A stretch of 64,000 nt of DNA from Eukaryota sp. TZLM1-RC (lineage: Eukaryota; Protista; Metamonada: BaSk clade). The position numbers and the translations under genes were made by a program. Below are positions 1-64,000 of this stretch, one piece after another. Position 1 is the first letter of the stretch. Each line of letters opens with the position of its first letter. Location: NCBI GenBank assembly GCA_040285825.1, contig JAUPSS010000007.1, positions 143,156-207,155 on the forward strand, in the 5' to 3' direction. The notes beneath the pieces are model-generated. The model searched no databases. It saw nothing but the letters and a program-made list of their open reading frames with translations, and was not told the origin of the DNA.

Positions 1-133
1 CGAACCAATATGGTTTGTCTTTATTGGTTGTAATGACCTTTCAACTTGTATGACTTCAATTCCCATTGCGTTTATTTTTCTTTCGTGGGAATCAGAAGAG
101 GACTACATTTGGGCACTAGCTGCTTTAAAATAT

Positions 134-2234
134 GGGTCAGGGACACACCTACCCACTTTTTTGAAAAGTGAAACACACCTACCCACTGCTGAATTTTTTG
201 GTACTTCTGTACTCAATTGTTTTAAGGAAACTTATCCATCCCGATTTGTTTGATGATGTAATCATGTTTGTGTTTCTTAATTACTTGGTACGTTCACCAA
301 ACTCATCTCAAACATCAAATAAACCGTTTATGGACATGTTAAGCATACGATAAACCTCCCTAATCTCTATTGATCTTCAACTAAGTCATCCAATGCAGAA
401 GATTCTTCCGATTCACTCCAATCTGAATCATCGCTGCTGCCTTCTACACCAAACTGCTGGCGGACGAGTGTGAGTTCTGGAACTTCACTGTCTGGTATCT
501 CTCCTCCATCTCTTTGTTTCTTCTTTCTCTGCCCTTCTCCAGCTCGGAACCGTCGTTGACGTGGTCTTCCTCTTTGCCTTACAACTTGTGGTGCTTGAGT
601 TTCTGTCTCTTTTAGTTCATTACTTAGGTCTACTGGCATAATTCCCTCCTCGTAAGTTCTGGCATAATTCTCTCTCAAATAATAAAGGTTCACTGCACTC
701 ACTATGTTTTTGTCCATATATAAAAGTACTGCCACCGCATGAACACAAGGGTATCCATATTGGTCCCAAAATCCACATGAACAACATTGTTTGCTCAAAT
801 CCACCAACCATGATTTTTCATGCTGTGTAACCTTCAGCACTGAACCTTCCCCTCCCCTGGAAATTGTCACAACTTCTCAACTGCGAGCTTCAACAACAGT
901 GCTCTTCAACTTTGCCCACAATGATTTGCAAACAATGGATGTTGTGTTCATCGCTTCAGTTCTTCTTTCCTCAAACCATTTTTTCAGTTTCAAGCAAATT
1001 TCGTTGATCATACTAACAAGAGGCATACCTCTTGCTCCAAGAAGCCAAGCATTCAAGCTTTCAACTACATTGGACGTCAAATGTCCGTAACGGAGTCCTT
1101 CGAAATAACAGGTTGCCCAATGATGTTTTCCAGCCTTTATCAGTTTCTCATACACTGGTTTTGATTGACAACGGATTTCATTCATTATGAGATCAAATTC
1201 GTCAGTTGTTGTAGCTCTAGCTGCACTCCAAATAAATCATGTGAACCTCGCCCCCATATTTTTGGTCAAATGGCGAACACAAAAAGCGTAGCAACCGCAT
1301 CGCAAAGTCCTTTTTCTCTGTCGGAAACAATGGTGTTGATATCTGAACCATATGCATCACGAAAACGTTGACAAAACCAGGTCCAGTTGTCTTTGTTTTC
1401 AGTCGACACTACTGCAAAGGCCAGTGGAAACAAATGGTCCTCTGCATTAATGGACGTGGATGTCAACAACACTTGTTTATGTTTGGTTTTCAAGTGCGTC
1501 CCATCCAGAACAACCATTGAACGACAAAATGCAAATCCCTTGATTGTACCTTGCAGCGCTATGAAGAGTCGTCTAAAAATGTCAGTTGTATCCTTTTCAA
1601 GATCAATAACACTTCCGGGGTTTCTTTGACTTAAAAGTTCCAAGTAGTGGTCAAGTTTTTTGTAGCTTGATTCTTCAGTTCCATAAAGACTGGTTTTAAT
1701 CGTGTTCCGTACCCGCTTAACAGTGTGCTTGGGAAGTATAAATCCAGCCGCTGTGTTTAAATCCACTTTCAAATGCTTGGAGCTGATGGCAGGATCTTTT
1801 TGGATTTTTGTACGAATGGATGTCAAAGAGGCAAGGTAATCTGTGGAAGGAGGAAGAATCTTGTAGGAAGAAGTTAGATTACCATCACAGGAATGAGCTT
1901 TATACCGCTTAACCTCATAAGGAGTTGTTGTAGAAGCGGATTTAGGTCGTGTAGCATAGCATTCAAACGTACATCTTTTATTTTTGCAACGAGCATAAAT
2001 TCTTGTATGTTCAGACTTTTTGTAGACACAATAGGCACTGCTCTGGACACAATCTAGCCGAATCAGTTCCTTTATGATTTCCATCGAAGCCAGGGAACCG
2101 ATTTTCAAGAGATAATCGGTGTTGTTATGTTTGAGAGTTATAGTTGATTCAGCAACAACGGAAGAGGTTGTTGTCATGTCCAATCTGCAAAGAAGTCCTA
2201 TCAGTAAAAAAGTGGGTAGATGTGTACTTTTCCC
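134..2234 (-). mobile_element. Mutator/MULE DNA transposon with ~29-bp imperfect TIRs and 9-bp TSD
   Basis: Left end GGGTCAGGGACACACCTACCCACTTTTTT versus reverse complement of right end GGGAAAAGTACACATCTACCCACTTTTTT. Flanks are TTAAAATAT (125-133) and TGAAAATAT (2235-2243). Confidence 0.9.
367..2183 (-). pseudogene. MuDR-type transposase (MULE DDE + SWIM finger + AT-hook-like motif), disrupted
   Basis: Motifs LDGTHLK, SDREKGL, CVRHL, TSNVVESLN, CSCGFWDQYGYPCVHAVAV and RGRPR lie across ORFs 1266-2183, 877-1185 and 367-870. There is a frameshifting deletion near 1285 and two in-frame stops. Confidence 0.9.
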
Positions 2235-2429
2235 TGAAAATATTTATTTCCATCTCTGTCTCACACAGAAACTTTTTTGACAGATCGTGAACCAGCATTG
2301 GCGACTGCAATCGGGACAATTTTTCCATCTGCCAAACATCGACTTTGTCTCTGGCATATCAACAAAAATGTTGAAACTCAATTGAGAAGGTACGTACGTG
2401 ATAACTCGTTGGAAAAGAAGGCACTCAAA

Positions 2430-3425
2430 CGGGCGTCTAGCGAGCAAATTTCCAGTGTTTCCAATGCTTTTGTTGTTTGGAGCGGGGGCTGCTTTTTGGC
2501 AGGATGGGCAGCTTTCAACGTGGTGCTTTAGGTCTTCTAGCATGTTGGGCCACCAAAAGTCACTGTGTTTTAATCTTTTCAGTGAATCTTTCTTGGACGG
2601 CTGTCCGGCACTTGGCAGTCCGTGACTGTGGTTAAGAATTTCTTTCCTGGAGGATTTGGGTGTGATAATTTTGTTTTCGGCGTTGAATAGTAAATTTAGT
2701 TTCTCATTTGATCTTAGCTCGTTTCTGGCTCTCAGTTCATCTGCGATTCTTCTGAATTCGTCATCTTCTTCGTCTTTCTGGGCTTTGACAAACTTAGATA
2801 ACCAATTTTCTTCATCATTATAGTTGGCTTTTAGGTTCTTCACTTCTTGTACCAATCCGGGATGGGATAGGTGGCATAGTAATGACCAGTAGTTTCTTTG
2901 ATGTTTCGGGGTATAATCGTTTTAGGGTCAGGCACTTCTTCGGACGGTCTAGCTTCTTCGTCGTGAGAGCTTTTCTCTTCTTCAGCTTCTCGGGTTCTTC
3001 TAAGAATTTCTTCGTTGTCAAAAGCGGTTCTTGGTCTTAAACTTTTGTATCATCGGAGTGTCTTCTTCTACCATACTTGTCTTTCTGAAACTTTCAATGT
3101 TTTTTAATACCGAGTCTAAGGTTAATCTACCAGGTCGCCTGGGGCAATCAGCGTCAACCAACCCTCTAGACGACGCATCGAGTGGAGAACTAATTCTCCT
3201 CAGCGAAGACGGCCTTTTTACGGTAGGGAAAGGAGCTTTCCTCTGGAAAGATTTCTTGGAAACGGGTTTTAAAACTTTTAGAGTTTCTTCAGGTTTTTTG
3301 ATATCCGTTGGCACTAATCGTGATAATAAGTCGGCGAAAGCGTTTTCTTTACCATCTACATGGTGAATTTCTTGATCAAATGAGGCTAGCAGGGGAATCC
3401 ATCTTTTTACGATTCTATTGTTTTC
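2430..3425 (-). mobile_element. Ty3/gypsy pol fragment: RNase H end, long linker, integrase zinc-binding domain
   Basis: RWIPLLASFDQEIHHVDGKENAFADLLSR at ~3320-3405, then ILNHSHGLPSAG..FWWPNMLEDLKHHVESCPSCQK at ~2495-2640. The RH-then-IN order is gypsy-type. Confidence 0.85.
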
Positions 3426-3429
3426 AGGT

Positions 3430-4020
3430 GCTGCGTCCAGCTACCTGTATTAAAGGTTGACAAAACTGACTTCCTTCAATTGATCCACCAAATGCAATGA
3501 AAGGACGCTTGAAAGAGTTGTTAGGTTCTTTTTCCAACACACAGCTGGTTCCAGGGTTGATGTCCTCAAATCTCCAGTTTTAGAGAAACCTTGTGTCTTG
3601 CAACATCAACAAGAGCGTCGGCGTACTTACGGAGTGTCTTGGAATTGATAGGCTTCATTTTGCCATAACACCGAGTCAGTTCAGAATCAACGAATGAGAA
3701 TGGTTTAAGTTCAGTCATTACCCAGTCCATCCAAGCATAGATATTCTTGGCTTTATTTTCTTGAAAGTAGTTCGTAATGGATTTGTTGCTTTGAGACAGT
3801 AGTTGAGACGTTAAAGTATGGAAATCTGGAAGCGCAGTTCTGATGTGGGAAAGCAAGTTGGAAAATCCAGCACCTTTTTCCAAACGCCTAGTAGTAGAAC
3901 AGTTTGGCACTTGACACTCCCAGACCTTCAATGTTATTCCTCTAGGAGAAGAAGGAAGTTCTCCAAACACGGGTTGTTCACGTTTAAAGAGTGTAGTGGC
4001 TACCACTTTGTTTGAAACTG
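3430..4020 (-). pseudogene. hAT-like transposase N-terminal fragment with BED-type zinc finger
   Basis: WECQVPNCSTTRRLEKGAGFSNLLSHI, followed by NIYAWMDWVMTELKPFSFVDSELTR. Confidence 0.7.
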
Positions 4021-4194
4021 TATGGATTGTCGGAAATCAGTGCTTGTCCAAATCCTCCCTCTGACCTTCCTAAACGAAAACCACAGCGAAAGCGCTTACA
4101 CGATCTTTCTCCACTACTCGCCTACTAAGAAATTATGTGATGGCAATCTTGTTCAACTTTTTTCATAGTCAGCAAAAATTGAAGTGGATCACAG

Positions 4195-4935
4195 GTGATG
4201 ACGTGGCACTAGTTTCAATTCTGCAAAAATAATATAGGATACGGAAATGACCATCTTCTTTTACAGACATGGAATCGTGAGGTGTAGACACTACAGTCTT
4301 CTATTTTATAACATTATATCGGTTCTAGTTATTTATTGTTCAAACTGCTATTGATATGGTCTTAGAAGATTAATAAAATGATACAAGTTCGTCTGATGAA
4401 GGAGTAATGGAAAGTTAGTGGACGTAGATGGTTACTAGACAGTTAGGGAAGCGTTTGCAACGGATCATCTTGGTTATGATTGTGAAAATGAGTTGGGATT
4501 TTAAGTTCTTAGTTTTATATATTATTGAATTGATAAATAGCAGCTTTTAATAAATACGTTTTTATAATTCAGTTTCAATTTAATGTGCTATTCAACACGA
4601 ACAAAATTTGTAATATTTAATGTTTCGGAAACACAACGCGTTTCGTGCAACACTAAAAAAACTTTCTCTGAAACAATAATTAAAGTCAATTCCTGTACAC
4701 TATAGAGTTTTCAATCATTCATTTTAACAATCTTCACAATGGTTTCATACACCAAAAATTCAGAAGCATTGTTCATCATTATGAATCCTCAGCACGCTTT
4801 ATCTACATTCATGTCTCCTTCTGATCAGGGAAGATTAACCTGGCAGTATATTGCAAGTTGTGGGGTATTAAGATGGTGTCAGATGTTGCATAACAGCAAA
4901 TCATGTGTGATGACGTGGCACTAGTTTTAATTCTG
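4195..4935 (+). repeat. 29-bp direct repeat pair (4195-4223 and 4907-4935)
   Basis: GTGATGACGTGGCACTAGTTT(C/T)AATTCTG, one mismatch between the copies. Confidence 0.85.
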
Positions 4936-5059
4936 ATTATTGTTCATTAATAAAGATTTATTCCTTTGATCTGTACTGTGATTTGCAAAATTCACGGATT
5001 TCAAACAAATCCAATTCACACACACAAAATTCTTCTTCTTGCTTTAGGGGTTATGGGTT

Positions 5060-5465
5060 TGAAGTATGATATGCTTCTCAACCCTTAAACTGATATACGT
5101 ATTCTAAAGAACCATGCAACCGAAGATACTCAAGTCGGAGCCATTTATACATACTTATGGATTGACAAGACACAATCAGAAGTGGCTGAGTTCTTCCTTG
5201 TGTCTCAGTCTAAAATCTTGAGGTTGCTGGAAAGAGTTTTTTCTTCTCACAAATCAAAGTCCAAATATCTATGTGTTACAAGCAAATTCCGTGTGTCGCC
5301 ACAATCAATGTAAATGTTTATCTACATTGTCACATTCAAGAAGGACATTTTAACATAGATTCCTTCATCTATTTTATCAAATCACTGAAAAAGTTTGAAT
5401 TTTGCTACAATCATGGTGGTCCCAGAAGGATAGTTCTGGAAAATTGTACCAGTCCCCATATATGA
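5060..5465 (+). pseudogene. IS630/Tc1-like transposase remnant
   Basis: The N-terminal part (HATEDTQVGAIYTYLWIDKTQSEVAEFFLVSQSKI) resembles the HTH ORF at 61656. The downstream part FNIDSFIYFIKSL..GPRRIVLENC resembles the second DDE motif (IVLDN). Confidence 0.6.
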
Positions 5466-5619
5466 ATTCATGTTTATTGTCACAATTGGGATAAAGGTTA
5501 TTGATTAACTATTACTTGAATGCACTATTCTGTAGCATAGCTTTAGATTCCGGAATTTTCATTATTCCCAGAATTTTCAAAGAAAACTTTCAAAATTAAA
5601 AAAAAGGAGATACTTCAGG

Positions 5620-6578
5620 AGCTTACAGAACTGTCCTAAATGACACAATGAAGAAATGGATCACGGGTGCAGATAAAGGCCAGGTTGCTTTTTGTGTAAA
5701 AGTAAACCATCGGAATATCAACAAGGCTAAATACAATACTTTTATCGACGAACAGAACGAAATTGTAACTAATAAAGTCACTGTAGATGATCTTAAAGAA
5801 GCTAACTTAAATCTATATGCTGTACAAAAATAACGTAATATATAGGTCTTGTCAATGAATCTTCCAATTGTACCAAGTTCAGGGATCATGTTTTCAGATG
5901 TGATCGTGTTGGTGCTGTCGTCAAAGCTGAAATGTCAATTAGGGAATATAAAACAAATTTGGGAAAGCATACAACACAACTTAACATTTACAATTTGATG
6001 TTTTGTGAACAATACATTGAAGAATTGGAAACCAGCTTTGATACTATTGTGAAAAAGAAGTTATATTTCTTGAAAAATTCTGACATCGTGATAGCTAGGT
6101 TGCTCAATGGAAATCTTCATGAAAGAAACATACTACTCTTCAGTAAATATCAGCACTTAATGTTGAGCTATTTTGACAAGTTTTCTCTATCTGAAGTACT
6201 TAAGGAAGAATACATGCACTTTACAACCAGTAATCTTGATCAAAATATTGCCCCCAGTGTTTGGTGGTCTACTGTTGGATTTGGTTATTTTTCTCGACTG
6301 GGTGAGCTTGCAGCCAGAATCACCCAAGCTTCTGTTACTGATTCATTTACGGAACGTGTTTGGACAAGAGAAGGTCTCCAATGAAGCATGAACACCTAAA
6401 TCATGCCGTCAACTTGACTGTAAATCTTCCGCTAATGAATCAACCACAAAAATTGTTATCTATGGGAGAAGTACAAGCATTGATGGATAATGAGTTACAG
6501 AGAAGTGTTGAGAAATCACAAGAATGGTTCGAAGAAAAGTTAGCACACAATGATGGTATTGAAGAATGCTTTTGGTAG
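5620..6578 (+). pseudogene. hAT-like transposase remnant with C-terminal dimerisation domain
   Basis: VWWSTVGFGYFSRLGELAARITQASVTDSFTERVWT fits the hATC pattern WW..L..LA.RI....S...ER.(F/W)S. The ORFs are fragmented. Confidence 0.65.
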
Positions 6579-6742
6579 AGCCGTGCGATGCGTCCTGTCG
6601 ACCGTTCCTATCTAACCTCGCTGTTCATGGAAGATGCGTGTATGTTTTTGAGCGAATTTCAAGACGTATCAGTCTGTAAGTTATAGCACTAACGTAACCC
6701 TTGTATCCCGTATCAATGACTAATTGATTCCTGATTTCAAAA

Positions 6743-6829
6743 TGTTGGCGCCCAAAGGCCCAAAGGCTTATATAATATGATTAGAAAATAAATCAGACTT
6801 CTCTTTACTGCAATAGACTTTAGGCAACA
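6743..6829 (+). mobile_element. 5' LTR (87 bp) of an LTR retrotransposon
   Basis: TGTTG...CAACA termini and an internal TATATAA. Homologous to 21558-21636 and to the solo copy at 53807-53915. Confidence 0.8.
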
Positions 6830-6919
6830 ATAATTATTGGCCATTTTAAAGTCAAAGGGTATACCATAACTTCAGCACTTTACTAGTAAACATCCCCAGA
6901 AACCAGAAACCTTTACAGC

Positions 6920-7540
6920 ATGTCAGACATCTTTCAGCAAGATATCTTTGACCCCAATTCCTCACCTAACATGCAGCAACAGGAACCAGAAACACATACA
7001 CATATACATAATATAGAGAGTAACGAGGCAACGGACCGGGATCCCACCTCCCCCTCCCTTAAAGTAGAAGATGAAAGAGTGGACAAGGTCCCTCCATCTT
7101 CAGCAATGGAAGAGGCAACGAGAACGGACCCGGCTCCCTCTCCCCTCAAGTATACAGAATTGTCCTGGGAGGCAACGAGAACGGACCCGTATCCCTCTCC
7201 CCTCCCAATTATAGAACCTGTCTTAAAGGGAACGGATGGAAATCCCACCTTAGACACGTCTTCCCCACTAGGAAAGTCTGAAGAAATTCAATCTCAATTA
7301 GATGAGATGGAAGGAGAAGACGACTCCAGTGATGGATTCTACAAACTCTTAACAAGGACGCGGAGCCTTACCTCGAATCAATGGACTTATCTCCATTCGA
7401 GAAGCTCCCTCCTTTATGGAACCAAACACACAAAAAGTCGACTACATACGAGGTTACGAGTAAAGATTCCACCTCCACTGTTATTGTACTACAATGCAAA
7501 GATACGGTTCTTGCTCCTCTGATATTTTTAGTCGTAAAGC
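6920..7540 (+). pseudogene. gag-like ORF remnant downstream of the short LTR, with EATRTDPxPSPL repeats
   Basis: Starts 90 bp after the LTR, and the same start (MSDIFQ) follows the LTR at 21558. Three proline-rich repeats lie at ~7025-7205. After a frameshift a DLSPFE motif is shared with 21160. Confidence 0.6.
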
Positions 7541-7839
7541 CAGTACATTAACAACAGAAGACGCCGCCTTAAGGTTTCTGAGGTTTGTTACTTTGCTTAC
7601 TGTTGTTCTTGATCCAACATAGACCCTGCATGAATACTAGCGAATCCATTCTTCGATTCCATGATTCCTTTACTAAACGACACTACCACGTTACTCGTTT
7701 ACGAAAAAGGGAAGAAGCAGAGCGTCTTCATGTAGCGATTAAAACATACACAACAATGTGTTTAAAGTATTCAAAGTATTCAATGTTTGGTCAGCATCCG
7801 TAGTACTACAAATACCTGTTCACCCAAAAATAAAGATAA

Positions 7840-8405
7840 TGTTGCCAAATTTTGATATACTGTAAAAACCCAAATACAATCAAGTGTTAGAATCCCTCAG
7901 AATTCCATTGAATTCCAGTAATCTTTGGAGAAAATTAATGATTTGATTGAAGAAAAATCAAATTTGATTAAATAAGAAGTAGGTGTTGGTTTGAATTACT
8001 ATATCTTAGATTTATTTGATGAAGCAACAAAATTGCTTTTGATGTGACTGTTGTTGGAGGCAACAGCCATGATCCAAATGATGCATTCCATTTTGCCAAT
8101 AAAAAGAAAACACACAAATATCAGGTTTTAAAAGAAAGGAAATTGGTTTCTGAAATCATTCCGCTTGTTTTTTCAATTCATGGTGGAGTATTTGATAAAC
8201 AGCGGAATTATTGAAGAAATTAAATTAATCTTTTCTACTACCAATTATTAAGCGTGTAATTGGCAAAGGAAGTGTACGTTGTAGTGTGGGCAACGTACAT
8301 TCTGAACCCTGAACAAGTGAGAATGCAGAATTGGATCCAGGAAGGTTAATAGTATTGTGTCTTGTTAGTTTACTTTATCATAAGTAAGTTTTATTACAAT
8401 AAAAG
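7840..8405 (+). mobile_element. Non-LTR retrotransposon 3' remnant (RLE endonuclease, family F)
   Basis: KIAFDVTVVGG...KKKTHKYQ...IIPLVFSIHGG, followed by AATAAA near 8400. Paralogue at 21855. Confidence 0.7.
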
Positions 8406-8409
8406 CCAC

Positions 8410-8735
8410 TTCATAGACATTGGATGACACATTTTGTTCTAAGTGATGGAGATATTGATTATCATGATATTATAAGACAACTTCAGGTTTTTTTTGACAA
8501 AAATGGTTTAAATTTAAATGTTATGAAAACTAAAATCCATACAGTCGATAAAGATTTTATTTGTATGGGTACAGCTATCGGTTCTTCTGAATTTGAAAAT
8601 TTCAATTTTTTGGCTGATAAGATTGATTCAGAACTTATTCCAAAAACAAATTTATTAGCGAAACTACCACTTGAAAATCATTTTTCATTATTTGGTTATT
8701 GCAATAATTCAATTTTTTATGTACTGGGCACGTAA
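8410..8735 (+). mobile_element. Non-LTR RT C-terminal remnant
   Basis: LDD followed by GLNLNVMKTK and MGTAIGS. Similar to the RT tail at 11270-11520. Confidence 0.65.
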
Positions 8736-9429
8736 AGTTCAAGCATTTCATTCTATCGTTCCATTTACTCGTTGGAAGAATGAATTTTTTGAATAAATGT
8801 TTAAGTTTACCAAATGGTGATGATGTTTCATCGACATTCTTGTTGAAACACTGTGTCAGTTTCCAAGAAGCTCCAAGACCAATTGCAGGAAAGCGAGATT
8901 GATTCAATCATCATTCCTGCATTAAAATCGACTGATTCCAATAGAAAACCATCTATTTCACAAGCAGCACTACTCATTCCATTCAAAAACCCGTACAATA
9001 ATAGCGGTAGATGCGGGTGTGATTATCTGTGATGTGTATGTTTGTTTGATGATGTTTGGGTTTTACGCAAGGACTATCCACAAACACTCAGCACAGACAG
9101 AAATATGATAAGCTTTTCTCTAACAAAGAACGACCAATCTCAACCAGCTTCAGAAACGATATTCTACCAGAACCCAAATGATCCTGCCCATAAAGATCAG
9201 ATGAATTTATGAATGTCTCTGAAAAGTCCAGTCGATGACAACCATTTAAAGGAAATTGTCTCCAATATTTTCAGAACTAACAAATTAATTTAATGTAAAA
9301 TTTGTAATCTCTTTTGAATGTTTGGTCAGTTGTGTCAATCAATTAGATTCACAGAACAATTGAGTAATAAATCAAACTTAGTTAATAATTTTGGGCACTC
9401 CACATTCAAAGATCAATTAAATGAATTGG

Positions 9430-11530
9430 GATAAAGACTAAGCCTGGATCAAATAAGGGATGAGGAACGCCTAGTCGGGCTACTCGAAAAAACCAGGTAT
9501 TCAGTGGACTACCTCACCCGGATGGAGTTGATTGTCAGCCGATGACACAGTAAAGGAATGTTAAACAATGCCTTCGCTGATTATGAATTCATACGAAACC
9601 CTGCTTCATTAAGTGGGCCTGTCGCAGGTGGCTCGGATGATTCTTTTCTCTCAAACTATCCATTTTTCGTGTTCGATTATCCATCAGATAAATTGATGGA
9701 AAAAAATAGAAGTTTTGTTAAATATGAACAAAAGAAATGATGGATTACCATGATTTAGATTGCGGTGTATCTAATCACGTGATTTCTTCCAATCAACAAG
9801 ACAGCCTGCAACAAGAACCTTCAAAACTATCCCAAATTGGAAAAGATTCATCCTTGACCCCAATACAACGTAAGACCCAATATAACAAAATTAGAAAATC
9901 ATTGGGTTATTCAAATTCATTAAGAAACAGTCAGAGATTTCCGATTCCGGCCGAACATTCATCAAAGAGGAGTCGACGTAGGTTTGAACTGCCTCAGGAA
10001 CCCAGAGATTTTCAAAATCTTGTTGCACCTAAATCTTCTGTTTCAACTGTTAATGAATTTGAAAAAAATGATGTGATTCGGGGGAAAGAAGAAAAAGGTT
10101 AAAAAGAAACCTTTTATTGATGATCCTGTCCTTAATCAAAAAGTTAGTACCTCTAATCGCCCTCTTATTTGTTCAATTGATATTGAAACCAAGAAAATTG
10201 GTGTTGAAAAAACCAAGAAAAAAGATATTAATGAAGCTTTAGACAATTTGCGAGCTCAACAAAAGCAATCACAGTCAGATCGACGTCGCCATTTGACTGA
10301 TGATGAGCAATTGTTGGAACAACAGGTTTTTTTAGAACGGCAAAAAATTTTAATGATTTCTATGATTTTATTTGAAATTGACCACAACGGGGATACTATT
10401 TTCCATTCCTCGAGAATAAATTATGTTGCTAAATTAGAGGGAACGAGACGAGTATTATCATGGACCAATGATAACAAACCAGTTTTTGATGTCTCATTGA
10501 ATAGATTTGATCATGAACAAGATCTATTGAAGTCATTTGCAGAATTCACTTATGATAAACAATTGTTGGTTTCTTAGGCCATAATATTTTTAATTTTGAT
10601 TTACCTGTGTTGGCTGTGCGATTATCACATTTTGGAATCGCTTTTCCAATTTTTTCCCAAAGAATTGGTCTAAATGAATTATATCTTCATCGACGTTGGA
10701 GAGAAGTAATTCAGTTTTATGAAAATTTCACTATTTTGGACAATTTTTTGTTTGCCAGAAAATTCATTAAAATTAGATATGGAGCTTCATTGAACAATTG
10801 ACCATTTACTTGCTGAAACAAAACTTAAACTTCATGATGAGTTTAAAAATTTATTACCTATTGATAGCCTCTATTCAAAGAAGGCCTTGAGAACATTAGG
10901 ATCTTATTGTCTTCAGGATGCAATTCTTGTTTTCAAATTATTTATTCTATTCCAAAGGGATAAAATAATGGTGATAAAGCCATTTTCCAATCTTTAAGTG
11001 AACATCCTGAATTGAATTTTTTGGTTCGTTTTTTCAGGTTGTCATATAGAGAAGAGTCATTGTGGTTAGTTCCTGGTTACAATTATCCTCTCATCTCATC
11101 AACAGGTATAAAGCAAGGAGATCCTGCGTCTCCTTTCTTTAGCAACATTGCCTGTGTAATCCTATTACCATGAAGTATTGAATAATGAAACATATGCCTA
11201 CCTGGACGAAGCTTACTTGTGTTTAAACAATGCTTCTGATCTTTCAGTTGAGTTTTCAAAAATTAATCTCACTTTGAACAAAAAAAGACCAAATTTTTTC
11301 GATGTGGTGACCCAGTTTTCGTGATAATGACTTTAAAACAATGGTTTTAAAGCCATGGTTCTTTTATCGGTAGTATTGCTGGACAAGAACCTCTATTAAA
11401 CGATTATGTTGAAACCAAAGTATTACCTTTGCTTGATCATCTCCATGGTTTGCCCCTGTAAACAAAGATATTATTCATTCGTTATTGCATCAACAGCAAA
11501 GTACTGTATTTTTTACCTTCTGTGGCCTTC
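9430..11530 (+). mobile_element. Decayed non-LTR retrotransposon: GC-richer leader, disordered N-terminus, PolB-type 3'-5' exonuclease, RT motifs
   Basis: One frameshifted reading path runs from 9558 to ~11520. The exonuclease motifs are at 10179-10919. RT motifs GIKQGDPASP (11105-11134) and YAYLDE (11193-11210) follow, then GSFIGS and RYCINSK. Confidence 0.7.
10158..10945 (+). pseudogene. DEDDy 3'-5' exonuclease domain of the family-B DNA polymerase type (two frameshifts)
   Basis: ExoI RPLICSIDIET (D at 10179), KILMIS and FDHEQDLLKSF; ExoII LGHNIFNFDLPVLAVR (10574-10621) and LDNFLFARKFIKIRYGASLN; ExoIII LGSYCLQDAILVFKL (YCLQD 10905-10919). Confidence 0.85.
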
Positions 11531-11894
11531 CCCCTTTCCTCATTAACTTTAGGATGAGTGAGTAACACTCAAACACTCCATATCCTTAGTGTCATGATTC
11601 TTGGAGGCAAAAAGGTAGACATCACGATATCTTTTCAAAACATCATTGTTGAACGTATGGAGATACACCGACATCAAGCACACTCGTCGGCTAAATTGAA
11701 GATCATTCAAAAATGAGATTATGGAATAATGCTTAAATTACAAGTAGAGTATCAATCCACACCATTAATGGACCAAGTTGCTAGAATAGAAAACTTAAAA
11801 AATAAAAAATAATTAAAATAATAGGAAAACAAAGAATTCAAAACCAAAGAATTCAAAAGACTTTACAAATCACTTGGCTTTGAGTTAGAAACCT

Positions 11895-12070
11895 ACAAAA
11901 ATCCAAAAGCATGTAGACTATACAGATACACGTAATCAGATCTTTCATGACCGTAATCAACTTCAAACAGTTAAAAACTAAATGATTGATGATTACTCAG
12001 TCGTTCATGTATTTATGATGGACCCTAAATAAAGAGAAATACTCTCAATATTTGGTAGAGACCCTGATAA
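11895..12070. repeat. Dispersed ~170-bp repeat, second copy at ~23840-24015
   Basis: The two copies share CATGTAGACTATACAGA.ACACGTAATCAGATCTTT...CTCTCAATATTTGGTAGAGAC. Confidence 0.85.
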
Positions 12071-13704
12071 ACATCTGCAAATATGTGACAATGACAAAAA
12101 CTAAGTCAATGATCAGTAAACGAAATCCTAAAATTATGTAAACTCATAACAATTGAAAGATGACAAGGAACTTAAACTTAAGAGGCTTGGGTTGGTAACA
12201 AAAACTGCTGGGTATAGACAATTCAGAATTAATTAAAGCAATAAAAACAACGCGAACAGCAAAGTTAACAAAAATAAATGTACAGTAATCAATCAAAAGA
12301 AACAAAACACAATTAATTAGGAAAAATCAAGAAACCTGAAAACCATACATATACTTATTTACCAAAGACCTCATTTAGATTAAAATAAATATAAAAATAA
12401 ACGACAGAAATATAATCTAAATAGGCAAATCTTAGGCAACAAAAATATTTTAAAAGAACAAGTAAAACAACTAGAATGGTAATGAAAATTTTTCCAAATT
12501 AAAGTAGCTATTTGTGGTGGTCTTAACAATAGTCTACTTTCACTATAAGTAATCATGACCAATTATAAAATAAATAACAAACTCAGTTAAATAATACTAG
12601 AGCAAAATAAAAAAAATAAAAAAAAATAAAAAAATTCAGTAACGGCAAAGCACTTGGGACTAAATGATTTCATATTGGTGCTCAAGTGATACTTATGAAC
12701 AATATGATTCGAATCAACAATAACTGAAAATTCGAGTCAAAATACCAATAAAGCATGTGAACCAAACAAATGGTGTCATGTAGGGGTTTGAATCTCGGGT
12801 GTGAGCTCAAAACCAACAGTCGAGCGTTCGATTCCCAGTGAAGGCGAAAAATAAAAATGATTTGATAAGCAAAAAAATGTAGAAAGTGAGTGCGAGAAGG
12901 GTGCGAAAGGAGTGCGAGAGGAGAGAAACTGTTAGACAAACAAGCAAGTCAAAGTGATAGGAATGTGACTCAAGTGGTAAAACATTGAATCGATCCACTA
13001 GAAGGAAATCTAGGTGGAAACAAGTGAGATTAGTAGTCAGTGCAGAGAAGTGAGAGAGAGCAAAGTCATCAAGAGAGAAGGAAAGAAAAACAATGCATCG
13101 AGTAATGTGAAGCATGTAACGTAGAGTAAAGTAAAGGATTGTATGAATGATGAAGGGTGGTTTGAACACTGTAGCAGTCAAAGTTAATACGGTACATGAT
13201 AATATATGTCTACATTGATGTTGACAACAGTGAAAACAAAAGTTTTTGAATTCCACATGTTCCTATGTTAACTCTTTGATCATCGATGATGATTGAACAG
13301 AATGAAACGTAGAGATTCGGTATCTGATAGTCATGTAGAAACTCTGAAGATGCCAGAAGACAGTAGTGTTTGAAAACCAAACGTGCCAGTGTCAAATGGT
13401 AAGTAGTTTTAAGAAAAAATATGCCATCAGGTCTTGAAGAGGTGTTTGTTAAAGCCAAGGAAGAAATAGAGCAGCAGGGGTGGAATGGATATATGGAGAA
13501 CTTATGTAAGAACACATCCGATCCGAAAATCAAGCGTTTTTCACTGATTTTATGGCGCTCTTGTTGTTGTTGTTGAACTTAAATTGAATTAGTAGGTTTC
13601 TTTGTATTTTGACTGATGACGTGATACTCGTTCATGAATCAGTTTTATTAATAAACTTAGATTTCTCTTTCTCCTTCGTGTGTTCATCTGCCTAACGGCA
13701 TCAC

Positions 13705-13880
13705 TCTCGAATTCAATTTGCCATTATTAATAGTTTACCTCGGTTTTTCAATCGAATTAGAGAAGCTTTAGCTAGACAGCAAGCAGATCAAGAATATGTA
13801 GAGAAAATCTTGGTTCAATGATTTTCGTCCCTTTAGTTATGAATTAATTTATTTAAGTGTACATGTTCATTAATTATTTA
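13705..13880 (+). mobile_element. Non-LTR family D 3' end
   Basis: SRIQFAIINSLPRFFNRIREALARQQADQEYVE* plus a 3' UTR shared with 26700, 31540, 33900, 38512 and 59100. Confidence 0.85.
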
Positions 13881-14319
13881 TAGATTTTTCAAACTGGATT
13901 AATTCCATTTCTCAACTGATTTCGGTATGATTTATTGATGATTAATGAAGATTTCACTTCAGCTAAATGCCCTCTTTGTTTTGACAAGGTTGACGCGTTT
14001 TTGAGAGCAATAAATTCGAAATTCTATAGGAGAGAAAAGATTCCACTTACCTAGCAATAGTCATGAATTCAGTAACAAAGGCTCAACAAAGCTGTTCAAT
14101 AGAAAAAAGCTAACACTCGTTAGTATGTTTGCAATTGCAGAAACCAAAACGAGTGCTAATGAAATGCCACAATGTCTTTGTAGTAGATAGTTTGAGTATT
14201 AACTTCACATGAAAATTGTGCTCATAAGAATTTCCTTTTTGAAAGGGCTTTGATTGAATCCTATTCCATCAATTTATCAAACAACTTCCAAACAAGACTC
14301 CCATCTTTAGTTATACATC

Positions 14320-15966
14320 ATGTCGTCTTTTCCAGTATCTCCTTGCCGTCTGATTTCTCTCTCTGAACTCTCCATTGACCGTGAAAATGCAGTGATTGGT
14401 CGAGGTGGTTTCTCTACTGTTCACGCCGCAAAGTGGTTCTCCCACGATGTCGCCGTCAAACTCATTGCTCTCACAGATGAAGGGGAGAGCAAACTCAAGA
14501 AGGAGATAGGCCTCCTCTCCCTCCTTAACCACCCTGGCATTATCCGCGTCTATGGAGTTACATACATAAACGGCAAGATGGGTATTGTCATGGATCGGGC
14601 CTCTTCTTCCCTCCACACACCCTCCCCTCTATCTCGCACGTCCCTCTCTCACGCCATTTCAATTACCTCCACTCTTTACTTCCTCCATTCCAATAACTTA
14701 ATCCATAGAGATTTAAAGCCACAGAACATTCTTATGGTTGGTGGTCGTCCTAGAATCTCTGACTTTGGAACTTCCAAAATTATCACCGATACCGCCACTC
14801 TCAACACCATTTATGCCATCACCCCTAAATATGCTGCATTGGAAGCTTTTGATAATAATTCAAGCAAGGAAAGCGATGTCTATTCCCTAGGGGTAATTCT
14901 ATATGAATTACTTACAAATAAAGTCGCTTTTGAGGGAATTAACTCTCAAGTAGCTTTATTAGGAGCCAAATATAATGGTACTAAGTTACCATTTGATGAA
15001 ACAACTCCTGTTTTATTACAAGAAATTATTAATAAATGTTTGGATAGTGATCCATCAAGAAGGCCTGGTATTAACCAAATTTTGGAGGTATTGAATGATT
15101 TGACAAGTGAAGTTGGAATTGATGAAAATTTGGTAATTGAAAATAATAATTTTAATAATAATGAATTAAATAATTTCAATTTAAGACAAGAAATTCAACA
15201 ATTAACTGAATTAAATCATAAAAAGGATGAAGAAATCGCGGTCCAACTTTTAAAAATTCAGGTTCTAAATGCTAGAATTGAGGATTTAAATTGCCAAATT
15301 CAAGATTTACAAGGTGAAGGTCAATTTAAAAACAAACTAATTCAATCATCATCATTAATTAGGGTTTGTTTATGGGCTTGGTCGGGTGTTGAAAATGATA
15401 TAACTGAAAAAATTCAAAAAGGATTTAGGCTAAATTGGCCTAACTGTGAGGTACAAATTACTTCTTCTAATGAACCAAATTTAAACAACATTGATAATTT
15501 TGATCTTGTTTTGTATAATTCTGCAGATTTAACAATTCATGCCACACTACTTCAACAAATAGTAGAAGCTGGCAAAGGTTTGGTATTGTTTAGTTGTAAT
15601 GGATGTCGGGTTAAGAGTGACTTTAAATATGGAGCATTCAAGGGTTTGAGTGGTCGGAGAGAGATTGGCTCTTTCATTGAACTTGGTAACTCTAACCAGA
15701 ATGATTTAATAATGAAATCAGTAAACTCTTTTTCTTGTAAGTATCGTGCAGAATACACTTCCATCAACCCTGAATTTCAAACAGTTGCTACCTTGAAAAA
15801 TGGAGATCCTTTGGTGTTGAAGAGTGAATATAACAAAAGTAGAGTGGTGGATTTTGCCTCAGATGGTCATAGTAATGATATTGGTTATAGTGGATGGAAA
15901 AGCTCCACAGATGGTCATTTATTGCTAGCAAATTCAATAGTTTGGGTTTCTGGAAGGAATGGCTAA
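14320..15966 (+). CDS. TKL-like Ser/Thr protein kinase + coiled coil + C-terminal alpha/beta (GATase/ThuA-like) domain
   Basis: GRGGFSTV, VAVK, HRDLKPQN, DFG, YAALE and DVYSLG motifs, then a heptad-rich segment. The C-terminus is homologous to that of 51120-53171. AATAAA overlaps the stop. Confidence 0.95.
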   Translation: MSSFPVSPCRLISLSELSIDRENAVIGRGGFSTVHAAKWFSHDVAVKLIALTDEGESKLKKEIGLLSLLNHPGIIRVYGVTYINGKMGIVMDRASSSLHTPSPLSRTSLSHAISITSTLYFLHSNNLIHRDLKPQNILMVGGRPRISDFGTSKIITDTATLNTIYAITPKYAALEAFDNNSSKESDVYSLGVILYELLTNKVAFEGINSQVALLGAKYNGTKLPFDETTPVLLQEIINKCLDSDPSRRPGINQILEVLNDLTSEVGIDENLVIENNNFNNNELNNFNLRQEIQQLTELNHKKDEEIAVQLLKIQVLNARIEDLNCQIQDLQGEGQFKNKLIQSSSLIRVCLWAWSGVENDITEKIQKGFRLNWPNCEVQITSSNEPNLNNIDNFDLVLYNSADLTIHATLLQQIVEAGKGLVLFSCNGCRVKSDFKYGAFKGLSGRREIGSFIELGNSNQNDLIMKSVNSFSCKYRAEYTSINPEFQTVATLKNGDPLVLKSEYNKSRVVDFASDGHSNDIGYSGWKSSTDGHLLLANSIVWVSGRNG

Positions 15967-16097
15967 TAAACTTACCTTTTGCTTTTGCTTTAGGTTTAAT
16001 TTAAATGTTTTCGTCTTTTTGGTGTATTTTGCTTCTAATCAATTAAATTGACAGCTCAACCTACAACAATCAGTGAAATACTCTGAAAAGACCTTAC

Positions 16098-16136
16098 AAA
16101 CAGTGCTATGAAACAGTGCTATGAAACAGTGCTATG
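16098..16136 (+). repeat. 13-bp tandem repeat x3
   Basis: (AAACAGTGCTATG)3. Confidence 0.9.
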
Positions 16137-16189
16137 ACATTATTGTTTATATAATTGAGTTGATTTATCAAATACCGAATAAAAAATCA

Positions 16190-16760
16190 TCAAATACACA
16201 ACTAAAGCTCCACATCCTCAAAACCTGCCTTTCCTACATCAAAACAATTTATTTTCAAAGATTCAGAAAATTTTCCAAAAGAAGACAGTGAATCAGAAAT
16301 CAGTTTTACCATTTCCTTAATGATAGAAATTACAATCCTGTTTTGCCAGTAAACACGATGGAAAATTCTTCCAGTTCTTTCCTTCACAACAACAACAAAA
16401 TCCTCAAGGAAAGCCATTGCAGCCTTACCTAAAGAACTGAACAAGGAAAAACAAAGAGACAGAAACAATATTGGACATGAGAATTTTCATTTACAGAAAC
16501 AATAGGTTACGTATTTAGCGTTTTTGTATCTTTTGTCAGCAAGAAGAGAATTATTTACATCTGAATTTATGAAAGTTTCGTAAGAAGAATTAGAAGGGTC
16601 AATGGACATGGCGTCTAAAATAGTAGAACTACCATTTAAACCGGGAACAACTAGATCACCTCTTGTCAGACCCATAGAAGCTCTGTTGTAACGCGTACTA
16701 TCAATATTGGGATCATCAAGAATTAATTTTGATAGCAAAAGCTCTGAAAAGAATCTACTC
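16190..16760 (-). mobile_element. Non-LTR family C 3' remnant (RLE)
   Basis: RGDLVVPGLNGSSTILDAMSIDP...KRYKNAKY...FSLFSSLG...FHRVYWQNRIV. A homologous copy is at 48240-48690. Confidence 0.8.
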
Positions 16761-16809
16761 TATATGATTTGCACATTACATAACTTTGGTTTCTGACATT
16801 GACATGGAC

Positions 16810-18511
16810 TTTGTTTAGTTCAAAAAATGAGTAAGCAAAAGAAGTTTACCACATCAACTTGTTGAATGATTAGCAAAATTGTTTGGCCATAGAAAACAAC
16901 GAAAACACATGTTTAAAAGCAAAGTTGCGAACCATCTTACGAACTCCGGAGGTGTCAAAGGTTGTTCTTCTCCCCCACCAGACCTGGTTTCTAGTATATC
17001 TACTTCTAAAGCCAAAAAACTGGAAAATAACATCAGACAGCTCGAAACTGAGGCTCTACACCTACTTACTTCTCCTCCATCTACACCTCTTCCTTTGTTT
17101 TCTCTCGAATCCCTTGAAGGTAAACGCCGTAGTACTGACATTTCCTCACAGTGTCACGATCAACTTTCGACAAATGGCAATGATGTTGAAGTTCTTGGGG
17201 TACTGGAACCAGCTAAGAAAATCCGTCGACAATTGAGTTTGAAAGAAAGCTTTAGTCCAAGTTACAAGAAAGAAGCTGACCTGGCGATACTTAAGTTCTT
17301 TCTCAAATTTAAAGTGCCTTTCTATGCAGCATCTTCAAATGAATACAAGACTATGGTTCAAGCAATCAATGTTGTGGAAAAAGATTATAAACCCCCTTCC
17401 ACCAAAAGACTTTCTGGATCAATGATAGATGAGTATCATTCATCAATTATAGACAATTTATCGGTAATTGTTGATATGTTCGATCATACAGGAGTTAGCC
17501 TTGTTTCTGATGGATGGAGCGATCGTCAATCACGTCCTTTGATAAACCTACTTGCAGTAACTCCTACTGGTTCTATGTTTTTAACAGCCTTCGACACATC
17601 CGGAGGTGAAAACAATTCTGAATTTATTGCTGAAATAATTTCCAAATATTTGCAACATCAAAATGACAAAATCTCTATCAAAGTTGACTCAGTTATTCAA
17701 ATTGTCACGGACAACGCCCCAAGTTGTGTTGCAGCAGGAAAGATACTAGAAAAATCCATTCCATTGTTCTTTACCGGATGTGCTGCACACTCAATTGATT
17801 GAATCCTGTTTGCGTTTTCCAAACTGGATTTCATTAAAGCAATTATAACCGATTCAGTTAGAAACGGTCATTTTGTTATGAACCATCAAATTGTGAAGCA
17901 CATACTGTTGAAAAAGGCCAATCTTCTTCTTGTCAAGCCCGGAGAAACAAGATTCGCTACGAATTACTTGGTTTTAGAGCGTCTTTTGCACTTAAAAAGC
18001 CAAATGAAGGAAACTGTCATCGATAGAAGATTCGATAAATGGATCACAAAACAGAAACCAAAAACGAAACAAAAGGCTGCAGCTGTTACCAACATAATAC
18101 TGAATGATGACTACGGTTACTGGGAACAGATGAATCAAATTGTAGAGCTTTTTCAACCAATTTATGGTGTCTTGCGGTTAGTAGACTCCGACCGTCCCGT
18201 ACTGTCAAAGGTTTATCCTGAAATGCAAAAACTAGAAAAATTGGTAAATGGTTTGGCTGAAACCCATAGTTTGTGGACTAGGGACAGAGTTCAATCACTG
18301 ACGAATCTTCTCCAACTTCGATTCTCAAAAATGTTTAATGACTTACACTATGTTGGTTATATGTAATATATGTTATTGGTTATATGTAATTTCTTTTACT
18401 GTTAAATAGAACAACGCACCCTGCACCCGCACCACACCACTTTCTTCACGCACTGAGGGTACGGGGTGCGCACCCAGCACGAACCCGTGCACCCCGCACC
18501 GCCGAACACTG
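16810..18511 (+). mobile_element. hAT transposon (DUF659-type transposase pseudogene) with preserved right terminus
   Basis: Motifs SLVSDGWSD, QIVTDNA, TGCAAHSID, KPGETRFATNY and LRLVDSD. GC-rich GCACC subterminal repeats at 18415-18505 end in ...GAACACTG (CAGTGTT- TIR) at 18511. Confidence 0.9.
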
Positions 18512-18549
18512 TTAAAAACACTGCCTCCCAGGATTCAATATAGAGGGTT

Positions 18550-19815
18550 TCAAAAAGTGAATATCTTCAACAACCAAAAGGGCGACTTCGGATGTCTAGT
18601 CTGTGGCAATATCAAGAACTCTAATTTTTGTACACGTTGAAAAGATAGCCATATCTTCTCATGTTCCAAAATTTAGGACACCATTAACCTCGAAGAGATT
18701 TTGCGGTATTACTTCTCTAAGAAACAGAAGCAATGAAAAAGGGAGAAGAAATTGAAAGAATTGTCAACCTCACTGATACGATTGTATTGGAAAAGTAAAA
18801 CCAACCGAAATCAGGTCATTATGAGTTCAAATTATCCCTATAAATAATACTGAGGACGAATAAACTCAGTTTGGGACAACCTGAAATTTATTCTAGCTGC
18901 TGTTGGGCCATGAATTTCATTGTTGCGTATTTGTGATGATCAGGCTGTTGTTTTTTCTTTCTTTGGGCAAATGGTGTCACCAGACCAAGTATGAAGCAAT
19001 CAATGGATTAGAGAGCAAAATCCATTAATGCAGAGTTACGCACACCACACTTTACGAAAAACGAGGTCAAAGCAAAAATTGATGAGATGGAAAAAATGGC
19101 CACAGCTTGTCTCGACTACCTTTCGTCTCCATGTGTCATTTTTGCTAGAATTCTAAATCCCCCACTCCATAATTATGATCAGCGCGTCTTTCAAGACACA
19201 GTCCTCCTTCAAATGTTACGTTCTTATTTTAATGAAATTTTCCCGGGGTATTCTCTAGAGCTTAACTCTGAGCTGTCTTCTGTTATTGAGTCTGGGTAAT
19301 CTTTTTTAAATACCAATGACCTTTCTCCTCATACCTAGTAAAACTCTCATGCCCAAGCTTCTTACCCTATACTTTCACAACTCGCTTCTCGAATCAACAG
19401 AAATACTGCCTCTGCATCATCTGCTGAGCACAATTGGTCCACCTTTGATCAGAAACTACCAAAAAGACGAAGTAGGCCCTCATCAACTTTATCAAACGAC
19501 TCTGTAACCGTTACTATCAACTTTCCTCTTCTGCAACAAGAACCACGGAGGATTACGATGAACAGACTTGTAGTCATTCTAACTAGATCAACGCAGGAAA
19601 TTATGTTCAACGAAGAACAGATCTTTTCTCTTTTAATTATTGATGACGAAGTGATTCGTCTTGATGAATTGGTTTTGGCATTAATTCCAAATGATGAAGT
19701 TGTAGAAGGTGAAGTTCTAGTTGAAGATAAAATAGACGACCGTAAAGAGCTGAAAGATCAGTGGATCTATTCTGTGGGAAGTCTGATTTGATGATCCCTA
19801 CTCGAAGGACATCTA
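18550..19815 (+). pseudogene. Second hAT-like transposase remnant
   Basis: A CLVCG..H..C BED-like motif lies near 18590, and ILSQLASRINRNTASASSAEHNWSTF (hATC) near 19370-19445. Confidence 0.6.
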
Positions 19816-20369
19816 GGACTTAATTGTTTTGTTATTATAAAGAAATGTTACTGATAATTTTTTTTATTTAATGGTCAATCTACAACTTACTCGTTAAAAT
19901 GCTCAAATGTGGCGCTATTGTGATGTGATTGTTGGGATTCGCCACTTTGTTTGGAAGTCATTCATTGTTCATGCAAATTCGACATATTTGTCATTTTACA
20001 TTATGTTTATGTTATGTTGAGTTTAAAAAAAGTAATGTTTGAAGCATAGCAAAGAGAGATTTATTAGTGTTGAATTATCTGTGTTTGAAAATTGAAATAA
20101 TCCAATAATAAATCATAAATTTTGCTACCACCCTGCGTCAAAGTTCCTTCCTCTCCATCATGATTGTTGAACACCTCCCTTATCACGGTCCAGGCCCTCC
20201 TATTGCTTTCTTACCCATTATATCATACTGCTCTACGTTGTCTCCTTCATTGTTGACTCCACTGAAAGTTTTGCCACTAAAAACGTCATCCTTTGAAACA
20301 TCCTTTTGGAGACAAATTGGTTCAATTCTCACAAACATCTTGTTTCTTGTTCAATTTGACTTGACTATC

Positions 20370-20630
20370 AGCAGATGTTGACATTTCTCTTCTCGTGAAA
20401 AGCTTGCTGTCGCCTTTAAAACGCTCTTGGAGCATCACAAACGGCCGCTTAGTTTCAAAACCCCATTTTTGTGGTACAGATCTTGGTGGTGTTGATTTTT
20501 ATAAATCAAGCTACCTTTGTAAAGCTGCATTTATTGCAGGTGTTGAAAATTTGATCTTGAATTTGTGAATCGTTTTCCAGAAAAAATTGATTTCATTAAA
20601 AACTGTGGCAGTTCTTATCTAAGTTCTATG
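20370..20630 (+). mobile_element. Non-LTR RT-thumb remnant
   Basis: DLGGV..KSSYLCKAAFIAG...EFVNRFP resembles family A NLGGIGFTKSSILCQSAFL.G...EFSRRFP at 47445-47545. Confidence 0.55.
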
Positions 20631-20703
20631 TAAGAAAAGACCACTGCCATGAGAATGAGATGTTTCTTATGGTCATGTTCGGTACCAAATGATTGAAAAA
20701 TCA

Positions 20704-21260
20704 TGTCCGTACTCTGTGCAATTTGGTGGCCTTGGCTAGCTTTATTGTAATATTAGTTTAGATTAGTTTATAAAGTTCTAGTTTATTCTAATTTTATATT
20801 CAATTGCGCTCTAGAGCTTAAGTCGAAGGAAGCCCTTTGGCATTCGTACACCTGTTTACAACTAGGTATGCTATGTCTAACCCCCGCAGATCATCAATAC
20901 GTATTGGATCCACTTCGGTGTACTCAAAAGACGCTTCCGAGCCTGGTAGCACTGATCCTCCTCCAGCTCAACACTTGAGTTCTTCCTCGCAAACTCCTCA
21001 GTTGGGAACAGAACTATTCTCTACTGGTGAGGGAAGTGTAAATTCTCCTCATGCACAGAGTCAAGCCAACCAATATTTGAAGATCAAAACCAAATGATCA
21101 ATGCAGGAGTTGAACTTATGGAAGACAGTCCATCTTCCATCCCAGCCAACGAACTAATTGCTGACCTTTCCCCTTTTGAGACCCACCAAGTCACCCATGA
21201 TTACGACGAAAGGATTGGAAGAAGGATTGGACCTTATCTTCCCATTGAAGAGTAATTATA
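20704..21260 (+). mobile_element. Probable LTR (20704-20850) plus gag-like start of a second LTR family
   Basis: A TGT...TACA-bounded segment with TATAAA is followed by a Pro/Ser-rich ORF (MSNPRRSS...) and a DLSPFE motif shared with the 6920 ORF. Confidence 0.4.
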
Positions 21261-21557
21261 ATGAATGATTTCGTGCGATGCAACCCGCAACCATCCTATC
21301 CCGAACGCAATATTTTGGGTTATTTTAGGACTAGTAGCTACTGAGGTCAATACTTCCCAATTCTGATGTAGAATCGACCAAAAATATTGTGTCTATTCAG
21401 AAAAAACCAAAACTATGGTAGATGGTAATGAAAAGTGTGGTGGGTGCTCGTTTTTTGATAACGTTTCATTTCGAGAGCGGCGTTTGGGTGAAGTTTTGTC
21501 TTTTCTTACAAACTGAAGCTAAAGCAATAGAAGTTTCGTACAATTATTCTGTTTACT

Positions 21558-21845
21558 TGTTGGCGCCCTAAGGCTTATATCATATGATCAGAAAATAAAT
21601 CAGACCTTCTTCAACCACATAAGACTTTAGGCAACAATAATTATTGGCCATTTTAAAGTCAAGCTATACCATTAATAACTTCAGCATTCACACAGCAACA
21701 GCCAATTAGATATCCTTTAGTATGTCAGACATCTTTCAGAAAAACTCTGACTCCACCCATTCACCCAACATGTAACACCAGGATACACAACAACCACATA
21801 CAAAATGAAGGTTGACGAGGAAACGGACCCGCATCCACCTCCCCT
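21558..21845 (+). mobile_element. Short LTR (21558-21636, 79 bp) plus leader and truncated gag start
   Basis: TGTTGGCGCCC...AGGCAACA, then ATAATTATTGGCCATTTTAAAGTCAA identical to 6830 onward, then ATGTCAGACATCTTTCAG. Confidence 0.8.
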
Positions 21846-21854
21846 AAAATAAAT

Positions 21855-22220
21855 AATTAAAATTGCTTTTGATGTCACCATAGTTGGAGGATATGGTAAT
21901 AATTGGACTGATGCTTTTTCGAAAGCTTATTCTGATAAGATTGCAAAGTATTCAATTTTAAAAGAATTAAATTTAATTAACCAAATTGTTCCTCTCGTTT
22001 TTAGTGTTCATGGGGGTTTTTACACTAAAACAAAAATACTATTTGACCAATTTGGATGGAATGAGGTAGCAGATGAAATTAGTTGTATAATTTTGAAGAA
22101 TAGCTTTAAATGTCACAGTGCTTTTAATTATATACTTCAAAAGAAAAGAGAAGATCGTCAATGTTGGTAGGTAGTTGTTTTTTAGTATTCAAGTAGTTTC
22201 TTCTTAATTTTCAATAAAAG
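21855..22220 (+). mobile_element. Non-LTR family F 3' remnant (RLE)
   Basis: KIAFDVTIVGG...DKIAKYS...IVPLVFSVHGG, then a stop and AATAAA at ~22213. Confidence 0.75.
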
Positions 22221-22229
22221 TCGTTCAGG

Positions 22230-22880
22230 AAAGAAGAAACTTTATATGTATTTCAGTATTCGAAGAGCCGTGAATACTGTAAGGAAGGAAACATAATCCT
22301 TGTTTTCGGATAGCAAGAACCTAATGGAAATGGAATTTTAAGTGACTATGTGGATGCTAAAATAGAACTAGGATGGAAAGAGGCTTCAAGACAACATGTT
22401 CGTGCTTACTTATAATTTGGAGCCAGAGCAAAGAGTTTAGGTTAATTACTAATTGAAACAACCTTATGAAAAGCCTACTGTGAAATCGTATAGGGGAGAA
22501 ACTGGTACAGGAAAAACTAGAGCTGCCTATGAACATGAACGTCCTTGTGTGCTGTCTAAACCTGCTCAAAAATTACGGTTTGACAGCTATGATCCATTGG
22601 AAAACAGTACTGTTATTCTGGATCACTTCCGTAAGGATTGGTGTTCCTTACATTTCTTATTGCAGCTATTGAACAGATATCCCATTTCTGTACCAATTAA
22701 GGGTGGTATGGTAGCTTGGAGACCAAAGACTATGCTAATCACGTGTCCTTGGCGATTTGATGATGGAAAGATGGATGGAAAGAATGAAAATACTTGGACT
22801 GATGAAGGTGATGTTGATGCTCATGAATGTATTCAACAATTAGAAAGACGAATCGATGAAGTCCGTTACTTTGATCCACT
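22230..22880 (+). pseudogene. rep: Endogenous CRESS-DNA virus Rep (HUH motif III + SF3 helicase)
   Basis: EYCKEGN at 22272, Walker A GETGTGKT, Walker B-like VILDHF, LLQLLNRYPISVPIKGG, PKTMLIT and Arg finger QLERRI. Stops and a frameshift lie upstream of 22453. Confidence 0.88.
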
Positions 22881-23204
22881 CAGGATCAGCATGCTCAGGA
22901 TGCTGCTAACATTGCAACTGTTTGTTCATCCCATTCTTTCTCTCACATTAGCAGCCTATTTGCCCTCCCTCGCCTTCTCGTCCCGGAGTATCTCCTGTTG
23001 CAGATTGGTCTGATGCCGAAGTTGCTCTCTCCGAATTCTGTTCGTCCCAGTCTCTAGGTGAACAAACCGGTGGTGTTTCTCTGTGCTCTGAACACAACAG
23101 AGACAGATAACCAGCAGCGCTTAAACCATCTCCTTAAGCACAAGGACGATGAGTATCTTGATTTAAATGACCCTAACCAACCTACTGAAACTATATAGCG
23201 TGAT

Positions 23205-23660
23205 ACTATAAAATGAAAGGGTAAGAATGAAATGAAAAAGTGAAAATTAATAGTCCACCTTCAAACCTCATCACTAAAAGGGCCGTATGTTCATTCTCTT
23301 TCTCAAACAAACCACAGAGAGAAAGCGGGACGGCATGCTTCCGAAAGTACGGGTGACCCTTCATGGAGGAAACTCTACGCGTAGGAAATGCCAATGCCAT
23401 TTTCAGTACCTGATGAGTACCCTATTGATAGCTGCACTGTTCACCAAGCTCATTTTGGCTACTGTGATTTCGTTTGGAATCAATTGAGTAAATAGTTAGT
23501 TCATTTACCTTTTGATACGGAGCAATTAACTAACTTATAACCAAGTGTTCTAAATTAACCAGGAAAGGAACAGCAGAAAGAAAACGCATTCTATCTGCAG
23601 TTACCAAACTATAAAATGAAAAGGTCAAAATGGAGTGAAAAGTGAAAATTAATAGTCCAC
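23205..23660 (+). repeat. ~54-bp direct repeats (23205-23258, 23608-23660) flanking a GC-richer segment
   Basis: ACTATAAAATGAAA...AAAAGTGAAAATTAATAGTCCAC in both copies. Confidence 0.8.
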
Positions 23661-26600
23661 TTTTATACATGGTTGCTGGAAGGAATGAAACGCTCTTGGA
23701 GCTAATTAGATGATCGCTCAGAAAAATTGATTTAAATTATGATCTGTGTTCAATATGTTTTTGGAGGTGCAGTTGTTAATTTGTAGGTTGTTACAATAAA
23801 TAGGTGAAAGAATTGAAACAAATAAAAATGAAGAAAAAATCAAAAGTCCAAAAACATGTAGACTATACAGACACACGTAATCAGATCTTTCTTGACCGTA
23901 ATCAACCTCAAACAATTAAAAACTGAATGATTGATGACTGCTCAGTCGTTTATGTATTTATGAATAGAGACTCTAAATAAAGAGAATTGCTCTCAATATT
24001 TGGTAGAGACTCTTGAAATAATCAATAGAGTGACCAAATCGATCGGTTCAACAAAGTTTGGTAATGAATGAAACAACTAATTACTGAATTGAATTTTTAA
24101 TGTACCTCCTCATAAATAAAAACACTTATTCTAAAAGAAAGAGAAAACATTCTCAGTTCCAAACAGAAGATTCTCAGTAGTAGAGGGCTATGCAACCAGG
24201 TTAAAGAAATCGACAGCAATTACCAGTTATAATACCACTTAAACTCTGGCGACACAGCTCAAATAAGAGGTATGAAATTGTAAGTAAGGTATAAAATAGT
24301 AAATAACAAAGATGTCCTGATCACCATCCTCAAAAAACACTTGAATATGTGATTATGGAATAGGATATAAAAGAGAAGAAATTAGTAGTTGTAATGAGCA
24401 AATTAGAATTCATTAGAAACAATGTTGAATGAAAAGTTGACTTTACATCTTGATCGTCATACTGAATGAATGAATTCAAAATGGTTTTCGACGTTTCCTT
24501 CCAATACAACACACACATACATAAACGGTCAACAATAGTCAACGAAACGCTCAAATAAATCAATTGAATGTCTGATTATTGCTGGAAATTTTGACTCAGT
24601 AAAAACCAAATGATAAATAGGCTAATTGATCAAAAAATGATTTTTCAAGGACCCATCCAAAGTGAATTGACATTTTACCTTTTTTTTCTTTCATTTCATT
24701 TCCATGAAAGCACCGATAGAATCTAATCTTTGTAATTCTTCAAGAAAACAATGCAATTGTGAAGTGCATGGCAAGTGTTGCAAATGGTGAGTTTACTGAA
24801 TATAGAACCCCATTGAGTTCGCTAAGAAAAGAAAGGTCAAATGCCCTTTGGAAGAATGCAAGGAGTGAGGTAGAAAACAAGTCTCTAATGTGTGGTTATA
24901 AATCAGTTTTGATTAGGGGTCAGGAGTTCAAATCTCTTTGGGAAAGGAAAATTATGATAAATGAAAAGCAACAGTGCATGATTGTGAAATGATGCACTGG
25001 CACGTTATCATTATGGATGACTAGCAAGGATGACGTGAAACTTAACAATGATGACGTGGCACTTACTCTTAGATATCAACGCCAATGATCAAGCAAGTGT
25101 GGCACGTTGCACGACTAGATCAGCCTTGAGATGCATCTTGGTATATCTAACAAATAGAGTAAAGAAACAAACCCTAAACCCGGTCGATGGGAACCCTCTA
25201 CTATGCCATACCATGAGACAGTGGGGTTTGAAGAAGGTGTGTAAAGTAAAGAGGAAAGTGTAATCGAACGGGGTTTTTGAATGGTAACAATGGTGTGAAT
25301 ACGGAATGCTCAGGTGTGTTGCTTGTGGAAGCTATTGTTGATGGTAAGAGTATAACATTGTGAGAAGGGAAAGGTGGTGAGGAGTTCTTCTCCTCTTAAT
25401 GAAGGGTTGCTCATTGACTGACCATCCCGTAAATGTAGATTGCTGCTCTTCAGATGTGAGAAATGTAAGAATCTCCTCAATCAATTTCCTCCTCATAAAT
25501 GATCAACTCAAACACTGTATTTTCTGGGAATATTCAAAACATCAAGTATTCATGTGTGTAATTGGTGTGTTTAAAGATATCATAGTATCAACAATTGAAT
25601 GTATTGCAACAAGCTGACTTGAAATTGAACAAGAAAATAGAAAAATATAAAAAAAATTTAACTACTACAAGTACCACAAGTAGAGGCAAAAGCTTGCAGC
25701 AGCACACAATGTTTTTAACTAAAAGAAATCAAAGCAAAACAAAAAAAACAACACATTGACATCAACCATTCAAAATCAAATAAAGATACTCAAACAAAAG
25801 ATTCTTTTTAGTGTTTTTAACTAAGAAATACCTATTCATGTGCAGTGAATGGTTCTACTGATTTGTTTGGACTTTGGGATATTCTTTAAAAGGTCATTCA
25901 CATTGACTGTCTCTATAGCGTCTCAATCAGTCTCTAAATGCTCACAGTTGTCGCCAAATTGCATGTCATGTATTGAATCCCAATATCCACCAATTTTGTG
26001 GGGGTTGTCAATAACGCTAATGTCAGCAGAGTTTGGATTGGAAATGGTTATTGTTGAGGGATCGTCGGAAAGAAAAGGATACTTCCTAATCATATTGGAA
26101 TGAAAAAGATGTAGATGTTACATGGTCTGTACCAACTCCCCTGACTATGAAAGATCCATTTTCGATGGAACTGATTTTGGCAGCATTTGCAAGTTGTGAC
26201 TTGACCTCGAGTATTAAAATTCAACCAGAACATTGTCCAGGAGATAGCTGCTGTGCTTGAATCATATTGTAAAGTCATGAGTATTCATTTTCCTATCAAC
26301 AAAGTGGAAACAAAAAAAATGAATGGACAAAAATGAAGAAATGAAGTTCTGTCAAATGAAGATCTGGTTGTTAATCACTTAATTATATTTAATCAGAACT
26401 AATGGGCCCCAGTCCAATCAACCAAGATTTCCTTTACAAAAGCTTTATCTACTTGTTTTCTTGCCATTACTTCCCTTATTGCATGAAACAACCGGGGTAC
26501 TATTTGATTTATTGCAAATTGAATCTCTTGTTGTCTTGCGAGGTGTAGCATCTACAGGTTCAGCATCGAAACCGTTGACGAGGTAATCAAAAGGCAAGGA

Positions 26601-26699
26601 CCATTTGATTGGTGTTGTTAGTGGTGCTGGATGTAAATGTTTCAAACAAATTTGTTTCAAAAAAAATTGAACTATCATATTGATCAACATTATGCAAAA

Positions 26700-27100
26700 G
26701 AAGAAAACTTAATCCTGTGACTGCTGTAGATTTTAAAGCAAAAAAGAAACATAGAAAAGATGATAAAGATATTAAAGAGGCAAATGTCGATAAAAATACA
26801 CAGCTGGTTTTTATTGCTTTCCCATTTTCGATAAATGGAAGATTATCAGTTGAAGCAGAAACTTTTTTGAATGACTTCCAAAAAATGGTGCGAGAAAAAA
26901 CAGTGAAAAGATTTGATATTTTTTTATGGCGTTCACGGATTCAATTTGCCATTATTAATAGATTACCACGGTTTTTCAATCGAATAAGAGAAGCTTTAGC
27001 TAGACAGCAAGCAGATCAAGATTTTGTAGAGCTCATCTTGGTTCAATGATAGTCGTCCCATTAGTTATGAGTTAATTGATTGTACATGTTCAATAAGTAC
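26700..27100 (+). mobile_element. Non-LTR family D 3' remnant (RLE C-terminus)
   Basis: KAKKKHRKDD...FIAFPFSINGRLS...LWRSRIQFAIINRLPRFFNRIREALARQQADQ. Confidence 0.85.
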
Positions 27101-27288
27101 ATTTATTCCTTATAATTTGATTAAAAAAGGTGCATATAAGGAAATTGGGGCCATCCCCTACATGTTTTGGAGTTTCCAGAGTGATGAGCCTTTGTCCAAA
27201 TCCACAATACTTATTGAAGAAACGTCATTGACTGAATGTAAACTGATACAGAAAAAGAGAAGGAAAAGTAAATGTACCATTTAAATAG

Positions 27289-28443
27289 ATGCTACTCATC
27301 TTTCTTCTAGTCCTCTCACCTGTGATTTCATGGACTGTAGTCAGTCCGGAGAACACAAATTTTGTTCCAACTTCTATAGATAGAACAGAATCTTGGTCAT
27401 TTATCGCTCCACAAGCAACACTGTCTGGTGCACCTGTTATTCTGTCGGAGCGTGTATATTGGCAGACAGATAATGCTTTATACAAACTAGCACTCTCTTC
27501 AGGGGCACTTTTATCAGAGCTCGCTATCAATACCTCAAGACCGACCTCTCTGTTTTCCTCTCCATCACATACATCAATGGTGATGCGTCTGTCTAATGAT
27601 GACGCGACAACCATTAACTTTCTTTCTCCTGATCTCCAAATAGCTTCTTCCCAACCGTTTAATCCTCGCAATCCTGTCGCCGATAGATCGGGTTTTGTGT
27701 TTTGCCAATCCTTTACACTCCATAGATTCTCCTTTAATGGTGAGTTGTTGAATCGCCGTAGTATTAAAAATAATGTTAATCTTGTCGCCGCTCCTGATGG
27801 GTACTATGGCTATGCTTTTGGTGCCATTTATCAGTTTGAGGGAAATCTGAGAATGAGATGGGAAGCGAGACAACGTGCAGTAAGTAATTTTGTTGCTGAT
27901 AACCAACGATCAATGGTGTTTTTTACATCTGACTTCCACCTTCACCCCACCTTGATTTTTCTTCATGGAATCTACACAGGAAGTGGACATGCTGTTGACA
28001 TTTTTAAGCAGAATATAACGAAACTTACGTCCAGAGAGCGGGTTGTGTTTTCAGCTGTAGGTCAAAATGGTGACGTGATTTATGGACTAAATGGCCGTGA
28101 TGAGGGTCTGGTTTTAAGACTTGTTGTTATTCCAAATTTTGGTTCTCGATATGGGGAACCAAAAGAGATCAAAATTCTAAGTGAAAACGCCGACTATCAA
28201 GGTCACGTAGTGTTTCCATCAAATTTGATTGCTGTTTCTTTTTATGAGAAGTCTGGTGATTTTGAAGGAACCAGGGTTGTTTTCGTTAATTTAAATGGTG
28301 ACATCCAAATACTTTCTAATTATACGCAAAAATTTGAAAATTTCAGAGGTTCAAGTGTTGTTGGTTTTGGTGATTTGTGCATAGTCTTAGTTCTTTCTGA
28401 AATTTCCACTGGAAATTCTAAACTTGTTTCTACTTGTCAATGA
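27289..28443 (+). CDS. Predicted secreted protein, probable beta-propeller (PQQ-like)
   Basis: Intact 384-aa ORF with a hydrophobic signal peptide (MLLIFLLVLSPVISW), repeats such as LYKLALSSGALL and IYQFEGNLRMRW, and N-glycosylation sequons NIT and NYT. Confidence 0.8.
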   Translation: MLLIFLLVLSPVISWTVVSPENTNFVPTSIDRTESWSFIAPQATLSGAPVILSERVYWQTDNALYKLALSSGALLSELAINTSRPTSLFSSPSHTSMVMRLSNDDATTINFLSPDLQIASSQPFNPRNPVADRSGFVFCQSFTLHRFSFNGELLNRRSIKNNVNLVAAPDGYYGYAFGAIYQFEGNLRMRWEARQRAVSNFVADNQRSMVFFTSDFHLHPTLIFLHGIYTGSGHAVDIFKQNITKLTSRERVVFSAVGQNGDVIYGLNGRDEGLVLRLVVIPNFGSRYGEPKEIKILSENADYQGHVVFPSNLIAVSFYEKSGDFEGTRVVFVNLNGDIQILSNYTQKFENFRGSSVVGFGDLCIVLVLSEISTGNSKLVSTCQ

Positions 28444-28959
28444 ATCTGTAAATATAAAGAAGTTTTTCTTTGTTTTTGATTCACATTCTTTAACTGAATT
28501 AGTTTTTATCTAATCTTGTCTCCATATTTAATGCTTAAGTTTGTGGAACAAGTGATGCTATCAATTTGATGTCATTAAGAACCATAAAAAAGAGAAAAAT
28601 TTACGAATGGCAATTTCTTTGTGTTCTACAACAAGTAAATGGTTATCCACGACGAAGCTAAATTATCCAGTTTACAATGTTGTGAACAGCATCATCAAAA
28701 TTATATAACCATACCCTCAAGGAAAGTTGGAGTTAGTCTGATGATTATGCATTTAGGTCAGATAAAGCAAGGGTAGAGGTGGAAAATGAGGTCCAAAAGA
28801 ACTTCACAATAATGAAGATTTGCTCTTTGGTTATGAAGACTGTTTTTGAACTGGTCAGATTGTGACGTGATCTCAAGGGGAAAAGGGGACAATTCCAGAC
28901 TCTGAACCCAAACCATTTACGTTTTCTTTTCGTCACAAAATAAAAGATTTTTTTACAAA

Positions 28960-31212
28960 TTATTTATTGCTAGAAGGGTTAAAATTTTCGTCCATAAAAT
29001 CATTGAAAAGATCAGTAACATATACAGAATTTAAATATTGAATAAACCATGGAAAACAAGATAATTGAATTGAATGTCCATTCCTAATGAATTGAACTGA
29101 TTTAATTAAACCTCGACTAATTAATCTTGTGGGAGACCAGGGTGATTTTAAAAGACAGTCTTCTCTGGGCCTAATCAATTGAATATATTCCAAATAAGGA
29201 AAGTTTTGTTCAGTGATATTGGCAGGAACTTGGTTATAAATTGTAAATTCCTTTAAGTTTAGTAATTGTATTTCGACATTGACAGTCGAATACAATTTAA
29301 CGGACAATCTGATAATAGATTGAGGTACATGTATTTGATTTTTGAGAATTCTTTCAGAAATTTCAGGAGAAGACACAATCAACTCTTTTAATGACGTTAG
29401 ATAGCTTAAATTGATAACCTGAACGTAATTATGTTTAAGTACTAACTTCACTAGTGAAGTGGGTAATTGTTGAATATTCAGTGAATAATTAAGCTCTAGA
29501 CACTTGAGTTTTGATAAATGTGTCAAGTTAATAGACAAGTTTGAACCACATTTTGACCATCCACCAAGCTTAATAGCCTCAACATTTGGGAAAAACGACA
29601 ATAATTGTGGATCATAATCAACTTCATCATAGTAAACATCAAGTTTTTGAATTCTAGTATTGATTACATTGGGACCACTGTAAGCAGAAGTCAAATGCAT
29701 TTGTAAATCACAAATGTTTTCATAAAAATTTAAAACTTCAGAACTTACTAAAAAGATCGTATGTTGAATTGGATGAACATTAAACACTTCTTGAGCAAAC
29801 TGAGCTACCCTTTTACTAATACCACATTTGGTGTAAAATCTTGCTTTAACATATGGATGATTACCAAAGAGCTTTTGCAAATAAGTTAAATATTGCCAAT
29901 AAACCAGCTTAATTAGACCACTAAACATTCTATCCAAAGGTTGTCTTAGATATCGGAAACTGCCAAGAATTTCAGAACCAAATACTTTGACAGGTTGTGG
30001 TCGTTCAATCAAATCACCTGTACCTAATTGACCTCTGAAATTCCTTCCCCAAGCCCAAACAGTGCTTTTGTTGTAGGCAAAAAAGAAGTCATGACCTACT
30101 GAAATACCTTCTATATTAGTGAATGCTTCAATACAAATTGGCTCCTGTGCATCTTGATAAGCATCACTTAATCTACTCAACTTGCCCCAAACAAAAACTT
30201 TACCATTATTATCAATGGCAGCAAAAATATCAGTAAACCCACCATTACCACTAATGGAAACAATATTGGTCAAACCTGGAACTTTGGTGGGTTTATTATT
30301 GAAAGATCCATCACTCCCCTTGTTAAACTTCCAAACAACACCATTAGTATCAATAACAAATAGACAACGATGACAAAATAAAAAAGAGTCCTGATGTGGT
30401 GCTTTTGGAATCAAATACTCACTTACTGGGATTTTAACGTGGTATTCGGGAAATTCAAGGTTACCGTATTTGCTAACTGTGAAGAAATCACCATTATCAT
30501 CAACTACTATAATGGAATCATCATGAACTGCAACGAAAACAAAGTTATTAAAGTCTTCAATTAATTCAAATGATTGTCCATTTCCCCATTTAACAAAATT
30601 ACCTTCTTGGGTCAAAGCATAAGAATATTTGAAAACACCAAAAACTTCCTTAATGCTATAAGGAATGTTGATTAGTGTAATGGGTAGTGATCTACTGGTT
30701 GAATTATTAATTTGATGGTGATTATTCGAACCCCAACCATATAACTTGCCTGCTGAAGAGAGGGCAAGGGAATGGTTACGGCCAGCTGAGATGGCTACGA
30801 TATTAGTTAAAGGTAGTTTGATTGGTGAGATGATTCCACCAGGTCCATTATAAAGAACTTTATCATTAAAATTATCACCCCAACCATAAACTTCACCAGA
30901 ATAGGTGAGAAGAAGAGAATAACCCAAACCTACTGAAATAGAATGAACCCCCACTTCCCGATCGATCGGGGGAGGCAAAAAGGGAGAATGGGATGAGTTC
31001 TGATCGATGAGAGAGGAACAATTGGATTTTGAGAGCGATTTGCGATAATCATGGGGAAGAGTTTCCGGTGAGGGGATGTCTGATTGACATGTTAAAGAAG
31101 GATTAGCCAGGACATGGAAAGGAGAGTTTGTAAAACATTGGCAATGACGTTCTGTTTGGGAACAGGAAGGAGTAGTGTTAGTATGTGGGAACCTATCATT
31201 GTTGTGCGTCAT
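28960..31212 (-). CDS. RCC1/BLIP-II repeat protein with C-terminal leucine-rich repeats
   Basis: ISAGRNHSLALSSAGKLYGWGSN and VWAWGRNFRGQLGTGD, followed by LRR-like LPTSLVKLVL and LSYLTSLKELIV. Confidence 0.92.
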   Translation of the reverse strand: MTHNNDRFPHTNTTPSCSQTERHCQCFTNSPFHVLANPSLTCQSDIPSPETLPHDYRKSLSKSNCSSLIDQNSSHSPFLPPPIDREVGVHSISVGLGYSLLLTYSGEVYGWGDNFNDKVLYNGPGGIISPIKLPLTNIVAISAGRNHSLALSSAGKLYGWGSNNHHQINNSTSRSLPITLINIPYSIKEVFGVFKYSYALTQEGNFVKWGNGQSFELIEDFNNFVFVAVHDDSIIVVDDNGDFFTVSKYGNLEFPEYHVKIPVSEYLIPKAPHQDSFLFCHRCLFVIDTNGVVWKFNKGSDGSFNNKPTKVPGLTNIVSISGNGGFTDIFAAIDNNGKVFVWGKLSRLSDAYQDAQEPICIEAFTNIEGISVGHDFFFAYNKSTVWAWGRNFRGQLGTGDLIERPQPVKVFGSEILGSFRYLRQPLDRMFSGLIKLVYWQYLTYLQKLFGNHPYVKARFYTKCGISKRVAQFAQEVFNVHPIQHTIFLVSSEVLNFYENICDLQMHLTSAYSGPNVINTRIQKLDVYYDEVDYDPQLLSFFPNVEAIKLGGWSKCGSNLSINLTHLSKLKCLELNYSLNIQQLPTSLVKLVLKHNYVQVINLSYLTSLKELIVSSPEISERILKNQIHVPQSIIRLSVKLYSTVNVEIQLLNLKEFTIYNQVPANITEQNFPYLEYIQLIRPREDCLLKSPWSPTRLISRGLIKSVQFIRNGHSIQLSCFPWFIQYLNSVYVTDLFNDFMDENFNPSSNK

Positions 31213-31539
31213 TATTGAAAGTGCGGTTGCAGACCTGTTCTGATTTAATCAATCTCAAGTCGTCAAACATTTTCACCTGATTTAAATAAAACAATACATT
31301 CAGTGGCTGAATTTCTTGTCTCTTTATTGTCTTTTGCTTTATTATCTTTTGGTCGCCTTAATGAAGGAAAAACTTTCAATCAATTCTTCTTGGCTGATTT
31401 GAGAGGTGAAGATTTAGAATTTTAATATTTGGTGTGGAGTATTATTTCAAAATAAAAATTTATTCACTTAAAATACAGTATTTGAATCTTTATTATAATT
31501 ATTCCAAGTCAATTGAGTTAATACAAACTCTATATAACA

Positions 31540-31870
31540 ATTTATTGATCTTGCAGACTAAACAGAATAAACTCATAACTAATGGGATGAAATTCATGGA
31601 CCCACGATTTTCTCTGCAACATCTTGATCTGCTTGCTGTCTAGCGAAAGCTTCTCTAATTCGATTGAAAAACCAAAGCAATCAATTAATAATTGCAAATT
31701 TAATTCGAGATCAAAATAAAAAGATATCAAATCTTTCCGAAGTCTATTCTTGAACCATTTTTTGGACATGATTCAACAAAGTTTGTGCTTTTACTGATTG
31801 TCTTCCGTTTATAGAAAATGGGAAAGTAATGAAAAAGAGTGACCTATTTCTATCAGCATTGGCTGATCAT
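31540..31870 (-). mobile_element. Non-LTR family D 3' remnant
   Basis: The reverse complement gives SRIKFAIIN..FFNRIREAFARQQADQDVAE and the family 3' UTR CCCATTAGTTATGAGTT. Confidence 0.8.
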
Positions 31871-32049
31871 CAAAATCATAAATTATCTAAGTTAATATTT
31901 GAATGAAATATTACTTCCTTAAAGTAACAAGTAAAGGTTTCTTTAGTAATGAAGTATTACTAGTAATAAGTAAGTCAGTTAAGAAAGTAATACTGCAAAT
32001 TTGTTATTAACTGAGACAAATAATCAGTATTGGTGATCAAGATTCAAAA

Positions 32050-33965
32050 TGGTAATAATTTTTGATACTTATAAGATAGATACCGCTAAGATTAAAAGAT
32101 ATTCAAATTACAGTAAGACAACTCTATTTTTCCATTTCAATAGTGGAATTGCCGAATGTCGGCCAAAATTGTTCGACTTGATTTTGGTTTCTGTTGTAGT
32201 TGTGAAACCAATGGAGAATGTTGTAATAAGAAAGTATTTCTAGATCTGATTCCATTGAACTATGCGCAATTTTATGTTTGTTAAAAGCAAATGATTTTGT
32301 ACAAGTTGAAGACCTTATCTTGCAAAGTTATCGTTACAGCCCTAACCTTATTATTCATCTTTTTAAACAAACACTCTGTAGCAATAAGGTTCAATACGAG
32401 GGCGTTGAAATTGGATCCACATAATGAACCCCCAAACTATTTGTATGCATTTTTGAACAAGATATGTTCCTTCAAACAACACGATAAAGACAGGAAACAA
32501 TCTATGTGCTTTCTTATGTAAATAAAGTTGTATTAGAAATCGGTTGATATATGCCGGAATTAATGCCGTATTTTTAATCAACATATAGCACATAATCTAA
32601 TTTACATTTTGGTAATTGCATTTTGAGTTCATCAAGTGGTGTAAGGAGATCCGTAAGGACCTCTTTTGTTTTGTTTGGCCATTGATCCAATTTGATTGCA
32701 AATTCAAGAGATGTTTCCTTCGCTAATTATGATTGCATATATGGATGATGTTGTGCTTATTGGTGATTTAAATATTGTGAAACAAGCAGCTGTATGTTTT
32801 AAAGAATTTTTTACCAAAATTGGTCTCCGACTTAATTTACTTTAATGTGTTTTGTTATCGAATTCTCCAGTTTCCACAATAGTTGATGGTATTGAAATTC
32901 AAGCCAAATTATATTTAATTGATGCTATTTGTCATTTGGGTCGTTTTTAGGAAATAATGATGAAATTACCAAAAAATGGTTTGAAAGGTTGAAGTCAATT
33001 TCTGACAAAATTGACCGAATGATGAATTTAGATATACAACAACACATCAAATTTAATATTATAAGACTGTGTTTTAGTTCCAACTTCAATTATATATATT
33101 TCGATCTACAAATCCTCTCGTCACTAGAACTTTGGCTCAGAAGTTTAATGAGTTACGTGCAAAAGTTCTGTCTCAATTACTGGGATGTAAAGTGTTCCAA
33201 ATTCCAGACCATGTTTATGTTAGTCCACATTATGGCGGTTTAGGGTGGACGAAGGCTTCTATTCTTACCTCGTGTACTTTTGATCGATGCAGAAATGCAA
33301 TCTTTGAGTTTTCCGAAAGATTTTCAGATTGGAAAGATATATTGATGACAACGCAAAGTTCCACTATTTTTGCATTAAATGAGGAATTTTCAAAAATTGA
33401 TGTAGAAAAATGGAGTCAATGCTTTCCACAATCATTCAATGGCAATATTCCAGAAAAAAATGTTTTAAATTTGAAGTACACTCTTGGAACACTACAGAAA
33501 GGATTGACTGGAATGTATGAAAATGATCTTTATAATAATAAATGCAGCTCGGCTGTTTCAAATCATCACAGAAGAAAACTTAATCCTGTGAGTGCTCTTG
33601 ATTGAAAAACAAAAGAAAAACATAGAAAATATGATAAAGATGTTGAAGAGGCTAATGCTGATAGAAATACACAGCTAGTTTTTATTACTTTCCCATTTTC
33701 GATAAATGGAAGATTATCAGATGGAGCAGAAAAAACAATGAGAATCAGGTTCAAGAAAAAACAATGAGAAGATTTGATATTTTTTGAGGGCGTGCACGAA
33801 TTCAATTTGCCATTATTAATAGATTATCTCAACTTTTTCAATCGAATAAGAGAAGCTTTTGCTAGACAGCAAGCAGATCAAGATTTTGTAGAGAAAACCT
33901 TGGTTCAATGATAGTCGTCCCATTAGTTATGAGTTAATGTAATTAAGTGTTCAAGTTCAATAAAT
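32050..33965 (+). mobile_element. Non-LTR family D, longer decayed copy (RT + RLE end)
   Basis: SSSGVR.GDP.GPLLFCLAI, AYMDDVVLIG (YMDD 32738-32749), GLRLN and YGGLGW, then the family D 3' end finishing TTCAATAAATAAAA. Confidence 0.85.
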
Positions 33966-34043
33966 AAAATCGGTTGAGGAAAAAATGGCATTCCCAAAAT
34001 TCACTTGACATTTAGGGGCTTCTTCAACCCTCAAAAGCCTCCA

Positions 34044-35756
34044 ATGCATTCAACAAGTTCCACATCAATTGGTAGCAAGCCTCTCTTACTTGAATACGTT
34101 CCCAAACTCCACTCTTTTCCTACTGGAGGTGTTCTCCTCATCACTTTCTCTGGTTCTGTCAACTTTCTCCCTCTCGATGATATTGACGACAGTTGCGAAG
34201 ACGTTCACCAAATCAGTAACTTCTCTGTTTGTTCCTTTGCCATTGAACACCAACCTCATCATAACATAGCCTCTATCCCATTATGTTCATTTCCTCCTAC
34301 CAAGATTGAGTTTTGTTCAAAGTACAAACTTTTACTTGTAGTAGGAATGTCCATTGATAATGTCCCAAGCATCACAGTCTACCATCTCACCATTTCGTCC
34401 TCTCCACCTCATGCCACATCATCACATCAAACCACTAAACCCAAACCATCACTTGTTTGTATCTTTTCTGATGCGCTTTTCGCTTATGCTGACGTGGCGT
34501 TGTGTCATCACCACCCTGGCATTGCTTACCTCCTCCACTCATCACCTTCCCTTCTTCACTACCTCAACCTGCAACCCTACATCACTAACCCTAACCCTAC
34601 CATACCCTCTCCTATAGGACCTTTAATAGTAGCTGGTCCTTGTACTGGTTCATTAGGCCATGTAGTGAGAATGACGAGGTTGACTTATGTACAAGATCAA
34701 AAATATCAATTTTTGACCTACAATGATGAGTGTTGGGGGGAGTTTCAGCTATGGTCAATTGATTGCCTTGATCAATCAAATCAGCAATCAAGGTCAAGTG
34801 ATTCAATTTCTTGGTCTTGTCATTCACTCTTTCTCTTCCTACCCCATGCATCATTCCCTCTCCCTGCCCAATCGAAGCCAGACTTACTCACCAAACCTGA
34901 ACCTACCAATGATGATACCTTGCACAGAACCTATATTAGCTCTGTCCACGGCTGTATCGACAATCATGACAGTCAATCAGATCAAATAGAAGGTCAATTT
35001 GCCATGTTGATTAGAAGGGAGTTTCCAAGAAGTAAGAACAACTGTTTCGGTGTTGCATTTGGTTCTATTGGTGATGTTTTTGAAGGAGTTTGCCCCGTTA
35101 CTTTTCACAGATTCACTAGTGATCAAGCTAATTATATTACGGATTTAAAACATGCCAAGTGGACTAGGCCTTTTTTGTTGGGAAGCAAGCCTTCATTCGG
35201 GTGTTTGTTGAGGAATGAGTTGGTTGAAATGTTTCCGTTTGGTCATTGTTTGGGAAGTTTTCTGCATTTTAGTTCCACAATAGACCAATTTACCCAAATA
35301 GGAAGGTATCGACGTGTTGCCGGTCATTCTGATGGTTCAATCAGTTTGATTATAGCAATACCTCCCTGTGCTTCTTTTGATTTAACTATATTTGAAGAAG
35401 TCGTCAGTAGAATGGATTTTGAAAGCGTCACCGCTGACACGGATACACGAAATTTTCGACGTTTGGCAGGGTACGAAATTTTAGAATTTTCAGATGGTTG
35501 GGCACGTTTCACTGAAAAGAGTAGAAAGAAAGATGTAATTAGTGGTGGAAATTCTTTTTCCAGAGGTAAATGTGAAGTCTTGAAAGGTTTGAATTTAGTA
35601 TTTTGCTTTGTCTGCAAGTCAATGTTGTTGATGCCGTTGGTCTGTGATAATTGTAAAGGTAAAACCTACTGTTCTAGGGAGTGTCAGGCTTTTGATTGGA
35701 AACGTCATCAAAAGGAATGTAAACGTGATTTGATTGGCAGTAAAGGAAAGAGTTGA
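34044..35756 (+). CDS. Protein with C-terminal MYND zinc finger and beta-rich N-terminal region
   Basis: CFVC...CDNCKGKTYCSRECQAFDWKRHQKEC. The first ATG is at 34044, and TGAATAAA ends the gene. Confidence 0.9.
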   Translation: MHSTSSTSIGSKPLLLEYVPKLHSFPTGGVLLITFSGSVNFLPLDDIDDSCEDVHQISNFSVCSFAIEHQPHHNIASIPLCSFPPTKIEFCSKYKLLLVVGMSIDNVPSITVYHLTISSSPPHATSSHQTTKPKPSLVCIFSDALFAYADVALCHHHPGIAYLLHSSPSLLHYLNLQPYITNPNPTIPSPIGPLIVAGPCTGSLGHVVRMTRLTYVQDQKYQFLTYNDECWGEFQLWSIDCLDQSNQQSRSSDSISWSCHSLFLFLPHASFPLPAQSKPDLLTKPEPTNDDTLHRTYISSVHGCIDNHDSQSDQIEGQFAMLIRREFPRSKNNCFGVAFGSIGDVFEGVCPVTFHRFTSDQANYITDLKHAKWTRPFLLGSKPSFGCLLRNELVEMFPFGHCLGSFLHFSSTIDQFTQIGRYRRVAGHSDGSISLIIAIPPCASFDLTIFEEVVSRMDFESVTADTDTRNFRRLAGYEILEFSDGWARFTEKSRKKDVISGGNSFSRGKCEVLKGLNLVFCFVCKSMLLMPLVCDNCKGKTYCSRECQAFDWKRHQKECKRDLIGSKGKS

Positions 35757-37670
35757 ATAAAATTCAATTAAGATTTTTGTTATTTATTTACAACAAAGAT
35801 TTCACAGAAAATAATTTTTGAAATTTCATAAAGTGCTTGTTTTTAATATCATACTTGACCTCTCTTCCAACAAAATATATAATTAATTTGCTTAGCTCTT
35901 GATTAAGCTTACTATTAATATTACTGAGACCAACTACACAGTCTTTTGACTTGATATTTGATTTATTATATCATCAATGTACTATGATTATGTCACTCTG
36001 AACCATGTCACGAGTTGCTTCTTAATCAGAAGACTGAAAATAGGTATTGATTCTTGGTTGAAAATATAATACAAAGTTCAATGGATTAAGTCAAAATTCT
36101 TGTTGTATTTCCTTTATTTTCAGAACAACAAACAAAAAACCATTGAAATTGTGCAAAACGTTGATTTACTATTCAATTTCATCGATTTTATCCAATTCAT
36201 TGCAGATATTACGTTTATTATGTATAAATACAGAAGAACTTGCTTTTGTTATTATTTATAAATTTCATACCCAGAAAGCAACAACTCCGCGATTATTAAA
36301 AGAACAGACTGAATACTGATGTTTTTCCAGTATTTTATGTTTAAACCAGAATATTGCAATCTTGTCAATGCTGTGCAAAATGACTGATTGAATATACCGA
36401 AGCGTCAATTGAGAAATTCAATTAACCAGAAACAACAAAAACATCATTCATCTTTCATATTCATCCTTCCTTTCATAAACTGTAATACCCATAATAATCA
36501 ATAAACTCAGTAAACAGGTCAGCAAAGCTCGTATAATTAAAATTATTTAAAATAAAACTAAAATTAAAACAAACACAAAAATTGGATGCGAAATATTATA
36601 GCAACTGATTTGGATGACAAGTTGTTTATTTCGAAACACCGTTTTATCTCAATAAACATAACCATAACTAGTGAAGTTTATGCTAGCTATCCTTGTTCAT
36701 TTGCATTTACTCAATGAGGTCAAGTGGTTGGGTGCAGAGTTTTTATCAAATCAATTTATCAATCGACTCAAAAGTCCAAGAATATTGTTTTAATTTCCAC
36801 GTGGGAGGAGTTTTTGCGACAAATGGTAAAAATAATGATCCTTTTCTTTTTCAGATGATACGATTATCTTATTTTGAAAATTCCAGTAATCTACAATCTT
36901 ACATCATAAGCAATTCGTCAAAGGCTATCCACTTTTGTTTTCCTTGACACTTCATGTCTTTTTGTTATCGATATTGATGGTGTTGTTGAAAGTTTCGCAT
37001 GGATGGTGTTGGCTTATGCAATAAAAATCCCACCAAGGTAATATTTTTTTCTTTAGAATTTTTGATCAATTTGCTTGAATGTAATCCGTTGTGTATAATA
37101 GTGGTGGGGTTATTGCTTGGTGTCTTTCGAGTAGAATAACTGATTTTTACGAAGATGTTCAAGAACCAATTTGTGTTGGAGCTTTCATTGATATAGAAGG
37201 TAATTCAGTAGGTCATGACTTCCTTTTTTCCTACTACATAAGTATTGTTTGTTCCTGGGAAAACCCTTTTTGGGCAAGATTTTACACCAAATTCGGTATT
37301 AGTCAAAGTCTAGCTCAATTTTTTCAAGAAGTGTTGAATGATCATCCATATCAAAATTCAGCCGATTTTAATTCAAATCAAATCTTTGTGGTGAATAATT
37401 GCATTGGACTACTGAAACAAGCCCCCATAAAAATTAACTCTAAATTGACAAAGCTTGATGTTCACATGATGATGTGTCTTTAATGTGGGTTGATTATTGA
37501 CAAATATTGTCATTTTGCCTAATTATTGAGGTTGTTGGATGATCTACATGTGGTAGATGCTCAATAAACTGGGCACATTGATCAATAATTATGTGTCAGG
37601 AACTTGATTATTCACTTATCATGACAAAATTAGCCACTTCACTAGTGTTGCTTATTTTCCATCAATACAT

Positions 37671-39079
37671 TTTTTTTAATTTTTTATATTAAAAACCTAT
37701 AAAGCAACATCTAAAAAATCCATCTCTCCCAAAACAAAAACACTAGATGCAACTCTCTCCTAGTGAGATCCAAGAGAAAGAAAAGCATCAGAAACCAACT
37801 TCAACATATCCTTAGAAATAGAAAACACAATTCTATTTTGCCAAAACAATCTGTTGAAATTTTGTCAGTTCATTTTTTTACAATCAATTCAAAATCTGCC
37901 ACAAAATGTATAGCCGTTAGAGCAAGTGAACCAAGAAGAGAAAATACAAATGGATACAAATTGTATTTTGCATGCTGTTGGCAGGACAATTTGGACAATG
38001 GTTCATTGTATATTTTGATTTTAAAATTTTCTGCATTTGCAAGGGGATTATGAATTTCAGAATTAACAAGCCTTTCATTTGAGGCATTGCAAAGATCAAC
38101 AGACATTACATGCAATAAAATGAAGCTTCCATCTGATCCAGGTAATATTACATCACCTCTATTATTCTTATGAAAATCATCTTCAGTATCAAACAGATTT
38201 GACAACAAAGGTTCCAAAAAGGTTTCAATTCAGTGAGACTTAAACATGCAATAAAACTGGTCTCTTACAGCATCGTGAACCTTGCTTCTTAAAGTAATAA
38301 AATGTTTACAATTTAACAAATGAGTAATTGTAATTTTTCGAGAACATTTGCAAATAGAATTATGAGGTAAATTATCAGGCGAGATAAAGGAAGGAAATCT
38401 CATATTCAAAGTCAAGGCAGAATCAGTTAAGAGAGTGCCATAAACATGAGGAATTATTGTTACTGAGGCAGAAGATGTTCTATCACACATATCTTGTAAA
38501 AGATTTGCAAAGAGATAAAGATTTTGTAGAGGAAAACTTGGTTCAATGATAATCGTCCCATTAGGTATGAGTTAATTTAATTAAGTGTGCAAATTCAATA
38601 CTTTATATTTGCAAAAGCGAGATTCTTTTTCTTGGCCAAGCCAAGTCTAACATCAAAATCCAAGCTTTCAAAAATCGTTCACAATTTTTGTTGAAGCTTT
38701 TGACAGCAAAACTGCATATTAAAAAGAGATCGGTTGGGAATTTTTTGAATTGATTGGCGAAAACATTTGGTCCAAATGTGTGGTGGCAATCAATCAAGTT
38801 CACAAGATAACTCATTCAAATATGGACTGCAGCTGGGAACTAATGGATGAGAATCATCAGGAAATCTACGAGAAAATTCATAAATAAAATTTTGCCACCA
38901 CCCAAGAAAGCTGATTGACACAAAATTGATGATTTAGTAAATCCAATACCACCCAAATTTGTTGAAGAAAATAAGTGATTTTTCAACATTAATCAGCAAA
39001 AATTCTTTTCTCAATGAATTAAAAGAACGACAAAAGCTAATGCTATGGAGGGAGCACAAGATCTAAAATTGTGGGTTAT
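37671..39079 (-). mobile_element. 5'-truncated non-LTR family A insertion with A-rich tail and 9-bp TSD
   Basis: TCAATACAT at 37662-37670 and 39080-39088, and a T-run at 37671. Encodes CKC...HLLNC, HDAVRD, RGDVIL and YPFVFSLLG. Confidence 0.88.
38512..38606 (+). mobile_element. 95-bp family D 3' stub nested in family A, with 9-bp TSD
   Basis: ATTTGCAAA at 38503-38511 and 38607-38615. The insert is absent from the family A copy at ~58260. Confidence 0.85.
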
Positions 39080-39419
39080 TCAATACATAAAAAAAGTTGA
39101 TGATTTAAGATATTTTATTTCATCAACTGATTTGGTGGTATTTGATCTTGTTTTTAACAGAGTATTGGAACCAACTTTAACCCAATCTCTCGTCAGAGTG
39201 GAGTTACCAAACTTTGAGGAAATGATAGTCCACAGCGGTGTGTCTACCAATGTCATTGATCAATAATTTCCTTCTATGAAATTTTTATACAAAATCATTC
39301 TTTATTAAAATTTCTTTATTAAATATTCTTAATGAGTATATATATTGGTTAAGTAATTGAAAAAAAGGCACATCAAAGCAACTTTTTTTAGAATAATGTT
39401 TATTTATTTTTAAAACTGG

Positions 39420-39850
39420 AATAATTATTGAGACAAAAGAACCCATCTAAATTTCAATATCCTCCAAACAAGCGTCACTATAACTGAACCTACTCACAGC
39501 ATTACGTTCATATTCTACACCAATAGCTAAAAGTGACTTTGAAATCATTGTTGGAATAGATTTGAAAATGCAAAAAACAATTCTATTTAACCAGAAAGTG
39601 GAGTTCATTGTTTTACCAGACCTATTCAATAACACTTTTTTAAAATTTTCAAAAAAGTGCAAGCCTGAAGGCCCAATATTGCCAAAAAGAGAAATTGCAA
39701 ACGGCACAAACTGATATTTCACATGTTCCACTCTATCTAACTGTGCCAAAGGTTCTTCATATTTTTGTATCTTCTTTTTTCGGCGTTAGATAACGGCGAA
39801 TCAGCGGAATAGACTAAACGAGCAGCAGAATTTTTGCAAAAGTAAGTAAC
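39420..39850 (-). mobile_element. Non-LTR family B 3' remnant (RLE)
   Basis: RVEHVKYQFVPFAISLFGNIG...FWLNRIVF. Homologous to 49887-50470. Confidence 0.8.
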
Positions 39851-40063
39851 AATTACCATTGTTTTATCATTACGTGATCCTGCTTCCTTTAGTCTAGATT
39901 TTTGATGGTAATAAAGATTTGCATACACTGCTCAAAAAAGAATTTAAACTGAAAGTAATTAACATATTTATTGTTTGCAAATCTGTGATAAAATTCTTCA
40001 AGCTAGGCCCAACTAAAGACAACCATGACAACCACTACTGACACGTCACACTGACGAAGCACA

Positions 40064-41188
40064 CTAAATCTCCACATCCTTTAAAAACCGCTCTACTTCC
40101 TCTCTCTTCATCTTAATAACCACACCTCTTCCTCTTCCCACAACATCCTTCTCCTCAAGTATTCCATGTCGGAAATACTCGTTGAGCTTGTCCTGCAAAG
40201 AACTCGAATACTGTCTTAGTTCCTTTGACTTTCCCAGCTTTTCCCACGTGACAAATAGTTGTGGTGACGTGTCGTGACGTGGCATTTCGGAACTGAGAGA
40301 AAGTGACAAAACACTTCTAAATACCTTACGCGAATGAAAGTTTAAATGCTCATCAACATGGACCACGTTATCAAAACCAGCAAATGATGTGTCATGACGT
40401 GGCATTTCTTCTACTTTCCCTTCCATTCTCCGTTCTTCCTTCTCTTCCCGATGTATCGAAGGAGTGAACCTTATCCGTCGTGGATTCAGGAAGTATAGTT
40501 GAGAAGCATTGAGAGTACGTAGACCGGTGCGATCAGTGAGAGAGAAGACCAGGGAGAAGTTGCAGATGGAAACCAAGTATGAAAGGGGGGTGAGGAGAGA
40601 GCGAAAGCAGTCGTCATTGAGGTTGGTTATAGTTATTATGTAAGGTAATAATGGTTTGAAGTACTTTTTTGCTTTAAGAAAAAAATCTGAATTGAAATTG
40701 GAAACTTTTTTCAACGTTTTAGGTGCATTAGATTTGGACAATAATTTCGACAATAAATGATTGAATATATTGTTTTTTGAGTTCTTCACAATAATAGGGT
40801 CCATATAATCACAGGAAATACCTTTGCTTCTAATAAACGAGCAAAATGCTTTCAATTCCTTGTCAATAAAGATATTTGAGTCAATAAATAAAGAACATTT
40901 GCAATTGTTCAAAATACTGAGCCATTGATTAAACGTAGTTGAGTAGAACTTTGCTAGCCTTGGTAGGTTCTCTCTGTGCATGACCGGGGCAAATCGATCA
41001 CGTGTGTAAGTAGAATCTGTAGATGAAAGAGATGGGCTTGAGGAAGAAGATGATTCAAAGCCGATTCTGCCATACAGTTCTAGTTGTTGGGCTGGTGTTA
41101 GTTTGCCAATGTCTTCTGGTAAAAGAAGGCGGGGAATATGAGACTTTTGTTTTGCGAGAGAGACATTGCGGCTAAGATAAGGTCGCAT
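40064..41188 (-). CDS. ORC2: Divergent origin recognition complex subunit 2-like protein
   Basis: LAKFYSTTFNQWLSIL resembles Orc2 Y..LF.QW..L. IITITNLND...LSYLVSICNFSLVFSLTD resembles LIIHNID...LS.LA.IP.I.LIASIDH. The C-terminal winged helix LQDKLNEYFRHGIL...IKMKREEVERFL resembles L..QL.EF.DH.LI...IP....L..FL. Confidence 0.65.
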   Translation of the reverse strand: MRPYLSRNVSLAKQKSHIPRLLLPEDIGKLTPAQQLELYGRIGFESSSSSSPSLSSTDSTYTRDRFAPVMHRENLPRLAKFYSTTFNQWLSILNNCKCSLFIDSNIFIDKELKAFCSFIRSKGISCDYMDPIIVKNSKNNIFNHLLSKLLSKSNAPKTLKKVSNFNSDFFLKAKKYFKPLLPYIITITNLNDDCFRSLLTPLSYLVSICNFSLVFSLTDRTGLRTLNASQLYFLNPRRIRFTPSIHREEKEERRMEGKVEEMPRHDTSFAGFDNVVHVDEHLNFHSRKVFRSVLSLSLSSEMPRHDTSPQLFVTWEKLGKSKELRQYSSSLQDKLNEYFRHGILEEKDVVGRGRGVVIKMKREEVERFLKDVEI

Positions 41189-42303
41189 GAAGGGAAAAAA
41201 GTTGGGGTGATGGGGTCCTGAAGAGGTTCACTCAAAGTTGAAAACTTTGTTTTTTATTTGATTAGACAAGAGTATCATCTTCCTTGCCATGTTATTTTGA
41301 GTGATAATCAAGAAACTTTTTACACCGATTGGAGCTGTATCGTCGTCTATTCAAATTAAATCATTACAACAGTTTTTGTTAATTAAAACCTTCATCCTCA
41401 ATCAATTGATTTAATACGAAAAATTATGCAAACCCAAAAATTATGCCAAAAATGCAAACATGAAAACTATAAAAAACTAAGGTTCAAAGCACGATTCAAC
41501 ATTAGTGATCATTAGTTGAATGAAGGAAGATCCTCACTATTTACTGGTTCATGAGCAAGACTTCACTGAAACTCTGTTCTTTTGGACAGTATTGAGTTAA
41601 AATAACGTGGTAAAGTCTTAAAGAGCAAGAAAACAATTCTGTTCCTCTAAATAAATTGATCAACAGAACGTCCTAATAATAAAAAATATAGATCATTCAG
41701 GAAAATCAGTCCATCTCTATACGAAGTACCAAAAGTATAAATTCTAATAACAATGCAATTAATTATACAAAAAACAATATTTCTGCCACGCTTTTTATTC
41801 AAACATACAAGTAAATCTTTAATCTTAGAGTGCTTATTCCTTGCGGTATTTCTGAGAGTTGATTCAATGCCGAGAGACGGTATAGTGAATTTATTAAAAC
41901 AGTGTTTGTGCATTCGTAATGCAATAACCAAAAACACTGTCAGGTTAGAATTTGAACTATAAAGCAACCGAAAACCTTTGAAAATATTGAAACACAATAT
42001 TGGTACTGTAGATTAGACCAAAACTGGGGTCATACGAACATATAGTTTAATCTTGAACAATTGATTTAATTCACAATAGTTTTACAGCATACCTGTGCAT
42101 GACGTCATGACAAAAGGTAAAAAGTTGTCATATACAGGTTTGTTTTGCAGAAGTATGACAAATGATTGACACGATCCTGTTGACCTAAAAATCGAGCTTT
42201 CAAACTATTAGGAAGTAAAAACACAAAAACAGGCGGTGTGATTGAACCTTTATCTATACTGAAAAAATTTAAATTAAGGCAAATAATTTGCCTTTCTCTC
42301 CCA

Positions 42304-43568
42304 ATGTCCCGATCAGTTGATCCTGCACCCGTCTGTGAAGGTATATCACTTTCACCATACTGATTTCAGGCTGTAGAGAAGTCGACTCCTTCTTCTTCTG
42401 CAAGAATTGTGCCTTTTCCTTATGCAAAGACTGTACTAAATCAATTCATTCTCACAGGCTCTTCTCTCGTCATGACATCATTACTGTTGAAGAAGCGTCT
42501 CTCAACAAGCTTCAACACTGCAAGAAACATCCCAACTCAACAGTACCTGAACTAGGTTACTTTTGCGACGCCTGTGCTGAACCTGCTTGTATTGACTGTC
42601 TTCAAATTGGCTCACACAGTGACCATAGAAAATCCGTGGTCTCTATCAACGATCGTGCTGATGAATATGCCTCCTCTGCTGACAAAATGGTCGCTAAACT
42701 TGACGAAGCTCTGCTTTCTATCCCAGCTTCCAAAGTATTTGATTCAATCAAGGAGCAACAGACTAACCTCTTGAATCTCATCTATAACGAGTACCAGCGT
42801 CTGATAGAACAAGCCAAGGAAAGCAAGAAGCACAGAGTCCAACGCATCCAGGAGCGTCAGTTCTTATTATTTGATAAGGTTGATGTTTCTGAATTGGAAT
42901 CTCTTCTTAATCATGTTGAATCTGACTTTGCTAGCTTGAGGGAACAGTTTAAGAAGGCTATTACCAATATCGCTGAACTCTCTGATGAAAAAAATTCTTC
43001 AATGATCTCTGACAGAAAGGACTCTTCAATTAGCAAAAGTAATGCTTCTGGTCTTTTCTCAAACTCAACAGTGCTTTCATCTGATTGCCCTGACATTACC
43101 TCTCTTCGCTTTCCTACTTCTAAAACTCCAAGCTTGTTATTCAGAGCATCTAGAGATGGATTTGCTGCAAGTAGTTTTCATTCTAGATGTGATGGTCAGC
43201 CTAATGTTGTGGTATTGGTTAGAGCAACCAATGGAGCTGTCTTTGGAGGGTTTTCTTCTACTGCTTTTGATAGTGAGGGTGGAATTTATTATCATTCACC
43301 AGGAGCTTTTTTGTTTAGAGTCAAGAACAATAACTATCCTTCCCCTGAAAGGTTTGATTTGAATGGGAATTATGATCAGCGTGCTATTGTTCGTTCCTCA
43401 GGATGTGGACCTCGTTTTGGTGGTGGTAGTGACCTGTATCTCTGTGACAACTGCAACTCTAACAACTCTTCTTACAGTAATTGTGGCTCCACATACCATG
43501 GATCCTACCAACAACTAACCCAAGACAAACACTTCACTGTGACAGACTATGAAGTTTGGTCGATCTAA
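42304..43568 (+). CDS. Two B-box zinc fingers + coiled coil + TLDc domain protein (join 42304..42340, 42370..43568)
   Basis: Spliced start MSRSVDPAPVCEGCREVDSFFFCKNCAFSLCKDCTKSIH..H, then CKKHP...YFCDACAEPACIDC..H..H. TLDc motifs LLFRASRDGF..FHSRCDG, VFGGF, GPRFGGGSDL and DYEVW. Confidence 0.92.
42341..42369 (+). other. 29-nt GT-AG spliceosomal intron
   Basis: GTATATCACTTTCACCATACTGATTTCAG. Removing it rebuilds the CEGC zinc-ligand pair and gives a continuous frame from ATG 42304. Confidence 0.85.
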
Positions 43569-43899
43569 ACAGGGTTCACTAGTGATTTATTTGGGATAAT
43601 AAAGGTAAAATCAATTATCGCAACAATATTTAAAATACCAACAAAATACAGAATGGGGTTTAAATATCTGGCCTTAATGTTTTAAAAAAGATTTATTAAA
43701 TTTAAAGCAACTGAAATATCTAAATCAAAACCATATAGACTAATTTAAATAAACAACTATTGAAAATAAGGTCAGTGATTTCACCAACACCACCATTGAA
43801 ATTCAACGTAACCAAACTATTGGAATTTTAAAGGGTTGATTTGATTCTAAACATTCTTTGATTCTAAACATCCCAATTGCAAGTATTTGAAATGTGGGG

Positions 43900-44705
43900 A
43901 AATCACTTAATTATTCAATCAATTATGATTGAATTTTTGATCAGATCACTGATTAATCTAGTGAAAAATGGTGATGTGGTCAACTGATAAGCCTCCTTAA
44001 TTGTTGAGTTGCTACAATCGATAATGAGGTAATCCAAGGTCAAAGTTCAAAACTAACATTCCTTAGGAGATGATGGGGAAAAGGTTTGTTGATAATCAAT
44101 GTTGATTTTCCTAGTAATTGTGAATTCATGATCAAGAGTCAATCTAAGAATGACAGCACAACATCAAACTGAAGTGTAAAAGAAAACAATAATAGATGTT
44201 GAAGCACCAATCAAATCACAAATGATTGATTGGTTTCCTTCAATAGTTTCCTTTACCGAATTCAACACTTTACCGCCATATTCAACCAAAGGGACACTAA
44301 CAGTAGTTAAGCCAGTTTGAAGTTCATTGGTTTGTTTTGTAAAGATTTCCCTAGCTTTTGTGAATGAAAAAAGACCATCTTGATGGAGATAATGACTGTT
44401 GTTATCCAATCGGAAACAGATTGACCAAAACACACCCGGTTTTTGGTCTTCCAGCTGCATAGAGCCAAAAAATGTCGCTTTAGGCACTGCTATATGAGCG
44501 ATTGTGGGGAACTGAATAACTTTGAGGCAGTGTTTGCACATAGGGACCAGATGGGTAGATTGAGGTGTGGTGAATGTGAATAGTAGATCAACCGTGGGGT
44601 TTATACCAATGGTTGAGTCACTGTGGATACAAGTACGACGCCATTAATGTTGACATCAATGCAAGAAATGTGAGTGTCGATTGGGAATGTATACGAGTGT
44701 TGCAT
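43900..44705 (-). pseudogene. Possible decayed host-type gene of unknown family
   Basis: The ATG at 44705 has a C-rich upstream context like intact genes here, but the ORFs are fragmented (e.g. 44164-44541). No motif recognised. Confidence 0.3.
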
Positions 44706-44959
44706 TTGATGGGGAGAAAGGGGAGTTGAATGATTTCAGAACAAACATATACAAACAACAGTTTACCTTAATTAGTGTGAGTGCCAAATCAATATCACTC
44801 ACATTAACTTAGGTGTGGTGAAATTTGAGGATGTAATGACAATTATTTGGATCAGGTAATTTTGTCACATTTTTATGGTAATTTTTCGTTTTTATTCTGT
44901 TGTAGTAAAGTTTTTGATAAAATTTATCTATATTTTTCAGTTTTTGTCTTAATTTGTTC

Positions 44960-45390
44960 TATATTAGGAATATCGGATCATTCAATTCAAGCTTCTTTCG
45001 CTGCGACCGTGTTATCTATTCACACAGGACAATTACCAAGCCAACTGATTGCTCTGTTATTGAGAAGACCAATGAAGTTTGGAAAAAGGAATGGGAGCGC
45101 GAAAAGTTGCGAATGATTACAGACCAAAATTGGGCTGAACCTGAAATGCTCAAAAATCCTGGTAAGCAATATTTTTTAAACCTAGCAGCAACAACCATCA
45201 AAAAAGTCAACGAAATCCGAACTGAAGACGGTTTGACCTGCACAAGATTGGCCATGATTTGCTGTGGACTTGCACTAAATGTTATGGTTCGTTGGGATAT
45301 TTGCCAATTGTCGCCTGTGTGACAAGACATTGTAAAATTACACGAAGACCCCTTTGATGGTAAACCAGTAAAAAAACAGTTATATGGCTA
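44960..45390 (+). pseudogene. C-terminus of a pogo/DDE_1-like transposase
   Basis: LKNPGKQYFLNLAA...RLAMICCGLALN...WDICQLSP...PFDGKPV recalls a DDE family known from oomycete genomes. The probable N-terminus of the same family is at 62140-62540. Confidence 0.5.
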
Positions 45391-45809
45391 TAAGATCAGC
45401 AATAAATTAGTTTATAAAGCTGGTGACATTAATTCGGAGCTTTCCAAATTAATGTGAGTGACATAAATGTCGGTACACATTGTAGTTAAACAGTTGAACA
45501 GAGGCATCTGCTTAGGATTCAGTTTTCTTTGTTGAACCCAAAAGTCTTCTGCAGCAACAACAGACAAAATAAAAAACAATTCAACGCTATTAATCCAATC
45601 ACAGTGATCACAGCCAAAAAACGACGGTACTTTGTCAGATGAGTTTTTAATTAATAAGAAATATTAGGATCAAAATTATTCCTATGTTTTCAAAACCAAT
45701 TCCAACTGACGAAGTAACGTTACACCTCATTTCTCAGACAAAAATTATTCAATTCTTGTCAAATTCAAGTCAAATTGCCATACAACCAAAAACAATATTC
45801 TCAAAAGTC

Positions 45810-46450
45810 TGAGTTAAATTGTAAACATTTTATATCTTTCAGAAGCGAGGTTCATGATGCTGTAAGAGACCATTTATATTGTATGTGTAAATCTCATAGA
45901 GTTGAATCCTTCTTGGAACCTCTGTTGTCAAATCTGTTTGATGCTGAAGATGATTTTCATAAGAATAACAGAGGTGATGTTATATTACTTGGATTAGATG
46001 GAACCTTCATTTTAATGGATTTAATTTCTGTTGATCCTTGTAATGCCTAAAATGAAAGGCTAGTTAATTCTGAAATTCATAATCCTCTTTCAAATGCTGA
46101 AAATTTCAAATTCAAAAAATACAATGAACCTTTGTCCAAATTGGCCAGTCTACAGCATGCAAAATACAATTTGTATCCATTTGTATTTTCCCTTTTTGGT
46201 TCACTTGCACCAACTGCTTTATGTTGTTTGGAAGATTTTGAAATGATTGTAAAAAGAATAACTGGCAGAAATTTCAACAGATTGTTTTGGCAAAATAGAA
46301 TTGTGTTTTCTATTTTTAAGGGGATGTTGAAGATGGTTTCTGATGCTTTGCTTTCTCTTGGATCTCACTATGAAAGAGTTTAATCTAGTGTTTTTGTTTT
46401 GGGAGAGATGGATTTTTTAGATGTTGATTTATAGGTTTTGAATAAAATTC
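45810..46450 (+). mobile_element. Non-LTR family A 3' remnant (RLE)
   Basis: HDAVRD..RGDVILLGLDG..SVDPCNA..YPFVFSLFG..FWQNRIVF. Near-identical to 57454-58077. Confidence 0.9.
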
Positions 46451-47129
46451 AAATTTTGGTCAAAAAAAACTCTGAGTGCAATAACAAACATTGAATGATT
46501 TATTAGACGATGATTCTCAACATTAACTCAATCAATTTTTTTTGGGTTTTCCTATCTATTTCTTCCTACAGCGGGAAGGTGTAGCAAAAATATGATGTTA
46601 AACGGCTTTCATGAGTTTCTGTCAACCAGTGCTTTTGTTACTATGAAATCCTGAAAAACGATTCATTGTGCCAAAGCTACGGTTCAATGTTTTGACTGCT
46701 GTATTATTGGTTGAACATTTGAACGCTGCAACAGCTTGATACCAAAGATTCAACAGTTTATAAACAACGTGAATCAACTTAGCCTTCCAATGACTCAATA
46801 TCCAAGATGCAAATTGGAATGTTTATGTTAGAAAAAACTCCCCTTATTGCAATCACCACTACATTACCTAGAGATTGTTGCTATCAAACAATTTTATTTT
46901 TTGTCATTCCAGGACGCAAATCGAATCAAAGATCATTGGGTAGTTGTTGGTAAAGTGACATTGGATCACCTCAAAATGTTCGGGTTGTATGCAGTGTCAA
47001 CAATTGCAAAGAAGAATTGGTCTAAATCAATGATGGTCATGGTATTGGTAATCTCACGTGCCATAATGAGGGTGTAATTTGATATACATGTGTTGAGGTG
47101 AATTTGAAAAAGGGATAAATATAAAATCC

Positions 47130-47790
47130 ACCTAGTTCTGAAACTGTTAAGCAAAATCCACCTTTTGGAAACGTGCCTCAAATTCAGAATGAATTGCAAG
47201 TTATTTTGGAAAAAATGAAAGTTGAACTTGATTCAATTTCTTCTTTAGATATAGAAAAACATATTGAATTTTTCATGCTTAAAATTTGCTACACCGGAAG
47301 AATAACCCACATTTTGAGATTTTGTGCTCCTTCCATAGCATTAGATTTTTGTCGTTCATTTAATTCATTGAGAACAGAATTTTTTGCTGCTTTAGTGGAT
47401 GTAGAACCAGGAATGTTGAAAAGTCACTTATTTTCTTCAGCAAATTTGGGTGGTATTGGATTTACTAAATCATCAATTTTGTGTCAATCAGCATTCTTGC
47501 GTGGTGGCAAAAAATTTTATTTATGAATTTTCTCGTAGATTTCCTGATGATTCTCATCTGTTAGTTCCCAACTACAGTCCTTATTTGTATGAGTTATCTT
47601 GTAAACTTGAAAAATTGCCACCACAAATTTGGACCAAATGTTTTCCTCAATCAATTCAGGAAATTCCAAACCGATCTCTTTTTTATTTACAGTTTTGCTG
47701 TAAACAGCTTCAGCAAAAATTGTCAAAGATTTTTGAAAGCTTGGATTTTGATTTTAGACTTGGCTTGGCCAAGAAAAAGATTTTCAGCCA
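47130..47790 (+). mobile_element. Non-LTR family A middle remnant (RT thumb region)
   Basis: LKICYTGRITHILR and NLGGIGFTKSS. The DNA matches 38610-39079 in reverse complement. Confidence 0.85.
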
Positions 47791-48239
47791 CAAGAATAAC
47801 TATAGTGCAATGCTGGGGAGATAAGGTCTGTATTGGGGGAATTTCGAATGTCTCTGATCTTAGCACATCATAATGTTAAATGTTTATAATTTTTGAATTT
47901 TGAATGCTGAAACTGATTGAAATACAGTAAATGCAACAGGGTTACATGAGAGTTTGACGTGCTATTAGAAAAAAAGCAATGTAAATCGGACATGGTAATT
48001 GGCCAACCAAGTCTTTGAGTTTTCATTCTGGTTGGAAAACGGTTTTTCTCAAAATACCAAAAGTGTAGTAAATACCAAAGAAGAGATTCCTTTTCCGTAT
48101 GTTTTTTTACCATTTATGATACTTTGAGTAACCAATATTAAATAATCAAAAACAGCGAAAGCTCCACATCATTAAAACCTATCTATTACACATCCAAACA
48201 GTTATTTAGTCAGACCAAAAGAGAAAAGTTAATCATGAA

Positions 48240-48690
48240 GTATATTCATCATTCCATTCTAACAGGAAAATACAATCCAGTAAACCCAAATTCTTCTGGT
48301 GTTTCCTTCACAGGTAATTTGAAATATTCAAGGAAAGCCAATGCAGCATTACCTAAAGATCCAAGCAAGGATAAAACAAAGGGACTTAAATTACATTGGA
48401 CATAAGAATTTCTATTGACAGTAGCAATAGGTATTGCGTAATTAGCAATTTTGTATTTTTCGCCAGCAAGAAGAGGATTATTTGCATCTGAGTTAATGAA
48501 ATGTTCGTCAGAAGAATAACAAGGGTCAGTGGATATGGTATCTCAAATATTAAAAATATTATCGAAGCCAGGAACAACCTTATCACCTCTGGTCAGACCC
48601 ATAGAAGCTCTGTTGTAGCGCGTACTATCAATATTGGATTCATCAAGAATTAATTTTGATAGTGAAGGGTCTTGAATGGAATCTAATCTA
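48240..48690 (-). mobile_element. Non-LTR family C remnant
   Basis: Shares GTCAGACCCATAGAAGCTCTGTTGTA.CGCGTACTATCAATATTGG with ~16665-16710. Confidence 0.8.
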
Positions 48691-48976
48691 TATGAATTGC
48701 AAACGAAGTCAATTTGGGCTCTTACATTATTTGTACTTCGCTACTCAATGTAATCAAATGCTTACAGTTCAAAAGATGAGTGAATATCAGAGGTCAACCA
48801 CATTGACATGTAAAATGATTGGCAAATTGATTGGACTCAGAAGACAATAAAATACAATAGAGGATTGGTGAAACTTAAGTTCTTTGCAACAAATTTGTCA
48901 CTTTGATATGTGACAAGACTATACCCCCAAACCCCATCTCACCAAGCTCTCTGTACATAACATCTCTACACCTTTT

Positions 48977-49582
48977 ATGTCATTTCTTCGCCCAAGCCAA
49001 AGGTTTCATGGCTTTCAGCTTCCCGATGCCAGTACCTCTCCAGATCCATCCTCTCATTGGAAGGTTTCATTTGAAATCCGACACGCCAGTATACACGACA
49101 AGGGCTCATTTTCTGGTATAATGTCTGCCATCATTCCATCCATCAACAGATTTCGTGATATAAAAACACTCTATGTAGCTGATATTGTGGACGGCATCCA
49201 CCACTCCTTTCTCACCACACAAACCCCATCAGTCCCGGGCACTAGGACAGACCTGCGCAACTGGACCCTGTTCGAGTCATTTGACACCCTTTGTTCAAAT
49301 CTCAATTCCGATCGATCGGAAGTTTTCAACACCTCCCCACTACTAGCCTCTGCCCTTCATAATTATCCTTACATATTCTTCCGCATAAAAGAACTTTCCT
49401 TCATTGACGCCGACCATAGCATGACCCAAGGGTTGACAATAGATGGATTTTATTACGCGCAATATGATAAGAGTAATGGTAAAATCACTGCTTACTACTT
49501 TGATGCAAGAGCCAGGCCAGGCCAAGTGATGAGGTTAGAACCAGTAGTTTTGACCAATTGTCCTGATATAAATTTGGTTTAG
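48977..49582 (+). CDS. GID4: GID4/VID24, Pro/N-degron receptor of the GID/CTLH E3 ligase
   Basis: FLRPSQRFHGFQ, WKVSFEI, HSFLT, DLRNWTLF, YIFFRIKE, GLTIDGFYY and ITAYYFD...GQVMRLEP follow the Vid24/GID4 beta-barrel pattern. Confidence 0.9.
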   Translation: MSFLRPSQRFHGFQLPDASTSPDPSSHWKVSFEIRHASIHDKGSFSGIMSAIIPSINRFRDIKTLYVADIVDGIHHSFLTTQTPSVPGTRTDLRNWTLFESFDTLCSNLNSDRSEVFNTSPLLASALHNYPYIFFRIKELSFIDADHSMTQGLTIDGFYYAQYDKSNGKITAYYFDARARPGQVMRLEPVVLTNCPDINLV

Positions 49583-49849
49583 AAATTTTGTTTTTCGAGT
49601 GGCGTGGAAATGATTTGGTTTTGTTGTAATTTTGTTTAAGTTTTTTTATAATGCAAATGGTGTTATACCTTCTCACATTATTGTACCTTCCCTTATCTTC
49701 TATTCTGCATATGTTTTGGAACGACACAACAGTTTTCACCATTTTCACCCCACCGGATTAGCTTTCATATGGGTTTTGTTATTGTTGTTTCTTGTACTGT
49801 GCTCAACGTAGACACCAATCAACCTTACACAATTTTTTCATAAATTGAA

Positions 49850-50470
49850 ATTTATTTTCAACGCTAACAAAACATTAAACAAAAAACTAGAACTCAATAT
49901 CCTCAATACACGCATCAACATCATCAAATCTTTTTAGTGCGCGATTTTCATACTCTATTCCTAATTGTAACAGTGCTTTGGTCAACATTTCTGGAATTGC
50001 TTTAAGAATACTAAAAACAATTCTATTGTGCCAGAAATTGAAGGTTAATTCTTTTCCTGCTCTTTCTGTTATTAAACTTCTGAAACCTTCAAGAAATTTA
50101 ATGCCAGATATTCCAATGTTACCAAAAAGAGATACAGCAAATGGAACCAACTGATACTTGACATGCTCAACACGTCCTAGCTGAGATAAGGGTTCATTGT
50201 ACTTTTTGATTTTGCTCTTTTCAGCAAAGCAAAGTGGAGTTTCATCTCTTTTAGCAAAATCAATTGCTGAGTCTTTACAAACATCAACAGCAACCACATC
50301 AACAACTTTAATAACACCATCAGACGCAGGGGTAATTAAATCAGCACGGCGTTTCCAAAAAGTATTCTCATCTTCATTTTCAGATGACAACCGACGCACA
50401 AGTGGTTCAACAAAAGCTTCAATGTGATGGCTTTTGCACATAGCGTATAGTTGGTCTCTAACACAATTTG
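49850..50470 (-). mobile_element. Non-LTR family B 3' remnant (RLE)
   Basis: VRDQLYAMCKSH..EPL..RRADLITP..VVDVVAVD..AEKSKIKKY..VPFAVSLFG. Confidence 0.88.
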
Positions 50471-51119
50471 TAACAAGTATAGTTGCAGGTGACGCCACCC
50501 ACACTTGGTCTGCCACGTCATCACTTGGTCTTTCTGATATGTCCACAACACTGGTTGAAAAGCACATTTCACTTATTGAAATTAAACTAAACATTGTAAC
50601 AATCAGTTTTTTTCTCAATACTAGTAAAGGCAAATATCAAAAATTCAGTAGTGTTGCTCATGACCCATATCTTTTATTTATCATTTTTTTATTAAGGGCA
50701 AAACTATTTATTGTACGTCTTACGAACAAAAAATAAGTTATGAGCTTGTCAGAACTTAATCTACCTGTTTATTATTTGTGGAGAAATCCAAAAATGCTAT
50801 GAAAAAATTGAAAATCAGCATCTGTTAGCTGAAATCAAATCCATTCTCTACTTATTCACTATTAAAATTCAATATACGGATCTGCAAAATTGTCGAAATA
50901 ATATAAAAATGGTTTAAAAATCAGAATGATTTTTTCCAACAGTTGAAATTCTTGAAAATTGTTTTACTAAATTATGTCCAACTTGGATTTTGTTATCTCG
51001 AAGCCCAAAATCAATAAATATTTGCTATTTCAGTCATTATTTTAAAAATTGCATAGAAAGGTAAATACTGTAACGATAATGTTGCACAACGAATAGAACA
51101 TTAATCCAAATAAATTTAT

Positions 51120-53171
51120 TTAAACCGAAACACAATTACCACACCAAGCAACAGCATTAGCTATTAATAAATGACCATCAGTTGAGGAATTCCAATCTGC
51201 AACACCTGAATTACTGTCACTACTGAATGAAAGACACCCAAATTCAACTAATCTGCCACTACCAACACTTTTCCTGGCAATTAAAGGGGTACCATTATTA
51301 ATAGTAGCAACCAAAGTTCCACTAGTGAGCTTGGTGTTGATTCTACCAGAGTTTGAGGAAAAAAAGTTTACGTTTGTTAGTAAAGGATCATTAGGGAATT
51401 TTGGAGTCATGATGGCGTAATTGCTTGATGGTGGTGGATACCGACCATGACTACCCCCCTCAAAACAAGAGTAATTAAAACCATTTGCTGGAACAGAATT
51501 AAACAAAACCAAACCCTTTCCTGACTTAAGTATTTCATTAAGAAAAGAAGCTGGCCAATTCATACTATAGGTCTCCACAAGAACAACATCAACAGCACTT
51601 AATTCATTGAAATTGTTTACTTGTAGGCCTTGGTTAATTGAAATCTCAACGTGATTCCAATTTTGGTTAAATCCTCTTCTTAGTTTGGAAACAAGATCAT
51701 TTAAGTAAGGTTTGTTATAACAATATACCCCAACATTAAGCCTAAAACAAACTTCTCTTCCCAATAACCTTCTAGAAACTTGCCTAATGTTACCTTGATT
51801 ACAACTAACCTTTAATACCTTCTCCAACCAAACTTCCTTATTACCATTAATAACATTAGAAAGGGTCAAATTAGAAAGGAAATCGACAGGAATTTCAACG
51901 ACTTCTGGTAATGATTGGAATCGGTAATTGTCAATAACTTTGGCTATCAATTCAGTAAATGAGTGCTTAGTTCCAAAATTTAAAATATTGGTAAATTCTT
52001 CTTGATTTAATTCACCAAAATCAATTTTGTTGGAAATAGATTTGAATTCGTCAGTGTTGACCAAATCAGAAAGTTGTAAAAGCCAAATAAAATCATTTGG
52101 TTTAATTACCCTAGATTGAGTAATAAATAAAGAAATGGTTTTTGATTTTAAATCAGCAGAGATTTCACAAGAAAGAATTTCCTCAACTATTTGTCTATTG
52201 ATGGTACAAGTTGCATCCATTTGAACTGCCATAAGGACATCCTGAGCTCTTTTCGAAATATTCAAGCTGCTGACATCCACCAGATCTTTGTTGAGCAATT
52301 TTTTCAATAAACTCATTTTGAAATTTTTGGTGAAATTTTCGACATTTTCAAAGGATTGTAACCAAATATTTTGGTATTCCTGCAAAATATTCATAGCATT
52401 TCCAACACATTCAATACCTTGGTCCTTTAAATTGCCATTAATTGACAGATTTTCATCAAAAACCTCCCCACAATCAATGTGATTGATTAAAGTTGCTGAC
52501 TGTCTAATCAGATCAGCAATCAAATCATTCAAAATTGATTGCCCTGTAGAGAGTGTTTCCTTTACAACTTGGTCTACTTTTTCAGTTGGTTCAGCCAAGC
52601 TTAGAGTACATGTACTCAACCCTTGCTGCAATGCCTTGACCTCATCATTCACTGATTCTTTGGCATCTGAGAGAGGGAGCAAACATTTGTTGTGGGCAGC
52701 GTGGCCTTCCAAGAGACCACAAGAATCGCAGATTGCAACCTTGCACTGAGAACAAAAGTATTCAAGGGTCTTTGTCTTATGGCGAGGACACTTGACGGAG
52801 GTGAGGGAGGCTTTTTGTTCGAGAGGGACGATGTTGTGGTTCTTGAAAACTCGCATTTGATGAGCCTGAGCAGAGCACTGTTGGCAGTATGTGACTTGGC
52901 ATTGTGCGCAAAAGAGAGTGGCATCGGATTCGAGACAGTTATTGCAAACAGGTGATTCCGTTGGTTTTTGGTTGAGAGCATCGATCGCCTCGAGAAGGGC
53001 TATGTTGATGCAAAGAGCTCGTGAAGGTACGTCGCTGCGACAGGAGGGACATGTAGAGTTGGACTTCAGCCATTTAGAGAGACATTTGGTTCGACAAAAG
53101 CTATGTCCACATGGAAGGGTTGTAGGTTCTTCCATTGTTTTGAGGCATATACCACACTCAAGGAGACTCAT
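51120..53171 (-). CDS. TRIM-like protein: RING + two B-boxes + coiled coil + C-terminal GATase/ThuA-like domain
   Basis: CGIC...LPCGHSFCRTKC...CPSCR, then CNNC..CAQC..CQQC..H..H and CPRH..YFCSQCKVAICDSC..H..H. The first ATG is at 53171. The C-terminus is shared with the kinase. Confidence 0.93.
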   Translation of the reverse strand: MSLLECGICLKTMEEPTTLPCGHSFCRTKCLSKWLKSNSTCPSCRSDVPSRALCINIALLEAIDALNQKPTESPVCNNCLESDATLFCAQCQVTYCQQCSAQAHQMRVFKNHNIVPLEQKASLTSVKCPRHKTKTLEYFCSQCKVAICDSCGLLEGHAAHNKCLLPLSDAKESVNDEVKALQQGLSTCTLSLAEPTEKVDQVVKETLSTGQSILNDLIADLIRQSATLINHIDCGEVFDENLSINGNLKDQGIECVGNAMNILQEYQNIWLQSFENVENFTKNFKMSLLKKLLNKDLVDVSSLNISKRAQDVLMAVQMDATCTINRQIVEEILSCEISADLKSKTISLFITQSRVIKPNDFIWLLQLSDLVNTDEFKSISNKIDFGELNQEEFTNILNFGTKHSFTELIAKVIDNYRFQSLPEVVEIPVDFLSNLTLSNVINGNKEVWLEKVLKVSCNQGNIRQVSRRLLGREVCFRLNVGVYCYNKPYLNDLVSKLRRGFNQNWNHVEISINQGLQVNNFNELSAVDVVLVETYSMNWPASFLNEILKSGKGLVLFNSVPANGFNYSCFEGGSHGRYPPPSSNYAIMTPKFPNDPLLTNVNFFSSNSGRINTKLTSGTLVATINNGTPLIARKSVGSGRLVEFGCLSFSSDSNSGVADWNSSTDGHLLIANAVAWCGNCVSV

Positions 53172-53699
53172 CAGAGATTGTGAAGAAGATGTTGATGTTT
53201 GATGCAAGAAAGATTTCCAAACCTCTGCCAAACTGATCAATGTGTTATCTCAGCTGAAAACAATTCGATTGTTGCAGAAATTTATGTTAAAAGATGGGCT
53301 GCTGGAGAAACGTCTAGTTAGTGCAACGTCATGAATAGTTATTAATGATCCTTACTTAAATAGTTATATACTAGTTTGCTATTTGAACATCATTCGTTAT
53401 CTGTTCAGTTTCACTTTTTTCTACTCAACTATTGTTTTTGTTCAACTGCGTTTTTATCGGAAATTCATTTGTTATTATTGTATGAGTGCTAACCAGGGTT
53501 TAAATGAGTCTTCGGTGGAAAAAAATCCATACTTCTTGATTGGATTTGATTGGACTACTGTATGAACAAAAGTTTCCAAAAAATGCCAAATTCCATGATC
53601 CCGTTTCCATCAAACTGGGTGGATTCAGTATTTAAGAAGAAAATTAAAAAATGTAATTATCAGACATATGTCAGATTTATCCAGTTATTGTGGCAAAGC

Positions 53700-54720
53700 C
53701 AGTGAACTAATTTATGAATAAAATTGTCTATTCTGATCTTCCTGAGTTAAGCAAGGTGATCCTCTTGGGCAACTGCGGTTCTGTTTAGCAATTCACAAGT
53801 GTTTAATGTTGCCTCAAGTCTATTGTAATAAAGAAAAGTCAATGAGGAAAAGTTGATTTAATTATTGATTTAAGTTAATTTCTAATCATATTATATAAGC
53901 CTTTGGGCGCCAACATTAATTCATTTCACTAAACGTTATTCTATGTTGAAAATAGTGGGATACATGGATGAAATCTCGATAATTGGTCCCTTATATGTTT
54001 TGAATGACATTGCTTCTGAGACTTTACTGTTTTGCAGAAATATAACTCCTTGCACGCTTTTCGTTTCCTTAATTGCTGGCTATGAAATGTTACCAAATTA
54101 CTGAAGAATTAATTAATCTTTTGCTGAAATTGGATTCTGAACTTGATAACATTTCTTTATATGAAATAGAGAAACATATTAAGTTTCTTACTTTAAAAAT
54201 TTGTTACTCAGTCAAAATTACTCACATTTCAGGATCAACTTCACCAACTATTTCACGTGAGTTTTGGTGCCTTTCTATCACCCACCTAAAAACAAAATAT
54301 TTTGTATTATTTATTGATGTCAATCCTGAACTGATTGGAAGTCATCTGATTTTGGTAGTATTTTCTTCACAAAATCGTCTATTCTCGGTCATGGAACTTT
54401 CCTCAGTGAAGAAATTTTTTTTGAATTTTTTAACCACTTTTCAAATGATGTTCATTTACTGAATTCTGTAAGTAGTAATCATTTGAGAGACCTTGAAAAT
54501 ACTCTTGATTATTTGCCCCCTGACATCTGGAGTTAACTTTTGCCCGATAATGTACATGTAATACCACCTAGAACGCTACTAAACTTGCAGTATAGCATCA
54601 AAAAATGCAAAAAAAATTGACAAAAAATTTTGTTGCATTTTAACGTTCGTCTTGGCTAGAGCAAGAACGATAATCCCGCTTCTGCAAATTTTCTGTTAGA
54701 TGTCCATAACAGTTCCTCTT
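53700..54720 (+). mobile_element. Old non-LTR RT remnant (family A-related), interrupted by a solo LTR
   Basis: VKQGDPLG..FCLAIHKCL|IHFTKRYSMLKIVGYMDEISIIG reads in frame once the LTR is removed. IEKHIKFLTLKICY lies downstream. Confidence 0.8.
53807..53915 (-). mobile_element. Solo LTR (109 bp) with TTAA target-site duplication
   Basis: The reverse complement is TGTTGGCGCCCAAAGGCTTATATAATATGATTAG...AATAGACTTGAGGCAACA. TTAA occurs at 53803-53806 and 53916-53919. Confidence 0.88.
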
Positions 54721-54970
54721 TATGTTGAATTTCTAATTTCATTACTATCTTAACGGAAGTTTGCAAAAAATGTCGTATTCAATAGTCCTGTTTCTATAAA
54801 ATTGGGTAGATTCGTTAATTAAGAAGTAAGTTAAGCAACGTGATGAAATTTGAATGGGTTTTCATTCATAATCAGCTTCAACTGAGATGAAATGAGTAAA
54901 CTAAGGATATGATTACAATTTACAATCAGATTCCAAGATTCTCTCATACAGACCCTTTCGAAATCAAACC

Positions 54971-55666
54971 ATGAACGCTTCCTTATCACGTCGAAGGGTC
55001 TTAGGCAACACCAATAGACGATCTCTTGCTTCAAAACAAACATCAACATGTCACTCCATTTGTCTCTCAAAACAACCCTCCACATCCTCACTCAACGACC
55101 CCTCTACGCTTCCTTTCTCTACCTTCGATGTAACTCGTACCCGCAAAACTAAAGTTCCTTCCCCAACGCATTCGCATCCTTCTACCTTCTCCAAACCTCC
55201 CATTCACATTAACTCAACCTCAATCCCTACCAAGCCTGTCAAACTTGTTCCTGCTACCCCAATAGACCCGCCATCCCAGTGCCCATCCCGTATACGCAGA
55301 GAGAATCTGTCTGTACCTAAACGAACCTGGAAAGGAAGGTATGCAAGTACTGAATCAATAATAAAACCGCCTTCCGATTCCTCAGCTTTTGCTCCTGAAT
55401 CAATCAGATTTGATAGATCAATCAACCCTGATCAAGCTCCCCAGTCAACTAATCATTTTCTTGCAAGAATAGAGCGGAGAAGACAATGTGAGAGGCAGAT
55501 TGATGAACGTAAGCACAAAGATTTAGCAATTGCACAAGCAAGGGAAACAAAAAAATTAGAATCGCTAGCTTGTCAACAAGGGCAATATTTGAAATCAGTT
55601 GCCGAATCTGATCCCCATTCAGAAAGAATTAGAAAGACTTGTCTCCCAGGTAAAAACCTTGATTGA
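54971..55666 (+). CDS. Basic, largely disordered protein with N-terminal D-box-like motif and C-terminal coiled coil
   Basis: Intact 231-aa ORF with host-like C-rich 5' composition and the motif RRVLGNTN (RxxL..N). Confidence 0.75.
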   Translation: MNASLSRRRVLGNTNRRSLASKQTSTCHSICLSKQPSTSSLNDPSTLPFSTFDVTRTRKTKVPSPTHSHPSTFSKPPIHINSTSIPTKPVKLVPATPIDPPSQCPSRIRRENLSVPKRTWKGRYASTESIIKPPSDSSAFAPESIRFDRSINPDQAPQSTNHFLARIERRRQCERQIDERKHKDLAIAQARETKKLESLACQQGQYLKSVAESDPHSERIRKTCLPGKNLD

Positions 55667-55778
55667 TTGATTGATTGGGGGTTGTTGTATGTATTATATA
55701 TAATGTGTAAAAAACACGAGAAACTAACATTAAATTTGTATTTTGCAAAAACTTTTTAATAAATTATTTTCAATTAAT

Positions 55779-57263
55779 TCACACTCTTTTTCTTTTCTTT
55801 TTAACATCCACTTCTTTTTTCCTTCGGGTCCTAGGGTTTTCATTGCCACCATCACGTGATATCACGTCAGCCTCCCTACACTTAATCTTGATCGACAACA
55901 ACCAAGATAACTTTGATTTGCTGACAAAATCATCTTGGAAATCAAAACTTACAATTAATTCAGTCAATTGTTTAATGTTTTTTCCATTTTGCACCACACT
56001 CTGCTCAATGTAACCATTCAAAAGTTTTTCCACTTCATCAACTGTGGATACGAGCTGAGTTGTTAAACTTTTCCAATTACCAAGTGGATGATTCACCGTG
56101 CCCAATACAGACTCAATTGATTTAGTGTTGCTCTTGCTGCAAACCAAAAACATTACAACGAGAATGGCTTCTAATATTGTCAGGTTGATTGGCTTATTGT
56201 TTCCTAAATTAGAAACAGTTAAAAACTGGGAAAGAGCGTTTGCACAAGGTCCAATCAATAGACCTATTTGAGACCCATATTTACCTTTATCAGTAGGGAT
56301 ATTGACTAAACAAGAAGCAAAAGCGACCCACAAAGAAAGTCTTGATTGTTCAGTCAGATTTGATTGATCAGGCGGCATTTGGAGCAAAGGAAGAATGGTT
56401 TTTCCAATAAAATCAAGAATACAAGTAATATCTGCTGATTGGGACAGAAAACCACTTGACAATAACAAAAAGTGGGGAAAACGTGATATCACGTCATCAG
56501 ATAGCTCAGAATTAGCCTGATTGATTGTAAATTTGATTGAAACACACAGTAGCGACATCATTTCACTAAGACCCCCTCTCTCTTCTTGCGGTGCTTCATG
56601 TTCGTGATGGTAACCAACCCCAGATTCATTAGCTCCGAGGTAGGGGAAGTAGGTGGCAATGGTCAGAAAGGCCAATAATTCAGACTCGAAAAGGGGACAT
56701 AAGAGACAACTTTGAATGGATTTGAGGAGATGAAAGGTGTCTATTTGAGAGCAGTTGTTGAAGCAACCTTCCTTCGCCATGTCTAGTAGTAGTAATAAAT
56801 AGTCTTCTCTCTGTTCTTCAAACTTAGGGTTAGAGTTGGGGTTAGGGTTGGGGTTAGAGATAGTGAGTGGTGAGAAGATTGGGGTGAGATGTTTTCCTTC
56901 ATTATTGGTTATGAATGATTGTAACACTTGCTTAACAAGAGCTTTGTGTTTGGTGATGTTGACGAACAGTACCTTTGTGAGAGTATCATGAGCATGTATA
57001 AAATGTGGAGAGGTGAACTGTGGAAGGAGAGTTGGGAAGTTAGAAACCAGTTCAGATTCAAAAAGAGGAGAGAGTTTCTCCAGGACATTGGGAGCAAGAT
57101 CAGGGAATTTCTGAAAGTAAGATGTTACAAGGTTGAAGACAAAGGTAAGGAGTTGGCTATGTTCTGTGGATAGAGCACCCAAGATGGTAGTGAAGTTAGA
57201 AGGAGAGAGATCCCCTTCTTCTATGTTGTCAGCAACCTTGTAGAGCGTGTCTGTGTCCACCAT
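55779..57263 (-). CDS. API5: Helical-repeat protein, probable divergent apoptosis inhibitor 5 (API5) homologue
   Basis: DTLY...FTTIL...YFQKFPDLA..LEKL.PLFESE resembles API5 EELY...YQVIL...FFKHFPELA..INAQLDLCEDE. Also LTILEAIL, KLSW and a basic NLS-like tail. Confidence 0.6.
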   Translation of the reverse strand: MVDTDTLYKVADNIEEGDLSPSNFTTILGALSTEHSQLLTFVFNLVTSYFQKFPDLAPNVLEKLSPLFESELVSNFPTLLPQFTSPHFIHAHDTLTKVLFVNITKHKALVKQVLQSFITNNEGKHLTPIFSPLTISNPNPNPNSNPKFEEQREDYLLLLLDMAKEGCFNNCSQIDTFHLLKSIQSCLLCPLFESELLAFLTIATYFPYLGANESGVGYHHEHEAPQEERGGLSEMMSLLCVSIKFTINQANSELSDDVISRFPHFLLLSSGFLSQSADITCILDFIGKTILPLLQMPPDQSNLTEQSRLSLWVAFASCLVNIPTDKGKYGSQIGLLIGPCANALSQFLTVSNLGNNKPINLTILEAILVVMFLVCSKSNTKSIESVLGTVNHPLGNWKSLTTQLVSTVDEVEKLLNGYIEQSVVQNGKNIKQLTELIVSFDFQDDFVSKSKLSWLLSIKIKCREADVISRDGGNENPRTRRKKEVDVKKKRKRV

Positions 57264-57439
57264 TGTAGAGGATGGATTGAATTTTGTATTAGTGATAATG
57301 GTAAAAATAGTAATGATAGATTTACCAAACTAAAACTGCCAGATTGCTTACACAGTGTCATTCATTTAGACAAGCATTTTCCGACAGCATCATAGCGATT
57401 CAACTCTTGACATTCCTTTTACAGTTTTTTTAAATTACT

Positions 57440-58425
57440 ATTATATTAAAAACTTATAAATCTGCACCTAAATAATCAATTTCTCCAAAACCAAAACAAC
57501 TAGATGCAACACTCTTATAGTGAGATCCAAGAAAAAGCAATGCATCAGAAACCATCTTCAACATCCCCTTAAAAATAGAAAACACAATTCTATTTTGCCA
57601 AAACAATCTGTTGAAATTTCTGCTAGTTCTTCTCTTTACAATCATTTCAAAATCAGCCAAAAAACGTAAAATAGTTGGTGCAGGTGAACCAAAAAGGGAA
57701 AATACGAATGGATACAAATTGTATTTTGCATGCTGTTGGCTGGACAATTTGGACAAAGGTTCATTGTATATTTTGATTTTGAAATTTTCAGCATTTGAAA
57801 GAGGATTATGAATTTCAGAATTAACAAGCCTTTCCTTTGAGGCATTACAAGGATCAACAGACATTATATCCAATAAAATGAAGCTTCCATCTAATCCAAG
57901 TAATATAACATCACCTCTATTATTCTTATGAAAATCATCTTCAGCATCAAACAGATTTGACAACAGAGGTTCCAAGAAGGATTCAATTCTATGAGACTCA
58001 TACATACAATACATTTGGTCTCTTACAGCATCGTGAACCTTGCTTCTAAAAGTAATAAAATGTTTGCAATTTAACAAATGAGTAATTGTAATTTCTCGAG
58101 AACATTTACAAATTAAATTATGAGGTAAATTATCAGGCTAGATAAAAATCACGAAATCTTTTATCCAAGGTCCAGGTAGAATCAGTTAAGAGAGTACTAT
58201 AAACTTGAGGAATTGTTGTTACTAAGGCAGAAGATGTACTATCAGACATATCTTGTAAAAAAATTGCAAAAGCGGGATTCTTTTTCTTGGCCAAGCCAAA
58301 TCCAACATCAAAAACCAAGCTTTCAAAAATCTTTCACAATTTTTGTTGAAACTTTTTACAGCAAAACGGTAAATTAAACAGAGATCGGTTAGGAATTTCT
58401 TGAATTGATTGAGGAAAACATTTTC
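57440..58425 (-). mobile_element. Non-LTR family A 3' portion (CCHC + RLE)
   Basis: 207-aa ORF 57454-58077 with HDAVRD, RGDVIL, DIMSVD, AENFKIKIY and YPFVFSLFG. The upstream part matches 38230-38770. Confidence 0.92.
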
Positions 58426-58427
58426 AT

Positions 58428-59030
58428 ATTGTGAATTGTAAGAAGTTTTTTCAATATCAGTCAGTTTTTCATTATGCTGTTCGTGATTTGACCTATGGAA
58501 TGTTTAAGTGTTACAAGTTTAGTTGCAAAGTAGAACTCTTGTTGAAGCATTATAGTGATAATAATTGGTTTGATGCTAGTTTTGGTCGTTTAATTGCACC
58601 TGTTGTGGACTCCTTCCCATTTGTTGTTGATTTTACTACTGTTGATCCTTTGCTTCAATTTATCGTGATGATGTCTTAGTTAGTTCTAAAGGACACTTGG
58701 ACAAATACGCTGAGTTATTGAATGATTTAAATAGAAACCTTTACTCGAAGCTCTCTTTTGTTTTTTTTGCCTTTTCGATTTTTGGTATTATTGGTCAGTC
58801 TGGTTCGAATTTTCTCAATGATTTTGTTCATCTTTGTCGTTCAAGTGGTAAGAATTGTGCTGGGTATTTATGGAAGAATCGTGTCATTTTTGCTTTGTAT
58901 AGAAGTGTTTTTAGTCTTTTAATTTGATGATGTATAAGTTTCACAAAGATTCTTCAAGAGTGGGTGTGGAGAATTTTGTTTCTAATGAGTTTAAATTTGT
59001 TTTGTTTTGTTTTGTAATTGAGTGGAAAAT
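58428..59030 (+). mobile_element. Non-LTR family E 3' remnant (RLE)
   Basis: NCKKF..FHYAVRDL..VVDFTTVDP..DKYAELL..FAFSIFG..LWKNRVIF. Confidence 0.8.
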
Positions 59031-59099
59031 AACATTACAATATTTTTGATTAAACACATTTATGAAGCTTAAACTTCAAGTACAGCATAATAGTGATGA

Positions 59100-59900
59100 A
59101 TTTTGAGAATTCACAACACTTAGTAAAATAAGATCAGAACTATTGGGACTAATTTCAATGAATCAAGATTTTTCTCTGCAAAATCCTGATCTGCCTGCGT
59201 TTTTGCCATTGCCCATTTCTTTCGATAGAAGAATCAAGTGATTTTCTGATCACAGCTAAATTCATTTTCATTAATTGAATTGTGAATTATTTATGACCGC
59301 CACAATGAACATCAATTCTTATCATTCTCTTTTTCAACCTATTTATCGAAATCTTTGAAAAATATTTGTTGCTTCTACCGATAGTCTTGCGTCCATATAA
59401 AACTGAAAAGCATCACAAACAGATGCATGGTAATAGTTGAATTCACCATTATCAAACCTTTGTATTCAAGAATTAATCATCATTTTTAAATTTTGTTTCC
59501 ATCTTTCAACATATATCTTTTCAATAAATTTGTTTTTTTTGATTTAATCAATTGTCTGGAAACCAGATTAAGGGAAAGTATTGTTCTAATTATTCATCAT
59601 ATTCAATCATATATCCAAATGACGTGGAATGGACTCTTGAATCATCCTCAATTAATTGTTCCACATTTTGAACCATCATCGTGTTTGGTGCTAGTTTTCT
59701 GAAAAATGCTTTGGTAATAAAAGATTTCTTGGTCATTCTTTTTGAGTTGTGATGAACAAGAACATTATTCAAAGGTTGGGTTGCTTCGGTTGTCACACAT
59801 AAGGCACTCAGTTCCAATGTTTTTCTATTTGAATTTGAATTTATTTTGCTAATTGTATTTGAATCATGATAAGAACATATTGCACAGTGATATTTTTAGG
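59100..59900 (-). mobile_element. Highly decayed family D-like non-LTR remnant
   Basis: The reverse complement ends GCAGATCAGGATTTTGCAGAGAAAAATCTTGATTCATTGA..GTCCCAATAGTT, like the family D 3' end. Confidence 0.55.
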
Positions 59901-60499
59901 AACTTCAAAGCCGTTGATTTTCATCAATTTCACAATACCTCTTAATCATTGGGTCGTTGTATCAACATTTGCAACATTTCCTTCAAAATTCTTGTGCCTT
60001 TTCGATGAATGACTGAAACACACCAATCAATTCTATTTTTCACCCGTGGTTTGCTTACGTGTCTACATTGTTTATCCATTATTCGCAGCGGAATGTGCCT
60101 TTTGAACCATTTGGAACCATAAACTCGACAATTAATTTTATGGTATCTTACATCACATCAATTTCGAATTCATTTTTTTGTCTATTTTTTTTTGCAAAAA
60201 TAGTTTGTATTACGTTTTCGCTTCTATTGGCTATTTCCTTTCAAAGGTCATCAACGATTAAACCTCTTGTGGATCTTCCACAATTTGACGATGGTAGTTA
60301 AACTCACCACTTAGACCGGATTTTTAAGCAGCATCAACTCCACAGAACACAGAATTTAATAGTCATTTTTTTTCAAGAAAAACATTATCTTAATATGTTT
60401 TTCACATTGGTCATTTGTTCTGGAAAAACTGATTTTTATAAAATTCACATTTAAATAAGTGTTATATATTATAAATTTCCAATCAGATTTCCAATACAA

Positions 60500-61087
60500 C
60501 TATTTGTATTCGAATACTGGTTCAATTCAACCCACCAATTGATTTTGCTCAACATCACACATACTACGTCGATTCCTCATTTTCACTGGTCAAATGGTTT
60601 TCTAGAACGACAACATCGCGTCATTCTACAAAATCTCAAAAAGGTACTTTTAGATTTTGCTGACTATGACAATTGGTCCGATCATCTCCCTTTTTGCCAG
60701 ATGATTGCCAACAGCAGCTACAGAAGATCTCTTAATGCCTCTCCTTATGAACTCATTTCTGGTTCCGACGTATCACCTTTCTTGCTACCTATTAAGGTAA
60801 TGAAACCGACTAACCCAACTAAAAACGTCTATTCACCTAGTCAAACCCTGTCTGTCCTCCCTTCCCGATGAAATTCTGAATGCCTATGTTGCCGTTGACG
60901 CCGGTGAATTTCTTATAGACGTTATCCCAGATATCTCTGATAGCCAAGCAAACATTTTGTGGTCCGATGGTACTCAGTCAACTCAACCTGTAGATACTGT
61001 TAAAAATAGGGTAGCCTTCCAGTGATATTCACAGATGTTAAACCTCGATAAACCCAGAAGAAGAGGAAAAGAAGAAAGAAGAGGTAG
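60500..61087 (+). mobile_element. Ty3/gypsy 3' pol remnant: integrase core end, chromodomain-like tail, polypurine tract
   Basis: HWSNGFLERQHRVI...WSDHLPFCQMIANSS...SPYEL, then GEFLID...ILWSDGTQSTQPVDTVKN. The purine run AGAAGAAGAGGAAAAGAAGAAAGAAGAGG lies just before 61088. Confidence 0.85.
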
Positions 61088-61290
61088 TGTTGGATCCTTG
61101 CCGTATTTAGTTGGTTATTTGTGTTTACAGTTATCACGTGAAACCACGTCATCACGTATTCAATTAGACTCTTGTACAATTTTTCTTTGATTATTCACAC
61201 CCTCTGTAATAAACTACTGCGTTTCTGATTTATCCGTAGTTCATTAGCTGATGCATACCTATACTGACCGAACACATACCGAAAAACAGA
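61088..61290 (+). mobile_element. Probable 3' LTR (right end uncertain)
   Basis: Begins TGTTGG right after the PPT and contains AATAAA at ~61209. Confidence 0.55.
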
Positions 61291-61420
61291 ATCTGGAACT
61301 TCAACGAAACTGCCGTTTTAGTTGATCCTGATCTCAATCGTACAGTTGATTTTATTAGAAACAAGGCTGTGATAATGAACTCTGAGAAACTGGAGAAATT
61401 TCGACTGACTGGTGTGATAC

Positions 61421-62130
61421 TACACCGCCGGAGGTAATAGTCTCATTGCAAAATTGGTCTCACTGAGACTAATTATGTCCTGACATCATCAGAAAATCCA
61501 TTTCTGAGACTAATTTTGTCTTGAGAAACAAATGGGTGATACTTTTTGAGCACACATTATGAATAAAATCTCCTGTTTGTGTCTGGGGTTTGCTTTTCTG
61601 TTGCATAAATGTAAATTGACATTTCACACACTCTCAACACCTGTCCTTTCTCCCCATGCCTTATAAATACGACTTCCTTCTTCTGGGCAGAAACCTTCGT
61701 TCTTGGAAAACCCATGCATCTGATGATACAAAAACACGTGCATTATATACGTGTCTTTTTTTGGGGGAATCCCAGACCGCAATAGCACACTTCTTCATTT
61801 GCAACCAGTCTACAATTAGTCGCTGGGTACAAGAATACTTTGAGTTTTTCTGTCAACCTAAAAACTATGATGAAACACAGCCAAACAATATCCAATCTAA
61901 CATTCCCTCCAAAATTGTCGACTTTATCATTGTTACGACCACGGAGACCTGCTTTTGTTTCTCAATGAAATTAAGTCTCTAATCTACTCCAACTTTCATA
62001 CTACTATTTCAGTTTCGACTGTTCACCAAATTCTTGTTCAATCTGGCTTTTCGCGAAAGCGAGTTCAGTTATCTGTACAAAGAGCAAAACTACAGATGGT
62101 GTTAAACTTTGAGAATTACTTAGCCCGGAA
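61421..62130 (+). mobile_element. IS630/Tc1-like element 5' part: subterminal repeats and HTH/winged-helix transposase N-terminus
   Basis: CTGAGACTAATT(A/T)TGTC occurs twice (~61463, ~61504). Encodes SQTAIAHFFICNQSTISRWVQ and FLNEIK...ISVSTVHQILVQSGFSRKRV. Confidence 0.75.
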
Positions 62131-62139
62131 TATATGTGT

Positions 62140-62540
62140 CATTAACTCATCCCTGCCCTCGACCCAAGAAGCACCTCCACAAAGCCTTACTGTGGACACT
62201 GACTCTTCTGAACTCCTGTATCCCCCTCAAGTTGTAGAACCGATTGCAGGAAATAAATGTAGAGTACAGCAGGTGTCAACTAATACTACACGAAAACTGG
62301 TGCTGCAATTGATGGAAAACTGGATTTTTGAAAACGAATACGAAGGAGGACTGATGTCTGCTACAACTAAAGCGTTTCCGGAACACTTTCTAGCCTCTGA
62401 ATCCGACAATTGCAAGAAGGTTTCTGACTGGTGGTCTATTTGTCAAGCCTTTTACCCAAGTATAGAAGATAAAAAGCTTTCAAATTCTCGAGTACAGAAC
62501 GGAGTGAAAAAGAAGGTATTTCTAAATGGTCATTCGAGCA
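62140..62540 (+). pseudogene. N-terminal fragment of a pogo/DDE_1-like transposase
   Basis: RKLVLQLM...SATTKAFPEHF...NCKKVSDWW...SRVQNGVKKKVFL, recalled as the same family as 44960-45390. Confidence 0.4.
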
Positions 62541-63888
62541 ACTGAGTTCCAAAATTCTAGTAATGAAGCTACTATAACAAAAATGAAATATGATTCTTAT
62601 AAACTTATGGTTTTTCCGGTTTCAACTGATACACCTAGCTTTATATCAGTAGAGCTAAATTACTACGCTGTTTGTGGTGCCAGAAACTTTGGTGCTGGGA
62701 GAATGGGCCTACAGTTTGATGACTTATCCTGGGTCACTTCCGTAGCACTTTCTTGTCTCTTTCTAGACTGTGACATCAACACTGAAGCCTCAATTACTCC
62801 TATACGTCAACTCATCCACCCTGCGTCATCCCCTGAAGTTTCTTTCAAGAAGTCTGATATTTTCCGATCTCGAACTTCTACGACCATTCAGGGTGGGATT
62901 TCTGACTGAGTAGTAGTTAATCCAGAAATATTTTCTGTAAAGTTTAAACCACAGAGCGCCATATCTGCTCGTTTATATGAACATTGGATAAAAGACAAAG
63001 AACGCGAGGAAGTTCGTACCTTCACTCTTAAAGAACAGAAAAATCATCCCTCTAACAAGGAAATAGAGCTGACAGACAAGTACACAAAAATCTGGCTGAA
63101 TTTGCTTAACACCAACAAAGCCATAATCTCTGTGATTCCAGAAGAGCTTGTACCGTTTCTTGGGGACGTGATTGGAAACCCAATCAGAACCAAAATTGCG
63201 GAGCAGGTTGTACAATGTACCCCATCAAAGTTTTTAGAATAAGGAACGATGTCCTGGAATATTTGGATGTCTGTGACGCCAAATTGTTTCGGGAACTAGA
63301 ATGCTATGTTATGGGATTTAGTAAATGAAGAAGTGGCCAAGTATTAATGAGTGCTGATGTTGAACAATCGTTTCAAAGAGTTGAAGAAAATACACAACAC
63401 GATAAAAGTTTTTTTTGATTAAACAATAAAATAGGTAAATTGACTTTAAATAAACAAAAACATAATGAAAACTAATGTAAAAACTTGGGAACTCATAGAC
63501 CTTTTCTCCACAAAGATAGGGTGATCTGTATGGCTGTAAATGACGCCAGCCACTGTGTGCAAAATTATTTCGCAATTGAAAAACACTTCTGAAAGAATAG
63601 GGCTTTCCGACTGAAGTTACCAGACACAGCTTTTCTGAATCGATTTGCCAAAGGAATTCTTCCCATAGGTCTTCAACGTTCTCTTCTAGGGAGAATGCGA
63701 AATGATTTATTCGCTGATCTTCACCCCCTTCCTTCCTTGTCGAAACTACTACTGATGAGTTGTTGGACGGTTCCAGGGTTACTTCATGGACTCGTGGTTT
63801 CAAAACCTCAATTAGTGATGTGGAACATACGGCTGGCACTAAAGCCAGCCGGTCCTCTTGGTGCCCTCAAAGTTTAAAAAAATCAATC

Positions 63889-63935
63889 GTGCTTCAAGTA
63901 AGACAGGCCTGGTCACATCTCACGTGATTGTCCAA
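63889..63935 (+). pseudogene. Gag-type CCHC zinc-knuckle remnant
   Basis: CFK*DRPGHISRDCP (CX2CX4HX4C with the second Cys mutated to a stop). Confidence 0.65.
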
Positions 63936-64000
63936 CTTAAATCAAACAAGAGGTGAATTATGTGTGTCATACCATCGATGCACCGAAGAATTTGACAAAC

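Follow-up and report, generated by a model that had tools for sequence, protein, structure and literature searches.

The window analyzed here, a 64,000-nt stretch of the genome of Eukaryota sp. TZLM1-RC, contains intact genes (presumably encoding a kinase and RCC1-like, B-box and TLDc-like proteins) interspersed with many decayed repeats. We take the segments at 367–2243, 2244–3440, 3566–4036, 16870–18366, 60455–60871 and 61620–62545 to be remnants of MULE, Gypsy-like LTR, hAT and Tc1-like transposases or integrases. On the + strand, a linker, a three-part exonuclease and a fragment of a non-LTR reverse transcriptase (RT) follow one another, with frame breaks near 10082, 10556–10574, 10798, 10964–10997, 11165 and 11285. 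The linker resembles part of P0001 (KAL0215417.1), a predicted protein of the same genome. The features are:

9773–10160, + strand: linker rich in Ser, Lys and Arg, likely disordered, with a basic KKKKVKKK stretch and one frameshift near 10082; 77% match to P0001 aa 144–266
10161–10574, + strand: exonuclease part 1, with Exo I (SIDIET), a charged insert of ~55 aa, strands and the helix HEQDLLKSF; rank 1 of 1434 with a giant-virus PolB profile
10559–10798, + strand: exonuclease part 2, with Exo II (GHNIFNFD, 10577–10600); PF03104 E = 0.021, phrog_403 E = 0.096
10794–10969, + strand: exonuclease part 3, with Exo III (YCLQD, 10905–10919) and its helix; matched by giant-virus PolB profiles
10964–10975, + strand: junction, with a frame change and RT subdomains 0–3 missing; read directly from the sequence
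10970–11554, + strand: decayed non-LTR RT spanning the last part of subdomain 3 through the first part of the thumb, truncated at both ends; 24.8 bits

The segment 10161–10945 is a predicted 3'-5' exonuclease of a family-B DNA polymerase (PolB) without its polymerase. Its three pieces are frameshifted, with the motifs in alternating frames, and the DEDDy set is complete: Exo I (DxE; D 10179 and E 10185), Exo II (NxxxFD) and Exo III (YxxxD) occur in order and supply four acidic residues and the tyrosine. An earlier note on this DNA had placed these motifs and those of the RT on the + strand (IDIET at 10176, GHNIFNFD at 10577, YCLQDA at 10905, GIKQG at 11105 and YLDE at 11199), and all of them lie there. 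Its further claim, that stitching across the frameshifts restores the three DEDDy motifs in PolB order, is borne out by profile searches. The three pieces took ranks 1, 2 and 3 among the 1434 fragments of the window with a profile of giant-virus PolB exonucleases (75 usable regions out of 120 loci, from an independent pattern scan of viral contigs), and again ranks 1–3 with a full-length PolB profile made from 23 of 45 giant-virus polymerases. Joined by X at the breaks, the exonuclease reading scored 21.4 bits, compared with 11.3 for the best of 300 shuffles that kept the Exo II motif. With the 75-region profile, the pieces ranked 1, 2 and 3 align at positions 38–161, 357–380 and 171–193, respectively, an arrangement colinear with the DNA.

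Single pieces score weakly (E = 0.01–0.5 with the 75-sequence profile), and Exo I itself lies outside the profile alignment and is identified by its DxE motif and spacing only. The distance from Exo I to Exo II is 133 aa here and 82–321 aa in 45 giant-virus PolB sequences. In Pfam, to which the earlier note had looked for both domains, the PF03104 match of the Exo II piece falls below the cut-off and the RT piece has no RT match. No Pfam or phrog match was found for exonuclease pieces other than that with Exo II, and searches of PDB by sequence and of NCBIfam returned no relative. Atlas assigned the Exo I piece to unnamed clusters (0.90) and to a DNApol_Exo cluster (0.83), a lead only, and the predicted structure of the first piece had a mean pLDDT of 40. 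Metagenome loci kept as matching the Exo II motif were mostly PolB genes of >640 aa (67 of 80), and none of the 80 combined it with an RT motif within one ORF; a profile from these loci, which had been chosen by the Exo II piece, is circular and picks up only that piece and the preceding helix.

Neither bacterial nor giant-virus full-length PolB profiles matched a polymerase domain anywhere in the window, and the motifs DxxSLYPS and YGDTDS are absent after the exonuclease, as the earlier note had said. Residues past Exo III depart from the PolB consensus. The order of Exo I–III and the E.DLL..F helix before Exo II are shared with PF03104 and with giant-virus and bacterial PolB, whereas the PolB N-terminal and polymerase domains are both missing here. 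The predicted exonuclease domain has been moved out of PolB, since a low-complexity linker, in frame in P0001, replaces the PolB N-terminal domain.

The exonuclease is a repeat family. The relatives found are three NCBI proteins only, P0001, P0002 and P0003 (KAL0223807.1), all from Eukaryota sp. TZLM1-RC, a Skoliomonas-type metamonad; their contigs measure 6.9 and 3.9 Mb, compared with 3.2 Mb for that of the window, so they represent other loci. P0001 holds the linker and Exo I in one reading frame, P0002 is 83% identical to the first exonuclease piece, and the exonuclease of P0003 is 60% identical to that of the window over 73 residues. No relative was found for Exo III in metagenome contigs, for Exo I in viral and prokaryote contigs or for P0001 in viral contigs, where Exo III gave one motif-only match. 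According to the available part of PMC11316075, repeats were masked before gene prediction in these genomes, which would make transposon proteins scarce in the databases.

Contigs from three runs were compared over positions 7600–11700 (22 and 40 records from two low-depth runs, none from the third); together these runs represent no more than a single sample, contain a small fraction of the sequence words and could be related to the organism of origin. These contigs cover 9807–10969 in several variants, some without the frameshifts of this copy. An X2 contig has one base fewer at 10082, a variant contig has one extra base at 10556, and an X1 contig tracks 10769–10969 with 2 differing letters and 5 extra bases. 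Another contig carries a 21-base insertion at 9984 that equals seven extra residues of P0001. Several variants cover the exonuclease and no contigs cover most of the RT piece, a gap that we do not count as evidence. The segments 7600–7766 and 9333–9546 are pieces of other repeats; the contigs matching them are numerous or deep and run into different sequence.

The first 143 residues of P0001 comprise the end of a Ulp1 protease and then GDVEANPGP (aa 95–103). The Ulp1 assignment comes from Atlas (0.95; 186 of 256 features; 25 of 30 hits to PF02902) and from Pfam (E = 0.01). With D(V/I)ExNPGP taken as the 2A ribosome-skipping motif, GDVEANPGP is a candidate 2A peptide directly after the Ulp1 domain in a protist protein. 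Residues 1–143, including Ulp1 and 2A, have no match in the window. Immediately ahead of the P0001 match, DCGV is read in frame at 9758; it was considered as a Ulp1 remnant and rejected, as the residues upstream of it do not match P0001. An N-terminal Ulp1 is described in NeSL and Utopia-1_TSP, elements with a restriction-like endonuclease (RLE), and an RNase H upstream of the RT in oomycete Utopia (PMC4640811). Transposon-borne 2A peptides have been reported mainly in non-LTR elements, among them Dualen elements with N-terminal Josephin (cysteine) proteases (10.64898/2026.06.17.732966). In the available portion of PMC3708506 the 2A-bearing elements are APE-type LINEs, not RLE-type, and that of PMC12338488 mentions no transposon context for 2A. 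Ulp1 and 2A in P0001 are the best new evidence that the host is a non-LTR element; their link to the exonuclease comes from one gene model, in which introns may intervene.

The RT piece opens with the last part of subdomain 3, at ~10970, in a frame different from that of the exonuclease, and contains QGDPASP, AYLDE, LTLNK, GSFIG and LFIRYCINSK, which we assign to subdomains from 3 to the thumb. With X at the breaks, it scored 24.8 bits with a profile made from four further RT remnants in the window; the best of 500 shuffles reached 7.3. Subdomains 4–7 and the thumb are present, as matched to window remnants linked to RLE ends, and subdomains 0–3 are absent; YxDD is not intact (the piece reads YLDE), and in-frame stops occur at 11348 and 11459. 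A non-LTR RT within ~60 bp of the exonuclease, lacking its early subdomains, is what the earlier note had described; the junction, which it had put at ~10950, lies rather at 10964–10975. The RT piece has no RT match in Pfam, NCBIfam or PDB and no relative in plasmids, and degenerate non-LTR RT patterns gave 0 and 3 matches in viral contigs, none of them an RT. No RLE-profile match was found on the + strand between 11554 and 16200, and the zinc knuckle and RLE are not in this copy. Disruptions number 4 in the 585 bp of the RT piece and 3 in the 1197 bp of linker and exonuclease, both small counts. A continuation of the thumb past 11554 was unsupported (2.7 bits, rank 21 of 505). A target-site duplication at 10961 and 11334 (a 23-nt imperfect repeat) was excluded, as RT homology extends past the repeat.

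Comparison with other RT remnants of the window gave 29% identity (45 of 154 aligned residues) to the one at 32.5–33.3 kb. The proposed likeness of the RT tail to the remnant at 8410–8735 exists but amounts to only 37% over 76 residues, and because of this the two are assigned to different families. The RLE remnant at 8023–8250 does adjoin the 8410–8735 remnant, but lies upstream of it and not downstream of the exonuclease and RT.

Further repeats were noted in the window. Those at 6758–8250 and 21565–22170 have a 5' end in common (6758–7053 versus 21565–21844; 74.5% over 302 bp) that passes directly into an RLE C-terminus without any RT, and are internally deleted, non-autonomous RLE elements. 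At 8023–8800, 45718–47820 and, on the minus strand, 39785–38600, an RLE 3' end is followed by a same-strand, 5'-truncated RT/thumb piece, an arrangement suggesting either that elements inserted downstream of older copies or that tandem arrays have decayed. The segment 11889–12790 (partial copy at 23830–24030) is a possible decayed PIF1-type helicase with GAQVILMNN at 12668–12724; it was the best of 3203 fragments, at E = 0.77 and after selection on that motif. A remnant of a Rep helicase with a P-loop, presumably CRESS-virus-like, lies at 22453–23013 (PF00910, E = 0.042).

An exonuclease followed by a same-strand non-LTR RT was found in two of the four copies with any context, and the other two gene models stop early. 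In P0003, the middle of the exonuclease is joined to a same-strand RT thumb that is 77% identical to window positions 33132–33497. This join is probably a predicted intron, as we infer from an out-of-frame run through Exo II. The RT of P0003 belongs to the family at 33 kb and is only 29% like the window RT, whereas the two exonucleases are 60% alike. Such values fit poorly with one co-evolving ORF unless domains were swapped, because in a single ORF the RT usually diverges less than the rest. A continuous exonuclease-RT frame was not found: the search from Exo I gave one match among 645 candidates, those from the RT start and from Exo II/III gave none among 14 and 217, respectively, and 1.84 billion representatives yielded two matches, both ending before or at Exo II. 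Nor does an exonuclease lie upstream of any of the seven other RT/thumb remnants of the window, all of which are 5'-truncated. These seven start abruptly beside unrelated DNA, and the start of the one at 32.5 kb almost coincides, in RT position, with that of the RT piece here. They total 4402 bp and were located by profiles built partly from the remnants themselves; on this basis, the chance that a random point of the window has a same-strand RT nearby is 3.9% for a distance of 60 bp, 14.6% for 2 kb and 31.6% for 5 kb. By these rates, the junction in the window favours one element roughly tenfold, and P0003 carries almost no weight either way.

Collectively, the exonuclease and the RT are real, and the locus is the inactive remains of one copy of a repeated element encoding a complete PolB exonuclease without a polymerase. 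The reading that explains it best, to which we give an even chance, is one internally deleted non-LTR element encoding a single protein in the order Ulp1, 2A, disordered linker, exonuclease, RT and RLE. A first deletion, beginning directly behind Exo III and reaching to where RT subdomain 3 ends, would have created the junction, and a second would have removed the RLE. Internal deletion is plausible because it is common here, as the copies at 6758–7053 and 21565–21844, joined to RLE ends without RT, illustrate. The Exo-RT-RLE family that the earlier note had proposed thus stands in part: the exonuclease is PolB-type, lacks a polymerase and belongs to a repeat family, and a retroelement host is favoured by the Ulp1 and 2A that P0001 has upstream and by the RT thumb that follows in P0003. 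On the other side, the searches gave no copy with one frame from exonuclease to RT, subdomains 0–3 and the RLE are absent here, the RT of P0003 comes from another family, and RT remnants with abrupt starts are common in the window.

A good possibility, clearly short of an even chance, is that two unrelated repeats abut and that Ulp1, 2A, linker and exonuclease belong to a DNA transposon or to a Helitron-like or virus-like element, whose own DNA ends the nuclease would process. A 5'-truncated non-LTR copy would then have been inserted behind Exo III, or a deletion would have brought an older RT remnant near. The abrupt, out-of-frame start of the RT fits this account, as do the seven other abrupt RT/thumb remnants, the different RT families beside the exonucleases of the window and P0003, the patchwork flanks (contigs matching 9333–9546 run into other sequence on both sides) and the DEDDy nucleases of Dada DNA transposons (PMC3706591). 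Against it, same-strand adjacency has a base rate of only ~4%, the 2A peptide suggests retroelements over DNA transposons, Pfam searches with 67 fragments from 6.6–13 kb gave no piece of a transposase, integrase or capsid, and the downstream PIF1-like motif is weak.

The exonuclease might instead be what is left of a whole PolB gene, from an endogenous giant virus, a Polinton-like element or a host duplicate, with the RT having taken the place of the polymerase half or the latter having been deleted. Its best scores are with giant-virus PolB, in which long charged inserts also separate Exo I from Exo II, and the Rep helicase remnant suggests that viral DNA has entered this genome. We nevertheless hold this origin to be very improbable: no polymerase domain was matched in the window, the low-complexity linker stands upstream both here and in P0001 in place of the PolB N-terminal domain, the residues after Exo III are off the PolB consensus, and no relative of Exo I or P0001 was found in viral contigs. 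Slimmer still is the chance that two repeats were joined at this point by misassembly. No contig among the longest pieces listed bridges it by 31 letters on both sides, but the window lies within a contig of megabase length, and contigs are identical to it at 8737–8915 and 10204–10470.

If a single deleted element is the right reading, ribosome skipping at 2A would release Ulp1 and leave a protein of linker, exonuclease, RT and RLE. The exonuclease would be tethered before the RT and near the primer end, in the position that APE or RNase H occupies in other non-LTR elements. There it could trim DNA 3' ends during target-primed reverse transcription, acting on a frayed or mispaired target primer, or remove untemplated bases from the cDNA end before second-strand priming. 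In true proofreading, the primer shuttles between two active sites, as in PolB. Should the fusion be real, the exonuclease may correct misincorporated cDNA bases, a proposal that we place only a little below even and beside which end trimming is as plausible. The fullest version of the idea, in which an RLE-type non-LTR family captured a PolB exonuclease before its RT and behind a 2A-released Ulp1, and so acquired a proofreading retroelement RT, we consider unlikely.

To our knowledge, retroelement RTs lack a proofreading domain. Known systems resemble the putative element in part. NeSL and Utopia-1_TSP share a single ORF with an N-terminal Ulp1-like protease, and oomycete Utopia a nuclease (RNase H) upstream of the RT, but the available text of PMC4640811 mentions no DEDDy exonuclease ('exonuclease' has 0 occurrences), and here Ulp1 is present only in the gene model of a relative. 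Dualen/RandI and the APE-type LINEs with 2A have the order cysteine protease, 2A, nuclease and RT (PMC3708506; 10.64898/2026.06.17.732966); their APE endonuclease and Josephin or OTU protease contrast with the PolB-type exonuclease and Ulp1 found here. Element-borne DEDDy 3'-5' exonucleases, with a proposed role in 3'-end processing, occur in bdelloid Juno/Vesta LTR elements and Athena Terminons (PMC5408684) and in Dada (PMC3706591), and those of the LTR and Athena elements are also described in PMC5718144 and PMC6338049. Those nucleases are RNase D-like and lie in a separate ORF3 or within the transposase, whereas the one here is PolB-type and upstream of a non-LTR RT. The E. coli PrimPol-RT PPRT/DRT7 is a natural RT-like protein with 3'-5' proofreading activity; it differs in being bacterial, in having that activity in the RT-like domain and in proofreading PrimPol products, and the available part of PMC12439943 names no DEDDy domain. 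PolB fusions in Polinton-like viruses involve helicases, with no RT mentioned in the available part of PMC12721341. In searches of the open-access literature, we found no report of an exonuclease in RLE non-LTR elements.

If true, such a natural fusion would make it possible to test directly whether, and why, fidelity or DNA-end trimming benefits a retrotransposon, and may offer a scaffold for a more accurate RT and for R2-type insertion tools. Even if two unrelated repeats abut at the junction, a repeated element with Ulp1, 2A and a PolB exonuclease cut from its polymerase would be an architecture of which our searches of the open-access literature gave no example.
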